A stretch of 64,000 bases of DNA. Source: Nannocystis sp. GTDB taxonomy: Bacteria > Myxococcota_A > Polyangia > Nannocystales > Nannocystaceae. The notes under the pieces were generated by a model, which did not search any database, was not told the DNA's origin, and saw nothing but the letters and a program-made list of their open reading frames with translations. The stretch spans positions 260,669-324,668 of the forward strand of contig NZ_JADJNN010000008.1 of the NCBI RefSeq assembly GCF_016714285.1, written 5' to 3'. This document shows positions 1-64,000 of the stretch, in pieces; the first letter of the stretch is position 1; every line of letters begins with the position of its first letter. Made by a program: the position numbers and the translations under genes.

Positions 1-880
1 GCGTTGGCGACGATCTGGTGCGCGTAGGTGGTGAACGACGGGGCGAGCGCCTCCTTGAAGGCGACCGCCTTGGCCGCGGTGACGTGGTTGTGCGGGCCGC
101 CCTGCAGGCCGGGGAACACGGCCTTGTCGATCGCCGCGGCGTGGGCCGCCTTGCACAGGATGAGGCCGCCACGCGGGCCGCGGAGGGTCTTGTGGGTGGT
201 GGTCGTGACCACGTCGGCGTGCGGGACCGGGCTCGGGTGAGCGCCGCCGGCGACGAGGCCGGCGATGTGGGCGATGTCCGCGGCCAGGTAGGCGCCGACC
301 TCCTGGGCGATCGCGGCGAAGGCCGGGAAGTCGAGCACGCGCGGGTAGGCCGAGTGGCCGACCCAGATGAGCTTGGGACGGTGCTCGCGGGCGAGGCTGC
401 GGACCTCGTCCATGTCGATCCGGTTGTCGTCGCGACGGACGCCGTACTGCACCGCCTTGTAGTAAATGCCGGTGGCGCTGACCTTCCAGCCGTGGGTGAG
501 GTGGCCGCCGGCGGGCAGGGACAGGCCCATGATCGTGTCGCCCGGCTGGCACAGCGCGAGCAGAGCGGCGAGGTTCGCCGGCGAGCCCGAGTAGGGCTGC
601 ACGTTGGCGTGCTCGGCCGCGAAGAGCTGGCGCGCGCGGGCGATGGCGATGGACTCGATCGGGTCGATGAAGTCCATGCCCTCGTAGTAGCGCTTGCCCG
701 GGTAGCCCTCGGCGTACTTGTTGGTGAGGCTGCCGGCGGTCGCGGTGAGCACGGCCCGCGAGGCGTAGTTCTCGCTGGCGATGAGGCGCAGGCTGTCGCG
801 CTGACGGGCGTCCTCCTTGCGCATGAGGGCTTCGATCTCGGGGTCCACCTCGTGCAGGTCGGGCTCGGTGCGTGCGATCA
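1..880 (-). CDS. glyA: Serine hydroxymethyltransferase, C-terminal part missing (gene runs off window start)
   Basis: Reverse-complement translation reads [31 protein letters not shown]...[15 protein letters not shown]...QIVAN, the SHMT signature incl. PLP-Lys motif [14 protein letters not shown]; start codon (cat) at 878-880; absent from ORF track only because the stop lies outside the window. Confidence 0.85.
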
Positions 881-1110
881 TCGCGGGCTTTATCAGGCCG
901 GGGGGGCCGGGAAGTCAATTCGAGCGCGGCGCTTCGTGCTGCCGACGATCGCTGGCACGATCGTCAGCGATGGCGTCCGCGTTGGGGCCACACGACCCCC
1001 GCGATCCGTACGAGTCCGGACGGCGAAGGGGTGTTGCGGAGGCGCGCTCGCGCTCGCGGCCCTGGGCCGTCGGCGAGGCGCTGCGGCGGCGATGTTGATA
1101 CCATCGCCCC

Positions 1111-4100
1111 GTGGGGGGATCGGGGACGTTGCGCGGCGCCCACCGGGCCGGGCCGACCTTCGACGGCGCCGACTCGGGCCCGGCCGCCGAGGACTCCTTG
1201 CGCGGCAGCACCCTCAGCGACAGCGACGAGGGCGAGGGCGAGGGCGACGGCGACGAGGTGGCCGCCGAGGCGCTCAGGTTTGAGCGCGGGGCGACGATCG
1301 ATCGCTACATGATCCTCGACCGCATCGGCGCCGGGGCGATGGGCGTGGTCTACACGGCGTATGACCCGCGCCTCGATCGCCGGGTCGCGCTCAAGGTGAT
1401 GCACGCGCGGCCGGGGGCGCAGGCCAGCGACGTCGCCACTCGCCTGCTGCGCGAGGCCCAGGCGCTGGCCAAGCTCTCGCACCCCAACGTCGTCGCGGTG
1501 CACGACGCCAACGCGCTCGGCGAGGTCGTGTACCTGACGATGGAGCTGGTCGACGGGGTGAGCCTGACGCGCTGGCTCAAGCAGCGCCCGCGCAGCGTCG
1601 ACGAGACCCTCAAGGTCTTCATCGAGGCCGGGCAGGGCCTCGCAGGGGCGCACGCGGCGGGGCTCATTCACCGCGACTTCAAGCCCGACAATGTGCTGGT
1701 CGGCGACGACGGCCGCGTGCGTGTCGTCGACTTCGGCATCGCCCGCGGCGCCGATGGCCCCGACCTGATGTCGGTCGACCAGGCGATCGAGCGCTCGCAA
1801 GATCCGGCGGCCCGCAGCCTGGTCGGCGCGCCGGTCGAGCAGGCCAACGCGGTCCCGGCCGCGGCGACGCCCGAGCCGGGCGCCGAGAAGCCGGGCGAGG
1901 GCGCGGTGCTGGCGTTCGCGTCGACCGACCGCGGCGCCGTCCCGGGCTTCGCTCGCAGCAACGACCTGGCCGACACGCAGCGGGCCGAGGCCGGGCAGCT
2001 GACGCGGCGCTCCGAGGGGCGGCCGGGCAACAAGGCGCTGGTGATCGCGGCGGCGGCGGCCGCAGCGGGCACGGGCGGCGAGCGCCCGCGCCTGCACGCA
2101 TCGCAGCTCGAGACGGCGATCCCCGGGCTCTCGTCGGTGCGCTTGACCCGGACGGGCGCGCTGGTGGGGACGCCGGCCTACATGGCGCCGGAGCAGCACA
2201 TCGCGGCGCGGGTCGACGCGCGCACCGATCAGTTCGCCTTCTGCATCGCGCTGTACGAGGCGCTGTTCGGCAGCCATCCTTTCCCGGCCAAGAACTACGT
2301 GCAGCTGAGCCTCAGCGTGCTCGGCGGCAAGGTCGACGCGATGGTCGGCCGCAGCGACGTGCCAGTCCGCGTGCGCAAGGCGATCCTGCGCGGGCTCTCG
2401 GTCGACCCGGACCAGCGCTTCGCCAGCATGGACGAGCTCATCGGGGCGCTGCGCGCCGACCCGGAGCTGCGGCGACGTCGGCGGGTCGCGGTGGCGCTCT
2501 TGGCCGGCGGCGTGGCGGGCGTGCTGGCGCTGGCCGGCGCCCAGGTGTTCGGCGGGGCCCCGCCCTGCGAGGGCGCCGATCGCCACATGGTCGAGGTCTA
2601 CAACGACGCGGCCCGCGACGACATCCGCGCCGCCTTCCTGGCGACCGAGCAGCCTTACGCGCCGAAGGTGCTGGAGAGCAGCCTCGCGGGCCTCGATCGC
2701 TGGTCGCAGGAGTGGTCGGGCATGCGCCGCGAGGCCTGCGAGGCGACCCATGTCCACCACGAGCAGTCGGCCGATCTGCTCGAGCGGAGGATCGCCTGCC
2801 TCGACCGCAAGCTGCGCAGCCTGTCGGCGATGGTGGCGGTGCTGCGCGTCGCCGACAAGGACGTGGTGCTGCACGCCGTGCAGTCGGTCGACGCGCTGCC
2901 CGAGCTGGCCGAGTGTGAGGACCGCGAGCGGCTGACCCGCGGCGACGCGCCGTCGGAGCAGAAGAAGCCGATCATCGCGGCGGCCGAGGTGAAGCTGGCG
3001 CAGGCCGAGGCGGCGCGGCTCGCCGTGCAGTACGACAACGCCGAGCGCCTGGCCGGCGAGGCGCTGGCGGTCGCCCGCAGCGAGGGGCTCGCGCGGGTCG
3101 AGGTCCAGGCGCTCACGGTGCTCGGGCGGGTCGCCAAGAACCAGGGCCGGATCGGCGTCGCCGAGCAGAGCTTCACCGAGGCGGGGCTGATCGCCGAGCG
3201 GGTCGGGGCCGACGAGCTGCGCCTCACGGCCGACGGCGAGCTCGGCGTGGTCCTCGGCGTGCTCTCGCAGCAGCACGCCGAGGCGGAGCGCACGCTGCGG
3301 CACGCCGAGGCGCTGCTCGACCGGGTCGGGGCCACGCCGCACGAGCGGGTCCGGCTGCGCGAGCGGCTCGGCATGGTGCTCGCGCAGCGCGGGCAGACGG
3401 CCGAGGCGCGCGACCTCCTGAGCCTCGCGCTCAGCGAGGCCGAGGCGCTCCCCGGCGACGGCGGCACCGGCCTGGTCTCGATCCTCAACGCGCGCGGCAC
3501 GGTGCACGACCAGCGCGGCGAGTCGGCGGCCGCGCTGGCGGACTTCGGCCGGGCCCTGGCGATCTGCGAGGCTCACCTCAGCCCCGACCACCCCGACGTC
3601 GCCGCGATCCTCAGCAACATGGCGATCATCGAGCTGAACGGCGGCCAGTACGAGCGGGCCCGCGAGCGCTTCGAGCGGGCCTTGAAGATCCATCGCCTGG
3701 TGCTCGGCGACGATCACCCGATCACCGGCTCGACGCACATGAACCTCGGCACCCTGCTGCAGCAGATGGAGGACTACGACGGGGCGGCCGCGCAGTACGA
3801 GCAGGCGCTGGCGGTCGCGACCAAGGCCGGGGGCAGCGACGCCGACCTCGCCGACATCCTCTACAACCTCGGCGCGGTCTACCAGCTGCGCAAAGAGTAT
3901 GAGCGGGCCCTGACGCCCTACCGCGACGCGCTGGCCCGCAGCGAGCGGGTGCACGGGCCGGACCACGCTGAGGTCGCCTATCCGCTGTTTGGCCTCGGCG
4001 GCGTGCTGGTGGAGCTCGGTAGGTACGCCGAGGGCCGCGAGCTGCTCGAGCGGGCCCTGGCGATCCGCACGCGCAAGGACGTGGTCCCGGTCGACATCGG

Positions 4101-4263
4101 GGAGCTGCGCTTCGCCCTCGCGCGGGCGGTCGCGCCCGTCGACCGCGATCGCGCGCACGCGCTGGCGATCCAGGCCCGTAGCGACTACAGCGATGCCGCC
4201 GACGCGGACAGCGTTCAGCGCATCAACACCTGGCTCAAGGGACAGCTCAAGCGAGCGCCCTGA
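1111..4263 (+). CDS. Ser/Thr protein kinase with long C-terminal TPR-like region
   Basis: Hanks motifs YMILDRIGAGAMGVVY...ALK, HRDFKPDNVLV, DFGIA, GTPAYMAPE; C-terminal half TPR-like (SNMAIIELNGGQYERARERFERALKI...). Confidence 0.85.
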   Translation: MGGSGTLRGAHRAGPTFDGADSGPAAEDSLRGSTLSDSDEGEGEGDGDEVAAEALRFERGATIDRYMILDRIGAGAMGVVYTAYDPRLDRRVALKVMHARPGAQASDVATRLLREAQALAKLSHPNVVAVHDANALGEVVYLTMELVDGVSLTRWLKQRPRSVDETLKVFIEAGQGLAGAHAAGLIHRDFKPDNVLVGDDGRVRVVDFGIARGADGPDLMSVDQAIERSQDPAARSLVGAPVEQANAVPAAATPEPGAEKPGEGAVLAFASTDRGAVPGFARSNDLADTQRAEAGQLTRRSEGRPGNKALVIAAAAAAAGTGGERPRLHASQLETAIPGLSSVRLTRTGALVGTPAYMAPEQHIAARVDARTDQFAFCIALYEALFGSHPFPAKNYVQLSLSVLGGKVDAMVGRSDVPVRVRKAILRGLSVDPDQRFASMDELIGALRADPELRRRRRVAVALLAGGVAGVLALAGAQVFGGAPPCEGADRHMVEVYNDAARDDIRAAFLATEQPYAPKVLESSLAGLDRWSQEWSGMRREACEATHVHHEQSADLLERRIACLDRKLRSLSAMVAVLRVADKDVVLHAVQSVDALPELAECEDRERLTRGDAPSEQKKPIIAAAEVKLAQAEAARLAVQYDNAERLAGEALAVARSEGLARVEVQALTVLGRVAKNQGRIGVAEQSFTEAGLIAERVGADELRLTADGELGVVLGVLSQQHAEAERTLRHAEALLDRVGATPHERVRLRERLGMVLAQRGQTAEARDLLSLALSEAEALPGDGGTGLVSILNARGTVHDQRGESAAALADFGRALAICEAHLSPDHPDVAAILSNMAIIELNGGQYERARERFERALKIHRLVLGDDHPITGSTHMNLGTLLQQMEDYDGAAAQYEQALAVATKAGGSDADLADILYNLGAVYQLRKEYERALTPYRDALARSERVHGPDHAEVAYPLFGLGGVLVELGRYAEGRELLERALAIRTRKDVVPVDIGELRFALARAVAPVDRDRAHALAIQARSDYSDAADADSVQRINTWLKGQLKRAP

Positions 4264-4420
4264 GGTGGTGGCCGCGGCGATCGCCACGGCCTCGATCCTA
4301 TGCGTGCACTTGTGCGCGACACCGGAATGCGCGCAAAAGGCCGGCTGTTGGCGATTGCGCGGCGATTGCGTGTGCATGTAAACCAGGGGGCGCCGGCCGA
4401 CCAACCAGCGAGGGAATTTC

Positions 4421-5158
4421 ATGCCCACACCCAAGAACAAGCGAATCGTCGTCCTCCAGTCCAGCTACTCCGCCACCAACGTCATCGCGAACCTGAACCT
4501 CACGATGAACGCGAACTTCACGACGCCCGGCAATGTCACGACGGTCAACCTGCTCGAGGACTCGAGCGGGACCGGGACGGAGGCGACCGAGTATCAGATG
4601 TCGTTCAGCATCGCCGGCGCGGCGGGCAGCGTGGCGATCGGCGCGATCACCCTGAGCTTCACGGGCGAGGGCGCCGAGCTCGCCAGCGGCGTGAGCGTGG
4701 CCAAGACCTCGGCCAGCACCACCACCGTCCCGCGCGGCAGCAGCGGCAGGGTCACGCCGATCGCCACCCCCGACGCGTACCAGGAGCGCGTGTGGTCGCA
4801 GACCGCCCTGAACGGGACCGACGAGCTGGTCGACCAGGTCGCCGGCATCGACATGCGCGTCAAGGCCGAGAGCGGCTACACCGTGACGCAGACCGTGACC
4901 TCGTGGGACGAGGACGAGCTGGTCGTCGCCTACGAGTGGAAGAACGCCGCGGGCACCAGCTTCGCGTCCGGCACGGTGCGGCTCGAGGCGGCCTCGACCG
5001 CGCAGGGCAGCTACACGCTCGGCAGTGTCGTGGTGGTCGACGACCCGCCGCAGGGCGCTTCGCGCCTGGCCGGCGAGACCCGCAGCGCCCTGCGCGAGCG
5101 CATCCGTGGGGTCACCCGCGAGATCCGCCGCCTCCGTCGCGAAGCCCGCGGCGGCTGA
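4421..5158 (+). CDS. Hypothetical Thr/Asn/Ser-rich 245-aa protein with Arg-rich C-terminal tail; no signal peptide
   Basis: Clean ORF with GAGGGA Shine-Dalgarno 7 nt upstream of ATG; locally lower GC; beta-rich composition (NLNLTMNANFTTPGNVTTVNL...), basic tail RERIRGVTREIRRLRREARGG; no recognisable family. Confidence 0.55.
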   Translation: MPTPKNKRIVVLQSSYSATNVIANLNLTMNANFTTPGNVTTVNLLEDSSGTGTEATEYQMSFSIAGAAGSVAIGAITLSFTGEGAELASGVSVAKTSASTTTVPRGSSGRVTPIATPDAYQERVWSQTALNGTDELVDQVAGIDMRVKAESGYTVTQTVTSWDEDELVVAYEWKNAAGTSFASGTVRLEAASTAQGSYTLGSVVVVDDPPQGASRLAGETRSALRERIRGVTREIRRLRREARGG

Positions 5159-5170
5159 GCCAGCGCGCAC

Positions 5171-5213
5171 GCCGGGCGCCGGTCGCTGCGGCGACGCGGC
5201 GCCCTGTTCGTTG
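5171..5213 (+). terminator. GC-rich hairpin (GGGCGCCGGTCGC tgcg GCGACGCGGCGCCC) followed by TGTTCGTTG
   Basis: 13-bp interrupted inverted repeat just after stop of 4421..5158 ORF, weak U-tract. Confidence 0.35.
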
Positions 5214-5271
5214 CGTACACATGCGGGCGCTGCTTGGCCAGCGCCGCGGTCTGCGGTGTATCCTGCCGGCG

Positions 5272-5943
5272 ATGGCTGACGCGGATCCCCCGCTGCTCGC
5301 GGCTTCCGGGCTGCGCCTGCGCCCGGTGGTCGGCCCACCGGCGACGGCCCGCCGCGTGCTGGTGATCGACAACTACGACTCGTTCACCTTCAACATCGTG
5401 CAGTACCTGCTGCAGCTCGGCGCGGTGGTCGACGTGTACCGAAACGACGCGGTCGACGCGGCCCAGGTGCTGGCCGATCGCCCGAGCCACGTGTTGCTGT
5501 CCCCGGGGCCAGGTCGCCCGCAGGACAGCGGCGTGTGTCAGGCGCTGTGCCGCTTGCTGGCGGATCCAGCCGCCCCCGCGATCCCGCTGCTCGGCGTGTG
5601 CCTCGGCCACCAGACCCTGTGCGAGGTGCACGGCGCGACGGTCGAGCGCGCGGGGCGGATCATGCACGGCAAGCTGTCGCCGATCTTCCACGACGGGAGC
5701 GGGGTGTTCGCGGGCCTGCCCTCGCCGTTCATGGCGACCCGCTACCACTCGCTGGTGGCGCTCGAGGCGACCCTCCCGGCCTGCCTGCGGCCGGTCGCGC
5801 GGACCGACCAGGGCGAGCTGATGGGCGTGCGTCACGCGAGCCGCCCGCTGTTCGGGGTCCAGTTCCACCCGGAGTCGGTGCTCAGCGAGCACGGCCACGC
5901 GCTGCTGGAGAACTTCCTCGAGCAGCCTGTGGCGGCACGATGA
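5272..5943 (+). CDS. trpG: Glutamine amidotransferase of anthranilate/aminodeoxychorismate synthase (component II)
   Basis: VLVIDNYDSFTFNIVQYL, catalytic GVCLGHQ, HPES triad motifs; start chosen at ATG 5272 (long ORF 4300..5943 has no upstream stop); adjacent to trpC. Confidence 0.8.
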   Translation: MADADPPLLAASGLRLRPVVGPPATARRVLVIDNYDSFTFNIVQYLLQLGAVVDVYRNDAVDAAQVLADRPSHVLLSPGPGRPQDSGVCQALCRLLADPAAPAIPLLGVCLGHQTLCEVHGATVERAGRIMHGKLSPIFHDGSGVFAGLPSPFMATRYHSLVALEATLPACLRPVARTDQGELMGVRHASRPLFGVQFHPESVLSEHGHALLENFLEQPVAAR

Positions 5944-5967
5944 GCGTTTGCGGCATACTCGGGCACC

Positions 5968-6774
5968 ATGACGGGCACGGGCGGTAGCTTCCTCGACAAG
6001 ATCCTCGCGGCCAAGCGCGCCGAGCTGGCGGGCGCCCGGGCCACGCGATCCGCGGCGCTCTCCGACCGCGACCTGCTCGAGCTCGGGGCCCGCCTGCCGC
6101 GTCCACGCGACTTCACGGCGGCGCTGCGCGAGGGCCCGCGTCCGGCGATCATCGCCGAGTTCAAGCGCGCCTCGCCGAGCGCCGGCTGGCTGCGCGAGGA
6201 CGCTGATCCGCGGCACATCGGCACGCTCTACGCGGCCGGCGGCGCGACCTGCATGAGCATCGTGACCGACCGCCACTACGGCGGCAGCTTCGACGACCTG
6301 CGCGCGGTCCGACAGACCGTCACGCTGCCGCTGCTGTGCAAGGACTTCATCCTCGAGAAGACCCAGATCGTCGAGGCCAAGCGGGTCGGCGCGGATTGTG
6401 TGCTGCTCATCGTCGCCGCCCTGCCGCCGCCGCAGCTGCGGGCGCTGCTGGAATTCACCCGCCAGCTCGACATGCAGGCGCTGGTCGAGACCCGCGACGA
6501 GCACGAGCTCGATCGGGCGATGGCGGCCGGCGCCCGCCTGATCGCGGTCAACGCCCGCGACCTCGACGGCGTCGAGATCGACGTGGGTCGGGCCGCGCGC
6601 CTGCGCAAGCTGGTGCCGGACAGCTTCACCTACGTGGCCGAGAGCGGGGTGCACTCGGTCGACGACGCGATCCGCCTGCGCGACGCCGGGGTCGACGCGA
6701 TCCTGATCGGCAGCTACTTGATGGAGGCGGCGAACCCCGGCGAGGCGCTGCGCCAGCTGATCCTCCAGCTCTGA
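5968..6774 (+). CDS. trpC: Indole-3-glycerol phosphate synthase
   Basis: ILAAKRAEL...IIAEFKRASPSAG...LLCKDFI...VAESGV motifs of TrpC. Confidence 0.85.
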   Translation: MTGTGGSFLDKILAAKRAELAGARATRSAALSDRDLLELGARLPRPRDFTAALREGPRPAIIAEFKRASPSAGWLREDADPRHIGTLYAAGGATCMSIVTDRHYGGSFDDLRAVRQTVTLPLLCKDFILEKTQIVEAKRVGADCVLLIVAALPPPQLRALLEFTRQLDMQALVETRDEHELDRAMAAGARLIAVNARDLDGVEIDVGRAARLRKLVPDSFTYVAESGVHSVDDAIRLRDAGVDAILIGSYLMEAANPGEALRQLILQL

Positions 6775-6826
6775 CGCGGCTGTCCCGAAGGCCAGGTCAA
6801 CCGATTCGGGGCTCGGGCGAGCGCGC

Positions 6827-7678
6827 TCACTCGCCGACGATCCACTCGACGCGGGTGCGGGTCGACGCCGCGGGATCGAGGTCGTCGTCGGCGACGCGCG
6901 CGGCGAGGGCCGGCAGCGCGGCGCGCAGGACCACGTCGCTGCGCCACGGCGGATTGACGACGATCATGCCGGAGCCGCCGAGGCCGTCGGCGTCGTCGAG
7001 GCGGGTGTAGAGCTCGAGCGCGAGGACCCGGCGGATCACCCCGTGCATGAGCGCCGCGTGCAGCTTGCCGCGGGCGACCGGGCCCTTGATCGGGTACCAC
7101 AGCGCGAGGCAGCCGGTCGGCCAGCGCGCGTGCGCCGTGTGCAGCCCGGCCAGCGCCGCGGCGAACTCGTCCGGCCGCTCGAAGGGCGGGTCAATGAGCA
7201 CCAGGCCGCGGCGCTCCTTCGGCGGCAGGAAGGCCTTGATGCCCTCGTAGCCGTCGCGCCGGTGGACGGCGACCTGCGGGTCGCCGCGAAACTCGTCGTG
7301 CAGGGTCTCGACGTCCTTCATGTGCAGCTCGCACGCGATCATGCGGTCGCCTGGGCGCAGCAGGGCGCGGACCACCCGCGGCGAGCCCGGGTACACGCGC
7401 AGCGCGCCGTCTGGGTTGCAGGCCTCGATCAGGCGCAGGAGGTCGGCGAGCGGCCCCGGCAAGCCCTGCGCCCCCCACAGCCGCGCGACGCCGCGCGCGT
7501 ACTCACCTGTCCTTTGGGACATCTCGTGGGCGAGCTGGTAGCTGCCGGCGCCCGCGTGGGTGTCGAGGTAACAGAGCGGCGTCGGCTTGTCCTGCAGGCG
7601 GCGCACGAGGTGGACCAGCACGAGGTGCTTGAGCAGGTCGGCGGCGCCGCCGGCATGGTAGTGGTGGCGGTAATTCAT
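6827..7678 (-). CDS. rlmJ: 23S rRNA (adenine2030-N6)-methyltransferase RlmJ
   Basis: N-terminus MNYRHHYHAGGAADLLKH typical of RlmJ/YhiR; start moved to internal Met (ATG at 7676-7678). Confidence 0.8.
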   Translation of the reverse strand: MNYRHHYHAGGAADLLKHLVLVHLVRRLQDKPTPLCYLDTHAGAGSYQLAHEMSQRTGEYARGVARLWGAQGLPGPLADLLRLIEACNPDGALRVYPGSPRVVRALLRPGDRMIACELHMKDVETLHDEFRGDPQVAVHRRDGYEGIKAFLPPKERRGLVLIDPPFERPDEFAAALAGLHTAHARWPTGCLALWYPIKGPVARGKLHAALMHGVIRRVLALELYTRLDDADGLGGSGMIVVNPPWRSDVVLRAALPALAARVADDDLDPAASTRTRVEWIVGE

Positions 7679-7791
7679 CGGCGGCAGGCGGGCAGGGCGG
7701 CGCAGCATAGCGGATCGTGTGTGCGTCCGCGCCTGCGCCACAGCGCCGCCGGCGCGGCCGAAACGGCGTATTGTTGCGCCGCCCTGCCCGC

Positions 7792-8829
7792 ATGACCGAC
7801 TCCGCGAACCCTGCGCCGACGCCCGCGCCGATCCCCGAGACGATCCTGGCCACGAGCGCGACGCCGGCGAGCTCCGCGACCTCGCTGCAAAGCCCGGCGC
7901 CGGTGCGGGCGGTGCATGGCTGGCGGCGCCTGCCGATGAACACCATGCGGCTGCTCCGCTTCACGCTGCGGGTGCTGTCGCATCTGAGCAAGAACCACGC
8001 GCTGCTGCTGGCCGGCGGGATCGCCTACAACGTGATGCTGTCGATCGTGCCGCTGCTGACGGTGCTGCTGGTGGTCCTGACCCGCCTGCTCGATCGCCAG
8101 CAGCTGCTCGACATCATCTCCACCGAGCTGGCGCTGCTCATCCCGTCGCAGGCGCAGAGCATCACCGACCAGGTCGGCGCGCTGATCGACAACGCCGACA
8201 TTATCGGCGGGGTCGGCATCCTCGTGCTGCTGTTCTTCAGCTCGTGGGCGTTCAAGATCCTCGAGGGCGCGCTGGCCATCGTGTTCGCGCGGACCAAGGC
8301 CCGGCGCGTGCGCGGCGTGTGGATGTCGTTGCTCATCCCGTACATCTGGATCCTGGTCCTCGGCGTCGGGCTGTTCGTGTTGACCGTCGTGGTCGGCTTC
8401 GTCGAGGCCGTCTCGGAGACCGATCTGCACCTGTTCGGCCGCATCGTCTCGCTCGGGGCCATGCCGGCGCTGATGCTCAAGCTCACCGGCTTCCTGACGC
8501 TGGTGGTCCTGTTCACCTCGATCTATCACGTGCTGCCGATCTCCGAGGTCTCGTTCAAGCGGGCCCTGGCCGGCGGGCTCGCGGCGGCGATCCTGTGGGA
8601 CATCCTGCGCCGCTTCCTGATGGTCTACTTCGCCAAGATCTCGCTGGTGAACACGGTCTACGGCTCGCTGGCCACGGTGATCATCGTCCTGCTCACGCTC
8701 GAGTTCGCGGCGCTCATCATCCTGTTCGGCGCGCAGGTCATCTCGGAGATCCAGCACAGCGAGGAGGCCGGCCTGCCGTGGTACGAGGGCGTGCCCGTCG
8801 AAGAGGTCGTCGGCGTGCGCCAGGGCTAG
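7792..8829 (+). CDS. YihY/BrkB family inner-membrane protein
   Basis: LAGGIAYNVMLSIVPLLTVLL..., 6 predicted TM segments typical of YihY (RNase BN-like) family; start at ATG 7792 (alternatives 7717, 7942). Confidence 0.75.
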   Translation: MTDSANPAPTPAPIPETILATSATPASSATSLQSPAPVRAVHGWRRLPMNTMRLLRFTLRVLSHLSKNHALLLAGGIAYNVMLSIVPLLTVLLVVLTRLLDRQQLLDIISTELALLIPSQAQSITDQVGALIDNADIIGGVGILVLLFFSSWAFKILEGALAIVFARTKARRVRGVWMSLLIPYIWILVLGVGLFVLTVVVGFVEAVSETDLHLFGRIVSLGAMPALMLKLTGFLTLVVLFTSIYHVLPISEVSFKRALAGGLAAAILWDILRRFLMVYFAKISLVNTVYGSLATVIIVLLTLEFAALIILFGAQVISEIQHSEEAGLPWYEGVPVEEVVGVRQG

Positions 8830-8841
8830 CTGCGGGCCCCG

Positions 8842-8889
8842 GCGTCACGGCGTCACGGCGTCATGGTGTCATGGTGTCATGGCGTCGGC
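8842..8889. repeat. Tandem 8-bp repeat G(C/T)GTCA(C/T)G x6
   Basis: gcgtcacg gcgtcacg gcgtcatg gtgtcatg gtgtcatg gcgtcggc in convergent intergenic region between YihY stop and flotillin stop. Confidence 0.7.
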
Positions 8890-10379
8890 GGCTCGGCGGC
8901 GCGGCGCGCGGGCAGCAGCTCGGCGCCGAGGTCCTTCACCAGGGTCATCACCTGGGCGATGCCCTTGCCGATCATCGTCGACGGGTCCCCGTCGCCGCCG
9001 AACGAGGTGAACTTGACCTCGCCGAACTTCTGGGCGAAGGCCGCCGCGACCGCGGGCAGGCCGGTGTCGACCAGCGCGAGGCGGATGCGGTCGTCGGAGA
9101 CCAGGTTCTCGATCTCCTTGGTGGCCCGCAGCGCCGCGGCCTGCACCTCGTGCGCGAGCCGCTTCATGTCGAGCTCGCGCTGCTGCAGCTTGGCGGCGGC
9201 GCTGCTCTCGAACTCCCGCAGCTCGGCGGCGCTGCGCGCCTTGTGGGCTGCGAGCGTGGCGGCCAGCTCGGCCTCGCGGGCGGCGCTCAGGTGCCGCGCC
9301 TCGATCAGCTGGCGCTCGGCCTCGCTGAGCTTGCGCTCGCGGGCCAGCTGGGCGAGGCGGGCGGCTTCGGCCTGCTGCGCCTTCTCGGCCTCTAGCTCGG
9401 TGCGGGCGCGCAGGTCGGCGAGCTGACGCGCCTGGTCGCGGGCGGCCTTCTGGCTGGCGAGCTCGGCCTGGGCTTGCAGCTCGGCGAGCGCCCGTGCCTG
9501 CTCGCGCTGGCCGCTCTCCTCGCTGACGCGGGCCTGCAGCTGGTCGCGCTTGGCCTGCTCGGTGAGCTCGATCTGGGTCGCGTGGCTCTCGGACTGGGCC
9601 CGCAGCTCGCGGGTCGCGGTCTCGCCGGCCAGCTTTGCCTCCGCGATCTGACGCGTCGCCTCGGCCTCGCGGGTGGCGATGTCGCGGGCGCTCTCCAGCT
9701 CGGCCTGGCGGGCGCGCATCGCCAGCTCGGCCCGGAAGCGGGCCTGCATCTCGCTGAACACGGTCTCGCTGAGGACGCGCACGTTCTGGACCTCGACGGT
9801 GTCGATCACCACGCCCCAGCCGGTCGCGGTGCTGTCGTCGCCGCGGCCGCGACCCTCGACCACCGGCGCCAGCTCGACGAGCAGCTCGTGGGCGATCGCC
9901 TCCTTGCGCCGCGTCATCGTGTCCTCGATCGAGAGGTTGGCGACCAGGCGGCGGGTCGCGCCGACGAACATCTCCTGCAGGATCTCGCCGAGCTTCTCCG
10001 AGGCGCGCTCCGAGTACGAGAAGTTGAGCATGCGGAAGGTGAGCTCGGGCTCGACGATGCGGTAGACCGCGAGGCCAGTGATCTGCACGCCGACCTTCTC
10101 GAGCGTCACCTGGTCGGCGGTGAACTGCAGGCGGTTGATGGTGGTCGGGATGATCGCCACCGAGTCCCACGGCCACTTGAAGCAGCTCGCGCCCTGGCCG
10201 GTGCTGCGCCGACGGATCTTCCCGCGGCGCATGTGGATCAGGTACTCCGACGGCATCGCGGTCACGAAGCCCCAGCGCTTCATCTTCTCGGGGTCCTCGG
10301 CGGGCTTGCCGGCGCGCCAGGCGAGGTCGTTGATGTTGGCGTTGGCGTTGGCGGGTGCGGGTGCGGTGGGCTTGCTCAT
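8877..10379 (-). CDS. SPFH/band-7 flotillin-like protein (YqiK/FloA-like) with long EA-rich coiled coil
   Basis: N-terminal TM then SPFH core (VQITGLAVYRIVEPE...), followed by ~200 aa Ala/Glu/Gln/Arg coiled coil typical of flotillins; start at MSKPTAPAP (cat 10377-10379). Confidence 0.75.
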   Translation of the reverse strand: MSKPTAPAPANANANINDLAWRAGKPAEDPEKMKRWGFVTAMPSEYLIHMRRGKIRRRSTGQGASCFKWPWDSVAIIPTTINRLQFTADQVTLEKVGVQITGLAVYRIVEPELTFRMLNFSYSERASEKLGEILQEMFVGATRRLVANLSIEDTMTRRKEAIAHELLVELAPVVEGRGRGDDSTATGWGVVIDTVEVQNVRVLSETVFSEMQARFRAELAMRARQAELESARDIATREAEATRQIAEAKLAGETATRELRAQSESHATQIELTEQAKRDQLQARVSEESGQREQARALAELQAQAELASQKAARDQARQLADLRARTELEAEKAQQAEAARLAQLARERKLSEAERQLIEARHLSAAREAELAATLAAHKARSAAELREFESSAAAKLQQRELDMKRLAHEVQAAALRATKEIENLVSDDRIRLALVDTGLPAVAAAFAQKFGEVKFTSFGGDGDPSTMIGKGIAQVMTLVKDLGAELLPARRAAEPPTP

Positions 10380-10513
10380 GCCCCCTCCACAGCACGCGGC
10401 GTGCCAGCGGCTCGGGCCGGCGATCGGCCAGCGGCGTCGCGGCGGCGCCAAGGCGGCCCTGCGGCCGTGGCTGCGGGCGGTGCACCGAAACGGAGCACCT
10501 GTATCAAGATGGG

Positions 10514-12058
<1,545 letters not shown>

Positions 12059-12210
12059 GTGTATCATTCCGGTGCACCCACGGCAGCTGCATTGATCTGG
12101 GGCAGGTGCAGGAGTGCGCACTTGGATGACTTGCGCCATGGGCCTGCGATCGCGGGCAGGTGGATCCGTTGTTGGATCCGGGCCCGGGGCCGTGTTATCG
12201 CTGCGACGGG

Positions 12211-13248
12211 ATGCCGGACGCCGGAGATGTGTCGCGCCGGGCGCTGCTCGGCGGCCTGGTTGGGGCGGCCGCGTGGTCGCTGTGCGGCACGGCCGGGGCG
12301 GCCGCGGCCAAGGCCAAGGACAAGGCGAAGCCGCTGGCGAGCAAGGCGGTGCCGGTGGTCCAGGACATCGAGCACGGCAAGCGCGGGACGACCCTGACGC
12401 TGAACCTGCAGCACTCGATGTTCCCGGCCCCCGGCTCGCGCTGGCGCGACGCGACCACCCTGGTGTTCGTGCCCTCGCACTTCCGGGTGCTCGACGATCG
12501 CCGCGTCGACACGGTGGTGCACTTCCACGGGCACAAGACCACCGCGGCCGAGGCGATGAAGAAGCACCAGCTGCGCGAGCAGCTCGACGACAGCCGGCAG
12601 AACGCGATCCTGGTGATGCCGCAGGGGCCGGTGCGGGCGATCGACTCGAGCGGCGGCAAGCTCGATCGCCCGGGCGGGCTCGGCCGCTTCCTCTCCGAGG
12701 TCCGGACCACGCTGCAGCGGGCCGAGGTGAGCAAGGCGCTCGCGGCCGCCCATGTGCCCGCGGCGGCCCGAATCGGCGCGGTCTGTGTCTCGGCCCACTC
12801 GGGCGGCTTCGGCGTCACGGCCCGCTGCCTCAAGCACGGCGGCTTCGATGTCAACGAGGTCTACCTGTTCGACGCGCTCTACGGCGAGGTCGCGGCCTAC
12901 CTCGACTGGGTGCTCGAGCGGCGCAGCCAGAGCGCCGCCCGCTCGCGCCACAAGCTCGTCTCGTACTACGCCGGCGGCAAGCCGCGCAGCAACAGCCTGG
13001 CGCTCATCAAGTCGCTGCGGCAGCGCGGCATCGAGGTGCTGCACGAGGAGCGCGAGGGCCAGCTCTCGCGGGCCGAGATCACGAAGGGGCGCGCTGTCTT
13101 CATCCGCACCCGCATCGATCACAGCCGCCTCACCTACCAGACCAACGGCCTGCGCGACTGCCTGTACGCGTCGTCGCTGCACCGCCGCCTCGAGTCGGAC
13201 TGGTTCGCCGACAAGGACGGCGAGCGCGAGATCGATCGTCGACCCTGA
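12211..13248 (+). CDS. Tat-signal secreted hypothetical protein (possible alpha/beta-hydrolase-like)
   Basis: Twin-arginine leader [23 protein letters not shown]; HFHGHK and VSAHSGGFG motifs; no firm family. Confidence 0.6.
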
Positions 13249-13264
13249 GCCGCGATCGCGCGGG

Positions 13265-14467
13265 ATGAAGTGCTCCCAGCCGGCGCGTCGATCCGATACG
13301 CTGGAGGTGCTCGTGTCGACAGTGGTGATGGTGACTGCGCTCGCGGCGTGGCTGGCGAGCGGTGGGGGGGCAGCGGGAAAGGCTGTCCCGGGGGACATGT
13401 CGTCTGCGACAGGTGTTGCACCTGTCCTTGCGGACAGCTCGCCCGAGGACCGCACGGCGCGGCTCCTGGCGGGCTTTGCCGACGGCGCCGATGAGCGGGC
13501 GACGCGGGCCCGTCCGGCCTACGCCCCGCGGATCGACCGCGCCTTCGCCCGCTTCGCGGAGAAGGTCGGCGAGCCGATGCAGGCGTGGGCCGCCGAGGCG
13601 CTGGTCCAGACCCCGGGTGAGACCGTGTTCTACCCGTTCGCCGGCGCCGACTTCCCGACCGCGCACCGCATGTACCCGCTGGCGGCGCGCTACGTGTTGA
13701 TCGCGATGCAGCGCGGCGGGCCGCCGCCGGATCCCGCAGCGCAAGGGCGCGAGGCGCTCGGCGAGCTGCTCGCCGGCTACGAGCGCCTGCTCAGCGCATT
13801 CCTCCGGCGCGGCTTCTTCGTCACCGCCGAGATGAACGCGGAGACCGGCAACGACGCGGCGATCCGCGGCATCACCGGCGCGCTGATGGTGTTCGCCGCG
13901 CGCGAGGGCTTCGAGCTGCTGGGCGTCGATCCGGTCGCGCTGGCCGACGACGGGACGCTGACGTTGCACCCCGGCGACCGCACCCGCGCCGCGACCTGGG
14001 ACTCGGTGCGCCTGCGCCTGCGCCGGCGCGCCGACGGGCAGCCGGTGCTGCTCGAGTACCTTCGCGTCGGCCTGTCGAACAACACGCTCAAGCCCGAGAC
14101 GCCGGCGCTGACGCTGGTCACCGGCCTCAGCGACGCGCGGGTGATCCTCAAGGCCGCGTCGCACCTGCCGCAGGACAACAACTTCACGGTGCTGACCAGG
14201 CTGCTGCTGAGCCGCGCGCCGACGATCGTGCAGGACGAGACCGGCGTCGCCTACGACGCGCTGCGCGGCCGCTTCTCGGTCAAGCTCCACGGCAGCTTCA
14301 AGCAGGTCAACCTGCTGTTCGACGGCAGCGACCAGGAGACGCTGATCGAGGCCTACCGCACTGCGGGAAAGATCGATCGCCTGCCGTTCCACGTCGGCTA
14401 CCGCAAGGGCGCGGCGGCCTGCATGCTGGTGGCGACGCGGGCCACGGTGACCAGCGACGCGCGGTAG
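13265..14467 (+). CDS. Hypothetical protein; start uncertain (REP-like palindromes at 13383-13438 lie inside the 5' region; alternative ATG at ~13577)
   Basis: Long ORF with GC3-rich codon usage; no recognisable domain. Confidence 0.5.
   Translation: MKCSQPARRSDTLEVLVSTVVMVTALAAWLASGGGAAGKAVPGDMSSATGVAPVLADSSPEDRTARLLAGFADGADERATRARPAYAPRIDRAFARFAEKVGEPMQAWAAEALVQTPGETVFYPFAGADFPTAHRMYPLAARYVLIAMQRGGPPPDPAAQGREALGELLAGYERLLSAFLRRGFFVTAEMNAETGNDAAIRGITGALMVFAAREGFELLGVDPVALADDGTLTLHPGDRTRAATWDSVRLRLRRRADGQPVLLEYLRVGLSNNTLKPETPALTLVTGLSDARVILKAASHLPQDNNFTVLTRLLLSRAPTIVQDETGVAYDALRGRFSVKLHGSFKQVNLLFDGSDQETLIEAYRTAGKIDRLPFHVGYRKGAAACMLVATRATVTSDAR
13383..13438. repeat. Cluster of three adjacent palindromes of the REP-like family (CTGTCCCGGGGGACATG; ACAGGTGttgCACCTGT; CTGTCCttgcGGACAG)
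   Basis: Read directly; same core as elements at 17492, 32193, 48935 etc. Confidence 0.7.
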
Positions 14468-15885
14468 GCCGTCGGCGCGGCGACCGGGCCGAGCTCGACG
14501 ACGATCACGTGCTCGCCCGGTGCGACGCCCGTGATGGTGAAGGCGCGGCCGAGCGCGGGCGTGAAGGGGCGTCGGTCGAGCCACACGCGGGCCTCGGCGT
14601 CGGCCTCGACCTCGACCAGCAGGCGGCCCGGATCCTGCGCGTGCTGGGCGACGCGCAGGCCCGGACGCGGGCCAGCGTCGTGCTGCAGGCCGGGGCCCTG
14701 CGGCGCGGCCTGCAGCGCGAGATCGAGGGTCGGCCGCACCAGCGCGCGCAGGCGCGGGACGACCAGGCGATCGGTGTCGCCAAGCGCCCCGGGGAAGGCC
14801 ACGGAGGCGACCATGAACAGGCGTCGCGGGCCGCCGCGTTCGACCAGGGTGGCGTTCTCCAGCAGCGCGACGCGGGGGATCCGGCCGACGTTGTTGAACA
14901 CCTCGACGGGCGCGCCGAAGGCCTCGTCGGGGACCCGCCCGAGCCGCTTGCGCGTGATCTTCATGGTCGCCCGCATGCGCTCGACGTCCGTGAGGGAGAT
15001 CGGGAAGCGCTGATCGGCCGGCAGCTCCTCGTGCAGCATCACCCGCCGCTGAACATCGTGGAGCTCGAAGAGGGTCGCGCAGTTGCCCTTGCAGCTTGCA
15101 TGACGGCCGCTGGCCTCGCGCGCCGGCAGCTCGCCTTGCAGCTCGCCCTCGCGGTAGCGCATCGGCGGCGAGCTGCGCAGGGTGGGGCCGTCGCGGTTAC
15201 CGTAGCGGGCCTGGATCGCCATCTCCGGCAGACCCCAGCGCGGCGAGAGGTACTCCTGATTGAGCGCGTCGAAGCCGGCGATCCGGACCAGGCGGTTGTA
15301 GTCCTTGTTCGAGCTGTGCATCAGCGCCTCGTGGACCATGTCGGCGACCTGGCCGCTCTGCAGGCCCTCGGCGTCGCTGAACTCGATCTCGGCGTCGCCC
15401 GTGAGCCCGAGCGCCCCGAGCGTCCACAGGGCGCCCACCGAGGTCGCCAGCTTCACCGTCGAGGCCGGATGAAAGTAATGCCGCGGGACCTCGAAGGCGG
15501 TGTCGCCGAGGCTGTAGTGGAAGTAGCGCGGCTGGCCGACGCCGGGCCGCACGGTCACGACCAGCGCGCGCGAGAAGGCCGGCGGCTCGTAGTCGACGCG
15601 GCGATAGTGCTTGCCGAGGCTGTCCTTGTCGGCGAGCAGGCGGGCCATCGTGAACCAGCCGTCGCGGTCGCGGGCGGGGTCGAGGTTGAGGAGCTGCGGG
15701 TGCTCGGCGCGCAGGGCCAGCAGCGCGGGGTCCGGGGCCACGGGCTGCGCTGCGGGACGCGCCGGCGCTGCGACCTGCGCGGACGCTGCGGGCACCGGCG
15801 CAGCGCCTGGATCTGTCCCCGAGGACAGGCAGGCGCCGAGCACGATCGCCGGGGTCGGCCACCACAGCAGGCGAGGGCGAGGCAC
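14398..15885 (-). CDS. Putative serine hydrolase lipoprotein (beta-lactamase/DD-peptidase-like SxxK...SxN)
   Basis: Lipobox AIVLGAC; STVK and HSSN motifs spaced like SxxK/SxN of penicillin-recognising serine enzymes; 3' end overlaps convergent neighbour by 70 bp; start approximate (GTG near 15885, must be <15914). Confidence 0.45.
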   Translation of the reverse strand: MPRPRLLWWPTPAIVLGACLSSGTDPGAAPVPAASAQVAAPARPAAQPVAPDPALLALRAEHPQLLNLDPARDRDGWFTMARLLADKDSLGKHYRRVDYEPPAFSRALVVTVRPGVGQPRYFHYSLGDTAFEVPRHYFHPASTVKLATSVGALWTLGALGLTGDAEIEFSDAEGLQSGQVADMVHEALMHSSNKDYNRLVRIAGFDALNQEYLSPRWGLPEMAIQARYGNRDGPTLRSSPPMRYREGELQGELPAREASGRHASCKGNCATLFELHDVQRRVMLHEELPADQRFPISLTDVERMRATMKITRKRLGRVPDEAFGAPVEVFNNVGRIPRVALLENATLVERGGPRRLFMVASVAFPGALGDTDRLVVPRLRALVRPTLDLALQAAPQGPGLQHDAGPRPGLRVAQHAQDPGRLLVEVEADAEARVWLDRRPFTPALGRAFTITGVAPGEHVIVVELGPVAAPTAYRASLVTVARVATSMQAAAPLR

Positions 15886-15913
15886 GGGGCGCCGGACGAT
15901 ATCACGGGGCCGA

Positions 15914-16501
15914 TCACGACGCGTCGGGATAGCGGCGCACGAGATAGCGGTAGTACCCGGCGAGCTCGCGCAGCAGCGACCAGGGCTCGCGCAGCTCGAG
16001 CTCGAGCGGCGCATGGGCGCCGTAAACCTGCTCGACGCCGAAGCGCCGCAGCGCCAGCTTGGTGCGCGTGAGGTGGTAGTACTGGCTGACCGCGACGACC
16101 GAGCGGAGGCCGTGCGCGCGCATGTGGGCGGCGACGAAGCGGGCCGTCTCGTAGGTGTTGATGCCGCCGCGATCCTCGATCACGGCCGCCGCCGGCACGC
16201 CGTGCTCGACGAGGTAGCGCTTCATGACCTCGGGCTCGGGCGGGCTGCCCGGATCCTGGCCGCCGCTGACGACGATCTGCGGGACCAGGCCGGCGCGGTG
16301 CAGCGCGAGCGCGGCGTCGAGGCGCAGCTCCAAGCGACGCGAGGGCTCGCCCGCGGCGCTGACGTGGTTGCCGAGCACGACCGCGAGATCCGCGGGCGCG
16401 CCGCGATCGGTACAGCCGTCCGTGCTCACGGCGATCAGGTGCAGCCCTGCCCACAGACCCAGAGTGAGGGCCCCGCGTCGCAGCCAGGTCCGGTACGCCA
16501 C
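15914..16501 (-). CDS. DUF218 (YdcF/SanA/ElyC-like) protein
   Basis: N-terminal TM, VVLGNHV...PQIVVSGGQ...KRYLVEHGVPAAAVIEDRGGINTYETARF motifs of DUF218. Confidence 0.7.
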   Translation of the reverse strand: MAYRTWLRRGALTLGLWAGLHLIAVSTDGCTDRGAPADLAVVLGNHVSAAGEPSRRLELRLDAALALHRAGLVPQIVVSGGQDPGSPPEPEVMKRYLVEHGVPAAAVIEDRGGINTYETARFVAAHMRAHGLRSVVAVSQYYHLTRTKLALRRFGVEQVYGAHAPLELELREPWSLLRELAGYYRYLVRRYPDAS

Positions 16502-16515
16502 CGGACGAGGATAGC

Positions 16516-16628
16516 GGCGCGGGAGCCCTGACGGGCGCGCCGTGGTTGGTTTTCCGCCGAGGCGGCCGCCGCGTTCGCCGACAACCTCGCGCGGGAGCCT
16601 TGACGGGCGCGCCGTGGTTGGTTTTTCC
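16516..16628. repeat. Two ~40-bp direct repeats (GCGCGGGAGCC(C/T)TGACGGGCGCGCCGTGGTTGGTTTT(T)CC) 73 bp apart, immediately upstream of ATP-grasp gene
   Basis: Copies at 16516-16554 and 16589-16628; each contains TTGACG/CTGACG -35-like hexamer. Confidence 0.75.
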
Positions 16629-16638
16629 TGGCCTCCCG

Positions 16639-17490
16639 ATGACCGTCGCCCTCGTCACTGCCCGGGCCGCGCGCTCGCTGGACGCCGACCTGCCCCCGCT
16701 CATGGCCGCCTTGACCCGCCGCGGGGTGGCCCACGAGGTCGCCGTGTGGGACGACCCCGAGATCGACTGGCACCGCTTCACGCGGATCGTCGTGCGATCG
16801 ACCTGGGACTACGCGGCGCGGCGCGGGAGCTTCCTCGCCTGGGCCGGACGCGCCGCCACGGCCGCGCCGCTGCACAACCCGCTGGCCGTGCTGCGCTGGA
16901 ACACGGACAAGCGCTACCTCGCCGACCTCGCCGCGGCCGGGGTGGCCGTCGTGCCGACGCGCTGGTGCGTGCCCGGAAAGTCGCCGGAGCTCCCGGCTGG
17001 CGACTTCGTGGTCAAGCCCTCGGTGGGGGCCGGATCGGTCGGGGCGGCCCGCTTCGCGGCGCACGAGCATGCGGCCGCGACGGCGCACGTGGCCCGCCTG
17101 CACGCCGCGGGGCACGTCGCGCTGATCCAGCCCTACCTCGCGGCGATCGAGCGCCACGGCGAGACGGCGCTGGTGTTCTTCGCCGGCGAATTCAGCCACG
17201 CGGTCCGCAAGGCCGCGATCCTGGTGCCCGGACTGCGCATGGTCGAGGGCCTCTACGCGGCCGAGGAGATCGGGCCGACCACTGTCAGTGCGTCCGAGCT
17301 GGCCCTCGCCGCCGCCGCGCTCGCGGCCGTGCCGGGGCGCCGCAAGCTGCTGTACGCCCGCGTCGACCTGGTCCCCGATGACGACGGCCAGCCGCGCGTG
17401 CTCGAGCTCGAGCTCGCCGAACCGTCGGTGTTCCTCGACCACGCCGACGGCGCCAGCGATCGCTTCGCCGCGGCACTCGCCGGGGTCTGA
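16639..17490 (+). CDS. ATP-grasp domain protein (RimK/glutathione-synthetase-like)
   Basis: ATP-grasp fold pattern: NPLAVLRWNTDKRYL, FVVKPSVGAGSVG, ALIQPYL, ...YARVDLV; start ATG 16639. Confidence 0.7.
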   Translation: MTVALVTARAARSLDADLPPLMAALTRRGVAHEVAVWDDPEIDWHRFTRIVVRSTWDYAARRGSFLAWAGRAATAAPLHNPLAVLRWNTDKRYLADLAAAGVAVVPTRWCVPGKSPELPAGDFVVKPSVGAGSVGAARFAAHEHAAATAHVARLHAAGHVALIQPYLAAIERHGETALVFFAGEFSHAVRKAAILVPGLRMVEGLYAAEEIGPTTVSASELALAAAALAAVPGRRKLLYARVDLVPDDDGQPRVLELELAEPSVFLDHADGASDRFAAALAGV

Positions 17491-17491
17491 G

Positions 17492-17562
17492 CCTGTCCCG
17501 AGGGACAGGCCCTTGGCCAGCGAACGCGCTCGCGGGGCTCTGAGCCTGTCCCGAAGGACAGG
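17492..17562. repeat. Two tandem REP-like palindromes CCTGTCCCGAGGGACAGG and CCTGTCCCGAAGGACAGG
   Basis: In 75-bp convergent intergenic space between ATP-grasp stop and parB stop. Confidence 0.85.
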
Positions 17563-17565
17563 CCC

Positions 17566-18486
17566 CTAACCCTCGTCGCGCGCGTCGCCGGGCAGCAAGG
17601 TGGCGAGCAGGCGGTCGAGCTCGTCGAGGCTGGCGTAGGGCACCTCGATCGTGCCGCTGCCCTGCTTCTTCGCGTCCGTCTTGACCGCCACCTTGACGCC
17701 GAGGCCGCGGCGCAGCCGCTCCTCGAGGTCGCGGACGATGAGCACGCGCGCGCGCTCGGACTCACTCGGCTCGGCGGGCTCGGGCGGCGGGTGCAGGCGC
17801 AGCTTCACCGCCCGCTCGATCGCCCGCACCGTGTAGCCGCGCTGGATCGCCTCGAGCGCCAGCTCGATCATGTCGGCCGGGTTCTCGAGCGCGAGCAGGG
17901 CCCGCGCGTGGCCCATGCTGAGGCGGCCCTCCTGCACGAAGCCCTGGACCTTCGGCGGCAGCTTGAGCAGGCGCAGCGCGTTGGCGATGGTGCTGCGGTC
18001 TTTGCCCAGGCGCTCGGCGAGCTGCTCCTGGGTGTACTCGCGGACGTCCATCAGCTGGCGATAGGCGGCGGCCTCCTCGATTGGGCTGAGGTCGAGGCGC
18101 TGCAGGTTCTCCAGCACCGCGAGCTCGAGGCGATCGCTCTCGGGGGTGTCGCGTACGACCACCGGGACGTCGTGCAGCCCGGCCAGCTGGGCCGAGCGCC
18201 AGCGTCGCTCGCCAGCGACGATCATGAAGCTGCCCGGCGGATCGTTGTGCGGGGTGACGACGATCGGCTGCAAGATCCCGTGGATCTTGATGCTGTCGGC
18301 CAGCTCGCGGAGCAGCGCGGCCTCGAAGTGCTTGCGCGGCTGATCGCGGTTGGGGACCAGGCTCTCGATCGGCAGGCTCCGCAGCGTCGACCCGCCCGCC
18401 TCGGGGCTCTGGGCGGGTTCGCTGGGGCGCTGCGGGATCAGGGCTCCGAGGCCGCGGCCGAGGACGGGACGCTTGGGCAGGTTCAC
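17566..18486 (-). CDS. parB: Chromosome partitioning protein ParB (Spo0J)
   Basis: GLGALIPQ, ParB box ...IVAGERRWRSAQLAG..., HTH QEQLAERLGKDRSTIANALRLLKL. Confidence 0.9.
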   Translation of the reverse strand: MNLPKRPVLGRGLGALIPQRPSEPAQSPEAGGSTLRSLPIESLVPNRDQPRKHFEAALLRELADSIKIHGILQPIVVTPHNDPPGSFMIVAGERRWRSAQLAGLHDVPVVVRDTPESDRLELAVLENLQRLDLSPIEEAAAYRQLMDVREYTQEQLAERLGKDRSTIANALRLLKLPPKVQGFVQEGRLSMGHARALLALENPADMIELALEAIQRGYTVRAIERAVKLRLHPPPEPAEPSESERARVLIVRDLEERLRRGLGVKVAVKTDAKKQGSGTIEVPYASLDELDRLLATLLPGDARDEG

Positions 18487-19328
18487 GGCTTTTGCCTCGC
18501 TTCCTGGCGCGCCAGCAGCTCTTGCGCGAGCTCGAGGTAGGCCTTGGCGCCCTTGCTCTCGATGTCGTAGAGCAGCACGGGCTTGCCGTGGCTCGGGCTC
18601 TCGCTGAGGCGCACGTTGGGGGGGATCACGGTCTCGAACACGTGTTCGGCGAAGTGGCGCTTGACCTCCGCGACCACCTGCTGGGCCAGGTTGGTGCGCT
18701 TGTCGAGCATGCAGAAGACGATGCCCTCGACCTGCAGCCGCGGGTTCAGTGAATCCTTGATCATGCCGATCGTGCCAGTCAACGCGCCCAGGCCCTCGAG
18801 CGAGAAGTACTTGGCCTGCATCGGGATCAGCACCGAGTCGGCGGCGACCAGGGCGTTGAGGGTGAGCAGGCCGAGCGAGGGCGGGCAGTCGAGGATGATG
18901 TAGTCCCAGGGCAGCGGCGCCGCCTTCTTGAACGCCCGCGCCAGCACGGTCTCGCGGCTCAGCACGCTGACCAGCTCGATCTCCGCGCCAGCGAGGTCCT
19001 CCGAGGCCGGCACGACCTGCAGCGTGGGCAGCTCGGTCGGCTGCACCACCGAGAGCAGCGAGGCCCCGCCGAGCAGCAGCTCGTAGCTGCCGGCCTTGAT
19101 GTGGCCGCGGCTCTGACCCACCGCCGAGCTGGCGTTGCCCTGCGGGTCGAGGTCGACCAGCAGCACCCGCTTCTCCGCCGCCGCGAGGCTGGCCGCGAGG
19201 TTGACCGCGGTGGTCGTCTTGCCCTCGCCGCCCTTCTGGTTGCTGATCGCCACCACCCGCGCGCCGCGTGACGTGCTCGGGTCAGGGCGGGCTACCTTCG
19301 CTGCGGGGTCGGTCGACACGCGGCCCAC
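18483..19328 (-). CDS. parA: Chromosome partitioning ATPase ParA (Soj)
   Basis: Deviant Walker A ISNQKGGEGKTTTAVNLAASLA; overlaps parB start by 4 nt (operon). Confidence 0.9.
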   Translation of the reverse strand: MGRVSTDPAAKVARPDPSTSRGARVVAISNQKGGEGKTTTAVNLAASLAAAEKRVLLVDLDPQGNASSAVGQSRGHIKAGSYELLLGGASLLSVVQPTELPTLQVVPASEDLAGAEIELVSVLSRETVLARAFKKAAPLPWDYIILDCPPSLGLLTLNALVAADSVLIPMQAKYFSLEGLGALTGTIGMIKDSLNPRLQVEGIVFCMLDKRTNLAQQVVAEVKRHFAEHVFETVIPPNVRLSESPSHGKPVLLYDIESKGAKAYLELAQELLARQEARQKP

Positions 19329-19429
19329 TCCTTACCATCCGCCGGCCCGCGCTGCTTGTTTCGCGCAGGCCTCGAGACGACGCGTAGTTTATTTGCCTAC
19401 ATGTACGGACATGGCTTACGAAGCCAGAC

Positions 19430-19603
19430 ATGAGCTACTTCCGGACCGCGTTCACAAGCTTCGAGGAGTTCAAGCGCGAGGCGCTGCAAGATCTTGATGA
19501 TCTTGGCAAAGAGGAGATCGAACTGATGCGTGAAGTGGAGGACCACGACAACTTCCATCGCCGCCCGGCGCGAGGCCGTCGGCCGTTCTACGACCTCGAG
19601 TAA
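19430..19603 (+). CDS. Candidate 57-aa small protein (MSYFRTAFTSFEEFKREALQDLDDLGKEEIELMREVEDHDNFHRRPARGRRPFYDLE)
   Basis: Uninterrupted ATG..TAA ORF in low-GC intergenic island divergent from parA; below ORF-track size cutoff; no homolog recognised. Confidence 0.35.
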   Translation: MSYFRTAFTSFEEFKREALQDLDDLGKEEIELMREVEDHDNFHRRPARGRRPFYDLE

Positions 19604-19606
19604 GCC

Positions 19607-20965
19607 TCACTGGCCTGGCGTCGGGGCCGCGAAGCTCCAGGTTCCCGGCTCGTCCGGTGCGGCCGGATCACTGCGGACCAGCGCCTCCTCCTGCGCGGCC
19701 GGGTCAGGCGGGACAAGAGGCTCGGGCCCGGCCCGGTAGGTCGATCGGAGGAGCTTCGAGCCGTCGCGCAGCGCCACCGGCTCATGCACCGCGAGGCCCG
19801 CGTTGGCGATCGTGGTGTCATCGGTGACGAGCACGAGACCGCCGCCCGTCGGGCCAGTGTACAGGTTGCCGACGATGATCGCCCGCTGGCCCGGGGCGAG
19901 GCAGGTGCTCGGCTGGCAACCGCCGTCGCCGGCCAGAAACAGCAGCGGATCGGCGCCGGTCGGCGCGTCCGAGAGATCGTCGGCGATGGTCCACGTGGCC
20001 AGGTCCACGGTGCCCGGGCCGAGGTTCTCGATCTCGACGAACTCGGCGTGCTTCTCGAGGTTGCCTGGACCCGGCGGGTTGCTGAGCACCTCGACGATCG
20101 CCACCTCGGCGGGCAGCGCCTCGCCGGTGGTCCCGCTGTCGTCGCCGGTCGTGCCGGCCTCGAGCTCCGTGGCGGTGCCGGGGCTGGGCGGGCAGGCCGA
20201 CCAGTCGCTGGCGTCGTCGTGATCGATCGCGGAGCCGCGGCACAGCGACTCCCCCGGCCCGGGCGCAGCCGCCGGGGCGCCGAGCCACAGGCCACGGGCG
20301 TCCCACGGGGCCGGCTGAGCTGCGCCGTGGATCAACGCGTCACCCATGATGTCGCCGACGTGCAGGAGGACCCCGCCGTCGGCGTTGCGCAGGCCCTCGC
20401 TCGACGCGAAGGCGACCCGCACACCGTTGTCGATCGCGGCCACCGGCGGATCGGGCACATCGGCCGCGGCGGCGAAGCGCAGCACGAGCAGGCGCTCACC
20501 CGGCAGCAGCACCTGGCCGGCGAGGCCGAGCGCGTCGGCGCTGAGCGTCGGCCAGGCGCGTGCGTCGATCTCGAGGCCCGTCAGATCGATCGGCAGCTCA
20601 CCGACGTGCGCGATCTCGAGGAATTCGGGGCTGTCCGGGCCGCCGTCCTTGCCGTTCGGGTCGGGGTGCAGCTCGGCGATCTGCAGGGCGCTCAGGTCGA
20701 GCGGGGGGCCGGTGCCGGTGTCGCTCGAGGCCCCACCGTCGCTGGTCGCGGGGGGCGGGCCGCTGGTCGTGGTCGTTGTACTCGTCGAGGTCGAGCTCGG
20801 GGTCTTGTCGCGCTCGCGCGCGGGCAACTGCCAGCTGGTCGTACCGGACGCGGCGGATGAGCCGGACTCGGTGGCCGCGACGCTGGTCGTGGGTTCACTG
20901 CCTGGCGGCTCGAAGGGGACGCACGCGAGCAGCAGGACGAGGGGGAGGGGGGCGCAGTTTCGCAT
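19607..20965 (-). CDS. Lipoprotein with two lamin-tail-domain (LTD)-like repeats
   Basis: Signal/lipobox PLPLVLLLAC; repeats EFLEIAHVGELPIDLTGLEID and EFVEIENLGPGTVDLATWTIAD match LTD signature; Ser/Thr-rich linker. Confidence 0.65.
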   Translation of the reverse strand: MRNCAPLPLVLLLACVPFEPPGSEPTTSVAATESGSSAASGTTSWQLPARERDKTPSSTSTSTTTTTSGPPPATSDGGASSDTGTGPPLDLSALQIAELHPDPNGKDGGPDSPEFLEIAHVGELPIDLTGLEIDARAWPTLSADALGLAGQVLLPGERLLVLRFAAAADVPDPPVAAIDNGVRVAFASSEGLRNADGGVLLHVGDIMGDALIHGAAQPAPWDARGLWLGAPAAAPGPGESLCRGSAIDHDDASDWSACPPSPGTATELEAGTTGDDSGTTGEALPAEVAIVEVLSNPPGPGNLEKHAEFVEIENLGPGTVDLATWTIADDLSDAPTGADPLLFLAGDGGCQPSTCLAPGQRAIIVGNLYTGPTGGGLVLVTDDTTIANAGLAVHEPVALRDGSKLLRSTYRAGPEPLVPPDPAAQEEALVRSDPAAPDEPGTWSFAAPTPGQ

Positions 20966-21128
20966 GCGGCCGTGTTCGCCCCCGGCGATGGTGGCGTTGC
21001 GCGGCAATCATGGCTGACCGTCCGCGGCCGATCCGAGGGCGCCCGAACTGAGCTGGACGGCGGGCGTTTGATCAGGCGAAAAGCTCATTACTTACGAAGC
21101 ATTGCTTGCTGCCAATGCAACGAAGATA

Positions 21129-22988
21129 TCAGCCGATGCCGTAGTCCTTGAGCTTGCGATAGAGCGTGGTGCGATCAATGCCGAGGAGGGCCGCGGCACG
21201 GGCCTTGTTGCCGCCGGTGGCCGACAGCGCCGCGACGATCGCCTCACGCTCGAGCTCCGCGAGCGGCCGCACCACGGCGTTGGCGTCGGTCAGCGTCGGA
21301 CCCAGGGGAGCGGCGTGCAGCAGCTCGGGCGGCAGGTCGTCCTGCTCGAGCACCGGCCCGTCGCCGAGGACCAGCGCCCGCTCGATGACGTTGCGCAGCT
21401 CGCGGACGTTGCCCGGCCAGCGGTAGCGACAGAGCACCTCGAGCGCCGCCGGGGCGATCTGCTCGACGCGCCGGGCGACCCGCTCGCCGATCGTTCGCAG
21501 GAAGTGCTGCGCGAGCAGGGGGATGTCGTCCCGACGCTCCCGCAGCGGCGGCAGCTGCGTCTGGATCACGCTCAGGCGGTACAGCAGGTCCTCGCGGAAG
21601 CGGCCCTCGCTGACGAGCTGCCGCAGGTCGCGGTGGGTCGCGGCGACCAGGCGGACGTCGACCGTGATCTCCCGGGTGCCGCCGACGCGGGTGAGGGTCC
21701 GGTTCTCGAGCACCCGCAGCATGCGAGCCTGTGCTCCTGGGCTGAGCTCGCCGACCTCGTCCATGAACAAGGTGCCCGTGCTGGCGCGGGCGAACACCCC
21801 GTCGTGCTGGCTCACCGCTCCCGTGAAGGCGCCCTTCTCGTGGCCGAACAGCTCGCTCTCGAGGAGCGACTCGGCGATCGCGGCGCAGTTGATGGCGACG
21901 AAGGGCCGGCTCGCGCGCGGGGACAGGCCGTGGACCATCCCGGCCGCGAGCTCCTTACCCGTGCCGCTCTCGCCGAGCAGGAGCACGCTCGAAGTGGTGC
22001 TGGCGACCCGCTCGAGGAAAACCTGGAGGCGCTGGATCGCCGGGGAGTGGCCGATCATCTCGCCGTGCGCGGCGGCCGGCCCGTGGCGGACCGCGGCGCT
22101 CAGCTGCTGGCGCTCGCGCGCGCTGTCGCCGATCGCCCCGATCAGCTGCGCCGCGCAGACCAACAGGCGCAGTGCCTCGTCGTCGTAGGTGCAGCGCAGC
22201 GCCTCCCGCGGGCCCCACTCGACGTAGAAGATCAGGCTCTCGACCGGAGCCGCCATCGCCCCGAGGATCCCGCGCATCTGCACCGATCGACGGTCCGCGA
22301 GGTCGGGCTCGGCGAGCACGTCGTGCAGCAACACGCCGCGGCGCTCCCGGAGCACCCGCGCCAGCAGGGCAGGGGACAGGGCCAGGTCGGGCAGAGGACC
22401 CGTGCTCGCGGCGCTCAGGATGTCGCTGCCGTCCGGGCTCAGCAGCAAGGCGCGGGCGGCCGGCAGCGCATCGACGGCCCATGAAGTCGCGGCCCGCAGC
22501 ACCGCCGGCAGCGAGCCGCAGCGGGCCAGCTTGTCACCGAGAGCCGCCAGCGCGGCCAGTCGACTCGCCCCGGGCGTCGCGCTGAGGACTCCGGTCGCGT
22601 CGAGCTCGACCGCCCGCGTCGGCGCCTGCGGCGGGCTCGTGGTCTCGCTCGCGGGGCGGCTGGTGGCGATCACCAGCGTGCTGTTGCCGACCGTCAGCGC
22701 GGCCCCCGGCGCGAGCAGCTGGCCCGGCTTCAACGCCACCCGCTGTCCGGCCTCGAGGGTCCACACCGGGTTCACGCCGGGGATCTCGAGCACGCGCAGG
22801 CCCGTGGCCTCGGCCTGCACACTGAGGTGATGGCGCGACACTGCCCCGTCGCTGAGCTGCAGGCGCTCGCCCGCGCCGCGCCCGATCGTCAGGGGCTCCG
22901 CGCCGAGCGAGATCTGTCGCCCCTTGTCGGGCCCGGATTGTACGGTGATCAGCAGCGGACGCACGCGCGGCGAGTGTACACCGGTCAT
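21129..22988 (-). CDS. Sigma-54-dependent transcriptional activator with N-terminal FHA domain
   Basis: FHA ([25 protein letters not shown]), AAA+ sigma54 module [17 protein letters not shown]...GAFTGA, C-terminal Fis HTH. Confidence 0.8.
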
Positions 22989-23082
22989 GACACGCGCCGG
23001 ATCCGCCTGCCCGGACGTGCAGGACGGCACCTCCACGCCAGGTTGACAGCCCGGTGACGGATGTTAGGGTTCCGCCACTTCT

Positions 23083-25533
<2,451 letters not shown>

Positions 25534-25726
25534 TCCAGGGCTGGTCCGTGGTCAGCCAATGTCAGCCCGCGGCACCATCGGGGCCGCGGGTGAGCCTCAC
25601 CGTGGTCGTGAGCGGACGCCCGTTCTAATGCCCTCCGACCCCAAATGAGCCGTCCGGAGCGGCGTTGACAGGGCGACCTCCCGGCTTATCTTGCCGCCCG
25701 AACTCGAAAGGAACGAACACAAACTC

Positions 25727-27661
<1,935 letters not shown>

Positions 27662-27680
27662 GCCCACCTGACCCGAGAGC

Positions 27681-27730
27681 CAGGGCCGGATCCCGCGACC
27701 ATCGCGGGGCCCGGCCCTGGGTCGTTTTTC
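27681..27730 (+). terminator. Rho-independent terminator after dnaK
   Basis: CAGGGCCGG...CCGGCCCTGG stem with nested CCCGCGAccatCGCGGG, followed by GTCGTTTTTCGG. Confidence 0.6.
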
Positions 27731-27802
27731 GGGCCGCAGGGCCGGCCTCGTCCGCACGCGCCGATCTTTGGACAGCGCCGCCGGATCCACTAAGGTAGGC
27801 GC

Positions 27803-28666
27803 ATGGTCCGGGCGCGTGCAGGCTGGCTGGCGACGCTGATGTTGGCGTCGATGGCCGCCTGCGCGGGGCCCAACTTGTGGACCGACGGCACCAGCATCTC
27901 GACCGGCACGACCAGCCGCGGCCGCATGCGCAAGCCCGCGAAGCTGCCGCTCACGGGCCCCGGCTTCGTCGTGCCGCCGCGCTGGGAGGAGCGCGGTTTC
28001 CAGTACGGCGTCGACGAGCTGGTCGGCGCTGTCCAGCGCGCGGCCAAGAAGGTCGGCGGTCGGGCCAAGCGTGGTCTGCTCGGCGTCGCTGACTTCGGCC
28101 CGCAGCGCGGCGGCAAGTCGGTGTGGCACGGCAGCCACCAGTCCGGCCGCGACGTCGACCTGCACTTCTACAGCGTCGACGCGCAGGGCCACCCGATCGA
28201 CGCCCCACACCACGACATGATCCGCTACGACGCCGACGGCAAGCCCTACGTGCGCCGCAACGCGACCTACAACGAGCTCGGCTGGGAGGGTCGCCGCTTC
28301 GACACCTCGCGCAACTGGCAGCTGGTCGAGGCGCTGCTCGGCGACCCGGAGATCCGCGTGCAGTGGATCTTCGTCTCGCAGGGCCTCGAGGATCGCCTGC
28401 TCGCCTATGCGACCCGGCAGAAGAAGCCGGGCTGGCTCATCGAGTACGCCCGCACCGTGATGTACAGCCCCGCGGACGCCCCGCCGCACGACGACCACTT
28501 CCACGTCCGGATCTACTGCTCGCGGGGCGACCGCTTCCACGGCTGCGTCGACCGCGGCCCGATCTGGCAGCACGAGAAGAAGAAGTACAAGTACGACGGC
28601 CCCGAGACCTACGACCCCGTCCAGTGGCGTCTGGCGATGGTCCCGTCGGCGCCAGACGCAGGCTGA
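27803..28666 (+). CDS. mepA: Penicillin-insensitive murein endopeptidase MepA-like (peptidase M74) lipoprotein
   Basis: Signal LASMAACAG; HQSGRDVDL and HDDHFHVRIYC zinc-binding motifs of MepA. Confidence 0.75.
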   Translation: MVRARAGWLATLMLASMAACAGPNLWTDGTSISTGTTSRGRMRKPAKLPLTGPGFVVPPRWEERGFQYGVDELVGAVQRAAKKVGGRAKRGLLGVADFGPQRGGKSVWHGSHQSGRDVDLHFYSVDAQGHPIDAPHHDMIRYDADGKPYVRRNATYNELGWEGRRFDTSRNWQLVEALLGDPEIRVQWIFVSQGLEDRLLAYATRQKKPGWLIEYARTVMYSPADAPPHDDHFHVRIYCSRGDRFHGCVDRGPIWQHEKKKYKYDGPETYDPVQWRLAMVPSAPDAG

Positions 28667-29297
28667 GCGGCGGCCGGGCGATCGCGCCCAGGTGACCCGG
28701 AGAGATCTGCGAGGGCCCTTGTGACAGCTGGAGATCTCGCTGTCACGAGATCTCCCGCTCTGTCCGCGATCGGCTCGTCGATCGCGTGAAACGATCACAG
28801 CGGTCACGGAGCATCGATCGCCAGAACTCGGTCAGATCGCCCGAATGAGCCCGTTGGTGGCACATCTGGCCTTGTGGACAAGCTGTGCAGTCCTTGTGGA
28901 TGACCCGAGGGACAGGTCGGCCCAGGCATGATCCGCGGCCTCGGTGTGTCGGTCCTGTCTCGGTGTTCAGCTCATTGCTTCACACGCGGTTTCTTCGGGC
29001 CGTAGCGCCGCAGCGATCGCGTCTGCGAGGTCGTCGCCACGAGCACCCGGATCTGAAGATCTGAGCAGGTCTCACTGAACGAGGTAGCAGCATGCGAGCC
29101 GCCAAAACTTGAAAGCCTCGCTGGAAAATGCTTCCTCAGATCTACTCAGTAGAATACATTGCCGACCTACCCGCGACGTTGATCGTACCAAGAGAACTAG
29201 CAAGCTCGGATCCATCCACCGCACCGCTCTCACGGCCCTTCGCCGAGAGGCCTCTCCCGCCGCTCTCCAGCCCGCGCCCGCGACCTTCACCACGCCC

Positions 29298-29843
29298 ATG
29301 GTCCACGCCCTGACCGAAAGCCAGATCCGCGCCATCGAGGCGCAGAGCCCCGACGGCCTGAGCTCGCAGCAGCTCGTCGCGGTGTTCGAGGAGCAGGGCG
29401 TGAAGTTCAGCGAGGCCAACCTGCGCCGCTACGTGCAACTCGGCCTGGTGCCGCGCTCACGCCGAGTCGGGCAGAAGGGCAAGCACCTCGGCTCGCACGG
29501 CGTGTACCCGGTCCGCGCCGTCCGCCGCATCAACACCATCAAGAAGCTGATGGGCGAGCGCTACACGATCGAGGAGATCCAGGCCAAGTTCCTCACCTTC
29601 AAGGACAGCATCGAGACCCTCGACGTGGCGATCGAGGAGCTCGTGTCCCAGTTCGAGTCGAAGCTCGAGGGCGAGGCGCCCTCGCCCCGCCGCGACCAGC
29701 TCTACAGCGAGCTGCGATCGATCAAGACCGCCGCTGACGAGCTGCTGAGCGGGGTCTACCGCCTCGAGAAGCTGCTCGTGTCCACCAGCGCCGCCGTCCG
29801 CCCGCGCGGCGGCGGGGCTGCCAGCCCCACCGAACTTCTGTAG
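29298..29843 (+). CDS. MerR-family HTH transcriptional regulator (putative)
   Basis: [74 protein letters not shown] fits MerR HTH + coiled-coil; upstream part of ORF 29109.. judged non-coding. Confidence 0.6.
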
Positions 29844-29949
29844 CCGTTGCCGTTACCACTTCTGTAGCTGTCCCTCGGGACATCGCATCCGTTCACTTCT
29901 GCGCAATCACGTTTCACCGGGGCCGGCCAGGGCCCCGCTCAGGATCATC

Positions 29950-30510
<561 letters not shown>

Positions 30511-30598
30511 CGAGCTGGTGAGCGCGAGCGGCCGCACACGCCTGTGGGCGCGGCCGCGTTGACCGAGCCGCGGCGGCCGTCGTAGGACCCTGGCCGAA

Positions 30599-32188
30599 GT
30601 GAACCTCCTCCCGCCGATCCGCCGCGCCCTCGTCAGCGTCAGCGACAAGTCGAAGCTCGACGTCCTGGCGCAGATCCTCATCGACTGTCACGTCGAGGTG
30701 CTCTCGACCGGTGGCACTCACGCCGCGCTCGCGCAGCTCGGCGTCGAGGTCGTCAAGGTCAGCGAGTACACCGGCGCGCCCGAGATCCTCGACGGTCGGG
30801 TCAAGACCCTGCACCCGAAGATCCACGGCGGCATCCTGGCCCTGCCCACGCCGGCCCACGAGGCCGAATTGCGGCTGCACGGCATCGCCCCGATCGACCT
30901 CGTGGTCGTCAACCTCTACCCGTTTCGCAGCGTCATCGCCCGCCGCGACTGCGGCTTCGATGAGGCGGTCGAGAACATCGACGTCGGCGGTCCCACGATG
31001 GTCCGCGCCGCCGCGAAGAACTGGCAGCGCGTCGCCGTCGTCGTCGACCCGGACGACTACGTCTCGCTCGGTGAGGCCCTGCGCGCGCACGCCTGCGGCC
31101 TGCCCGAGGCGCTGCGCCGCCGCCTCGCGCGCAAGGCCTTCGCCCACACCGCTGCCTACGACGTTGCGATCGCCGGCTACCTCGCGCGCTTCGACGACGC
31201 CGGCGGAGCCGCGGACGACGCCCTCCCGGACGCGCTGCTGCTCAGCGGCGAGGCCCAGGGCGAGCTGCGCTACGGCGAGAACCCGCACCAGCCAGCCCGC
31301 TTCTACGCGGTCGCGGGCGGGGCAGGGGAGGCGCCTGGCCTCGATCGGGCGATCGTTCACCAGGGCAAGGCCCTCAGCTACAACAACCTCCTCGACGCTG
31401 ACGCGGCGCTCGGCCTGGTCCGCGACCTCGCCCCGCTCGGGCCCGCAGCCGCGGTGATCAAGCACGTCTCGCCCTGCGGCGCGGCGCTGGGTCGGCCCGG
31501 ACAGCCGATCGCCGAGGTCTATCGCCGGGCCCGTGAGGCCGACCCCGAGAGCGCCTTCGGGGGGATCGTCGCGCTCTCGCAGCCGGTCGACGCCGCGGCC
31601 GCAGCCCAGCTCGTCGAGACCTTCCTCGAGGTTGTCATCGCCCCCGGCGTTACCGCCGAGGCCCGCGTGTTGCTCTCGACCAAGAAGAACCTCCGCCTGA
31701 TCGAGCTGCCGCTCGGCAGCGCCACGAGCCCGCCGCTGCGCCTGCGATCGATCGCCGGCGGGCTCCTGGCCCAGCGCGAGGACGTGATCGGCGTGCACGC
31801 GGCCGGGGCCCGCGTGGTCACCCGCCGCGCGCCCACGGCCGCCGAGCTCCTCGACCTCGAGCTGGCCCAGATCGTCGGCAAGTGGGTCCGCTCCAACGCG
31901 ATCGTGCTGTGCAAGGACGGCGTCACGGTCGGCGTCGGCGGCGGCCAGACCTCGCGCGTCGAGGCCTCGCGCCAGGCCAGCGCCCGCGCCGGTGAGCGGG
32001 CCCGCGGCGCCTGCCTCGGCTCCGACGCCTTCTTCCCGTTCCGCGACGGCGTCGACGCGGCCGCGGCCGCCGGCGTCACCGCGATCGTCCAGCCCGGCGG
32101 CTCCGTGCGCGACGACGAGGTGATCGCGGCCGCCGACGAGCACGGCCTGGCCATGGTCTTCACCGGCCAGCGACACTTCCGCCATTAG
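30599..32188 (+). CDS. purH: Bifunctional AICAR transformylase / IMP cyclohydrolase PurH
   Basis: MGS-like N-domain ALVSVSDKS..., HPKIHGGIL; GTG start. Confidence 0.9.
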   Translation: MNLLPPIRRALVSVSDKSKLDVLAQILIDCHVEVLSTGGTHAALAQLGVEVVKVSEYTGAPEILDGRVKTLHPKIHGGILALPTPAHEAELRLHGIAPIDLVVVNLYPFRSVIARRDCGFDEAVENIDVGGPTMVRAAAKNWQRVAVVVDPDDYVSLGEALRAHACGLPEALRRRLARKAFAHTAAYDVAIAGYLARFDDAGGAADDALPDALLLSGEAQGELRYGENPHQPARFYAVAGGAGEAPGLDRAIVHQGKALSYNNLLDADAALGLVRDLAPLGPAAAVIKHVSPCGAALGRPGQPIAEVYRRAREADPESAFGGIVALSQPVDAAAAAQLVETFLEVVIAPGVTAEARVLLSTKKNLRLIELPLGSATSPPLRLRSIAGGLLAQREDVIGVHAAGARVVTRRAPTAAELLDLELAQIVGKWVRSNAIVLCKDGVTVGVGGGQTSRVEASRQASARAGERARGACLGSDAFFPFRDGVDAAAAAGVTAIVQPGGSVRDDEVIAAADEHGLAMVFTGQRHFRH

Positions 32189-32192
32189 CGCA

Positions 32193-32253
32193 CAGGTCCG
32201 TCGGGACATGTCGCTTCCCACAGGTCCTTCGGGACAGGTACATCGAGACAGGA
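32193..32253. repeat. Two REP-like palindromes (CAGGTCCGTCGGGACATG; CAGGTCCTTCGGGACAGG) in purH-purD intergenic region
   Basis: Read directly. Confidence 0.8.
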
Positions 32254-32263
32254 GCGAGAGCCC

Positions 32264-33532
32264 ATGCGAATCGTGATCTTCGGCGGCGGCGGACGCGAGC
32301 ACGCGCTGGCCTGGCGCTGCGTGAGCGAGGGCCACGAGGTCCACGTCGCGCCCGGCTCGGACGGCATCGCCAGCGACGCCACCTGCCACCCGCTCGCGCT
32401 CAGCGATCACGCCGCCGCAGTCGCGCTGTGCCACCGCATCGCGCCCGCACTCGTGATCGTCGGCCCGGAGCAGCCGCTGGTCGACGGCCTCGCCGACCGG
32501 CTCCGCGCCGCCGGCCTCGCGGTGTTCGGCCCCTCCGCCGCGGCCGCCGAGCTCGAGGGCAGCAAGGCGGTGGCCAAGGCCTTCATGGCCCGCCATCACA
32601 TCCCCACGGCGCGCTACGTCCGCGTCGACTCGCTCGGCGCCGGCCTGGAGGCGCTGGCCAGCTTCGCTGGGCCGCCGGTGGTCAAGGCCAGCGGCCTGGC
32701 AGCGGGCAAGGGCGTCACCGTGGCCGAGAGCTTCGCCGAGGCCGAGCTGGCCCTTCGTTCATGTCTCGAAGGCCAGGTGTTCGGCGCGGCCGGGGACACG
32801 GTGGTGCTGGAGGAGCGGCTCCAGGGTGAGGAGGCCTCGCTGTTCGTGATCAGCGACGGCGAGCGCTGGCTGTGCCTGCCGCCCGCGCAGGATCACAAGC
32901 GCCTGCGCGACGGCGACCACGGCCCGAACACCGGCGGCATGGGGGCCTACAGCCCGGCCCCGGTGTGCGACGCCGGCGTGCTCGCCCAGGTCGAGCTCGA
33001 GGTGATCGCGCCGACCCTCGCGGGCCTGCGCGCCGAGGGCCGCCCCTTCGTCGGCGCGCTGTTCATCGGCCTGATGATCGAGCAGGGCCGCGCCAGGGTC
33101 ATCGAGTACAACTGCCGCTTCGGCGACCCGGAGATCCAGCCGGTGCTGTTCGGCCTGCAGGCGCCGATCGTGCCGCACCTGCACGCGGCCGCCCGCGGCG
33201 ATCTGGCCGCTGGCGGCGTGCTGCCAGGCATGCCCGCCGCCACCGTGGTGATCGCGGCCGCTGGCTATCCCGGCAAGACCGTCAGCGGTGCGGCGATCCG
33301 GGGGCTCGCGGCCGCCGCTGCGCTCCCCGACCTCAAGGTATTTCACGCCGGTACGCGTCACAGCGCGGATGAGGGTTGGGTCACGGCAGGCGGGCGTGTC
33401 ATCGGGGTCTGCGCCCGCGGCCCCGACCTGCGCGCCGCCATCGCCCGCGCCTATGAGGGCTGCGCGTTGATCGAGGTGGTCGGCGGGCAACATCGGCGAG
33501 ACATCGGCGCCCGCGCCCTCGCCCTCGCTTGA
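32264..33532 (+). CDS. purD: Phosphoribosylamine--glycine ligase PurD
   Basis: [17 protein letters not shown]..., ATP-grasp motifs. Confidence 0.9.
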
Positions 33533-33567
33533 CCGGTCCGGCCACGGGCATGGTATGAGGGCGGGCG

Positions 33568-34875
33568 ATGGCACGCGTCCGCCCTGTCCGTGGTCTCCGC
33601 TACGACCTCCGCCGCGTCTCCAGTGATGCGGGCCTCCTACTCGCGCCACCCTACGACGTCGTCGATGCGGCGGGTCGCGCCCGCATCGCCGCCCGCTCGC
33701 CGCACAACTGCATCCACGTGATCCTCCCGACCGGCGAGGGCGACGCCAAGTACGTCGAGGGGGCCCGGCAATTCGCCGCGCTCAAGGCCGACGCGCTCGT
33801 GCACGACGACGCCCCCGGCTTCTATGTCTATCACCAGACATTCACCAGCGAGGGCCAGCAGTTCACGCGCAAGGGCTTCATCGGTCTGGTCGAGCTGACC
33901 CGCTTCGGCGCCGGCCCGGTGCTACCCCACGAGCGCACGCTCGCGGGTCCCAAGGCCGACCGCCTCAAGCTCATGCGCGCGTGCATGGCCCACCTCGAGC
34001 TGGTGTTCGGCATGTTCTCGGATCCCGATCGCAGCTGGGAGAAGGCCGTCGGCGAGCTCGGGGAGCCGGTGCTCGACGCCGACTTCGACGGCGCCCACCA
34101 CACGCTCTACCGCGTCGCCGATCCGGCGGCCACCGCAGCCCTCACGCAGATCCTCGCCGATCGATCGATCTACATCGCCGATGGCCACCACCGCTACGAG
34201 ACGATGTGCAGCTTCCGCGACGAGCTCGAGGAGCAGGGCCGCGGCGAGGCGGCGCGCTGGGGCCTCATCTACCTCAGCAACCTCGACGACCCCGGTCTGG
34301 TCGTGCTGCCCACCCACCGGCTCGTCCACGGCGTCGCCGACTTCGACCTAGCGGCCACGCTCGCGGCGCTGCGGCCCTTCTTCGACATCGACGAGCAGCC
34401 GTTGCCCGCGGCGGGCAACGAGCTCCGCGCGACGCTGGCCGCCGCAGCGAGCGGCGGCGCGGCCTTCGGCCTCGCGGTTCCTGGCGCCGATCGGATGCAC
34501 CTGCTGCGCCTGCGCGCCGACTTCGATCCGCAGGCCGCCGGCCTCGGGCACCTCCACCCCGCGCTGCAGCGCCTCGACGTCGCCCTGCTGCACGAGCTGG
34601 TGCTCGAGCGCGGCCTCGGCATCACCCGCGAGGCGCAGTCGCAGAACACCAACCTGCGCTACTACAAGTCGACCGACGAGGCGCTCGCCGTGGCCGCCGG
34701 ACAGCGCCCCGACGCCAGCGACGTGCAGCTCGTGTGCTTCATGAACCCGACCCCCGTCGCCGACGTGCGCGCCGTCTGCGACAGCGGCGAGGTCATGCCG
34801 CAGAAGAGCACCTTCTTCTATCCGAAGATCCCGACTGGCCTCGTGTTTCACGACCTCCGGGACGACCTGACATGA
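33568..34875 (+). CDS. DUF1015 family protein
   Basis: Conserved ...SIYIADGHHRYET... and LPTHRL motifs of DUF1015; stop overlaps hisZ start (ATGA). Confidence 0.75.
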   Translation: MARVRPVRGLRYDLRRVSSDAGLLLAPPYDVVDAAGRARIAARSPHNCIHVILPTGEGDAKYVEGARQFAALKADALVHDDAPGFYVYHQTFTSEGQQFTRKGFIGLVELTRFGAGPVLPHERTLAGPKADRLKLMRACMAHLELVFGMFSDPDRSWEKAVGELGEPVLDADFDGAHHTLYRVADPAATAALTQILADRSIYIADGHHRYETMCSFRDELEEQGRGEAARWGLIYLSNLDDPGLVVLPTHRLVHGVADFDLAATLAALRPFFDIDEQPLPAAGNELRATLAAAASGGAAFGLAVPGADRMHLLRLRADFDPQAAGLGHLHPALQRLDVALLHELVLERGLGITREAQSQNTNLRYYKSTDEALAVAAGQRPDASDVQLVCFMNPTPVADVRAVCDSGEVMPQKSTFFYPKIPTGLVFHDLRDDLT

Positions 34876-36098
34876 GCGCCGACGCGCTGGCCCTGCCGCG
34901 CGGCGCGAGGGACCTGCTGCCGCCCGCGGCCCGTCGGCGCCGGCGCCTGACCGCGTCGCTGCTCGCGGTGCTCGACCGCTGGGGCTACGACCCCGTGGTC
35001 ACGCCCGCGATCGAGTACTTCGAGGTGTTCGGGCGCTGGCTCGCCGAGCGCGACCGGCAGCGCTGCGTCCGCTTCATCGAGGCCGGCACCGGCGAGCTCG
35101 TCACCCTGCGCTCCGACATCACGCCGCAGATCGCCCGGCTCAGCGCGCTGCGCCTCGGCGATCGCCTCGCGGCCGGCGAGGCGATGCGCCTGGCCTACAG
35201 CGCCGAGGTCGTGCGCCTCGGCGAGCCCAGCCGCGGCCAGCTCGAGCACAGCCAGGTCGGCGCCGAATTGCTCGGCGACGACAGCCCCGCGGCCGACGCC
35301 GAGCTCGTGCTGCTGTGCGCCGAGGCGCTGCGCGCCGCCGGTCTGCCGCGGCCCCAGCTCGAGCTCGCAGACGTGAGCATCGCCCGCGCTGTGTTCGAGC
35401 GGCTCCCACCCGGCTGCGACACCGAGGCGCTGCACGGCCTGCTCGCGCGCAAGGACGCCGACGGGGTCGCCCGCTTCGCCGCCGAGCTGCCGCTGCGCCC
35501 CGAGGCCCGCCGCGCGCTCGGCCTCCTGTGCGAGCTGTTCGGCGGCCCGGAGATCCTCGGACATGTCCCTTCGGACATCCGAGCCGCGTTCCCGTGGCTC
35601 GACCAGGCGCTGGCTCGGCTCGAGTCGGTGATCGATCGCTGTCGCCGCGACGACCCCGAGCTCGCCGCCCGCCTGGTCGTCGATCTCGGCGAGGTCCGTG
35701 GCCACGACTACTACACCGGCCTGCGCCTGCGCGCGTGGGCCCCCGGGGTCGCCACGCCGTTGGTGTGCGGCGGACGCTACGCTGGTGGGGCCGGCTTCGC
35801 GGTCGAGCTCGAGGCCCTCGAGGCCGCGCTCGAGCACGCCGGCGCGCCACCCGAGCCGCGCTGTGGTGGCACCGTGATCGTCGCCGAGCTCGAGGCCTCG
35901 CGCGACGCGGCCAACGCCCGCGCTCGCAGCCTGCGTGGCAGCGGCCGCGCGTGGGTGCAGGTCGGCCTCTCGCTGAGCGCGGCCCGGATCGCCGCCGGCG
36001 AGGCCGAGCGTATGATCCATCTCGACGCGAGCGGCCGGGTCACGACCTGGCTGCGAGGACAGGCCGACACCTGGACGGCCGGGGAGAGCGAAGCATGA
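34872..36098 (+). CDS. hisZ: ATP phosphoribosyltransferase regulatory subunit HisZ (HisRS paralog)
   Basis: class-II aaRS-like core lacking anticodon domain, positioned directly upstream of purA (common hisZ-purA arrangement); ATGA overlap with purA. Confidence 0.75.
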   Translation: MSADALALPRGARDLLPPAARRRRRLTASLLAVLDRWGYDPVVTPAIEYFEVFGRWLAERDRQRCVRFIEAGTGELVTLRSDITPQIARLSALRLGDRLAAGEAMRLAYSAEVVRLGEPSRGQLEHSQVGAELLGDDSPAADAELVLLCAEALRAAGLPRPQLELADVSIARAVFERLPPGCDTEALHGLLARKDADGVARFAAELPLRPEARRALGLLCELFGGPEILGHVPSDIRAAFPWLDQALARLESVIDRCRRDDPELAARLVVDLGEVRGHDYYTGLRLRAWAPGVATPLVCGGRYAGGAGFAVELEALEAALEHAGAPPEPRCGGTVIVAELEASRDAANARARSLRGSGRAWVQVGLSLSAARIAAGEAERMIHLDASGRVTTWLRGQADTWTAGESEA

Positions 36099-37384
36099 CG
36101 ACGCTGATCGTGGTGGGCGCCCAGTGGGGCGACGAAGGCAAGGGCAAGGTGGTCGACGTCCTCGCCAGTCAGGCGCAGGTGGTCGCGCGCTACGCCGGGG
36201 GCAACAACGCCGGTCACACGCTGGTTCTCGGCGCCCGCAAGATCGTCACCCATCTCGTGCCCTCGGGCTGCGCCTACCCGGGCACCGCCTGCGTGCTCGG
36301 GGCCGGCATGGTCATCGACATGGATGTGTTTCAGTCCGAGGTCGCCGAGTTACAGCGCGCTGGCATGTTGCTCGGCGACGAGCTCCGCGTCTCGCTCGAC
36401 GCCCACGTGATCCTCCCGTTCCACCGCCAGCTCGACGGCCTGCGCGAGGACCAGGCCAGCGGCGGCGCCGGCCGCATCGGCACCACGCGCCGCGGCATCG
36501 GTCCGGCCTACGAGGCCAAGGCGGCGCGCCGCGGCGTTCGCGTGCGCGACCTCCTCGATCCCTCGCGCCTGCGCGTGCGTCTCGAGCAGAACAAGCAGCA
36601 CGTCGACTTCGAGCTGCAGCGCCACGGCGTCGCCGCGATCGACGTCGACGCCATCGTCCGCGCCGCCGAAGGCTGGGCCGCGTGGCTCCGCGGCAAAGTC
36701 TGCGACGTCGGTGCGCTCGTCGAGGCGGCCGTGCGCGCCGGTCAACGCGTGCTCTGCGAGGGCGCCCAGGGGGCCCTGCTGGACCTCGACCACGGCACCT
36801 ATCCCTACGTGACCTCGTCGACCACCCTCGCCGGGGGCGCCTGCGCCGGACTCGGCATCGGCCCGACCCGCGTCGACGCCGTCTGGGGCATCACGAAGGC
36901 CTACACCACGCGCGTCGGCGCCGGCCCGTTCCCCACCTGCGAGCGCGGCCCGCTCGGCGAGCTGCTGCGCAGCGCCGGTGATGAGTACGGGGCCACCACC
37001 GGCCGCCCACGCGACTGCGGCTGGCTCGACCTCCCGGCCCTGCGCCACGCGGCCCGCCTCAACGGCCTCACCGGCCTGTGCGTCACCAAGCTCGACGTCC
37101 TCGCCGCGCTGCCGAGCGTGCAGGTGTGTCGCCGCTACGCCGACGGGGCCGAGCCGGGCGAGGTCTTGCTCGAGGACGTGGTCGCCGAGTACGAGCCGGT
37201 CCCGGGTTGGGGCGACCCGCAGCTGCGCGAACGGATCGCGGTCGCGCGGCGCCTGGAAGATCTCCCGTCGCCAGCCCGCGCCTACCTCGACGCGATCGAG
37301 GCCACCGTCGGCGTCCCGATCACCCTCGTCTCCGTCGGCCCCGATCGGGCCCAGACCATTCTTACCCGGGCCGCGTTCGGGTGA
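36095..37384 (+). CDS. purA: Adenylosuccinate synthetase PurA
   Basis: MTTLIVVGAQWGDEGKGKVVD..., GTTRRGIGPAY, TTGRPR motifs. Confidence 0.9.
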   Translation: MTTLIVVGAQWGDEGKGKVVDVLASQAQVVARYAGGNNAGHTLVLGARKIVTHLVPSGCAYPGTACVLGAGMVIDMDVFQSEVAELQRAGMLLGDELRVSLDAHVILPFHRQLDGLREDQASGGAGRIGTTRRGIGPAYEAKAARRGVRVRDLLDPSRLRVRLEQNKQHVDFELQRHGVAAIDVDAIVRAAEGWAAWLRGKVCDVGALVEAAVRAGQRVLCEGAQGALLDLDHGTYPYVTSSTTLAGGACAGLGIGPTRVDAVWGITKAYTTRVGAGPFPTCERGPLGELLRSAGDEYGATTGRPRDCGWLDLPALRHAARLNGLTGLCVTKLDVLAALPSVQVCRRYADGAEPGEVLLEDVVAEYEPVPGWGDPQLRERIAVARRLEDLPSPARAYLDAIEATVGVPITLVSVGPDRAQTILTRAAFG

Positions 37385-37560
37385 CCCACCCCCGTCCAGC
37401 GCCCGTGGCCTGCCCACGGAACGCTGGGGCAAACCCGCGCATCATGCGGGTGAACCATCGCGGCGCCGACGATCTGTGCAGGTACGGGACGCGTCCGGCT
37501 GCCATCGGGGACGCCCCCAGCGCCCGCGAAAACGAAGAAGATCGGCAACCGTGTCCGTTG

Positions 37561-37589
37561 TTGTACCTACCTACCCGATTTCCTATACT
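37561..37589 (+). promoter_or_regulatory. Sigma-70-like promoter TTGTAC-17nt-TATACT upstream of zinc-ribbon/GYF gene
   Basis: Near-consensus hexamers with 17-nt spacer ~75 bp upstream of ATG 37664, in AT-richer stretch. Confidence 0.4.
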
Positions 37590-37663
37590 GGCGACCCCGC
37601 GGACACAGTCGGTTCTGCAGGGCGCCGTCGCGCTCTGGCGAGCGACTCCCAGGAATCACGCTC

Positions 37664-39421
37664 ATGAAGATCGAATGCGATAAGTGCGGAGCCAAATACT
37701 CGATTGCGGACGACAAGGTCCGTGGCAAGACCTTCAAGATCCGCTGCAAGAAGTGCAGCAACGTGATCATCGTCCGCGACAAGGCGGGGGGTGGCGACGC
37801 AGCCGAGAGCGAGGCGCCGTCGGATGAGCCCGGCTGGCACCTTGCGATCGGTGGCGAGACGGTCGGTCCGCTGACGGAGCAGGAAGTCCGTGAGAAGCAC
37901 GCTGCCGGCGAGATCGATCGCGAGACCTCGGTCTGGCAGGAAGGCTTCGAGGACTGGCTCCCGCTCGGTGATGTCGCTGCCTTCAGCGACCTGGCCGATC
38001 GCGGGGCGTCCAGTGCAGCGCCGGCCGCGGCCCCCGATCCCTTCGCGGGTGGCGGGGACGACGACTACAGCAGCAGCCACCGCGACAACAACCGCGGTGG
38101 CGCCAGCCCCAGCGCCTTCGCCGGCAGCCCCGAGCCCGCCCGCGCCGCGCCGGCGGCGGCCAGCGTCGCCGCGGCAGCCAGCGTCTCGCCAGCGGCCAGC
38201 TCCGCGAGCAAGGGCGACTCGCCGCGTGTCAGCCAGCTGACCTCGGCCCGCAACGAGAACTCGGTCCTCTTCTCGCTCGACAGCCTGTCGTCGATGGCGA
38301 TGGGCAGCAAGGGTTCGGCGGGCGGCGGCGCGGCCCCCAGTTCGTTCGGTGGCGGCGGTGGTGGCGGTGGTGGTGGCGGTGGCGGTGGCGGTGGCGGTGG
38401 TAGCCACTCGCCCTCGGCCAGCGGCAACAGTGAGGGCTCGGGTCTCATCGACATCCGCTCGATGGGCGCGATGCTCGGTGGTGGCGGTGGTGGCGGTGGT
38501 GGTGGCGGTGGCGACGACGATCGCGACGACTCGATGTTGCCGAGCTTCGGCGGCACCGGCTTCGGCGGCCTCGCAGCGGCCCCGCTGCTCACCGCGGCGC
38601 CGCCAGTCGCTGCCGACGCGGCCAGCGCTCCGGAGCCGCAGCGCCAGAACCAGACTCCGCTCTACATCCTGATCGGCATCCTTGTGCTCGGCCTCGGCGG
38701 TCTGGCGGCTTATGTCGTCACACGCCCGCCGCCGCAGCCGCAGGAGAAGATCGTCGAACGCATCGTCGCTCCGCCGGTCCAGCCCGACAAGAAGGACGAC
38801 GACGACGACGACAAGGCCAAGAAGAAGAAGGACGAGGAGGCCGACGAGGCCGAGGCCGACGCCGCTGGCGAGCCAGCGGGCGACGAGAAGGGCACGACGA
38901 CCGCGAAGCCCGGCGACAAGAAGGGCACGAGCAAGCCCGGCGACAAGAAGGGCACGAGCAAGCCCGGCGACAAGAAGGGCGATGGGGACAAGCCGGCGGC
39001 CACCGGTGACACGCCGCCCGTCAAGGCCGAGCCCAAGCCGAAGGAAGACGAGACTCCGTCGGTCGAGTGCATCCTCGATCCCTCGAAGTGCAAGAAGGGT
39101 GGCGGCGGTGGCGGCGAGAAGACCAAGCCCCCGCCGGACGCCAACATGCCGGAGAAGCTCGAGCTCGCCGACATCAAGGCCGGCGTCGCCGGTCCCAAGG
39201 GCTCGGCCGAGAGCAACTGCAAGAAGCACGCGAAGGGCGGCGAGAAGGTGAAGATCAAGCTCTCGATCTCGGGTCCTGCGGGCACGGTCATCAGCGCCGC
39301 GGCCGAGGACGACGCGGGCAACGCGGCGCTCGGCAGCTGCGTCGCCGCCGAGCTCAAGAAGGCCACCTTCAAGAAGGTCCAGAAGGAGCAGATCGGCACC
39401 GTGGTGTCGGTCTCGTTCTGA
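37664..39421 (+). CDS. Zinc-ribbon (MJ0042-type) + GYF_2/DUF4339 domain membrane protein with Gly-runs, KD-rich linker and C-terminal Cys-containing domain
   Basis: MKIECDKCGAKYSI...IRCKKCSNV zinc ribbon; WHLAIGGETVGPLTEQEV...WQEGFEDWLPLGDV GYF-like; poly-Gly; TM LYILIGILVLGLGGLAAYVV; KPGDKKGTS x3. Confidence 0.7.
   Translation: MKIECDKCGAKYSIADDKVRGKTFKIRCKKCSNVIIVRDKAGGGDAAESEAPSDEPGWHLAIGGETVGPLTEQEVREKHAAGEIDRETSVWQEGFEDWLPLGDVAAFSDLADRGASSAAPAAAPDPFAGGGDDDYSSSHRDNNRGGASPSAFAGSPEPARAAPAAASVAAAASVSPAASSASKGDSPRVSQLTSARNENSVLFSLDSLSSMAMGSKGSAGGGAAPSSFGGGGGGGGGGGGGGGGGGSHSPSASGNSEGSGLIDIRSMGAMLGGGGGGGGGGGGDDDRDDSMLPSFGGTGFGGLAAAPLLTAAPPVAADAASAPEPQRQNQTPLYILIGILVLGLGGLAAYVVTRPPPQPQEKIVERIVAPPVQPDKKDDDDDDKAKKKKDEEADEAEADAAGEPAGDEKGTTTAKPGDKKGTSKPGDKKGTSKPGDKKGDGDKPAATGDTPPVKAEPKPKEDETPSVECILDPSKCKKGGGGGGEKTKPPPDANMPEKLELADIKAGVAGPKGSAESNCKKHAKGGEKVKIKLSISGPAGTVISAAAEDDAGNAALGSCVAAELKKATFKKVQKEQIGTVVSVSF
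38347..38512. repeat. (GGTGGC)n hexanucleotide tracts encoding poly-Gly (38347-38401 and 38477-38512)
   Basis: Read directly; slippage-prone microsatellite inside CDS. Confidence 0.8.
38906..38986. repeat. Three tandem 27-bp repeats AAGCCCGGCGACAAGAAGGGCACGAGC (KPGDKKGTS)
   Basis: Two perfect copies plus one diverged at 3' end, in-frame within CDS. Confidence 0.85.
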
Positions 39422-39685
39422 GCAACACCACAACTATCGCTGTGGTGTTCGGAGCCGCCCGTGAGGCGGCTCCGGCCGTTAAGCGCCCACCGCCGACCCC
39501 CCGTCGCTGGGTCGCCGGACCTGCCGGGCCCCGCGGGAGCTGATCGCCCGGGCATTTCGGGGCTAGGCAGCGCCTACATTTTCCGGCAGGGTGGTCTGTG
39601 CAGGATCTGTCAGCGATTTCCTGCAAGCCTTCATCGGCCGCGACGCGTTGACCGCAGTTCGCCAAGCCCAGGAGTAATCGTCGCC

Positions 39686-40474
39686 ATGTCCAACACCGAG
39701 AACTCAGCCCTCATCGCCCTCAGCGAGCTCAAGAACCTCGAGGCCAACCGAGTGGCCGACATCGAGAGCCAGCGCAAGGCCAAGGAGGAGTCCGAGCGGC
39801 GCGCCCGCGAGGAGGCCGAACGTCGCGCCCGCGAGGAGGCGGAGCGCATCGCCAAGGCTGAAGCCGATCGCCTCGCCAAGCTCGCGGCGGAGAAGGAGGC
39901 CCGCGACCGGGAGGAGCGCCTGCGCCTCCAGGAGGCCGACCTCCGCGCCCGCGCTGAGCAAGAGGCCCGCCTGAAAGAAGAGCAGATGCGCCTCGACGCG
40001 CAGGTCAAGCTCGCCGAGAAGAAGGCCAAGCCCGTGTGGCTCTACGCCGTCCTCGGTGTGCTGGTCCTCGGCCTCGGCGTCGGCGTGTGGCAGTTCATCG
40101 ACTACACCAACAAGCAGGAGGAGCAGGACCGCCTGGAGAAGGTGGCGCAGGCCAAGAAGGACGCCGAGCAGAAGGCGGCGATGGAGGCCCTGATGGCCGA
40201 GCTCAAGGGCCTGAAGGACGAGCAGAACCGCCTCGAGACCGAGAAACAGGCCCTCGACGCCAAGCTCAACAACGTCACCGACGCGGCCGAGAAGCAGCGC
40301 CTGTTGGCCGAGAAGGCCGCCCTCGACGCCCAGATCGCCGAGAACGCCAACAAGCAGACCAAGAAGCGCGGCCAGACCGGCAAGCCCTCCGGCGACGGCG
40401 ACACCAAGCCCGAGAAGTCCAAGGGCGGAGTCGTGGTCAAGAAGAACGTCGACGATCCGCTCGACGGCCTGTGA
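39686..40474 (+). CDS. Charged coiled-coil protein with central TM helix
   Basis: EERRAREEAERRAREEAERIAKAEADRLAK repeats, TM PVWLYAVLGVLVLGLGVGVW, second coiled coil. Confidence 0.6.
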   Translation: MSNTENSALIALSELKNLEANRVADIESQRKAKEESERRAREEAERRAREEAERIAKAEADRLAKLAAEKEARDREERLRLQEADLRARAEQEARLKEEQMRLDAQVKLAEKKAKPVWLYAVLGVLVLGLGVGVWQFIDYTNKQEEQDRLEKVAQAKKDAEQKAAMEALMAELKGLKDEQNRLETEKQALDAKLNNVTDAAEKQRLLAEKAALDAQIAENANKQTKKRGQTGKPSGDGDTKPEKSKGGVVVKKNVDDPLDGL

Positions 40475-40475
40475 T

Positions 40476-40518
40476 CGATCGCCAGCCGATCGCCAGCCGA
40501 TCGCCAGCCGATCACCGA
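40476..40518. repeat. Tandem 11-bp repeat GATCGCCAGCC x3.5
   Basis: Immediately after stop of 39686..40474. Confidence 0.75.
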
Positions 40519-40522
40519 GTCA

Positions 40523-40580
40523 GCTCGAAGCGCGCCGGACAGGGAGCGATGCCCCTTGCCCGGCGCTTCGATCTTTGTTA
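40523..40580 (+). terminator. Hairpin TCGAAGCGCGCCGG...CCCGGCGCTTCGA followed by TCTTTGTTA
   Basis: 12-13-bp interrupted inverted repeat + T-rich tail upstream of tRNA. Confidence 0.4.
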
Positions 40581-40600
40581 GTAAGGCTCCCCCCGCTTCC

Positions 40601-40672
40601 GGCCTGGTAGCCAAGTGGTAAGGCAGAGCTCTGCAAAAGCTCTATACGCCGGTTCAATTCCGGCCCAGGCCT
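40601..40672 (+). tRNA. tRNA-Cys (anticodon GCA)
   Basis: Cloverleaf: acceptor GGCCTGG/CCAGGCC, D-arm GCCAAGTGGTAAGGC, anticodon stem GAGCT/AGCTC with loop CTGCAAA, T-arm CGCCGGTTCAATTCCGGC; CCA not encoded. Confidence 0.85.
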
Positions 40673-40685
40673 CTTGTACACACGC

Positions 40686-40725
40686 AGCCCCCGCCGGTAC
40701 TCACCGCGGGGGCTTCGTGCTTTGG
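40686..40725 (+). terminator. Hairpin AGCCCCCGC...GCGGGGGCT followed by TCGTGCTTTGGG after tRNA-Cys
   Basis: 9-bp perfect stem, 11-nt loop, T-rich tail. Confidence 0.5.
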
Positions 40726-40909
40726 GTCTCGCAGAAGTCTGCGGCGGGCGCCGCTGGCCCGGCCTGAACGATGTTCTTCGACCCGGCGGGTGGCTGCCAC
40801 GCCAGCACACCGGGCAATCAGAGAGAGACATCGGCGACGTGGACCGTTACCATCGTCGGAGCCTCGAGGGCCGTGCCCCGTGCACGAGTCGTCGCGGGCG
40901 CGACGACTC

Positions 40910-42844
40910 ATGAACACACGTCGACAAGGTGCACGTGCACCGGCCACGAGCGAGGGGTCCTCCGCCGTCGACCCATTGATCGGCGCGACCGTGGGGGGTC
41001 GCTACACGATCCGCCGCCTGCTCGCGCGTGGCGGGGTTGGCCTCGTCTACCTCGCGCAGCAGCGTGACCCAGACCGCGAGGTCGTCGTCAAGGTCCTCGC
41101 GCCCAACTGGATCGACAACACCGAGGCCGTCGCCCGCTTCGAACGCGAGGGCCAGCGCCTCGGCGCGGTGCAGCACGCCAACATCGTCAGCCTCTACGAG
41201 TGCGGCCACGAGAACGGCGTGGCCTTTCTGGCGATGGAGTACCTGGTCGGCGAGCTGCTCGGCGACTACCTCGCACGCAAGGGCGGCCGCCTCAGCGTCG
41301 AGGAGTTCGTCCCGATCGCCGCGCAGATCCTGAAGGGCCTCGGCTACGCCCACTCGCGCGGCCTGATGCACCGCGACATCAAGCCCAGCAACATCATGCT
41401 GTGCGTCCGCAAGGGCCGGGCCAACGTCGTCAAGATCCTCGACTTCGGCATGGCCAAGCTGATCGCCGGGGAGCAGGACATCACCAGCGAGCAGATCGTC
41501 GGCACCGCCAACTTCCTCTCACCAGAGCAGATCAAGGGCGAGGCCGTCGACGCCCGCGTCGATGTCTACTCGCTCGGCGTCCTGTTCTATGGCCTGCTCG
41601 GCGGGCGCATGCCCTTCGACGCCGACAACAACGCCGCGATCCTATACCGCCACGTCAACGACCCCCCGCGCCCGCTCGCAGAGGTCCTGCCGCCCGGGCA
41701 CGATGTCCCCGCCGGCCTCATCGAGCTGATCATGCAGTGCCTGGCGAAGGACCCCGACGAGCGCCCGGCCGACGCCGACGCGATGGTCGAGGCGCTCATC
41801 GACTGCGTGCAGGCCTCGATGTTCCACCTGCCGCTGGCCGACAGCGCGACTGGTGCGGTGATCTCGTCGAGCTCGCTGACCGGCGTCCCCAACCCCGACG
41901 CGCTGCAGAGCGAGGTCTCGAACGCGAACCTCTCGCGCGCCGCCTCGCAGGGCAGCTCCGTTGCCACATCACTTGCCACTGGGCAGCCCGCGACCCAGCG
42001 AGGGCTACGACCGACCACCCACCGCGGCCTGCGTCCGCCCACGAACAATCGCCTGCGCCCGCCGAGCGTGCCCGCCCGCGCCGCCAGTGCCCACGTCGCG
42101 GGCCCCGATCCGGTCAGCACGATCATCACCCTCGAGGCCGCCAGCGTGGCGAGCCCGCGCGGCAACTGGGGCCTGGTGATCGGCGCCACCGCGGCGCTGC
42201 TGGCCGGCGGCCTGCTCGCGGCGGTGTACGTGCTCGGCGGTCCCGGGGAGCAGCCGCCGGCGCCCACCGTCGCAGGGATCGCCGCAGCCGCGAGCGCGAG
42301 CGACCGGGCTCGCGCGAGCGAGGTGCTCGACCAGGTCGACGCTGACATCCTCTCCGGCGAGTTCGACACGGCGCGCGGCAAGCTCGATGCCGCCTCCCGT
42401 GAGCTCGACGCCAACCCCGAGCTCAAGGCCCGCGCCGCCCGCCAGCGCGACCGGATCGCCGTGGCCACCACTTTCGCGGCCGCCCAGCGGCTCGAGAAGG
42501 AGGGCAAGAACGCCGCAGCTCTCGGCGCTTACCAGGACATCCTGGCGATTGACCCTGGCCACGTCGACGCCCGCGCCGCGGTGGCCCGCCTGCGCGAGAC
42601 GCCGGCGTCGAAGCCGGGGACCACGCCGGTGAGCACGAGCCCCGCGAGCAAGCCGACCGGCAAGCGTGGGCCCGGGAAGCCCGGGAAGCCCGGCGAGCCC
42701 GCGTCGGTCGAGACAGGCGTCGAGCCCGAGCTGCCGCCGGAGCCCGAGAAGCCGGCCGAGGAGGATCCCTTCCTGCCCGTCGCCAAGAAGGACGACGGCG
42801 GGGTCTTTCTCCCAGTCGGCCAGCCCGCTGGAGGGACCAAATAA
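40910..42844 (+). CDS. Ser/Thr protein kinase with C-terminal TPR-like region (paralog of 45651..47627)
   Basis: GGRYTIRRLLARGGVGLVYLA, HRDIKPSNIML, DFGMAKL, GTANFLSPEQ; start at MNTRRQ. Confidence 0.85.
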   Translation: MNTRRQGARAPATSEGSSAVDPLIGATVGGRYTIRRLLARGGVGLVYLAQQRDPDREVVVKVLAPNWIDNTEAVARFEREGQRLGAVQHANIVSLYECGHENGVAFLAMEYLVGELLGDYLARKGGRLSVEEFVPIAAQILKGLGYAHSRGLMHRDIKPSNIMLCVRKGRANVVKILDFGMAKLIAGEQDITSEQIVGTANFLSPEQIKGEAVDARVDVYSLGVLFYGLLGGRMPFDADNNAAILYRHVNDPPRPLAEVLPPGHDVPAGLIELIMQCLAKDPDERPADADAMVEALIDCVQASMFHLPLADSATGAVISSSSLTGVPNPDALQSEVSNANLSRAASQGSSVATSLATGQPATQRGLRPTTHRGLRPPTNNRLRPPSVPARAASAHVAGPDPVSTIITLEAASVASPRGNWGLVIGATAALLAGGLLAAVYVLGGPGEQPPAPTVAGIAAAASASDRARASEVLDQVDADILSGEFDTARGKLDAASRELDANPELKARAARQRDRIAVATTFAAAQRLEKEGKNAAALGAYQDILAIDPGHVDARAAVARLRETPASKPGTTPVSTSPASKPTGKRGPGKPGKPGEPASVETGVEPELPPEPEKPAEEDPFLPVAKKDDGGVFLPVGQPAGGTK

Positions 42845-43724
42845 GTGACGCCTACCCATCATGTTCGCGCACGTCGGGCCGTCGCCCTGCTGACGCTCTC
42901 CGCCCTGTTCCTCACCACCGGTCCTTCGGGACATGTCCTCGCGGCCAGCCCTGCGGGCGCCACCGGGTCGGGTTCCGTGACCGCGGCCACGCCGGCACCC
43001 GCCGCGACCGCGACCGACCACCACGACCACACCAGGCGCCGCCGAACTCAGCGCTCAGGCGATCGATCGCTTCAAGGCCAAGGACTACGACGCCGCCGTG
43101 CGTCTGTTCGAGCAGGCCTACGCCCTCGATCCGAACCCCAACTACCTCTTCAACATCGGTCGCGTGTACGAGGAGAAGGGCGACATCCGCAGCGCCGTCG
43201 ACTACTACCAGCGCTTCGTCAAGGAGCCGGGCGTCGAGATCGGCTCGCGCGAGCTCGCGGTCCAACGCCTGCGGGTGCTCAAGGCGATCCTCAATGAGAC
43301 CGAGACGCCGGCAGGGAGCCAGTCCGCGCCGCAGCCGGCCGCCGCCACGCCGCCCCCGGGGGAGCCGGGCCGTCGCAGCACCGACGATCCCGATCCGAAG
43401 AAGACGATGCGGCTCGGCGGCTACGCGCTGATCGGCGTCGGTGGCATCTCGATGATCGTCGGCGGCATCTTCGGTGGGCTCACGCTGGCCAAGAAGGGCG
43501 AGCTCAACGACTCGCACGTGGTCGAGGACCGCAAGTCGCTCGCCCACCAGGGCGAGACCTTCGCCGTCATCTCGGACGTGACCCTGTTCACCGGCGCGGT
43601 GCTGCTCGTCACCGGCATCGCCCTCGCAGTGGTCGCCCGCAAGCCGCGCGCCGCGGCGCGCAGCGCCATCCTCCCCAGCGTCGGCCGCACGCACGCGGGC
43701 CTCAGCTGGAGCCTGCGCTTTTAG
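42845..43724 (+). pseudogene. Signal-peptide + TPR + two-TM protein apparently split by a +1 frameshift near 43020-43040
   Basis: Frame A (42845-) encodes signal peptide MTPTHHVRARRAVALLTLSALFLTTGPSGHVLAASPAGA; TPR repeat (AELSAQAIDRFKAKDYDAAVRLFEQAYALDPNPNYLFNIGRVYEEKGD) and TM helices continue in another frame with no start codon of its own before GTG 43097. Confidence 0.45.
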
Positions 43725-43756
43725 TCGAACCAGCTTAAGTCTTTCAGGAGCCCGTC

Positions 43757-45568
43757 ATGACCCTCGCCTCGCGCCCCAGCGGCCTCGCTCTCGGCCCCGC
43801 TCTCCTGCTCGGCGTCGCTGGCGCCGTCGTCGGCGCAGCGCTGGGCGCCTGCTCGCTCGCCGTCAGCTTCGACGAGTGCCGCAACGACGGCGACTGCCTC
43901 ACCAAGATGGGTGAGCAGTGGACCTGCGACCAGGGCCATTGCGTCGCGCCGAGCGGCGACGACAGCACGACCGCGACCTCCGTCACCCCGACCACCGAGT
44001 CGCCGACGACCGCGACCACCGGGGCCCCGACCACCAGCGCCGAGAGCAGCACCGGCCAGGTGAGCGCCACCACGACCGGAGACAGCACCAGCGGCAGCAG
44101 CACCGGCGAGGGCAGCAGCAGCGACACCGGCGTGGTCGCCTGCACGCTCAACAGCGAGTGCGAGGCGGCGCTCGGCGACAATTTCCTGTGCGTCGAGACG
44201 CTCTGCGTCGACGCGCTCAGCGAAGAGTGTCAGGTGCTGGTGTGGCCGAGCCAGGGCTCGCACGACAAGGTCGTGCTGCTGGCCAGCATCATCCCCGCGA
44301 GCCCGCCCTTCGACGCGATCACCGTGCCGCTGCAGAACGCGGTGCAGCTGGCGATCGAGGACTACAACCGCACCACCGACCTCCCGGGCGGCAAGCGCAT
44401 CGCCTGGCTGGCCTGCGACGACGCCGGCAGCGCCGAAAAGGCGCTCGCCGCCGCCGAGCACCTCACCGGCGCGCTCAAGGTCCCGGCGATCGTCGGCCCG
44501 GTGTTCAGCGAGCAGGTCATCGAGGTCGCTACCAAGGTCACGATCCCCGCGAGCACCTTCCTGATCACCCCCTCGGCCACCAGCAAGCAGATCACCAACC
44601 TCGCCGACAATGACCTCGTGTGGCGGCCGATCTCGAGCGACGTGTACCAGTCGAACGCGCTGGCGGACCGCGTGCTCGCGCTGGCCGCCACCCGGGTGGC
44701 CATGCTCGGCAAGGCCGACGCCTACGGCAAGGGCATCATCAGCGACGTCACCAAGGTCTTGAACCCCAAGCTCGGGGCCAAGTTCAAGAGCTTCGAGTAC
44801 CCCGATCCCGTCAGCAAGCCGCCGGACCAGATCATGGCCGACTACGCGGCGATCCTCGCCGACGCGTGGGGCGACAAGGGCTTGCACCCCGATCATGTGC
44901 TGATCGCGGGCACCAGCGAGGCGATCAACCTCGTGCTCGGCACCATGCTCGCGTGGGGCGCCGAGAACCCGCCGCCGACCCAGCCGCGCTTCATCGTCAC
45001 CCACGGCGCCGTCCCCAGCATGGAGGACATCGTCAACAGCGCGCCGGACGGCATCAAGGCGCTGCTGATGCCCTACGTCGAGGGGGTCGCGCCGGACGTG
45101 CTCGACCCGCAGAACTTCGCCGCCTTCAACATCCGCTACAAGATCCGCTTCAACGACAGCGACGCGATCACGGCCTCGTCGCTCGGCTACGACGCGACCA
45201 TGGTCACGATCTTCGCTATGGCCGCGATCCCGGCGGGCGAGCCGGTCACCGGCCCCGCGATCGCCGGCAACATGGGCAAGCTGGTCGACGCGATGGGGAC
45301 CAAGGTCAGCTTCGACGACGTTGACGGCACGGACCTGCTCTTCATCAAGAAGGCCCACAACGCCCTCGTCAGCAAGAAGACCGTCGACCTCAAGGGCGTC
45401 AGCGGCGAGCTGACCTTCGACCTTGCGACCGGCGAGGTGCGGACCAACGTGATCGGCTGGGGCCTGACGCCGAAGATGGGCATGCCCACGGTCCCGGTGC
45501 TCACGCCCATGCGGGTCTACGTGCTCGATCCGCCTCCTGCGGTCACCGGCACCTGGATGGACCTTTAG
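43757..45568 (+). CDS. Lipoprotein, periplasmic-binding-protein type I fold (Leu/Ile/Val-binding-protein-like ABC substrate-binding protein) with Cys/Thr-rich N-terminal extension
   Basis: Lipobox LGAC; C-terminal 400 aa with PBP-I pattern (AIVGPVFSEQ..., LITPSATS..., no partner permease nearby). Confidence 0.65.
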   Translation: MTLASRPSGLALGPALLLGVAGAVVGAALGACSLAVSFDECRNDGDCLTKMGEQWTCDQGHCVAPSGDDSTTATSVTPTTESPTTATTGAPTTSAESSTGQVSATTTGDSTSGSSTGEGSSSDTGVVACTLNSECEAALGDNFLCVETLCVDALSEECQVLVWPSQGSHDKVVLLASIIPASPPFDAITVPLQNAVQLAIEDYNRTTDLPGGKRIAWLACDDAGSAEKALAAAEHLTGALKVPAIVGPVFSEQVIEVATKVTIPASTFLITPSATSKQITNLADNDLVWRPISSDVYQSNALADRVLALAATRVAMLGKADAYGKGIISDVTKVLNPKLGAKFKSFEYPDPVSKPPDQIMADYAAILADAWGDKGLHPDHVLIAGTSEAINLVLGTMLAWGAENPPPTQPRFIVTHGAVPSMEDIVNSAPDGIKALLMPYVEGVAPDVLDPQNFAAFNIRYKIRFNDSDAITASSLGYDATMVTIFAMAAIPAGEPVTGPAIAGNMGKLVDAMGTKVSFDDVDGTDLLFIKKAHNALVSKKTVDLKGVSGELTFDLATGEVRTNVIGWGLTPKMGMPTVPVLTPMRVYVLDPPPAVTGTWMDL

Positions 45569-45577
45569 CGTCCCGGC

Positions 45578-45634
45578 GGCCAGGGGAGGCCAGGGGCGGC
45601 CAGGGGAGTCCTGGGGACGGGGAGGGAGCGGGGT
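45578..45634. repeat. G-rich tandem repeat GGCCAGGGG(A/C) x3 plus further GGGG runs (G-quadruplex-capable)
   Basis: Seven G3-4 tracts within 57 nt between lipoprotein stop and kinase start. Confidence 0.7.
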
Positions 45635-45650
45635 TGCGCGACCTCGTGCC

Positions 45651-47627
45651 TTGACCGAAGACAAGCGCCCGTGGCCTGCGCTAAGCTCGCGGCCCGTGGA
45701 GTCCCGAAGCCCGAAGGTGCGCCGCAGCGGCCCCGCGCGCGTCGATCCCCAGCCGGGGCAGACGATCGGCGGCCGCTACACGATCGTCCGCCTGATCGCG
45801 CGCGGTGGGGTCGGTCTCGTCTACCTCGCGCGCCAGTCGGTCAGCAACGTGGCCGTCGTGGTCAAGGTGCTGGCGGCCAACCTCGTCGGCGACAGCGAGG
45901 CCAGCGCTCGCTTCGATCGCGAGGCGCAGCGCCTGCGCGGCGTGCAACACCCGAACATCGTCGAGATGGTCGACTACGGCCACGCCAACGGCTCGGCCTA
46001 CCTCGTGATGGAGTACCTGCAGGGCGAGCTGCTCAGCGCCTACGCGGCGCGGAAGGGCCCGCTGCTGCTCGCCGACTTCGTGCCGATCGCGGCGCAGATC
46101 CTCAAGGCCGTCGGCTACGCGCACAGCCTCGGGCTCATGCATCGCGACCTCAAGCCGACGAACATCATGCTGTGCGTCCGCCAGGGCCGCGGCAACTTCG
46201 TCAAGATCCTCGACTTTGGCATGGCCAAGCTGATCGAGGGCGAGCGCGACATCACCTCGGAGCAGATCGTCGGCACCGCCAACTATCTCTCGCCGGAGCA
46301 GATCCGGGGCGAGCCGCTCGACGCCCGCGTCGACGTGTACGCGATCGGCATCACCTTCTACGCGCTGCTCGCCGGGCGCCTGCCCTTCGCCGCCGATAAC
46401 AACGCGGCGCTGCTGTACAAGCACGTGCACGAGCCCCCGCCGCGGCTCGGCGACGTGCTGCCCGCCGGTCACGACGTGCCGGCCGGGCTCATCGCGCTGA
46501 TCCATCGCTGCCTCGCCAAGTCCGTCGCCGACCGCCCCGCCGACGCCAACGCGTTGGTCAAGCAGCTGGTCGACTGCGTGCCCGGCGAGCTGTTCCACCT
46601 GCCCGTCGCGGAGGGCGGCGCGGCGTCGCCGTCGTCGTCCTACGCGGTGCTGCCCGAGGGCGTCGATGCGGGGCCCGAGGACCTGAGCGGGCGGCTGACC
46701 CGGCCGGTGCAGTCGCTGCGTGACGCCGCGACCACCGAGCCGAGGAAGGTCGCCGAGGCCCGGAGGGCGGCCGCCCCGGCAGCGTTGGTCGCGGGGACCG
46801 GCGCGGGGACTGGCGCGGGGACCGGCGCGGCCGGGACCGCGAGTCGCGGCCGGTCACGCGTGCGGGTCCAGGTGCGGCCCGCTGCGCCCGTACCGGTCGC
46901 CTCGCCGTTGCTGACGAGCCCGCCCGACGAGGGCGGCAAGCTGTGGATCGGCCTCGCCGTGGTGGTGCTGCTCGGCTTGCTCGGGCTCGCCGGATATCTC
47001 CTCAACCGCGGGGCGGCCCAGCCCGCCGCACGCCCGACCCCGCAGATCGACGAGCGTCGGCTCGTCGCGGGCCTCGAGCAGGTCGAGCTCGACATCAACA
47101 CTGGCAAGCTCGAGCGCGCTCGCTCGGGGCTCGGCGAGCTCGACCCGAGGATCGCCGCTGGCTCGAGCCTGCGCCCCCGCGCCGACACGGCCCGCAGGCG
47201 CCTCGATGTGGCGGAGGCGATGCTGGACGCCGAACGTCTCGAGGACGCGGACGACCGGGCGGCGGCCCAGAGCCGCTACCGCGACGTGCTGACCCTCGAT
47301 CCGGGGCACGCCGAGGCTCAGGCGGCGCTCGCTCGTCTCAGCAGCGCCACACCGACGGGTGTCCCGATCTCGGTGCCGAAGACCCGCCCGCCGCGTCCCG
47401 CGAGTCCTGCCGGCGAGGCGCAGCCGGGCGAGACGAAGCCTGCCGGCGAGACGATGCCTGCCGGCGAGGCGAAGCCCCCGGTCACGGCGAAGGCCACCGA
47501 TCGCGGGGTCGAGGGCCCGGTCGAGGTCACACAGGAGGGGCAGGGCGAGGGCCAGAGCGGGCTCATCCCCGGCGTCAAGAAGCCGGACGGACCGGTCTTC
47601 TTGCCCACCGAAGCGCCCGGCAAGTGA
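45651..47627 (+). CDS. Ser/Thr protein kinase with C-terminal TPR-like region (paralog of 40910..42844)
   Basis: GGRYTIVRLIARGGVGLVYLA, HRDLKPTNIML, DFGMAKL, GTANYLSPEQ; start approximate. Confidence 0.85.
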   Translation: MTEDKRPWPALSSRPVESRSPKVRRSGPARVDPQPGQTIGGRYTIVRLIARGGVGLVYLARQSVSNVAVVVKVLAANLVGDSEASARFDREAQRLRGVQHPNIVEMVDYGHANGSAYLVMEYLQGELLSAYAARKGPLLLADFVPIAAQILKAVGYAHSLGLMHRDLKPTNIMLCVRQGRGNFVKILDFGMAKLIEGERDITSEQIVGTANYLSPEQIRGEPLDARVDVYAIGITFYALLAGRLPFAADNNAALLYKHVHEPPPRLGDVLPAGHDVPAGLIALIHRCLAKSVADRPADANALVKQLVDCVPGELFHLPVAEGGAASPSSSYAVLPEGVDAGPEDLSGRLTRPVQSLRDAATTEPRKVAEARRAAAPAALVAGTGAGTGAGTGAAGTASRGRSRVRVQVRPAAPVPVASPLLTSPPDEGGKLWIGLAVVVLLGLLGLAGYLLNRGAAQPAARPTPQIDERRLVAGLEQVELDINTGKLERARSGLGELDPRIAAGSSLRPRADTARRRLDVAEAMLDAERLEDADDRAAAQSRYRDVLTLDPGHAEAQAALARLSSATPTGVPISVPKTRPPRPASPAGEAQPGETKPAGETMPAGEAKPPVTAKATDRGVEGPVEVTQEGQGEGQSGLIPGVKKPDGPVFLPTEAPGK

Positions 47628-47637
47628 TCCGAGGCGG

Positions 47638-48870
47638 TCAGGGCGTGCAGGCCACGGACGCGACCGTGAGGTCGTCGACGCTCCAGCCGGCGAAGTCCGG
47701 CGCGCCCGCGACGCGCTCGACGCACACGCGCACGCGGAAGTTCTTGGCCTGATTGCCGCTCGCGTCGAACTTCACGAAGGTCCAGTCGGCGTCGTCGCTC
47801 AGCTGGTCGTAGCCGGTCTCGAGGTTCTTCCAGCTCGCGCCGTTCCACACGTCGATCGTGTGGATCACCTTGGGCAGGGCGGGCGCGTGGAGGTGACGCC
47901 AGAAGCTGACCCACAGCGAGCCCTTGACCTTGCTGGTGTCGATCGGCGGCGAGCTGATGCATGCGACGTCGTGGCCGTCGTCGGCGTCGAGGCCACCGAC
48001 CGCGGTGCCGGCGAGCATGCCGTCGGCGCCCGGCGAGTGATCGTCGGCCGGGTCAGCGCCGCCGACCCCAGCCGGCGAGGCCTGGGCCTTGGCGAAGTCC
48101 CACAGCTTGTCCTGCTCCCAGCCGGGGGCCGGCGCCGTGAAGTCCTCGAAGAACAGCGCGCCCGCCTCGCTGGTCGTGCAGCTGCCGGCCTTGCAGGTCG
48201 ACACCACGGTGCAGCTGTCGCCGTCGTCGCAGTCGCTGCCGTCTTTCAGGTCGGCGGCCAGGCAGGCGCCGCTGTTCGGGTCGCACTGGCCGAGCGTGCA
48301 CGCCGAGTCGAAGCCGGAGCAGTCGACCTGCTCGAGCGGGGCGCAGGCGCCGGCCTGGCAGCTCGAGCTCAGGCTGCACAGCGAGCCGTCGTCGCAGGCC
48401 TTGCCTTCGTTCGCCGGCGCCGCGACGCACTCGAAGCTCTGCAGGTCGCAGCTGCCGGCCGTACAGAGCCCGTCGAGTGACTCGCAGGCGCTGTCGTCGA
48501 GGCAGGCCGGGACCACACACAGGCCCTGCGCGCAGGCCATGCTGGCGCAGTCCTTGCTGTCTTTGCAGCCATGTCCCACGGGACAGGCGTCGCAGGGGCC
48601 GCCGCAGTCGACGTCGCTCTCGCCCTGGTTCTGCTCGCCGTCGTCGCAGCTCGGCGGTGGCCCGCCGGAGCTGCTCGAGCTGACGGAGCCGACCGTGCTG
48701 GTCATGATCGGGCCGTCGTCGCTGCTCGTGCTCTCGGCGGGCTCGCCGGTGCTGGCCGCCCCGCCGTCGCCGCTGCTGCCATCGACGATCGGCGGCGGTG
48801 ACAGGCACCCCGTCGTCGCCACCATGAAGATCGCTTGCGCGGCCCACCGCCGCACCCCACCCACCACCAT
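47638..48870 (-). CDS. Cys-rich lipoprotein with myxobacterial disulfide-repeat-like units and C-terminal beta domain
   Basis: Signal MVVGGVRRWAAQAIFMVATTGC; repeated C..C..DG..C motifs (CDDGSLCSLSSSCQAGAC, GSDCDDGDSCTVVSTCKAGSC). Confidence 0.65.
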   Translation of the reverse strand: MVVGGVRRWAAQAIFMVATTGCLSPPPIVDGSSGDGGAASTGEPAESTSSDDGPIMTSTVGSVSSSSSGGPPPSCDDGEQNQGESDVDCGGPCDACPVGHGCKDSKDCASMACAQGLCVVPACLDDSACESLDGLCTAGSCDLQSFECVAAPANEGKACDDGSLCSLSSSCQAGACAPLEQVDCSGFDSACTLGQCDPNSGACLAADLKDGSDCDDGDSCTVVSTCKAGSCTTSEAGALFFEDFTAPAPGWEQDKLWDFAKAQASPAGVGGADPADDHSPGADGMLAGTAVGGLDADDGHDVACISSPPIDTSKVKGSLWVSFWRHLHAPALPKVIHTIDVWNGASWKNLETGYDQLSDDADWTFVKFDASGNQAKNFRVRVCVERVAGAPDFAGWSVDDLTVASVACTP

Positions 48871-48934
48871 GGGCTCCACGCTAACGGCCGCTCGCGCCGC
48901 GGACAAGCGCCGCGTATGGCGCGTCGCACGGGCA

Positions 48935-49012
48935 CCTGTCCGCGAGGACAGGGTATCGCGCCCGGCCGCGCGGCCGTGGGCGCCTTCGTCCGGAGCTGTC
49001 CTTTCGGTCAGG
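48935..49012. repeat. Two REP-like palindromes (CCTGTCCGCGAGGACAGGG; GCTGTCCTTTCGGTCAGG)
   Basis: Between lipoprotein start and histidine-kinase stop. Confidence 0.7.
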
Positions 49013-49032
49013 CAGCGCGGGAGCCCGCGTGA

Positions 49033-50808
49033 TCACGCGGTCGGCGGATCGGGGAGCCAGCAGGTCACGATCGTGCCGCCGCCCTCGCGCGCCTCGATGC
49101 GCAGGCTGCCGCCGTGGGCCTCGACGATCTCGCGGCACAGCGCGAGGCCGAGGCCCGAGCCGGTGCGCTTGGTCGAGTAGAAGGGCAGCAGCACCTTCGA
49201 CATCAGCGCGGGCGGGATGCCCGGTCCGCGGTCGAGCACCTGCACGTCGTAGCCGCCCTCCGCCCGGGCCAGGCGCACGGCCACGCCGCTGTCGGTGCCG
49301 CCGGCCTCGACCGCGTTCTTGAGCAGGTTGATCAGCGCCTGCTCGATCTGCGAGCGGTCGATGTGGGCCATCGCGTTGAGGTCGGTCGGGCTGGCGATCA
49401 GCTCGAAGCGCACGAAGTCGATGAGGCGGTCGAACAGGCTGCGCCACTTGAGCGCCTCGATCCGCGGCTGGGGCAGGCGGGCGAATTGAGTGTAGCCGCG
49501 GAGGAACTCGCCGAGGTGCTTGGCCCGCTCCTCGATGGTGTCGATGATGCGGTCGAGCCGGGCGTCGCGCGCCTCGGCGGCGTTGATCAGGCGGGCCGAG
49601 TGCAGCAGCGAGGTGATCGGCGCGAGGGTGTTGCCGATCTCGTGGGCGATGAGGCGGAGCACCTTCTTCCACACCTCGACCTCCTGGCGGGCGAGCTCGT
49701 GGGTCAGCTGCTTGACGGTGTAGGCGGTGTGCGGGCGGCCGCCCATCTGCACGCCGCGCTGCACGAGGTGGTAGGCCTCGAACTCGCTGCCCGGCCGCTC
49801 GACGGTGAAGAGGGCGTCGCGTCCGCGGGCGATCGCCTCGCGCAGCTCGCTCGGCTGGTCGGCCAGGACCTCGGCGAAGACCGCCCCGATCAAGCGCACA
49901 TCCGGGGCCTTGAGCCAGGTCTGCGCGGCGAGGTTGACGTACACGATCTGGCCGAGCTCGTCGCACAGCACGTAGGCGCTGGTGGTGACGGCGAGCAGCG
50001 TCTCCAGCAGCACCTCGCGCTCCTCGATCTCGAGCTGCGCCCGGCGCAGCGCGGTGATGTCGTTGATGAAGCCCTCGATAGCGATCAGCCCGCCCGCGGG
50101 GTCGTACACGCCCTGGCCCTGCTCCCACAGCCAGCGGTCCTCGCCCCGGGCGGTGCGCACGCGGTAGGTGGTGCGGTAGGGTCGGCGCTCGGCGACGCCC
50201 TGTTGGACCGCGTCCCACACCGCCTCGCGATCGTCGGGGTGAATGATCGACGCGTAGCTGATCGGGCCCGAGACGAAGGACTCGGCGCTGTACCCGGTGA
50301 TCTCCAGGCAGCCGGCGCTCATGAACTCCAGCGGCCACTCGCGGTCGTTGAGGCAGCGGAACACGATGCCCGGCAGGTTGCTGATCAGGGTGGCGAGGGT
50401 GCGGTGGCTCTCGCGGGCTTCGGCCTCGGCGGCGTGTCGGCGCCCGAGCAGGGCCAGCGTGCGCTCGACCGCCTCGAGCCGCGCGGACAGGCCGGCCGGG
50501 CTGAACGGGCGCAGCAGGAAGTCCATCGCGCCGCCGGCCAGCAGCGCGGCCGCGCGGCCCTCGTCGGCGGTCACCGCGAGGATGAGCGTGTCCGGGTCGG
50601 TGAACACGGCCCGCAGCGCGCGCTCATCGACGAGGCAGCGATCGTCGACGACGGCGAGGCGCAGGCCGTAGCACGGCGTCGACGGCAGCGTCGCGGCGAA
50701 CTCGAGGCGATAGCCGCGGGCCTGCAGCAACTTGGCGAAGGCGGCCCGTAGCGCATCGTCGGCGGTCAGGACCAGGGTGCGGGGCGCGAGGCCCGGGTCG
50801 CTAGCGAC
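49033..50808 (-). CDS. Hybrid sensor histidine kinase (REC-like - PAS - HisKA - HATPase_c)
   Basis: H-box LIAHEIGNTLAPI, N/G boxes LLKNAVEAG...DRGPGIP...GSGLGLAL; PAS region; N-terminal receiver-like domain; start approximate (GTG ~50808, must precede bcp stop). Confidence 0.8.
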   Translation of the reverse strand, partial: VASDPGLAPRTLVLTADDALRAAFAKLLQARGYRLEFAATLPSTPCYGLRLAVVDDRCLVDERALRAVFTDPDTLILAVTADEGRAAALLAGGAMDFLLRPFSPAGLSARLEAVERTLALLGRRHAAEAEARESHRTLATLISNLPGIVFRCLNDREWPLEFMSAGCLEITGYSAESFVSGPISYASIIHPDDREAVWDAVQQGVAERRPYRTTYRVRTARGEDRWLWEQGQGVYDPAGGLIAIEGFINDITALRRAQLEIEEREVLLETLLAVTTSAYVLCDELGQIVYVNLAAQTWLKAPDVRLIGAVFAEVLADQPSELREAIARGRDALFTVERPGSEFEAYHLVQRGVQMGGRPHTAYTVKQLTHELARQEVEVWKKVLRLIAHEIGNTLAPITSLLHSARLINAAEARDARLDRIIDTIEERAKHLGEFLRGYTQFARLPQPRIEALKWRSLFDRLIDFVRFELIASPTDLNAMAHIDRSQIEQALINLLKNAVEAGGTDSGVAVRLARAEGGYDVQVLDRGPGIPPALMSKVLLPFYSTKRTGSGLGLALCREIVEAHGGSLRIEAREGGGTIVTCWLPDPPTA

Positions 50809-50897
50809 GGACACGCGGGGCAGGGTAACCAAAATTCGGCCGGCCACGGGGCGGGCCGGAGGCTCCGCCCGCCCCGCGCCACGTAGTGTGGTGGGCG

Positions 50898-51503
50898 TCA
50901 GCGCGCAGTGGCCGCGAGCAGCACGGCCTCGGCGTGGCCAGGCACCCGTACCGGCCGCCACAGCGCCTCGATGCGGCCATCGGCGCCGATCAGGAAGGTG
51001 CTGCGAACGATCCCCTCGAGCTTGCGGCCGTACATCAGCTTCTCGCCGTAGGCCCCGTAGCTGCGGGCCACCGCGTGGTCGAGGTCCGAGAGCAGCGGGA
51101 AGCCGAGGCCCTGCTTGTCGCGGAAGCGGGCGTGGGACTTGAGGTCGTCGCCGCTGACCCCGAGCACCGTCACGCCAGCCTTCGTGAAGGCCGCCTGGCG
51201 GTCGCGAAAGTCGCAGGCTTCCACGGTGCAGCCGGGGGTGCTGTCGCGCGGATAGAAGTAGAGCACCACTCGCTTGCCGCGCAGGGCGGCCAGCGAGTGC
51301 TCGCGGCCGTCGTCGCCGGGGAGGCTGAAGGCGGGCGCCAGATCGCCGAGGTGCGGGCTGGCCTTTGGTTCCTGTCCCGAAGGACTGGCTGGGTTCGCCG
51401 TGGGCGGGGCGGGCTGGGTCGCCGCCGACTTGGCGGCGGTGGTGGTGGACTTGGCGGGGCTGCGACCTGGCATGCGGGTGACCTCCGTGGTCTGCTCCTT
51501 CAT
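50898..51503 (-). CDS. bcp: Thioredoxin-dependent peroxiredoxin Bcp (AhpC/TSA family)
   Basis: LGDLAPAFSLPGDDG...VVLYFYPRDSTPGCTVEAC; ~50-aa N-terminal extension of doubtful coding status (contains REP-like element 51370-51387). Confidence 0.75.
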   Translation of the reverse strand: MKEQTTEVTRMPGRSPAKSTTTAAKSAATQPAPPTANPASPSGQEPKASPHLGDLAPAFSLPGDDGREHSLAALRGKRVVLYFYPRDSTPGCTVEACDFRDRQAAFTKAGVTVLGVSGDDLKSHARFRDKQGLGFPLLSDLDHAVARSYGAYGEKLMYGRKLEGIVRSTFLIGADGRIEALWRPVRVPGHAEAVLLAATAR

Positions 51504-51635
51504 ACCTGCCGCCGCGCGGCGTGGGCAATCCCGGTGCGGCGTGGCGCTGCGGAGCGACGGTCCTCGGCGGCGAGTGCGGGGCAGATCTTCGGCCCCGAGG
51601 CGCGTTCAGGCCGGGGGGGTCGGGCCCGCGGCCCG

Positions 51636-51700
51636 CATGGCCTGTCATGGCCTGTCATGGCCTGTCATGGCCTGTCATGGCCTGTTATGGCCCCGCATGG
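51636..51700. repeat. Tandem 10-bp repeat CATGGCCTGT x5 plus degenerate sixth unit
   Basis: In divergent intergenic region between bcp and lipoprotein gene 51825. Confidence 0.85.
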
Positions 51701-51824
51701 TCCAGCCACGGGCCCGCCTGCGCCCCACCCACCGGTCACCGACCGCGAGCCGCGGCGGCATTGCTTTACACGCGCGGCGTGGCCCGGCTAAAGTCGGGCT
51801 CCTCTGGACGACAGGACACACGAC

Positions 51825-52616
51825 ATGATCGGTGGTTTGCGCTCTGCTCTCGGCGTTCTGGCGCTCGCGCTGCTCCTTCCCGGGCTCTCGGCCTGTGGCG
51901 GCGGAGATTCGAAGTCTCTCGCCGAGAAGATGGCGGGGGACCCCGAGGCCGAGGCCCTGGCGAAGGCCGGCTACAAGCCGAACCCCAAGCCGCGCCCGGA
52001 GGGCCTGCCGCCGCCGACCGACGCGGAGTTCAAGGCCTGGGACCGCAAGGACCCGGAGGGCGAGAAGCACCTCTACAAGTTCGACAAGGCCAACCTCACC
52101 AAGATGCTCAACTACTGGAAGGAGCTCGACTGCTTCCGCGAGAAGATGAAGAGCGAGGGCGACAAGGTGCTCGGGGCGGAGCCCGGCACTCCGCTCGAGG
52201 AGCAGTGGATCGTCTTCAAGCAGATCTTCATCCCGATGGTGAACACCTGGCAGCAGCGGCTCCTGGCCACGGAGCCGCGCATCCTCGAGAAGTCCAAGCT
52301 CATCGGGCACTTCCTCGAGGCGCACGAGCTGGTGATGAACGGCTGGCCCGACGCCTACAACAACAACGACAAGGTCGCGATCGCCACCGCGGACGCGCAC
52401 TGGACCATCGTCGAGAACAAGATCATCAAGTACCTGAAGAACATCAGCCAGGAGGAGCTGCCGAAGGACGACTTGACCGACCCCAAGGTCAAGGAGAAGC
52501 ACGACAAGTTCTGCGCTGCGGCCCTGAACCCGCCGAAGAACACGGGCAAGGCCAAGATCAAGTACGTCGGCAAGGGCAGCGGCGGGGCCAAGAAGCTCAA
52601 TATGGGCGACGACTGA
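51825..52616 (+). CDS. Lys-rich hypothetical lipoprotein (lower GC than surroundings)
   Basis: Signal/lipobox LALLLPGLSAC; composition K/E/N-rich, AT-richer codons. Confidence 0.6.
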   Translation: MIGGLRSALGVLALALLLPGLSACGGGDSKSLAEKMAGDPEAEALAKAGYKPNPKPRPEGLPPPTDAEFKAWDRKDPEGEKHLYKFDKANLTKMLNYWKELDCFREKMKSEGDKVLGAEPGTPLEEQWIVFKQIFIPMVNTWQQRLLATEPRILEKSKLIGHFLEAHELVMNGWPDAYNNNDKVAIATADAHWTIVENKIIKYLKNISQEELPKDDLTDPKVKEKHDKFCAAALNPPKNTGKAKIKYVGKGSGGAKKLNMGDD

Positions 52617-52620
52617 TCCG

Positions 52621-53160
52621 ATGGCTCCGGCCAGCGAATCCGTCAGCTCCGCGTCTGCTGCGGGGAAGGGCCCAGTACAGGGCCCAGCGAAGGGGAGTGA
52701 CCCGGCGCAGGCCGAGGCGCTGGCGACCGAGCTCTCGCACGACCTCATGTCGCCCTACTGCCCGGGACGGACGATCGCCACCTGCCCCTCGCCGCAGGCG
52801 CGCAAGCTCGAGAGCCACATCCTCGAGCAGGCCCAGCAAGGCAAGTCGCGCGTGGAGATCGAGGCGGCCCTGGCGGAGCGCTTCCCCGACATCCGCGGCT
52901 ACATCGGCCGCCCGGAGATCATCTACGGCACTGCGCTTCTGGCCCTGATAGCGATCGTCGGCCTGGTCCTGGTCGGTCGCCGCTGGGTCCGTCAGACCCG
53001 CGCGCGGGCGGCCGTCGGGTCCGTGGGGGCCGTCGTCGGGGCCAGCGGGGCCCTGAGCACCGACCTGCCGGCCCCCGGTGGCCCTGGCGCGGCTGGCAAG
53101 CCCTCACGCAGCGAGGTCGACGCGCTGGACGACGCGCTCGATCGCATCGACGAGTTCTAA
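52621..53160 (+). CDS. CcmH/NrfF-like domain membrane protein with atypical Cys spacing (C-X8-C)
   Basis: LSHDLMSPYCPGRTIATCPS...LESHILEQAQQGKSRVEIEAALAERFPD...IIYGTALLALIAIVGL resembles CcmH fold (motif-helix-GxS-EI-F TM) but lacks canonical LRCxxC. Confidence 0.45.
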   Translation: MAPASESVSSASAAGKGPVQGPAKGSDPAQAEALATELSHDLMSPYCPGRTIATCPSPQARKLESHILEQAQQGKSRVEIEAALAERFPDIRGYIGRPEIIYGTALLALIAIVGLVLVGRRWVRQTRARAAVGSVGAVVGASGALSTDLPAPGGPGAAGKPSRSEVDALDDALDRIDEF

Positions 53161-53189
53161 AGCTCGCGGGGCCAGGCGCTGTATTCGGC

Positions 53190-54938
53190 ATGGGGCCGCC
53201 TGCGCGCATCCCGCGGCGGCGAGCAGCCTTGAGTCGGCTCGCCCCTTCGGGGTACTCCTGGCGTGTGCTGACCGTAGTAGTCCATGAGAAGGGCGGCCAA
53301 ACCCAGCGTTTCTCCTTCAAGGGCGACAGCTTCTCGATCGGCCGCGAGGATGACAACGACCTCGTGCTCGACCGGGTCAACGTGTCGAAGCACCACCTGC
53401 AGTTCGTCAAGGTCGATTCGCGCGTCGACGTCGTCGACCTCGAGAGCACCAACGGGACCTACCTCAACGGGCGCAAGGTGGCCGCGCCGCGGACCGTGCG
53501 GCGCACCGACCGGGTCTACGTGGGTGACTACATCCTCATGCTCGAGGGCGATGACGCGGTCCTCGCGGTCGCCAGTCGCGAGGGTGAGAAGCGGCGCGGC
53601 GGGACCTCGCCGGGCGCGCGCCCGGGCGAGCTCACGGCCGACGACACCGGCCTCGTGACCTCGGCGCAGCGCGTCGCCGCGGCGGGGATCGAGAGCAGCT
53701 ACCTCGACGGCCTGGCCGCGCAGATCCACCAGACCTTGCTCAAGGCGGTGCCGCGGCTCGACCCGCTGCAGGCCAACGACATCAGCGACGACGAGCGCAA
53801 GGAGGTCATCGAGATGGTCGACGGCGTGCTCGCCGACCTGCGCGACTCGCAGCAGATCGAGGCCACCGTCGACATCGGCCCGTTCCGCGAGCGGGTGCTC
53901 CGCGAGGCGCTCGAGTGGGGCCCGCTCGGCGACCTCATGCGCGACGACAGCGTGCGCGAGATCCAGGTGGTCGGCACCGGACCGCTGCACGTGATCCGCG
54001 ACGGCGGCGTGCCGGACCGCCTCGAGCTGCGCTTCACCAGCGACGGCGCCCTCATGCGCGTGATCCAGCGGATGACCCGCAAGCGCGGCCTGCTCGCCGA
54101 GGGCTCGCACGTGCTCGAGGGGACGATCGACCACGGCTTCTACCTCTACGCCCTGATCCCGCCGCACCCGGCGCGGCAGCTGGTGCTGAGCCTCCGGCGC
54201 ATGCGCACCGACGCCAACAACCTGACCGCGCTGGTCCAGGAGGGCGTGCTGAGCCCGGACATGCGCGAGCTGCTGGTGCTGGTGCTGCGGGCCTGTCGAC
54301 GCGTGCTGGTGTGCGCCTCGGGCGGGGTCAACCTCGACCGCTTCACCCGCGCGCTGATCGGCGAGATCCCCGACTCGCTGCGCGTCGCCTGCATCTCGGA
54401 CTCGGGCCGCCTCGGCAACCGCAAGGGTTGGGTGCAGGTCCGTCGCCTCACCGAGGTCGGGGACAAGATCGACCTCCAGCACGTGCTCAACGTGCTGCTG
54501 CGCGGCGGCCTCGATCTGCTCATCTCGCAGCAGTGCGGCCACAGCGACGCGGCCGCGGTGATCGACGCGCTGGCCGGGGCGAGCCGCGGCGCGGTGGTCT
54601 CGCTGTGGGGCATCAACACGGCGCACGCGCTGTCGCGGCTGGCCGCCCTCGGCACCGTCTCCGGCGGTGCGGCCCAGGGCCTGACCCTGTCGCTGGCGCA
54701 CGCGATCGACCTGGTGGTCCGCCTCAACAGCGGGGTCAGCCTCGAGTCGATGCAGGTGATCGAGATCGTCGAGCCGAACACCCGCGCGGACGGCACGATC
54801 GAGTACCGCCCGCTGTTCGTCGCCGCCAAGGCCGAGGACGGCACCACGGAGTTCAGGAGCACGCCGCACGTGGCCGACTTCCTGCGCCGGCTCGCCGACC
54901 AGGGCGCCGAGGTCCCGCAGCGCCTGCGGAGCCTGTGA
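53190..54938 (+). CDS. FHA domain fused to CpaF/TadA (VirB11-like) secretion-ATPase homolog with degenerate Walker A
   Basis: FHA: FSIGREDDNDLVLDRVNVSKHHLQF...TNGTYLNG; ATPase core aligns to CpaF (DDSVREIQVVGTGPLHVIRDGG, IPPHP, GHSDAAAVIDAL..NTAHALSRL) but P-loop replaced by VCASGGVNLDRFT; start approximate. Confidence 0.7.
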   Translation: MGPPARIPRRRAALSRLAPSGYSWRVLTVVVHEKGGQTQRFSFKGDSFSIGREDDNDLVLDRVNVSKHHLQFVKVDSRVDVVDLESTNGTYLNGRKVAAPRTVRRTDRVYVGDYILMLEGDDAVLAVASREGEKRRGGTSPGARPGELTADDTGLVTSAQRVAAAGIESSYLDGLAAQIHQTLLKAVPRLDPLQANDISDDERKEVIEMVDGVLADLRDSQQIEATVDIGPFRERVLREALEWGPLGDLMRDDSVREIQVVGTGPLHVIRDGGVPDRLELRFTSDGALMRVIQRMTRKRGLLAEGSHVLEGTIDHGFYLYALIPPHPARQLVLSLRRMRTDANNLTALVQEGVLSPDMRELLVLVLRACRRVLVCASGGVNLDRFTRALIGEIPDSLRVACISDSGRLGNRKGWVQVRRLTEVGDKIDLQHVLNVLLRGGLDLLISQQCGHSDAAAVIDALAGASRGAVVSLWGINTAHALSRLAALGTVSGGAAQGLTLSLAHAIDLVVRLNSGVSLESMQVIEIVEPNTRADGTIEYRPLFVAAKAEDGTTEFRSTPHVADFLRRLADQGAEVPQRLRSL

Positions 54939-55660
54939 TGCCCGTCCTGTCACGCTTGCCGCGAACGTCGCTCGCTGGGGTCTCGCTGTTGCTCGCCTGC
55001 GCGAGTAAGCCCGCCGAGGGTGTGGGGGCCCCGGCCGCGCCGGCGACCGATCACCGGGCCCGTGGGCACCACAAGCACCACCGCTTCGACAACGCCGAGC
55101 AGTGGGCGGCCCAGTTCGACAACCCGGCGCGCGACGCCTGGCAGCATCCTGAGGCGGTCGTCGCCGCCCTCGCGCTGGCCCCGGACGCGACGGTCGCCGA
55201 CCTCGGGGCGGGCACCGGCTACTTCGCCGTGCGCCTGGCCCGGGCCGTCCCACGCGGCCGCGTCTACGCCGAGGACCTCGAGCCCGACATGGTCCGCTAC
55301 CTCGGTGAGCGAGCGACCCGCGAGGGCCTCGGCAACCTCGTGGCAGTGCGCGGCGAGCCGGCCGATCCGCGGCTACCGGTGGTGGTCGACGCCGCGATCA
55401 TGGTCGACACCTACCATCACGTCGACGATCCGGACCGCTTCTTCGCCGCGCTGCGCGAGCGCCTGCGCCCGGACGGCGCCCTGGTCATCGTCGACTTCAA
55501 GAAGGACGCGCCGGACGACGCCCCCGGGCCGCCCGCGGCGATGCGGATCGCCGACGAGGTGGTGGTCGCTCGCCTCGTCGCGCTCGGCTTCACGCACGTC
55601 CGCACCGACCGCGATCTGCTGCCCTACCAGTACCTGGTCCATCTGCGACGCGGACCTTGA
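54938..55660 (+). CDS. Class I SAM-dependent methyltransferase (lipoprotein signal)
   Basis: LLACAS lipobox; motif I VADLGAGTGYF, motif post-I VYAEDLEP; start overlaps upstream stop. Confidence 0.7.
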   Translation: MPVLSRLPRTSLAGVSLLLACASKPAEGVGAPAAPATDHRARGHHKHHRFDNAEQWAAQFDNPARDAWQHPEAVVAALALAPDATVADLGAGTGYFAVRLARAVPRGRVYAEDLEPDMVRYLGERATREGLGNLVAVRGEPADPRLPVVVDAAIMVDTYHHVDDPDRFFAALRERLRPDGALVIVDFKKDAPDDAPGPPAAMRIADEVVVARLVALGFTHVRTDRDLLPYQYLVHLRRGP

Positions 55661-55772
55661 GCCCCACGTGGACCGCCGGCCATGGACTCGAGTCCATGGT
55701 CAGGCCCGGATCCCGCGAATTCGGCCCGCAGCGGCCTCGGCGGGCTGGCGCAGGACTTGCTGAGCGGAGCCC

Positions 55773-57218
55773 ATGACGCGCGCCCACCTGTGTCCTCTGC
55801 TCTGCCTCGCGCTCCTCCTGCCCGCCTGCGGCGACGACGGCAGCGACGAGACCCTGACCGGCTCGACCGCGGCCACCGAAGGCAACTCGAGCTCGCCCAC
55901 GAGCGGACCGACGCCGACCAGCGGCGACACCGGCGAGCCGGCGAGTCGGCCCAACTGGCACGAGGACATCGCGCCGTTGGTGGCCGAGCACTGCGGCAGC
56001 TGTCACTACGACGGCGGCATTGCGCCGTTTAGCATGGCGAGCTACGAGGGCGTGAAGCCGTGGGCGCCGGCGATGGCGGCCGACGTCGAGATGGGCATCA
56101 TGCCGCCGTGGCACGCCCTCGAGACCGACGAGTGCACGCCGCCCTTCGCGTTCAAGCACGACGCCCGCCTGAGCGACGATCTCAAGGCGCTGATCAGCGA
56201 GTGGTCGGCCAACGGCGCGCCGGAGGGCGACCCCAAGCTGGCCGCGCCGATCCCCGACGCGCCCTCGCTCGACCTGGTGGGCGCGAACAAGACGGCGTTG
56301 ATGCAGTCGGAGCTGACGGTGCCGGCAGCGGGCCAGGTCCGCGACTACTTCAACTGCCTGAGCATCGACCCCGGCAACGCCGGCACCGTGTACCTCGACG
56401 GCATCCAGGTCATCGCGGGCAACCGCTCGATCGTGCATCACGTGCTGATCTACGTCGACACCAAGGGCGACTCGGCGAAGTGGCCGGGCGGCGTCAAGAT
56501 GGACTGCGGCGGCGGACCGGGCGGCGTCGCCGGGGCGCAGTTGGTCGCTGGCTGGGTCCCGGGCGGCATGCCGATCGAGCCGCCGGCCGACGTGGGCACC
56601 GAGCTGCCGCCCGGCACGCGCCTGATCATGAACGTGCACTACCACGCTGCCGCGGCGGCGCAGAAGGACTCGAAGACCGGGCTGGCGCTGCGCTGGAAGG
56701 ACACGGCCCCGGCGTGGTCGTCGCTGTTCGTGCTCGTCGGCGACCCCGGCGTCGGCACCTCGCTCGACGGCCCGCTGATGATCCCCGCCGGCGAGAAGGA
56801 CCACGTCGAGGAGTACTCGTGGAAGGTCAGCTTCAACGGCAAGGACTTCCCCGACCTCGTCGACGTGCGCCTGTGGGCCGCGCTCAACCACATGCATAAG
56901 GTCGGCGTCGACCTCAAGGTGTGGATCGAGGACCGCGACACCGGCGACGCGACCTGCCTGCTGCAGACGCCGAAGTGGGACTTCAACTGGCAGCGCTCCT
57001 ATGCCTACGACACGCCGATCGAGAGCGGCTTCCGCGTCCGCTCCGGCGACACGGTGCGGGTCCGTTGCACCTACGACAACACCCTCGACAACCCCGGGGT
57101 CCAGGAGATGCTCGCCGAGGTCGGCGGCAAGGAGCCGGTCGACGTGGTCCTGGGCGAGGGTACGCTCAACGAGATGTGCATCACCGGCCTCGGCGTAGCG
57201 ATCAAGGGCGGCCTGTAG
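55773..57218 (+). CDS. Lipoprotein with PHM/DBH-like copper type II monooxygenase fold and N-terminal CXXCH motif
   Basis: Lipobox LLPACG; CGSCH; putative CuH ligands HH (IVHHVLIY) + H (NVHYH), CuM ligands HxH (NHMH) + M (NEMC) with PHM-like spacing. Confidence 0.6.
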   Translation: MTRAHLCPLLCLALLLPACGDDGSDETLTGSTAATEGNSSSPTSGPTPTSGDTGEPASRPNWHEDIAPLVAEHCGSCHYDGGIAPFSMASYEGVKPWAPAMAADVEMGIMPPWHALETDECTPPFAFKHDARLSDDLKALISEWSANGAPEGDPKLAAPIPDAPSLDLVGANKTALMQSELTVPAAGQVRDYFNCLSIDPGNAGTVYLDGIQVIAGNRSIVHHVLIYVDTKGDSAKWPGGVKMDCGGGPGGVAGAQLVAGWVPGGMPIEPPADVGTELPPGTRLIMNVHYHAAAAAQKDSKTGLALRWKDTAPAWSSLFVLVGDPGVGTSLDGPLMIPAGEKDHVEEYSWKVSFNGKDFPDLVDVRLWAALNHMHKVGVDLKVWIEDRDTGDATCLLQTPKWDFNWQRSYAYDTPIESGFRVRSGDTVRVRCTYDNTLDNPGVQEMLAEVGGKEPVDVVLGEGTLNEMCITGLGVAIKGGL

Positions 57219-57242
57219 CCCGCGCCTCGACACGGGGGTCGT

Positions 57243-59081
57243 TCAGATCGCCGGTGTCGGGCTGGCGACCGCGCGCGCGGGCGCGGAGAAGGCGAGCTCG
57301 ACGAGGCCCGGCAGCGGGGTCGCCTGCGGGTGCAGCTCCATGCGGCCGAGGCTGCGGTCCATGTCGCGGGCGATCGGTGACAGGCTGCGGCGGCGCTGGC
57401 CGCCCTCGGCCACCTGCGCGGCCAGGCGCTCGGGCGACGGGCGGCGCGGCCATTCGGCCAGGCCGACGGCCGCGGCCAGGTCGGCGCCCTGCGCGGGCCC
57501 GAGGGCGGCCAGCGCCCGCAGGACCAGCTCGTCGAGCACCTCCTCGGTCCACGCGAGCTTCTCCTGCATGAACGCATGGACCTCGTCGGGGCTCATCTCG
57601 CGGGCGAGGTCGAGGTGGAGGTTGGCGAGGATCGAGGGGATCGTCGGCACCTTCACGTGCACCGGGCGGGGCAGGTCCGCTTCACCCGGGACGGCGCGCC
57701 GGGCCCACTGCGAGAGCAGCAGCTGGGCCCGCCGCTGCAGCGCGCCGAACTGGTCGGCCAGCGCCTCGAAGCGGCCGTGCTCGGCCGCGGGCAGCTTGTA
57801 GATGCGGCGAAAGAAGTACTGGCAGAGGAAGGACCAGTAGGTGAAGTCGTCCCAGTACACCTTCGCAGCCATCACCCGCGGGTTGCCGAGGACCGGCCCC
57901 GAGTCGCGGTAGATCTCGATCGTGGCGGCGAACATCTTGCGGTAGAAGCGATCGAAGCGGTCCGCCATCTCGGCCATCTCGGTGGTGTCGCCGCCGCGCA
58001 GGCGGGCCTTGAGCAGCTCCGTGGTGAACGAGTTGGCGACGGCGATGAAGTCGGAGCCCGGCGAGTAGAAGGGGTCGGCGAACACGCCGGCGTCGCCGAT
58101 CAGCGACCAGCGGTCGGCCGAGAAGCAGCGCGTGCTGCCGTGGCTGTAGTGCTTGAGGCACAGGAAGTCCTCGGCCGGCAGGTCCTTGATCTGGGCGTGG
58201 CACAGCGGCTCGTGCTTGGCGACCCAGGCCAGCGAGCGCTCGAAAGTTCGGATCGTGTCGAAGGGGTGAAACTCGTCGTGGACGACGATGCCGATCGAGG
58301 TGTGGGCCTCGCCGCCGGGGCCCGGGGCGAGCGGGATGTACCACAGCCAGTAACCCGTCCCCATGAAGTGCACGGTCGAGTACCAGCGGTTGTGCTCGCG
58401 GTCGCGGTTGTGCCACCAGGCCTCGCTCGCGGGCACGAGGTCGGCGACGTCGACCCGGCCCTTGACCCGCCACCACGACGCGTTGGCGAGGTGGCCGCTC
58501 GGGGTCTTGAGCCCGAGCTTGGTCTTGAGCAGCGCGCGGCGGCCGGTGGCGTCGACGAACCAGCCCGCGCGCAGGGTGCGGGTCGTGCCGTCGTGGGCCT
58601 CGATGTGGACGAGGTGGTCGTCGGCGCCGTCGCTGGCGAGGGTGACGTCCTTGACGCTGTGGCCCTCGAGCAGGGTGACGCCGTCGGCGACGTTCATGGC
58701 CCGCAGGTCGCCCTCGAGGCGGCCGCGGTCGAGCTGGAACGACGGCACCTTGGCCAGCTCGGGCGGGCCGATCTCGGTGCGCTGCTCGAGCGGCAGCGTG
58801 TGCCCGCCGCCGGGATAGAAGCGCAGGCCGTTCTTGAGGTAGTGGTGCGTGCGCAGGTACGTGTCGAGGCCGAGCACGACGCTGAAGTAGTTGGAGGACA
58901 GCTCGACCGAGGACTCGCCGACCTTGTGCGCCGCCGCCGGCAGCGGTCGGGCCTGACGCTCGATCACGGCGACCCGCGCCTCGGGCAGCTCACGCCGCAG
59001 CTGGCGCGCCAGGGCCTGCCCGGCCAGGCCGCCGCCGCCGATCACGACATCGAAGTGTTCGGGTGCTCGCTCGCTGTGCAT
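57243..59081 (-). CDS. Flavin-dependent halogenase (tryptophan-halogenase family)
   Basis: FAD motif FDVVIGGGGLAG, halogenase signature GTGYWLWYIPL (WxWxIP) and FADPFYSPGSD. Confidence 0.75.
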   Translation of the reverse strand: MHSERAPEHFDVVIGGGGLAGQALARQLRRELPEARVAVIERQARPLPAAAHKVGESSVELSSNYFSVVLGLDTYLRTHHYLKNGLRFYPGGGHTLPLEQRTEIGPPELAKVPSFQLDRGRLEGDLRAMNVADGVTLLEGHSVKDVTLASDGADDHLVHIEAHDGTTRTLRAGWFVDATGRRALLKTKLGLKTPSGHLANASWWRVKGRVDVADLVPASEAWWHNRDREHNRWYSTVHFMGTGYWLWYIPLAPGPGGEAHTSIGIVVHDEFHPFDTIRTFERSLAWVAKHEPLCHAQIKDLPAEDFLCLKHYSHGSTRCFSADRWSLIGDAGVFADPFYSPGSDFIAVANSFTTELLKARLRGGDTTEMAEMADRFDRFYRKMFAATIEIYRDSGPVLGNPRVMAAKVYWDDFTYWSFLCQYFFRRIYKLPAAEHGRFEALADQFGALQRRAQLLLSQWARRAVPGEADLPRPVHVKVPTIPSILANLHLDLAREMSPDEVHAFMQEKLAWTEEVLDELVLRALAALGPAQGADLAAAVGLAEWPRRPSPERLAAQVAEGGQRRRSLSPIARDMDRSLGRMELHPQATPLPGLVELAFSAPARAVASPTPAI

Positions 59082-59251
59082 GCCGCAAGTCCTCGCGCCG
59101 CGGGCCTCGTCGGCGCGGGCCAAGGATACGCAAGGTCGCCGCGTTTGCCCGCGCAAAGGTGTGCGTTCGCGCTCTGCGCAGCGCCCGGCCAATCTCCCTC
59201 CTGGCGCGCTGGACGTCGCCTCGCGCCCTCGTTACCATTCCGTACCCAAAA

Positions 59252-59512
59252 ATGACGCGCGCGGAAATTTCTCAGCGGGTGGTCGGCATCCTGGTCAAGA
59301 CCTTCGAGCTCGACCCCGCCGACATTCACCCCGAATCTCGGCTCTACGAGGACCTCGACCTCGACAGCATCGACGCGGTCGACATGTTCGTCGAGCTGCA
59401 CGAGATCACCGGGCGACGCATCGACCCCGAGGTCGCCCGCAAGATCCGCACGGTCGACGACATCGTCGGCCTCGTCGAGTCCGAGCTGGCGAGCGCAGGC
59501 GCGGCATCCTGA
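59252..59512 (+). CDS. Acyl carrier protein
   Basis: 86 aa, acidic, phosphopantetheine-site motif LDLDSIDAVD. Confidence 0.75.
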   Translation: MTRAEISQRVVGILVKTFELDPADIHPESRLYEDLDLDSIDAVDMFVELHEITGRRIDPEVARKIRTVDDIVGLVESELASAGAAS

Positions 59513-59542
59513 GCGCGAGAGCTCCGCCAGCGCCCGTGCCCC

Positions 59543-60202
59543 GTGCCGAAGTTCCTCCGCATCCTGCTGTCCGCGTCGGCCTTCGCGGCGTTCTTCTTCA
59601 CCGCCTCGGTGCTGGGTCGCCTGCTGCTGCCGATCGTGGTCCACTGGCCTGGCTCGCCGGAGCGGCGTCAGGCCCGGCGCCAGCGCCTGCTGCTGCTCTC
59701 GTACCGCAGCTTCATCGGCTACATGCGGGCGCTGCGGCTGATGGGCTATATCCCCGGCGCCGACGACCGGGCGCTGCCCGAGGCGAGTGACGGCGAGTCC
59801 GGCGAGGACCGCAGCCCGGTGCTGCTGCGGATGGTCGAGCACCTGCGCTCGGGTCATCCGCTGCTGGTGTTCCCGGAGGCCTCGCGCTCGCACGAGCGAT
59901 CGCTGCGCCGCTTCCGTCGCGGCGCGATCGAGGCGGCGATCCGCGCCGGCGTGCCGATCGTCCCGGCCTTCATCTCGGTGGTGCCGCCGATGCTGATGAA
60001 GCACCAGGCCTGGTACGACGTGCCGGCCCGCGGCGGGCGCTACACGGTCGAGTTCTTCCCGGTGATCACGACCGCGGGCCAAAGCCTCGACTCGCGCGTG
60101 CTGGCGCGGGAGCTGCGGGCCCGCTACGAGCAGCGCCACGCGCAGATGCTGGCCGAGCGCGACGCCCTCGCGGCCGCGAGCTCGCGCAAGGCGCTGGCCT
60201 GA
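59543..60202 (+). CDS. LPLAT-superfamily acyltransferase (PlsC-like, atypical)
   Basis: N-terminal TM, motif III LVFPEASRS and motif IV VPIVPAF present; HX4D not evident. Confidence 0.6.
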   Translation: MPKFLRILLSASAFAAFFFTASVLGRLLLPIVVHWPGSPERRQARRQRLLLLSYRSFIGYMRALRLMGYIPGADDRALPEASDGESGEDRSPVLLRMVEHLRSGHPLLVFPEASRSHERSLRRFRRGAIEAAIRAGVPIVPAFISVVPPMLMKHQAWYDVPARGGRYTVEFFPVITTAGQSLDSRVLARELRARYEQRHAQMLAERDALAAASSRKALA

Positions 60203-60308
60203 GCCGTAACCTGAGCCGTGGCCTCGAGCTGTGCGCCCGAGCTGTGCGTCTTTGCCGGGGCCGCGGATCGCGTTGACATTGCCGACGCGCTCCGCGAGCC
60301 TCCACCCC

Positions 60309-61577
60309 ATGAGCGAGCGCTTCGATGTCGTGATCGTGGGGGCCGGGCTCTCGGGGGTCGGCGCGGCGTGCCATCTGAGGCGCTCGTGCCCGGGCAAGTC
60401 CTTCGTGCTGCTCGAGGGCCGCGAGGCGATCGGCGGCACCTGGGACCTGTTTCGTTACCCGGGGATCCGCTCCGACTCGGACATGTACACCTTCGGCTAC
60501 GCGTTCGAGCCGTGGAAGGGGGACAAGGCGCTGGCCGACGGCCCGGCGATCCGCGCCTATGTGCAGGCCACGGCCCGCAAGTACGACGTCGACACGCAGG
60601 TGCGCTTCGGCCACCGCGTGACGCGGCTGTCGTGGTCGAGCGTCGACGCCGAGTGGACGATCGAGGTGACCCGCAGCGACGGCAGCAGCGCCCGCTTCAC
60701 CGCCGGCTTCGTGTGGATGTGCACCGGCTACTACCGCTACGACGCCGGCCACACGCCGGAATTCGCGGGCCGCGAGCGCTTCCGCGGGCGCATCGTCCAC
60801 CCGCAGCACTGGCCCGAGGACCTCGACTACAGCGGCCAGCGGGTGGTCGTGATCGGCAGCGGCGCGACCGCGGTGACGCTGGTGCCGGCGATGGCCGGAC
60901 GCGCCGCGCACGTGACCATGCTGCAGCGCTCGCCGAGCTATGTGCTGTCGCGGCCGGCGACCGACGCGGTGGCCCGGGGTCTGCGGCGGGTGCTCCCGGA
61001 GCGCGTCGCGTACGCGCTGTCGCGCTGGAAGAACGTGGCCCTGGCGACGCTGCTGTACCAGCTGTCGCGGCGGCGCCCCGCGGGCATGAAGCGCTTCCTC
61101 ATCGATCAGGTGCAGCGCGCGCTCGGCCCGGATTACCCCGTCGATCCGGACTTCACCCCGCGCTACGACCCGTGGGATCAGCGCCTGTGCCTGGTCCCGG
61201 AGAACGACCTGTTCGTGGCGATCCGCGAGGGCAAGGCCGATGTCGTCACGGACACGGTCGAGTGCTTCACCGAGACGGGGATCCGCCTCGGCTCCGGCGC
61301 CGAGCTGCCGGCCGATCTGGTGGTGACCGCGACCGGGCTCGAGCTGCTGTTCCTCGGCGGCAGCGAGCTGGTGGTCGACGGGCGCACGATCGATGTGGCG
61401 GCCGAGATGAGCTTCAAGGGCATGATGCTGAGCGGGGTGCCCAACCTGGCGTTCACGGTCGGCTACACCAACGCGTCGTGGACGCTGCGTGCGGACCTGG
61501 TGGCGGAGCACGTGTGCCGATTGCTGCACCACATGGATCGGGTCGGGGCGCGCAAGGTGGTGCCGCGGCGCTTGTGA
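60309..61577 (+). CDS. Baeyer-Villiger-type flavin monooxygenase (class B FPMO)
   Basis: FAD GxGxxG VVIVGAGLSG, BVMO fingerprint FRGRIVHPQHWPE (FxGxxxHxxxWP), NADP GxGxxA VIGSGATA. Confidence 0.8.
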   Translation: MSERFDVVIVGAGLSGVGAACHLRRSCPGKSFVLLEGREAIGGTWDLFRYPGIRSDSDMYTFGYAFEPWKGDKALADGPAIRAYVQATARKYDVDTQVRFGHRVTRLSWSSVDAEWTIEVTRSDGSSARFTAGFVWMCTGYYRYDAGHTPEFAGRERFRGRIVHPQHWPEDLDYSGQRVVVIGSGATAVTLVPAMAGRAAHVTMLQRSPSYVLSRPATDAVARGLRRVLPERVAYALSRWKNVALATLLYQLSRRRPAGMKRFLIDQVQRALGPDYPVDPDFTPRYDPWDQRLCLVPENDLFVAIREGKADVVTDTVECFTETGIRLGSGAELPADLVVTATGLELLFLGGSELVVDGRTIDVAAEMSFKGMMLSGVPNLAFTVGYTNASWTLRADLVAEHVCRLLHHMDRVGARKVVPRRL

Positions 61578-61578
61578 A

Positions 61579-61846
61579 CGATCGGGTGCGCGGAGGACGT
61601 CGCGCGGGCCGGTGCGGTCCGGCTGGGCGTCCGCGGAGGCTCGAGAAGCCGGATGTCCGAGAGGGGGGTCGCCCTCAAACACGGCCTGACACACCGTCGC
61701 CGGGGTGATATCCGGGTCTACGCCGGACTCGGTCGACCCCCCTCTCGGCCCTCCGGCAAGTGAAGCCTCCGCTCAAGGACGGTGCGGTCGGCCTCGCCGA
61801 AAGCCGGACCGCACCGGCCCTGAGGGCGCGACATGGCTGCATGGAC
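61579..61846. repeat. Structured inverted-repeat element copy A (~268 bp, itself a long imperfect palindrome)
   Basis: Near-identical to reverse complement of 62953-63223; internal arms GGGCCGGTGCGGTCCGGC...GCCGGACCGCACCGGCCC and CCGAGAGGGGGGTCG...CGACCCCCCTCTCGG. Confidence 0.85.
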
Positions 61847-61891
61847 ATGTCCCTTACGACATGCGGCCCGCGGCCCGCGGTTGGAATCACG

Positions 61892-62896
61892 TCATAAAGG
61901 GATAGCGCAGACGCCCACGTGCTTGAAGCCAAACGGGTTCGGGTCGAACCATTGCACACATGTTTGGTCAGGGTTTGGGCAGGGGTCCATCCTCGTCAAG
62001 TCGCAGAAGGGCTGGCAGCAGCCCTGGGAGCCCTGCATGCACGCGCTCGAGGCGCTGGCGGTGTCGATGCAGACGAGGCCCTTGTCGCAGGCGTTGGGGA
62101 GGTCGCAGGGGTCGTTGGTCTTGCCCATGTCGCCCGAGGCTTCGACGCACTTTACGCTCCCGTCGATGATGAGGCACAACTCGTCGCCGGGGCAGTCCTG
62201 AATCAGCGGATTGCAGACCGGTAGGCAGAGGTTCAGCACGCTGTCGCCGAAGATGTGACACGAGAGGTCACCGTCGCAGATCGGGGCGTCAGGGGTGCCT
62301 GTGCAAAAGGCGACGCAGTGGCCCATGTTCATGTTGTTGACGTCGACGGCCCAGCACATCGCACCCGCTTCGCAGTTGTCGATGCCGCTGACACCGCTGC
62401 CCTCGGCCGTGCAGATGTCGCCGGGGACCTTGTCACCGGTCACAGGGACACATTTGGTGGCGTTCCAGTTCCCGCCGCCATCGTCGGCCCACACGGTGCA
62501 CTTCTCGCCGGGAGCGCAGTCCTGCTTGTACACGTCACACTTGATCGTGCCCCCATTGTCAAAATCGTGGCCGGTGATGAAGCCGCTGGGATAGTCGCTG
62601 GTCGAGCACGCGGTATCGCAGGGGCCCGTGCTGCTGGTGCTTGTGGGGGTTCCGATCGTCGGGGCGCTGGCCTCGGTGCTGCTTGTGGGGCTGGTGGTGG
62701 TGGTGCTGCTGCTGCCGCTGCTGCCGCCCTCCGTGGTCTGCGGCTTCGTGGGGCCGCAGGCGAGCAGCATGGCGACACCCAGGCCCAAGGCTGCGATCGC
62801 GACCGGGGCGGGGGCGTCGAGCAATTCGACGCCGCAGATCGGGCAGCGCGCCTCCACGCGGCGGACGAGACGGTGGCAGCGATGACACGTTCTCAT
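61892..62896 (-). CDS. Cys-rich lipoprotein with N-terminal zinc-ribbon-like CxxC..CxxC and Ser/Thr linker
   Basis: MRTCHRCHRLVRRVEARCPICG then TM/lipobox AMLLACG, ~40 Cys in mature part; lower GC. Confidence 0.6.
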   Translation of the reverse strand: MRTCHRCHRLVRRVEARCPICGVELLDAPAPVAIAALGLGVAMLLACGPTKPQTTEGGSSGSSSTTTTSPTSSTEASAPTIGTPTSTSSTGPCDTACSTSDYPSGFITGHDFDNGGTIKCDVYKQDCAPGEKCTVWADDGGGNWNATKCVPVTGDKVPGDICTAEGSGVSGIDNCEAGAMCWAVDVNNMNMGHCVAFCTGTPDAPICDGDLSCHIFGDSVLNLCLPVCNPLIQDCPGDELCLIIDGSVKCVEASGDMGKTNDPCDLPNACDKGLVCIDTASASSACMQGSQGCCQPFCDLTRMDPCPNPDQTCVQWFDPNPFGFKHVGVCAIPL

Positions 62897-62952
62897 CGCT
62901 GCACGCTATCAGTGCGCACACGTTCTGGGCAGCGTCGCCGGCGAGGGCGGTA

Positions 62953-63223
62953 CGCTGGCCGTGCAGCCATGTCGCGCCCCCAGGGCCGGTGCGGTCCGGC
63001 GCTCGGCGAGGCCGACCGCACCGTCCCTTGGCGGAGGCTTCGCTTGCCGGAGGGCCGGAAGAGGCCTCGACCGAGTCCGGCGTAGACCCGGATTTCACCC
63101 CGGCGACGGTTTGTCAGGCCGTGTTTGAGGGCGAGGCCTCTTCCGGACATCCGGCTTCTCGAGCCTGCGCGGGCGCCCAGCCGGACCGCACCGGCCCGTG
63201 CGACGTCGTCCGCGCCCCGATCG
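62953..63223. repeat. Structured inverted-repeat element copy B (inverted relative to copy A)
   Basis: Reverse complement aligns with copy A over ~265 bp with clustered compensatory differences (CCGGAAGAGGCCTCG...CGAGGCCTCTTCCGG). Confidence 0.85.
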
Positions 63224-63296
63224 CCAAGAACCCCCATGTCGAGGTCCCAGCACCGTGCACGATCGACGGTGCGGGCGGAGCCGCGGTGTCGAGGTA

Positions 63297-64000
63297 CTAG
63301 CCGGTCGAGCTCCGCGGCTTACACACGAGCAAGGTGTGGCTCATGCCGAGCTCGTGGTGCTGGGCCTCGATCTCGAGGCCCGCCGCCTCGACGCAGGCGA
63401 GGAAGGTGGTCGATCGGTACATCTGGCTGGTGCCGTTGGCGATCGCGGTGAAGTAGAGCGAGGTCATCTGCAGGCAGAAGCTGGCGGCCCGGAAGCGCTG
63501 CTGATCCCAGAAGGCCTCGAGGATGTAGATCCGGCCGTGCTCGGGGATCGCCGCGGCGCAGCGGCGGAGGATCGCCACGATCTCGGCCTCGGAGAAGCAG
63601 TCGAGGAACTGGCTCATCCAGATCGCGTCGAAGCCCGGCGGCACCACGGTCGCGGGGTCGAGCAGGTCGGCGGGGTGGAAGCGGACGCGATCCAGGAGGC
63701 CCGCGCCGCGCAGCAGCTCCTCGGCGTTGCGCAGCTGGCCGGGGAGGTCCATCAGCGTGACCTCGACCTCGGGGTCGTGGCGCAGGCAGGCGCGGGCCCA
63801 CTTGCCGGTGTTGCCGCCGATGTCGAGCAGGCGCCGCGGCTTGCGGCGAAACACCAGCGGCAGGGTCGAGGCGAAGGCGCCGTCGGAGTAGAAGTGATCG
63901 AAGCCGAACCACGAGCGGCGGATCGGCTCGGGCAGCTGGGCGAGGCCCTCGTAGACCGTGCGCCACTCGCCGAAGACCTTGAGCCCGGCCGGCGTGCCGG
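63297..64000 (-). CDS. Class I SAM-dependent O-methyltransferase-like protein, N-terminal part outside window
   Basis: SAM motif LLDIGGNTGKWA, LMDLPGQL, C-terminal OMT-like region; ORF continues open to window end (GTG 63852 in track is internal). Confidence 0.7.
   Translation of the reverse strand, partial: GTPAGLKVFGEWRTVYEGLAQLPEPIRRSWFGFDHFYSDGAFASTLPLVFRRKPRRLLDIGGNTGKWARACLRHDPEVEVTLMDLPGQLRNAEELLRGAGLLDRVRFHPADLLDPATVVPPGFDAIWMSQFLDCFSEAEIVAILRRCAAAIPEHGRIYILEAFWDQQRFRAASFCLQMTSLYFTAIANGTSQMYRSTTFLACVEAAGLEIEAQHHELGMSHTLLVCKPRSSTG

Follow-up and report, generated by a model that had tools for sequence, protein, structure and literature searches.

Four genes, and only four, at the downstream end of the DNA analyzed here (a 64,000-nucleotide window of core Nannocystis chromosome; Myxococcota) belong to a known type of bacterial pigment pathway: those encoding a flavin-dependent halogenase, an acyl carrier protein (ACP), an ApeD-like lysophospholipid acyltransferase (LPLAT), and a FlxJ-family O-methyltransferase (OMT). 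With a probability that we put at roughly 0.55, they form a satellite, in that the pathway, of the xanthomonadin/aryl-polyene (APE) pigment-lipid type, is dispersed and has its type II polyketide synthase (PKS) core at another chromosomal locus. The 9-kb stretch that holds them is a mosaic and not one biosynthetic unit, and the locus is an ordinary, partly decayed member of a known pathway kind. The nine genes are real, and every gene named in the original prediction lies where it had been placed; the "compact cluster" of that prediction was not borne out as a co-inherited unit.

The halogenase and its recurrent partners

The halogenase gene (57243 to 59123, minus strand; PF04820) encodes a member of the long (~600-amino-acid [aa]) HAL subfamily of APE/xanthomonadin-like clusters. 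Its first ATG lies at 59081, and the public annotation begins 13 codons upstream, giving 626 aa; the protein matches MBK7826757.1 of a Nannocystis sp. metagenome-assembled genome (MAG) at 100% identity. The GxGxxG motif, Lys84 (aligned with the lysine of "GLKDGLSFY" in MalA), and W246-x-W248-x-I250-P251 show no variation among 12 relatives; the gene is intact and strongly conserved (60 to 72% identity across Nannocystaceae and Sandaracinaceae), with all catalytic motifs invariant. Its closest PDB matches are flavin halogenases throughout: MalA (5wgv), CndH (3e1t), PltA (5dbj), and CmlS (3i3l). With this phenol/pyrrole-type group it has GxGxxG, the catalytic lysine, WxWxIP, and GDAxxFxDPxxSxG in common, although the overall similarity is only remote (E values of 1e-11 to 1e-5), and nothing in the PDB sequence matches corresponds to a conserved stretch of ~200 aa at the C terminus. 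Against the NCBIfam CmlS model, the match is weak (E = 1.2e-8; 33.9 bits, far below the cutoff of 900).

At least 599 halogenase relatives were confirmed among the 600 genome stretches retrieved, of which the best 80 were kept. In the neighborhoods of relatives (82 loci), ketosynthase (KS; 40 loci), ketoreductase (KR; 37), ApeP-like dehydratase (DH; 18), LpxL-type acyltransferase (16), OMT and GT2 (15 each), and MMPL (14) genes were found, and of the window genes, only LPLAT, ACP, and OMT recur there. Tblastn placed LPLAT homologues directly upstream of the halogenase at 18 further loci and ACP and OMT homologues beside it at 7 and 10, respectively. An OMT directly follows the halogenase in L008 to L034 and the LPLAT is divergent from it in L009 to L034; by Pfam, the order in L014 is GT2, AMP-ligase, ACP, and LPLAT, divergent from halogenase and OMT. 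Variovorax (L069), Polaromonas, and other Burkholderiales also have relatives at loci with a KS, and the APE/xanthomonadin-type clusters that have them carry ApeI/ApeP dehydratases as well. These counts and the literature (PMC3691225, PMC3949708) bear out the claim that halogenase, ACP, and LPLAT recur together in aryl-polyene/xanthomonadin-type clusters. Orthologues with ≥60% identity are mostly solitary, in unrelated contexts (L004, L085, L087, L088), so that the link to ACP and LPLAT seen here could be secondary.

The ACP gene (59255 to 59512, plus strand; 85 aa) is transcribed divergently from the halogenase gene. Its product matches PF00550 (PP-binding), with the phosphopantetheine site DLDSID, and NF003757 (102.5 bits; cutoff, 65), and it is 59 to 64% identical to the ACPs adjoining halogenase relatives in L019, L024, L029, L032, and L033 and 66% identical to the ACP of a Nannocystis KS locus, L169. 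Thirty nucleotides downstream follows the LPLAT gene (59543 to 60202, plus strand; 219 aa), and after another 106 nucleotides, in the same direction, a Baeyer-Villiger monooxygenase (BVMO) gene. PF01553 covers the LPLAT at profile positions 62 to 132 only. A DNA alignment with L001, from a 99% identical genome, revealed a 183-bp in-frame deletion by which blocks I (HX4D; "NHPSLID") and II are lost, with block III (FPEASRS) still present; the gene is intact in L001 (280 aa) and in L083 (281 aa), a locus with 85% halogenase identity. Judged by the loss of the catalytic HX4D block, the window LPLAT is probably inactive.

The OMT gene (63297 to beyond 64000, minus strand; PF00891) has an open frame up to the window edge, and the window contains its 3' part, 233 codons of a gene for 362 aa. 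Its full-length copy in L001, 98% identical, scores 493 bits (E = 3.5e-148; positions 7 to 351 of 352) against NF053543, "FlxJ family methyltransferase"; since this falls short of the curated cutoff of 560, we call the protein FlxJ-like rather than an equivalog. The OMT gene lies ~4 kb from the halogenase, ACP, and LPLAT genes. Against its membership stand this score, its position away from the halogenase in L083, and its resemblance in L001 to the terminal gene of a string encoding patatin, a 586-aa protein, and an OmpA-like protein. Both ACP and OMT are intact and 98 to 100% identical between MAGs.

A probable core locus elsewhere

The original prediction had noted the absence of KS, DH, and reductase genes, and this holds for the whole 64 kb, in which we found no KS, KR, DH, AMP-ligase, GT, or MMPL gene. 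It had also suggested that the locus might be the margin of a larger biosynthetic gene cluster (BGC) continuing beyond 64000; in L001, however, the next ~5 kb contains no KS, AT, DH, KR, or NRPS gene, and instead holds the remainder of the OMT gene followed by genes for an OmpA-like protein, a 586-aa protein without a family match, and a patatin/NTE-like phospholipase. A suitable core was observed in another Nannocystis MAG than the source genome, where L169 carries an ApeI-like dehydratase, a shorter second halogenase (HAL2), ACP, KS, and LPLAT. In Sandaracinus, the genes are divided over two loci, with ApeI, ApeP, KR, and halogenase in L002 and halogenase, HAL2, ACP, and KS in L171. The lack of KS, KR, and DH in the window and ~5 kb beyond, together with an L169-type locus in a congeneric genome, makes a satellite the most likely explanation; that the halogenase, ACP, LPLAT, and BVMO genes have stayed together in L001 and L083 also counts in its favor. 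No aryl-activating ligase was found at the Nannocystis and Sandaracinus loci examined, and "aryl" is therefore not established.

In such a pathway, the core locus would make an acyl, possibly aryl-polyenoyl, chain on ACP. The window halogenase would form hypohalous acid from FADH2, O2, and halide, to be captured by Lys84, and would place chlorine or bromine on the chain tethered to ACP or on its aromatic head; the FlxJ-like OMT would O-methylate a phenol, and an LPLAT would move the finished acyl chain from ACP to a lysophospholipid and so anchor it in the membrane. Because the window LPLAT lacks HX4D and is probably dead, this transfer would rest on the core-locus paralogue. The analysis establishes the homologies, motifs, neighborhood statistics, and lesions, as well as the lack of PKS genes in the window and its near flank; we infer the substrates, the order of the steps, the halide, and the core locus in the source genome itself.

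Neighbors outside the pathway

That both methyltransferases, a copper monooxygenase, and the BVMO act in one system, as originally proposed, was not borne out. MT1 (54938 to 55660, plus strand), a class I SAM methyltransferase (Methyltransf_25/11/12; E = 1e-13), is translationally coupled to the upstream FHA/ATPase gene: its ATG shares 1 nucleotide with the TGA of an FHA gene (TGATG), and it is the exported, closing gene of this FHA/TadA-like ATPase operon, outside the pigment set. In L083, the coupling to FHA is kept, and genes for a kinase, an ADYC-domain protein, and the copper monooxygenase lie between MT1 and the halogenase; at no other halogenase locus was MT1 found.

The copper monooxygenase (55773 to 57218, plus strand) is exported, PHM/DBH-like, and cytochrome c fused, and its family comprises 9,722 representatives. 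The single sequence gives sub-threshold Pfam matches to both Cu2_monoox domains, in the correct order, and a 39-sequence profile matches PHM (2e-13), DBH (9e-11), and cytochrome c (0.005). CxxCH, MPP, HH222/223, H289, H373-x-H375, and M468 are invariant or nearly so; the enzyme thus has the two-domain architecture and the CuH (HH..H) and CuM (HxH..M) ligands of PHM and DBH but, unlike these, is a bacterial lipoprotein with an N-terminal mono-heme cytochrome c-like domain (invariant CxxCH). Like the BVMO, it occurs beside halogenase relatives solely in close Nannocystis kin, and an Eco57I-type gene lies between it and the halogenase in L083; it is an unrelated neighbor of the halogenase set.

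The BVMO (60309 to 61577, plus strand) is a type I enzyme with FMO-like/Pyr_redox matches and the fingerprint FxGxxxHxxxWP (FRGRIVHPQHWP). It has this fingerprint and two Rossmann motifs in common with its top PDB matches, PAMO, CHMO, and STMO (E = 1e-31 for PAMO against the intact L083 copy). Unlike them, it ends ~62 residues early, as seen in a C-terminal alignment with orthologues of 478 to 500 aa, and its family (57 to 66% identity) has no conserved neighbors in 80 metagenome loci, none of which contains ACP, LPLAT, halogenase, or OMT. The BVMO is a lineage-specific neighbor and not a pathway member.

An inserted cassette (61585 to 63218) follows, in which inverted repeats of 263 nucleotides (61585 to 61847 and 62956 to 63218; 90% complementary in a repeat search) flank a Cys-rich membrane/lipoprotein gene (61892 to 62896, minus strand). 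Comparison of the BVMO 3' end with L001 showed that the left arm adjoins the BVMO gene and provides its premature end; the loss at the cassette amounts to ~62 aa in the window as against ~20 aa in L001, and the L083 copy is intact (483 aa). The repeat has two copies in the window and the same two in L001; the Cys-rich gene is missing from L083 and has no Pfam or NCBIfam match. The lipoprotein signals reported earlier hold for MT1 (LLLAC) and the copper monooxygenase (LLPAC), whereas in the Cys-rich protein LLAC comes after a zinc-ribbon-like N terminus and a single hydrophobic segment.

Alternative explanations

The block of halogenase, ACP, LPLAT, and BVMO genes is kept in L001 and in L083, and its close spacing, with three codirectional genes divergent from the halogenase, might suggest a self-contained lipid-tailoring module, in which a fatty acid synthase-derived acyl group on ACP is modified by halogenase and BVMO and installed in phospholipid by the LPLAT, with no dedicated PKS. 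Activated aliphatic carbons are within reach of CmlS-type flavin halogenases (the match to the CmlS model is weak), and in L083 the block is intact. We nevertheless do not favor this explanation and consider it improbable: BVMO relatives never accompany ACP, LPLAT, or halogenase, the window ACP and LPLAT have their orthologues in KS-containing clusters, an acyl-loading enzyme is absent, and lesions affect two of the four enzymes in the window. Far less credible still is the edge of a large PKS/NRPS cluster running beyond 64000. The window boundary does cut the OMT gene, and large BGCs are abundant in myxobacteria, but against this stand the genes following the OMT in L001, the sigma factor, inhibitor_I36 protein, and MmeI-type methylase on the downstream side in L083, and Lon, DnaK, PurH, PurD, kinases, and a histidine kinase upstream, at positions 19 to 53 kb; for the first ~5 kb, such an edge is largely refuted.

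The housekeeping and signaling genes all around also fit a decaying relic, that is, an ancestral APE-like cluster that was broken up, with remnants drifting to pseudogenes, no product, and tailoring genes adjacent by chance. The LPLAT deletion and the BVMO loss of ~62 residues, two lesions confined to this genome, speak for partial disuse of the locus, and APE clusters are often lost in descendants of cluster-bearing ancestors (PMC6226438). Yet the halogenase is intact and its motifs invariant, ACP and OMT are intact and nearly identical between MAGs, and the LPLAT deletion is in frame; we therefore regard a relic as unlikely.

Likeness to known pigment systems

The satellite of a dispersed pathway has its nearest parallels in the pig/xan genes of Xanthomonas and arcA-X of Azoarcus sp. 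BH72, which likewise include a flavin halogenase, a methyltransferase, an ACP, and a phospholipid/glycerol acyltransferase (PMC3949708, PMC3691225). Xanthomonadins carry zero to two bromines and methyl groups (PMC3691225), and the APE-type arcuflavin genes are spread over several loci (PMC3949708), as proposed here for Nannocystis. Unlike these clusters, the window locus lacks KS/CLF, KR, DH, XanB2 chorismatase, AMP-ligase, GT, LolA, and exporter genes, its LPLAT is without HX4D, and an unrelated BVMO is attached; any pigment made with the Nannocystis genes is a prediction. The flexirubin (flx) cluster of Chitinophaga pinensis, whose FlxJ model the OMT matches nearly end to end, combines type II FAS-like genes with acyltransferase, LolA, GT, and exporter genes (PMC3992019); the window has no TAL, 4CL, or DAR genes.

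The ape cluster of Escherichia coli and Xenorhabdus encodes an LPLAT (ApeD), two ACPs (ApeE and ApeF), and a methyltransferase (ApeB). Two APE accounts (PMC8253772; bioRxiv 10.1101/2020.12.19.423268) make no mention of a halogenase, and, unlike the ape cluster, the Nannocystis and Sandaracinus loci have a single KS and, within 10 kb, no ligase of the ApeH type. The ape ACP and the window ACP are of one NCBIfam type (NF003757), and ApeD is the proposed mover of the ACP-bound chain to lysophospholipid (bioRxiv 10.1101/2020.12.19.423268), the role that we suggest for an LPLAT in the Nannocystis pathway. The two ACPs and two acyl-transfer steps of the ape system resemble the two ACP/LPLAT pairs of Nannocystis, one in L169 and one in the window.

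Gene content at the window edge and the neighborhoods of halogenase relatives

Genes were called from third-position GC and assigned to families with Pfam and NCBIfam, and every gene named in the original prediction, which had seen one compact cluster of tailoring enzymes here, was recovered in this way. The proteins of the whole region are 98 to 100% identical to those of contig JADKFZ010000004.1 of GCA_016717175.1 (locus L001), and the DNA past position 64000 was read from this 99%-identical Nannocystis genome as a proxy for the source contig. Upstream lie housekeeping and signaling genes, encoding Lon, DnaK, PurH, PurD, a sigma-54 activator, Ser/Thr kinases, a PAS histidine kinase, a peroxiredoxin, and a CcmH-like protein. 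Since GC content was uniform (0.69 to 0.73; 69 to 74% across the window), horizontal transfer of the block was rejected. No Rfam match was found between 54 and 64 kb, a scan for sigma-70 promoters returned none, and terminator-like matches fell inside genes and were uninformative.

The halogenase (57243 to 59123, minus strand; 100% identical to MBK7826757.1 from a Nannocystis sp. MAG) carries the motifs GxGxxG (G17 to G22), Lys84, and WxWxIP (W246, W248, I250, and P251), all of them invariant in an alignment of 12 relatives. Lys84 aligns with the lysine of the GLKDGLSFY motif in MalA, which we take to be the catalytic Lys108. The nearest solved relatives are MalA, CndH, PltA, CtcP, and CmlS; the public name, tryptophan 7-halogenase, was rejected, since these are of the phenol/pyrrole type and neither PrnA nor RebH is among them.

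Relatives of this halogenase occur in at least 599 genome stretches, the best 80 of which, together with L001 and a Sandaracinus locus (L002), were compared by tblastn with the window proteins and by ORF clustering with Pfam assignment of cluster representatives. Among these 82 loci, a ketosynthase (KS) was present in 40, an SDR ketoreductase in 37, an ApeP-like dehydratase in 18, an LpxL-type acyltransferase in 16, an O-methyltransferase and a GT2 in 15 each, MMPL in 14, and an ACP (by ORF clustering) in 10; 28 loci contained a joint class, formed by the clustering from both ApeI-like hotdog proteins and AMP-ligase fusions. By tblastn, homologs of the ApeD-like acyltransferase (LPLAT) of the window were found beside the halogenase in 18 other loci, of its O-methyltransferase (OMT) in 10, and of its ACP in 7. 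In the locus L014, for instance, Pfam gives the order GT2, AMP-ligase, ACP, and LPLAT, followed by a divergent halogenase and OMT, and export and anchoring genes, for which MMPL, LolA-like, and GT2 genes were tested, are present in L013 to L034. In a second, more compact type (L019, L024, L029, L032, and L033), one side consists of KS, LPLAT, and a shorter halogenase paralog (HAL2), and the long halogenase is grouped with ACP, ApeP, and MMPL on the opposite side. These recurrent neighbors identify the halogenase family as a regular component of aryl-polyene (APE)/xanthomonadin-like clusters, as stated in the original prediction and in agreement with the literature on such clusters (PMC3691225, PMC3949708).

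ACP, acyltransferase, and O-methyltransferase

Divergent from the halogenase, the ACP gene (59255 to 59512, plus strand) matches PF00550 and reaches 102.5 bits against NF003757 (cutoff, 65); its product is 59 to 66% identical to ACPs of KS-containing clusters. It is followed by the LPLAT gene (59543 to 60202, plus strand), which encodes 219 amino acids and, relative to L001, has suffered an in-frame deletion of 183 bp; with LIANHPSLIDVLVL, both block I, which is the catalytic HX4D block, and block II are gone. Blocks III and IV were kept (LLVFPEASRS and VPIVPAFI), and the Pfam match (PF01553) covers profile positions 62 to 132 only. The copy in L001 (280 amino acids) contains the deleted stretch, and that in L083, a related genome whose halogenase is 85% identical, is likewise intact (281 amino acids). 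Judging from this lesion, the window LPLAT, although a homolog positioned as in the 18 other loci, is probably inactive in this genome.

The OMT gene (63297 to beyond 64000, minus strand) has a frame open to the window edge. Its full-length counterpart in L001, 362 amino acids long and 98% identical to the partial gene, matches the FlxJ family (NF053543) over its full length with 493.2 bits, below the cutoff of 560.

A polyketide synthase core probably at another locus

As the original prediction had stated, no KS, dehydratase, or reductase is found here: 48 KS cluster members gave no tblastn match in the 64-kb window, and neither did ApeI and ApeP dehydratases or the ApeQ-type ketoreductase. 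The window was equally devoid of tblastn matches to the export and anchoring genes (MMPL and GT2) and to LpxL-type acyltransferases, and of an AMP-binding homolog for aryl-starter activation (XanA2/ApeH). Compared with an APE/xanthomonadin-type cluster, the window thus has the dedicated ACP but lacks KS, ApeI/ApeP, the ApeQ-type ketoreductase, starter activation (AMP-ligase, chorismatase XanB2, or TAL), and export or anchoring genes. The suggestion that these genes form the margin of a larger biosynthetic gene cluster (BGC) continuing past 64000 was not supported by L001, in which the next ~5 kb, free of any KS or other PKS gene, contain the rest of the OMT gene, an OmpA-like gene, a gene for a 586-amino-acid protein that matches no family, and a gene for a patatin/NTE-like phospholipase. 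The OMT gene appears last in this same-strand string (L001, 1 to 5536; ~63.3 to 69.1 kb on the window line), which runs from the cNMP-binding/NTE-like patatin phospholipase through the 586-amino-acid and OmpA-like proteins to OMT. That a patatin-type lysophospholipase lies next to a pigment-type OMT and an LPLAT may either bear on the supply of lysolipids or be fortuitous.

A KS locus was found elsewhere in the genus. With the KS of L029 as the query, a KS with 63% identity was retrieved from a different Nannocystis sp. MAG (L169), in the order ApeI-like, HAL2 (523 amino acids), ACP, KS, LPLAT (290 amino acids), and FKBP. The ACP of this locus is 66% identical to that of the window; its LPLAT, 38 to 44% identical to the window copy, has an intact HX4D (ANHPTLID), and the long and short halogenases are 36% identical. 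Next to this KS locus are a lycopene cyclase gene and a Rieske/DUF5914 gene of carotenoid type (L169, 13820 to 15982). In Sandaracinus amylolyticus, the genes are divided between two loci, one (L171) with halogenase, HAL2, ACP, and KS and the other (L002) with ApeI, ApeP, ketoreductase, and halogenase. In N. exedens, N. bainbridge, and two metagenome contigs, the orthologs of the window halogenase (68 to 72% identity) are solitary and surrounded by unrelated genes; together with the split loci, they indicate that the pathway genes are scattered in this clade. A precedent for such dispersal is provided by Azoarcus, whose arcuflavin genes, among them arcA (halogenase), arcM (methyltransferase), arcD (acyltransferase), and arcV (ACP), reside in separate clusters (PMC3949708).

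The BVMO gene and an inverted-repeat cassette

The Baeyer-Villiger monooxygenase (BVMO) gene (60309 to 61577, plus strand) encodes the FxGxxxHxxxW[P/D] fingerprint (FRGRIVHPQHWP) and the Rossmann motifs GAGLSG and GSGATA, and the top PDB matches of its product are PAMO, CHMO, and STMO. In the window, the protein stops at ...VVPRRL, before the conserved SGY..R...FPKQG...PW...QNY segment; compared with orthologs of 478 to 500 amino acids, ~62 residues have been lost in the window and ~20 in L001, and the C terminus is complete in L083 and in metagenome orthologs. From its sequence, the window BVMO is likely impaired as well.

The BVMO stop codon sits at the edge of an inverted-repeat cassette (61585 to 63218), the two arms of which (61585 to 61847 and 62956 to 63218) are 263 nt long and 90% complementary, lie 1.1 kb apart, and each contain an internal 42-nt hairpin. 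The left arm in the window is longer by ~17 nt that resemble the right flank, and 131 nt of BVMO coding sequence have been lost. Only two copies of the arm occur in the 64 kb, L001 has the same pair, and L083 lacks the cassette, which, from its structure, looks like an inserted or invertible element without a transposase. Between the arms, a gene without family match (61892 to 62896, minus strand) encodes a protein with a zinc-ribbon-like CxxC..CxxC N terminus, one hydrophobic segment, and ~40 cysteines. In L001 (5935 to 6937), this gene was called as two (109 and 213 amino acids) owing to 2 bp by which it differs from the window within a repeat rich in GGT/GCT, probably through either an indel error or a true frameshift in one of the assemblies.

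Interpretation and alternative explanations

The picture of one compact cluster did not hold, since MT1 (a methyltransferase), the copper monooxygenase, and BVMO, like the Cys-rich protein, were found beside the halogenase only in L001 among the 82 loci. The original prediction is thus confirmed in part as an observation and supported in part as an interpretation. Our best reading of the halogenase, ACP, LPLAT, and OMT genes is as a satellite of a xanthomonadin-like pathway whose genes are dispersed. The locus is fragmentary and partly decayed, stands among unrelated neighbors, and belongs to a kind already known, the halogenase-containing APE/xanthomonadin type. The chemical steps, which we infer from family knowledge throughout, would start with the KS locus building a chain on ACP, which two flavin halogenases would halogenate (xanthomonadins bear 0 to 2 bromines [PMC3691225]) and the FlxJ-like enzyme would O-methylate. 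An ApeD-type LPLAT would then move the chain from the ACP to a lysophospholipid, as proposed for ApeD and its ACP-bound chain (bioRxiv 10.1101/2020.12.19.423268).

That the locus is a nonfunctional relic, as the lesions in LPLAT and BVMO might suggest, is rather unlikely: the halogenase motifs are invariant, and the stretch documents a halogenase that stayed under strong constraint while one LPLAT copy was lost. Since the core locus would contribute another LPLAT, the lesion looks like the loss of a redundant copy. An autonomous lipid-tailoring module of halogenase, ACP, LPLAT, and BVMO would fit the conservation of this divergent block in L083, with LPLAT and BVMO intact and an extra 126-amino-acid ORF; we consider it quite unlikely, given that ACP, LPLAT, halogenase, and OMT were found in none of the best 80 of at least 589 metagenome stretches with BVMO relatives (57 to 66% identical), a family very common in soil, and that neighborhood clustering of these 80 loci revealed no conserved partner. 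The edge of a larger BGC, a position to which the open OMT frame would correspond, is very improbable in view of the downstream genes in L001.

Compact Myxococcota clusters (L029, L032, and L171) have two divergent halogenase paralogs (~600 and ~525 amino acids) and one KS, with no aryl-activating ligase within 10 kb, and no AMP-binding homolog was called within 10 kb in L169 or L171. We regard as highly doubtful the proposal that the Nannocystis and Sandaracinus genes, distributed over one locus (ApeI-like dehydratase, short halogenase, ACP, KS, and LPLAT) and another (long halogenase, ACP, LPLAT, possibly BVMO, and FlxJ-like OMT), form a minimal dispersed system which, with one KS, two halogenases, and neither an aryl-activating ligase nor a CLF in view, might produce, in place of a classical aryl polyene, an unsaturated acyl chain that is halogenated, possibly oxygenated by Baeyer-Villiger chemistry, and esterified into membrane phospholipids; if true, this would be a halogenated lipid class so far undescribed for Myxococcota.

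Genome miners should not take the stretch for a new and compact BGC built around a halogenase; in a neighborhood view of the antiSMASH kind, unrelated neighbors would be merged and the real partners, at another locus, missed. Xanthomonadin-like APE genes are dispersed in Nannocystaceae and Sandaracinaceae, with duplicated ACP/LPLAT pairs, and in-frame removal of the catalytic block is one way in which an LPLAT copy can be lost. Neither these findings nor the copper monooxygenase family described below overturns current understanding.

Unrelated neighbors: the copper monooxygenase and MT1

The copper monooxygenase gene (55773 to 57218, plus strand) encodes a 481-amino-acid lipoprotein of PHM/DBH type, whose single sequence remained below the Pfam cutoffs for both Cu2_monoox domains (22.5 versus 23 and 21.2 versus 30), matched no solved structure, and gave an unusable single-sequence AlphaFold model (pLDDT, 37), so that a PDB profile search was used in its place. 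HMMER recovered 9,722 family representatives among 1.84 billion (50% clustering). An alignment of 39 sequences shows CxxCH, MPP, H222/H223, H289, H373-x-H375, and M468 to be invariant or nearly so, and the ligands of both copper sites, CuH (H222, H223, and H289) and CuM (H373, H375, and M468), are conserved; the profile built from it matched PHM (2e-13), DBH (9e-11), and, weakly, cytochromes c. Profile matches and ligands together identify the protein as PHM-like, a copper monooxygenase with a fused monoheme c domain. Such fusions form a large uncharacterized family in bacteria, and the heme domain could replace ascorbate as the electron donor.

MT1 (54938 to 55660, plus strand) is a class I SAM methyltransferase, and its ATG overlaps the stop codon of the gene for an FHA-domain/TadA-CpaF-like secretion ATPase by one base (TGATG); the coupling of this pair (53190 to 55660, plus strand) is kept in L083. 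Its lipobox (LLLAC) is a lipoprotein signal, which would put an enzyme that depends on SAM in an unusual place. In L083, kinase, ADYC-domain, and copper monooxygenase genes lie between MT1 and the halogenase, with an Eco57I-type gene between the latter two. MmeI/Eco57I-type restriction-modification genes adjoin the halogenase in L083 (11816 to 13474 and 1 to 1963) and in L085 (380 to 3001), which suggests that this neighborhood is an insertion hotspot.

Follow-up and report, generated by a model that had tools for sequence, protein, structure and literature searches.

A Cys-rich gene of Nannocystis sp. is bracketed by two inverted copies of a long, internally palindromic sequence, which raises the question of what these copies are and why they are placed as they are. 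The preliminary description of this locus, which lies in a stretch of 64,000 nucleotides that we call the window, left three explanations side by side: a mobile repeat family of the MITE or ERIC type, paired 3'-UTR or terminator structures for convergent operons, and a substrate of recombination or inversion. The features concerned are the following:

60231-61577, plus strand: FMO/BVMO-type monooxygenase gene, upstream of copy A
61579-61868, plus strand: copy A, the long form, which begins 2 nt past the monooxygenase stop and is co-oriented with that gene
61579 onward, plus strand: left tail of copy A, (C)GATCGGGT
61585-61847, plus strand: hairpin body of copy A, about 265 nt
61848-61868, plus strand: conserved right tail of copy A, GGACATGTCCCTTACGACATG, 21 nt
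61892-62896, minus strand: Cys-rich secreted or lipoprotein-like gene, 334 aa, no Pfam hit, outside the element itself
62954-63223, minus strand: copy B, the short form without the right tail, co-oriented with the O-methyltransferase gene
stop at 63297, minus strand: O-methyltransferase gene, upstream gene of copy B

A repeat search recovers 61585-61847 and 62956-63218 as the arms of a 263-nt inverted repeat, 90% complementary and 1108 nt apart, and a gapped alignment of the copies spans approximately 61579-61849 and 62954-63223; both bear out the near-identical inverted pair of about 265 bp that had been reported. When copy A is compared with the window by BLAST, copy B is returned at E = 1.5e-103, and no third copy is found in the 64 kb. 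The outer arms (GGGCCGGTGCGGTCCGGC / GCCGGACCGCACCGGCCC) are exact in A and B alike, as described, and the arm 18-mer does not occur outside the two elements in the 64 kb. The inner 15-bp stem, CCGAGAGGGGGGTCG...CGACCCCCCTCTCGG in copy A and CCGGAAGAGGCCTCG...CGAGGCCTCTTCCGG in copy B, does differ: there are five changed positions per arm, each matched by a change at its pairing partner. Copy B does not, however, directly follow the O-methyltransferase stop, from which it is separated by a poorly conserved spacer of about 75 nt.

Searches for further copies show that A and B are not alone. The family is dispersed over at least eight independent, unrelated loci, which come from the window, from metagenome contigs and from a single metagenome-assembled genome (MAG) of Nannocystis. 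Six contigs with the element were recovered in the metagenome scan, five sharing the same sample of origin; the genome scan contributed a single Nannocystis MAG contig. Family members are 78-95% identical, and the 21-nt right tail that extends copy A to about 61868 is present at three other loci, with 21/21 identity in L028 and L039. Several contigs end within the element; L034 and L039 break inside repeats, the latter symmetrically in both. Multiple dispersed, non-coding copies of 50-500 bp, as looked for in a MITE, are therefore present, and the copies at unrelated loci and the contig breaks inside the element support the first of the three explanations. Matches to the conserved apical 18-mer had to be read with care: 26 of 27 loci in the genome scan were false, since genes such as that for triose-phosphate isomerase contain this 18-mer as the codons for ALKHGLT, and the sole true locus was the MAG contig (L019). 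An nhmmer profile found no additional copies in the window or in about 111 kb of related DNA.

The impression that this is not a described element has held up in Rfam, plasmids, phages and the searched literature. Rfam 15 at gathering score reports only a tRNA at 40601-40672 in the window, and a permissive Rfam scan of 61500-63300 returns chance matches to miRNA hairpins (E >= 0.4, 18-20 bits versus cut-offs of 77-90). No relative was found in the plasmid collection by distant BLAST or in two viral-contig scans, where the single match was a chance 18-mer within a coding region, and the literature search gave no relevant palindromic repeat or MITE from Nannocystis or myxobacteria. Judged from sequence, A and B are members of an undescribed, lineage-restricted, non-coding palindromic family of about 265-290 bp in a species-level lineage of Nannocystis.

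The position of the family members relative to genes is strikingly uniform. At 8/8 independent loci, the left end lies 4-85 nt past a stop codon and the element is co-oriented with the gene that ends there (two-sided p = 0.008), which is the 3' position and orientation expected of a structured 3'-UTR. As convergent genes each receive one copy, inverted pairs such as A/B result. The members of a pair are oppositely oriented to replication, and the orientation bias therefore follows transcription. This arrangement also speaks against the idea that A and B delimit a cassette. An inverted pair at L029 lies between convergent genes and encloses no gene, L030 carries a fused remnant of an inverted pair, and the Cys-rich protein enclosed here belongs to a large paralogue family (501 homologues, the named ones assigned to Nannocystis) whose loci elsewhere are element-free. 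At L033, a single copy sits at a tandem gene junction, and at both L029 and L030 the terminal modules are multiplied in tandem. The low GC content ascribed to the cassette is real (GC 65.5% and GC3 86% versus 70-71% and 95-97%), but paralogues elsewhere are also low, at 67-69%.

Folding gives a long hairpin whichever strand is used. Both strands are predicted to form one long RNA hairpin, of -168.1 kcal/mol (z -5.7) and -166.9 kcal/mol (z -7.2), and the same hairpin is predicted for every full-length family copy (z -3.5 to -8.1). The single-stranded DNA fold (-98.2 kcal/mol, z -7.3) is on a par with the RNA fold in significance. The parts of the hairpin that matter for the argument are these:

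61606-61624, plus strand: 5' arm of helix 3 of copy A, the outer, perfect 19-bp helix, GGGCCGGTGCGGTCCGGCT, 100% complementary to its partner at 61802-61820
61802-61820, plus strand: 3' arm of helix 3 of copy A, AGCCGGACCGCACCGGCCC
61648-61674, plus strand: 5' arm of helix 6 of copy A, GCCGGATGTCCGAGAGGGGGGTCGCCC, with an 11-bp core at 61660-61670 that is hypervariable and always paired
61675-61730, plus strand: apical domain of copy A, about 56 nt, asymmetric, with two small hairpins
61731-61757, plus strand: 3' arm of helix 6 of copy A, GGTCGACCCCCCTCTCGGCCCTCCGGC
63129-63155, minus strand (the element's own): 5' arm of helix 6 of copy B, with the core CCGGAAGAGGCCTCG
63046-63072, minus strand (the element's own): 3' arm of helix 6 of copy B, B-type stem with the core CGAGGCCTCTTCCGG

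Typical copies are most alike in the apical domain, and the junction motifs TCAAACA-GGC and GGACTC-GTC are retained even in L029b, a copy of a divergent subfamily. In helix 3, 17 of the 19 pairs are invariant and the rare changes are uncompensated. Its 3' arm has an alternative partner, a degenerate third repeat (GGACGGTGCGGTCGGCC, 61777-61793), and RNAalifold favors this local hairpin when partial copies are part of the alignment.

Covariation is limited to helix 6. Double changes occur at 11 of its 24 base pairs, 99.6% of the cells are paired, the covariation score is unmatched by any of 500 shuffles, and slid controls drop to 31-46% paired; the sample behind these figures is small (eight loci, some copies truncated). 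At least five distinct stem types occur, along with one G.T intermediate (L032), and the helix 6 core is at the same time the most variable part of the element, with 13/22 variable columns versus 42/224 elsewhere (p = 1e-4). The claim that compensatory changes point to selection on a fold thus stands for helix 6, where such changes are real and family-wide, but not for the other helices. There, substitutions break pairs without compensation, which makes selection on the whole palindrome too broad a conclusion. The covariation would accordingly speak for helix 6 alone and lends no support to the full-length hairpin as the selected unit. Several of the compensated cells represent the same stem types moved by gene conversion, so that the events are not independent. 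Over the whole structure we counted 13 G.T and 26 A.C cells with no strand bias, and the pairing evidence therefore fits single-stranded DNA as well as RNA.

Comparison of related strains adds evidence of constraint. Between strains that are about 95% identical, copies of the element are 99-100% conserved, versus 63-78% for the adjacent spacers and 90% for synonymous sites. Copy A differs from its orthologue in L034 at 2/247 positions (99.2% identity), compared with 43/421 third codon positions of the adjacent gene (89.8% identity; p = 2e-7), and copy B is 99.0% identical to its counterpart in L039. The same comparisons reveal exchange between the copies. L039 carries a B-type center also at the copy-A site, so that both of its copies have this center, and the copy at the B site of L028 is a mosaic whose central stem and 3' part are A-like. 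In different strains, then, A and B have swapped central modules and 3' segments, a sign of gene conversion.

Together, these data suggest that the element is probably a working structured element, neither junk nor a gene cassette. The model that we prefer, to which we give about an even chance and whose mechanism we infer, is that of a MITE/ERIC-like family of mobile origin that has been kept as a co-transcribed 3'-UTR hairpin. The element would be transcribed with the upstream gene, as its 3'-UTR, and the long hairpin would act as a barrier at the 3' end, by termination or pausing that does not depend on a U-tract, by protection against 3'-exonucleases, or by double-strand-specific processing. 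Such a barrier would insulate neighboring or convergent genes. The requirement on helix 6 would be for a stem of fixed length, so that its sequence may drift under selection for pairing, and the conserved apex and bulges would provide sequence-specific contacts for a putative partner. The copies may have been spread by some transposition or recombination, with the enzyme encoded outside the window, and then been retained by selection, and gene conversion between A and B would be a by-product of their inverted arrangement. The dispersal of the family suggests mobility; an empty site and a target-site duplication were looked for and not found, and the window holds no autonomous partner. As for the proposal of paired 3'-UTRs or terminators, position and orientation at 8/8 loci and the constraint agree with it, but a canonical U-tract terminator does not form part of the picture: neither a U-tract terminator nor a promoter consensus was found at the elements.

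Repeats with such properties are familiar from other bacteria. The Nannocystis element shares with ERIC/IRU of Enterobacteriaceae and with the Correia elements (CREE/NEMIS) of Neisseria an imperfectly palindromic, non-coding sequence, a dispersed intergenic distribution, a restriction to one lineage and a tendency to break short-read contigs. ERIC and Correia elements are co-transcribed with their neighbors into long RNA hairpins and have known or proposed effects on mRNA stability, RNase processing and termination. The Nannocystis element is, however, about twice as long (265-290 versus 100-170 nt) and shares no sequence similarity with them. Both orientations are known for ERIC and Correia copies, whereas the Nannocystis family is strictly co-oriented and abuts stop codons at 8/8 loci. 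Neither a TA duplication nor short terminal inverted repeats like those of Correia elements can be seen, and the combination of a hypervariable, strictly paired helix with strong constraint between strains sets the element further apart. A second likeness is to the "I-shaped" or bidirectional terminators proposed for high-GC bacteria, which are likewise stable, GC-rich hairpins without U-tracts that lie past stop codons and between convergent genes. Such terminators would work from both strands, and the reverse strand of copy A folds equally well. Ordinary terminators, in contrast, have stems of 10-20 bp, are locus-specific and are not repeated, whereas the Nannocystis element is a 265-nt multi-helix structure with a conserved apical domain.

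The most serious alternative, which we regard as possible but rather unlikely, is that the element acts as mobile DNA. Its hairpin would then form in single-stranded DNA and be acted on by a structure-reading transposase or recombinase, as happens with IS200/IS605 and its PATE/REPIN derivatives, with the rolling-circle ends of the IS91 type or with attC. Helix 6 would be paired for recognition, the bulges and apex would be protein contacts, and the orientation bias would come from the insertion mechanism. The equal significance of the single-stranded DNA fold (z -7.3), the lack of a G.U over A.C excess that would mark an RNA strand, and the dispersal of a family that is confined to one lineage and has members 88-95% identical are all consistent with this idea, and the tandem terminal modules at L029 and L030 look as if ends had been processed repeatedly. 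Even the absence of an evident target-site duplication is compatible with single-strand or rolling-circle mechanisms, and at several loci a (C/G)TTG or GTTC tetranucleotide borders the left end on its outer side, a pattern recognized post hoc. However, orthologous copies are conserved ten-fold better than synonymous sites and far better than the spacers beside them, which is unexpected for selfish insertions, and the members of inverted pairs follow their upstream genes although they are opposite to replication, which argues against a lagging-strand bias. There is also no transposase or recombinase gene within the 64-kb window, attC cores are absent, the outer arms miss the published CGTC/GTAG definition of REPs, and the arm 18-mer is never found alone in the window.

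No direct repeats are visible at the junctions, and no syntenic empty site was found among the relatives (L035-L038 and L044-L046). Orthologues of the monooxygenase (82-85% identity) and paralogues of the lipoprotein occur in other contexts and without the element, and neither an insertion boundary nor a target duplication can therefore be defined. Tn7-like TGT...ACA ends with a 5-bp duplication were considered, with junctions judged by eye, and fail across copies. IS91-like CTTG/GTTC targets at junctions are a suggestive observation made post hoc.

Two families of structure-recognized DNA deserve closer comparison. REP, BIME and REPIN sequences, which are mobilized by RAYT tyrosine transposases, are also palindromic and extragenic, are often inverted dimers, lie at the 3' ends of genes and show compensatory stem variation. 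Roles in mRNA stabilization and termination have been proposed for them (PMC3733652, PMC2817692). REPs are, however, 20-40 bp long, present in hundreds of copies per genome, and marked by a GTAG or CGTC head, whereas the Nannocystis unit measures about 270 bp. CGTC REPs have stems of 8-9 bp that start with A.T pairs, loops of 4-5 nt and a CCA tail, a geometry that the GC-only 7-bp local hairpin of the Nannocystis element misses; with an arm 18-mer that never stands alone, the assignment to REP/REPIN was rejected. A RAYT gene was not found in the 64-kb window. Integron attC sites resemble the element in being imperfect palindromes at the 3' ends of genes whose structure is conserved while the central stem varies. 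They are recognized as folded single strands, and the cassette idea stems from the integron system. But attC sites are 57-141 bp long, directly oriented and arranged in arrays beside intI, whereas the Nannocystis copies are inverted, about 265 bp long, and free of an enclosed gene in other pairs. When both strands of six full copies were searched with regular expressions, neither the R'' (RYYYAAC) nor the R' (GTTRRRY) core was matched, and there is no integrase gene in the window.

It is also conceivable, though quite unlikely in our judgment, that the pairing of helix 6 is mutational in origin. Template switching at the quasi-palindrome or mismatch correction in the hairpin would copy one arm to the other, and conversion would spread the resulting stem types. 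Gene conversion between copies is directly visible, a strand-specific wobble signal is absent, and the arms of helix 6 are the closest arms of the element, with a 56-nt spacer; templated correction in quasipalindrome mutagenesis is most efficient between the closest arms. Correction would, however, leave the substitution rate unraised, and the helix 6 core exceeds the other parts in variability about six-fold. Mismatches also persist: two (U.C/T.C) at the helix 6 base and many elsewhere in the hairpin are inherited stably instead of being corrected, and helix 6 has a G.T intermediate in L032 and an uncorrected A.G in L031. The strong constraint on the remainder of the element makes it clear that selection acts on it.

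A bolder version of the domesticated element, which we consider decidedly improbable, assigns helix 6 a role of its own. It would be the determinant of identity, or "address", of a domesticated RNA or single-stranded DNA module of about 270 nt that is under sequence constraint and is read by a dedicated partner. Neighboring copies could trade this identity through gene conversion, as A and B have done in sister strains. If true, myxobacteria would possess a hitherto unknown type of cis-regulatory 3'-end element that is programmable rather than a passive hairpin.

The third of the original explanations, a recombination substrate, is borne out in part: A and B do undergo gene conversion, as the mosaics at orthologous sites attest, but the window and L028 are colinear, and an inverted isomer did not turn up. 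That the pair flips the 1.1-kb segment as a switch for phase variation of a Cys-rich surface protein is very unlikely. Inverted repeats of 263 nt with 90% identity around a single surface-protein gene would suit such a switch, the mosaics show that A and B recombine, and the short-read contigs of L039 break symmetrically in both repeats. Against this stand the colinearity of the segment wherever its orientation can be read (window and L028), the B-type center of both L039 copies, which fits gene conversion and not a single crossover, and the occurrence of a pair with nothing between its members (L029), of a fused pair (L030) and of single copies at tandem junctions (L033). Moreover, the window contains no invertase or recombinase gene, and the conserved region upstream of the Cys-rich gene (62897-62955) lies inside the segment and would flip along with it.

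The weakest reading takes the ORFs drawn across the elements (plus strand, 61705-61905; minus strand, 62559-63098 and 62893-63237) for genes of small conserved proteins. It is effectively refuted: frames of 51-106 codons are open in several frames, as expected of DNA with 72-75% GC, but the ORFs have no Pfam hit, the one that spans copy B has no match among 5.8 billion proteins, variable columns are distributed 12:14:14 by codon position and one indel breaks the frame, no one frame is open across all copies, and no gene is called at the element in the public contig L034. Pfam, protein search and codon positions thus all agree with the earlier doubt about these peptides, and the outcomes that the preliminary description had named as speaking against it (no further copies, unpaired differences, translated ORFs) were all looked for and none was found.

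The genomes of myxobacteria are very large, and their non-coding repeats and structured RNAs have, to our knowledge, hardly been explored. The element combines strict, co-oriented placement past stop codons, conservation well above that of the neutral DNA around it, covariation of one helix and exchange of modules. This makes it a promising candidate for an RNA structure that functions at 3' ends, or for a DNA site recognized by its structure, rather than dead transposon debris. It would offer a handle on how transcripts end and are insulated between closely packed and convergent genes in high-GC bacteria that lack classical U-tract terminators, although its narrow distribution so far, in one Nannocystis lineage, limits the generality. 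In practical terms, the element breaks short-read assemblies and draws false ORF calls. It does not truncate the monooxygenase, since in L034 the gene is intact with the element after its stop. A 195-bp in-frame deletion in the window is a separate matter.

Copies A and B form an inverted repeat whose 263-nt arms (61585-61847 and 62956-63218) are 90% complementary and separated by 1108 nt. A BLAST search with copy A finds copy B at E = 1.5e-103 and only noise in the rest of the 64 kb, so the inverted palindromic pair of the preliminary description is real. Its account of the flanking genes agrees with Pfam annotation:

60231-61577, plus strand: FMO/BVMO-type monooxygenase, left neighbour of copy A
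61892-62896, minus strand: Cys-rich protein of 334 aa, no Pfam hit, enclosed by A and B
end at 63297, minus strand: O-methyltransferase, upstream gene of copy B

The outer arms (18/19 bp) are exact in A and B alike. The inner 15-bp stem does differ in a compensatory way: pairwise alignment gives five differing positions per arm, and 5/5 are paired double substitutions (A-T to G-C once, G-C to A-T twice, G-C to C-G twice). Folded as RNA, the two strands of copy A each form one long hairpin (-168.1 and -166.9 kcal/mol, z = -5.7 and -7.2); the ssDNA fold reaches -98.2 kcal/mol (z = -7.3).

The two copies are members of a repeat family. Rfam holds no match to the element. A scan of GTDB species representatives with the apical 18-mer as query returned 27 loci, 26 of which match by coincidence within coding sequence: in triose-phosphate isomerase and other genes the 18-mer codes for ALKHGLT. 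The one true copy, L019, comes from a Nannocystis sp. MAG and is cut off by the contig end. Among the coincidences rejected as element copies, five loci from unrelated phyla, several of them Planctomycetota and Acidobacteriota, encode an [AS]LKHGLT-type segment (...N[AS]LKHGLT...) in the same 18-22 nt as the apex (L002, L005, L011, L012, L016), and L009, L025 and L026 are triose-phosphate isomerase genes matched through the same apical stretch. Short AT-richer motifs can thus misdirect pattern scans. With a more specific apical pattern, six contigs turned up in metagenomes; a single sample accounted for five. By BLAST and alignment, L028B (the copy at the site of B in another strain), L029a, L029b and L033 are full-length, L029b representing a divergent subfamily (78%); L031, L032 and L019 are truncated, and L030 is rearranged. 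Three contigs (L028, L034, L039) represent the window's own locus in strains at ~95% identity. The known distribution is narrow. No further copy occurs in the remaining window, in ~111 kb of more distant Nannocystaceae, or in plasmids and viral contigs. The named homologues of the enclosed Cys-rich protein are labelled Nannocystis, which, together with the 71% GC of the window, places the source in a Nannocystis lineage. The element belongs to a familiar kind, the lineage-specific palindromic intergenic repeats (ERIC, Correia, REP, MITE), but the family itself is undescribed in the searchable literature.

Every full-length copy folds into the same long hairpin. Outermost is a short left tail, (TGAAC)GATCGG, followed inward by imperfect helices, a perfect 19-bp helix (GGGCCGGTGCGGTCCGGCT / AGCCGGACCGCACCGGCCC), two more imperfect helices, the 24-bp helix 6, whose base holds two conserved pyrimidine-pyrimidine mismatches, and an asymmetric ~56-nt apical domain. 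The arm motif has a degenerate third copy (GGACGGTGCGGTCGGCC), through which an alternative local hairpin can form on the 3' side, and four loci carry an additional right tail, GGACATGTCCCTTACGACATG. End modules are multiplied in tandem in L029 (both ends) and L030 (left end duplicated); in L029 the ~41-nt left module (GGCTGAACGAGCGGCGCGGACGACGTCGCACGAGCG) stands three times ahead of copy a (L029:848-940) and the ~73-nt right module three times beyond copy b (L029:1345-1575).

The preliminary description had placed both copies directly after a stop codon. This holds for copy A, which starts 2 nt past the monooxygenase stop, but not for copy B, since ~75 nt separate it from the methyltransferase stop. 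The general rule is nevertheless strict: at all eight independent loci with a visible upstream gene (winA and winB, the window copies, and L029a, L029b, L033, L032, L030, L019), the left end lies 4-85 nt past the stop codon and the element is co-oriented with that gene (two-sided binomial p = 0.008). Convergent gene pairs have one copy per gene, giving inverted pairs in the window, L029 and L030. The placement rule thus accounts for the inverted arrangement of A and B, and the proposal that A and B bound a cassette is not borne out; the L029 pair encloses no gene. Because the members of a pair oppose each other in replication polarity, the orientation rule tracks transcription. The rearranged element at L030:1355-1575, between two convergent genes, joins a plus-orientation left-end fragment to the apex and left half of a copy on the minus strand, and contains another duplication of the left end; it is presumably the remnant of an inverted pair, two inverted left halves having been fused after a central deletion, and it could also be an assembly artefact. 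At most of the left junctions looked at (window 61570-61580 and 63224-63232; L032, L029, L030, L019), a (C/G)TTG or GTTC tetranucleotide, picked out post hoc, lies directly outside the end; it may reflect a target preference or belong to the terminus itself. The sequence at several left ends is TGAAC..., and in copy A and L034 this provides the TGA stop of the upstream gene.

Individual copies are strongly conserved. Between the window and L034, copy A differs at 2 of 247 positions, against 43 of 421 third codon positions in the adjacent monooxygenase (89.8% identity, p = 2e-7). Compared with L028 and L039, element segments free of module exchange are 99-100% identical, versus 63-78% for the spacers immediately outside and 94-97% for coding DNA. 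The sharp alternation over tens of bases is unlike a recombination tract, and homogenisation does not fit the diagnostic differences that paralogous copies retain. Single copies therefore appear to be under purifying selection, which inert remnants of a transposon would not be expected to show and which suggests a function at host level.

When the long hairpin is mapped onto a 12-sequence alignment, covariation is real but local. Helix 6 has both-sided changes in 11 of 24 pairs and 99.6% of its cells paired; in all other helices substitutions are broken pairs, often common to several copies. None of 500 shuffles reached the whole-structure covariation score, and sliding the partner lowered the paired share from 92% to 31-46%. 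Helix 6 comes in at least five stem types (winA/L029a/L033; L028B; winB/L039; L031; L029b), L031 with one uncorrected mismatch; L032 is a G.T intermediate, and the 5' arm of L019 is of yet another type. Nowhere is the element more variable than in the 11-bp core of this helix (13/22 variable columns versus 42/224 elsewhere, p = 1e-4). A and B have also exchanged modules. In L039, the site orthologous to copy A has a B-type helix 6 and apex with A-type 3' sequence and flank; in L028, the site of copy B combines a B-type 5' part with a helix 6 resembling that of A and a 3' part of A type. The two inverted copies have thus undergone patchwork gene conversion, or have recombined repeatedly.

Together, these observations fit best with a repeat of mobile origin kept as a co-transcribed 3'-UTR structure; we infer this from the dispersal, the post-stop co-orientation, the constraint, the paired, fast-evolving helix 6 and the conserved apex. 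The long hairpin would end, pause, protect or process the upstream transcript and insulate neighbours, and it could act from both sides of convergent junctions, as the reverse strand of copy A folds equally well. For helix 6, being a stem would suffice, while the apex and the conserved bulges would make specific contacts. Neither a U-tract terminator nor a promoter consensus was found for the element. The main competing reading is a DNA substrate whose structure would be recognised by a putative transposase or recombinase. The ssDNA fold is equally good, end modules are multiplied, and there is no wobble bias: G.T cells are not in excess over A.C cells (13 vs 26), so the pairing evidence is neutral between RNA and ssDNA and between the two strands. 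The constraint on individual copies and an orientation rule that follows transcription count against a DNA substrate, and the 64-kb window contains no transposase or recombinase gene. An inversion switch or purely mutational "palindrome correction" may contribute, but each is a poor overall explanation; L028 is colinear with the window, so no inverted isomer is observed.

Other identities were rejected. The ORFs drawn in the repeats are non-coding, as originally proposed: they have no Pfam hit, the ORF spanning copy B has no homologue among 5.8 billion proteins, variable columns fall evenly on the three codon positions, an indel disrupts the frame, and every frame is closed in at least one copy. 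Unlike integron attC sites, the element lacks RYYYAAC/GTTRRRY cores, and its copies are inverted and of another size. REP/REPIN as defined differ in unit size and geometry, and the arm motif here is never found alone. The element is a candidate well worth considering for a new, large structured cis-RNA of myxobacteria on account of its length, its strictly kept placement and orientation, the strong constraint, the hypervariable compensated helix and the exchange of modules between neighbouring copies.

The window monooxygenase lacks the last 65 codons of its 98%-identical orthologue (P0001/L034) and of all other homologues. Truncation by element insertion is rejected, since the L034 gene is intact and the element follows its stop codon; the cause is an independent 195-bp in-frame deletion (junction at 61564-61577, compared with L034:1337-1531), which ends ~17 nt before the element body, fuses ...GTGCCGCGGCGC with TTGTGA and leaves the original stop and final codon in place. 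The shortened enzyme may have lost its activity. The genes around the elements (57246-61577 and 63297-64000: a minus-strand halogenase-like flavoprotein, acyl carrier protein, acyltransferase, monooxygenase and O-methyltransferase) suggest a lipid or aryl-polyene-type modification locus. The window (71% GC) is otherwise ordinary core chromosome (SHMT, IGPS, Lon, DnaK, PurH, PurD, ParA, several Ser/Thr kinases). Its sole Rfam gathering-level hit is a plus-strand tRNA gene at 40601-40672, followed by a Ser/Thr kinase gene and with no integrase adjoining. The Cys-rich "lipoprotein" has a CxxC...CxxC zinc-ribbon-like N-terminal segment (MRTCHRCHRLVRRVEARCPICG), kept in strains L028 and L039, ahead of a hydrophobic stretch and an LLACG lipobox. 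Its gene belongs to a very large Nannocystis paralogue set without Pfam domain, often in tandem arrays and mislabelled "ribulose phosphate epimerase" in some public records. The 59 nt upstream of its start codon (62897-62955) show 100% identity among three strains that differ by 4-6% in coding DNA, and the ~44 nt closest to the start recur at two paralogue loci, L041 and L042; the stretch probably represents a conserved promoter or 5'-UTR belonging to this family.
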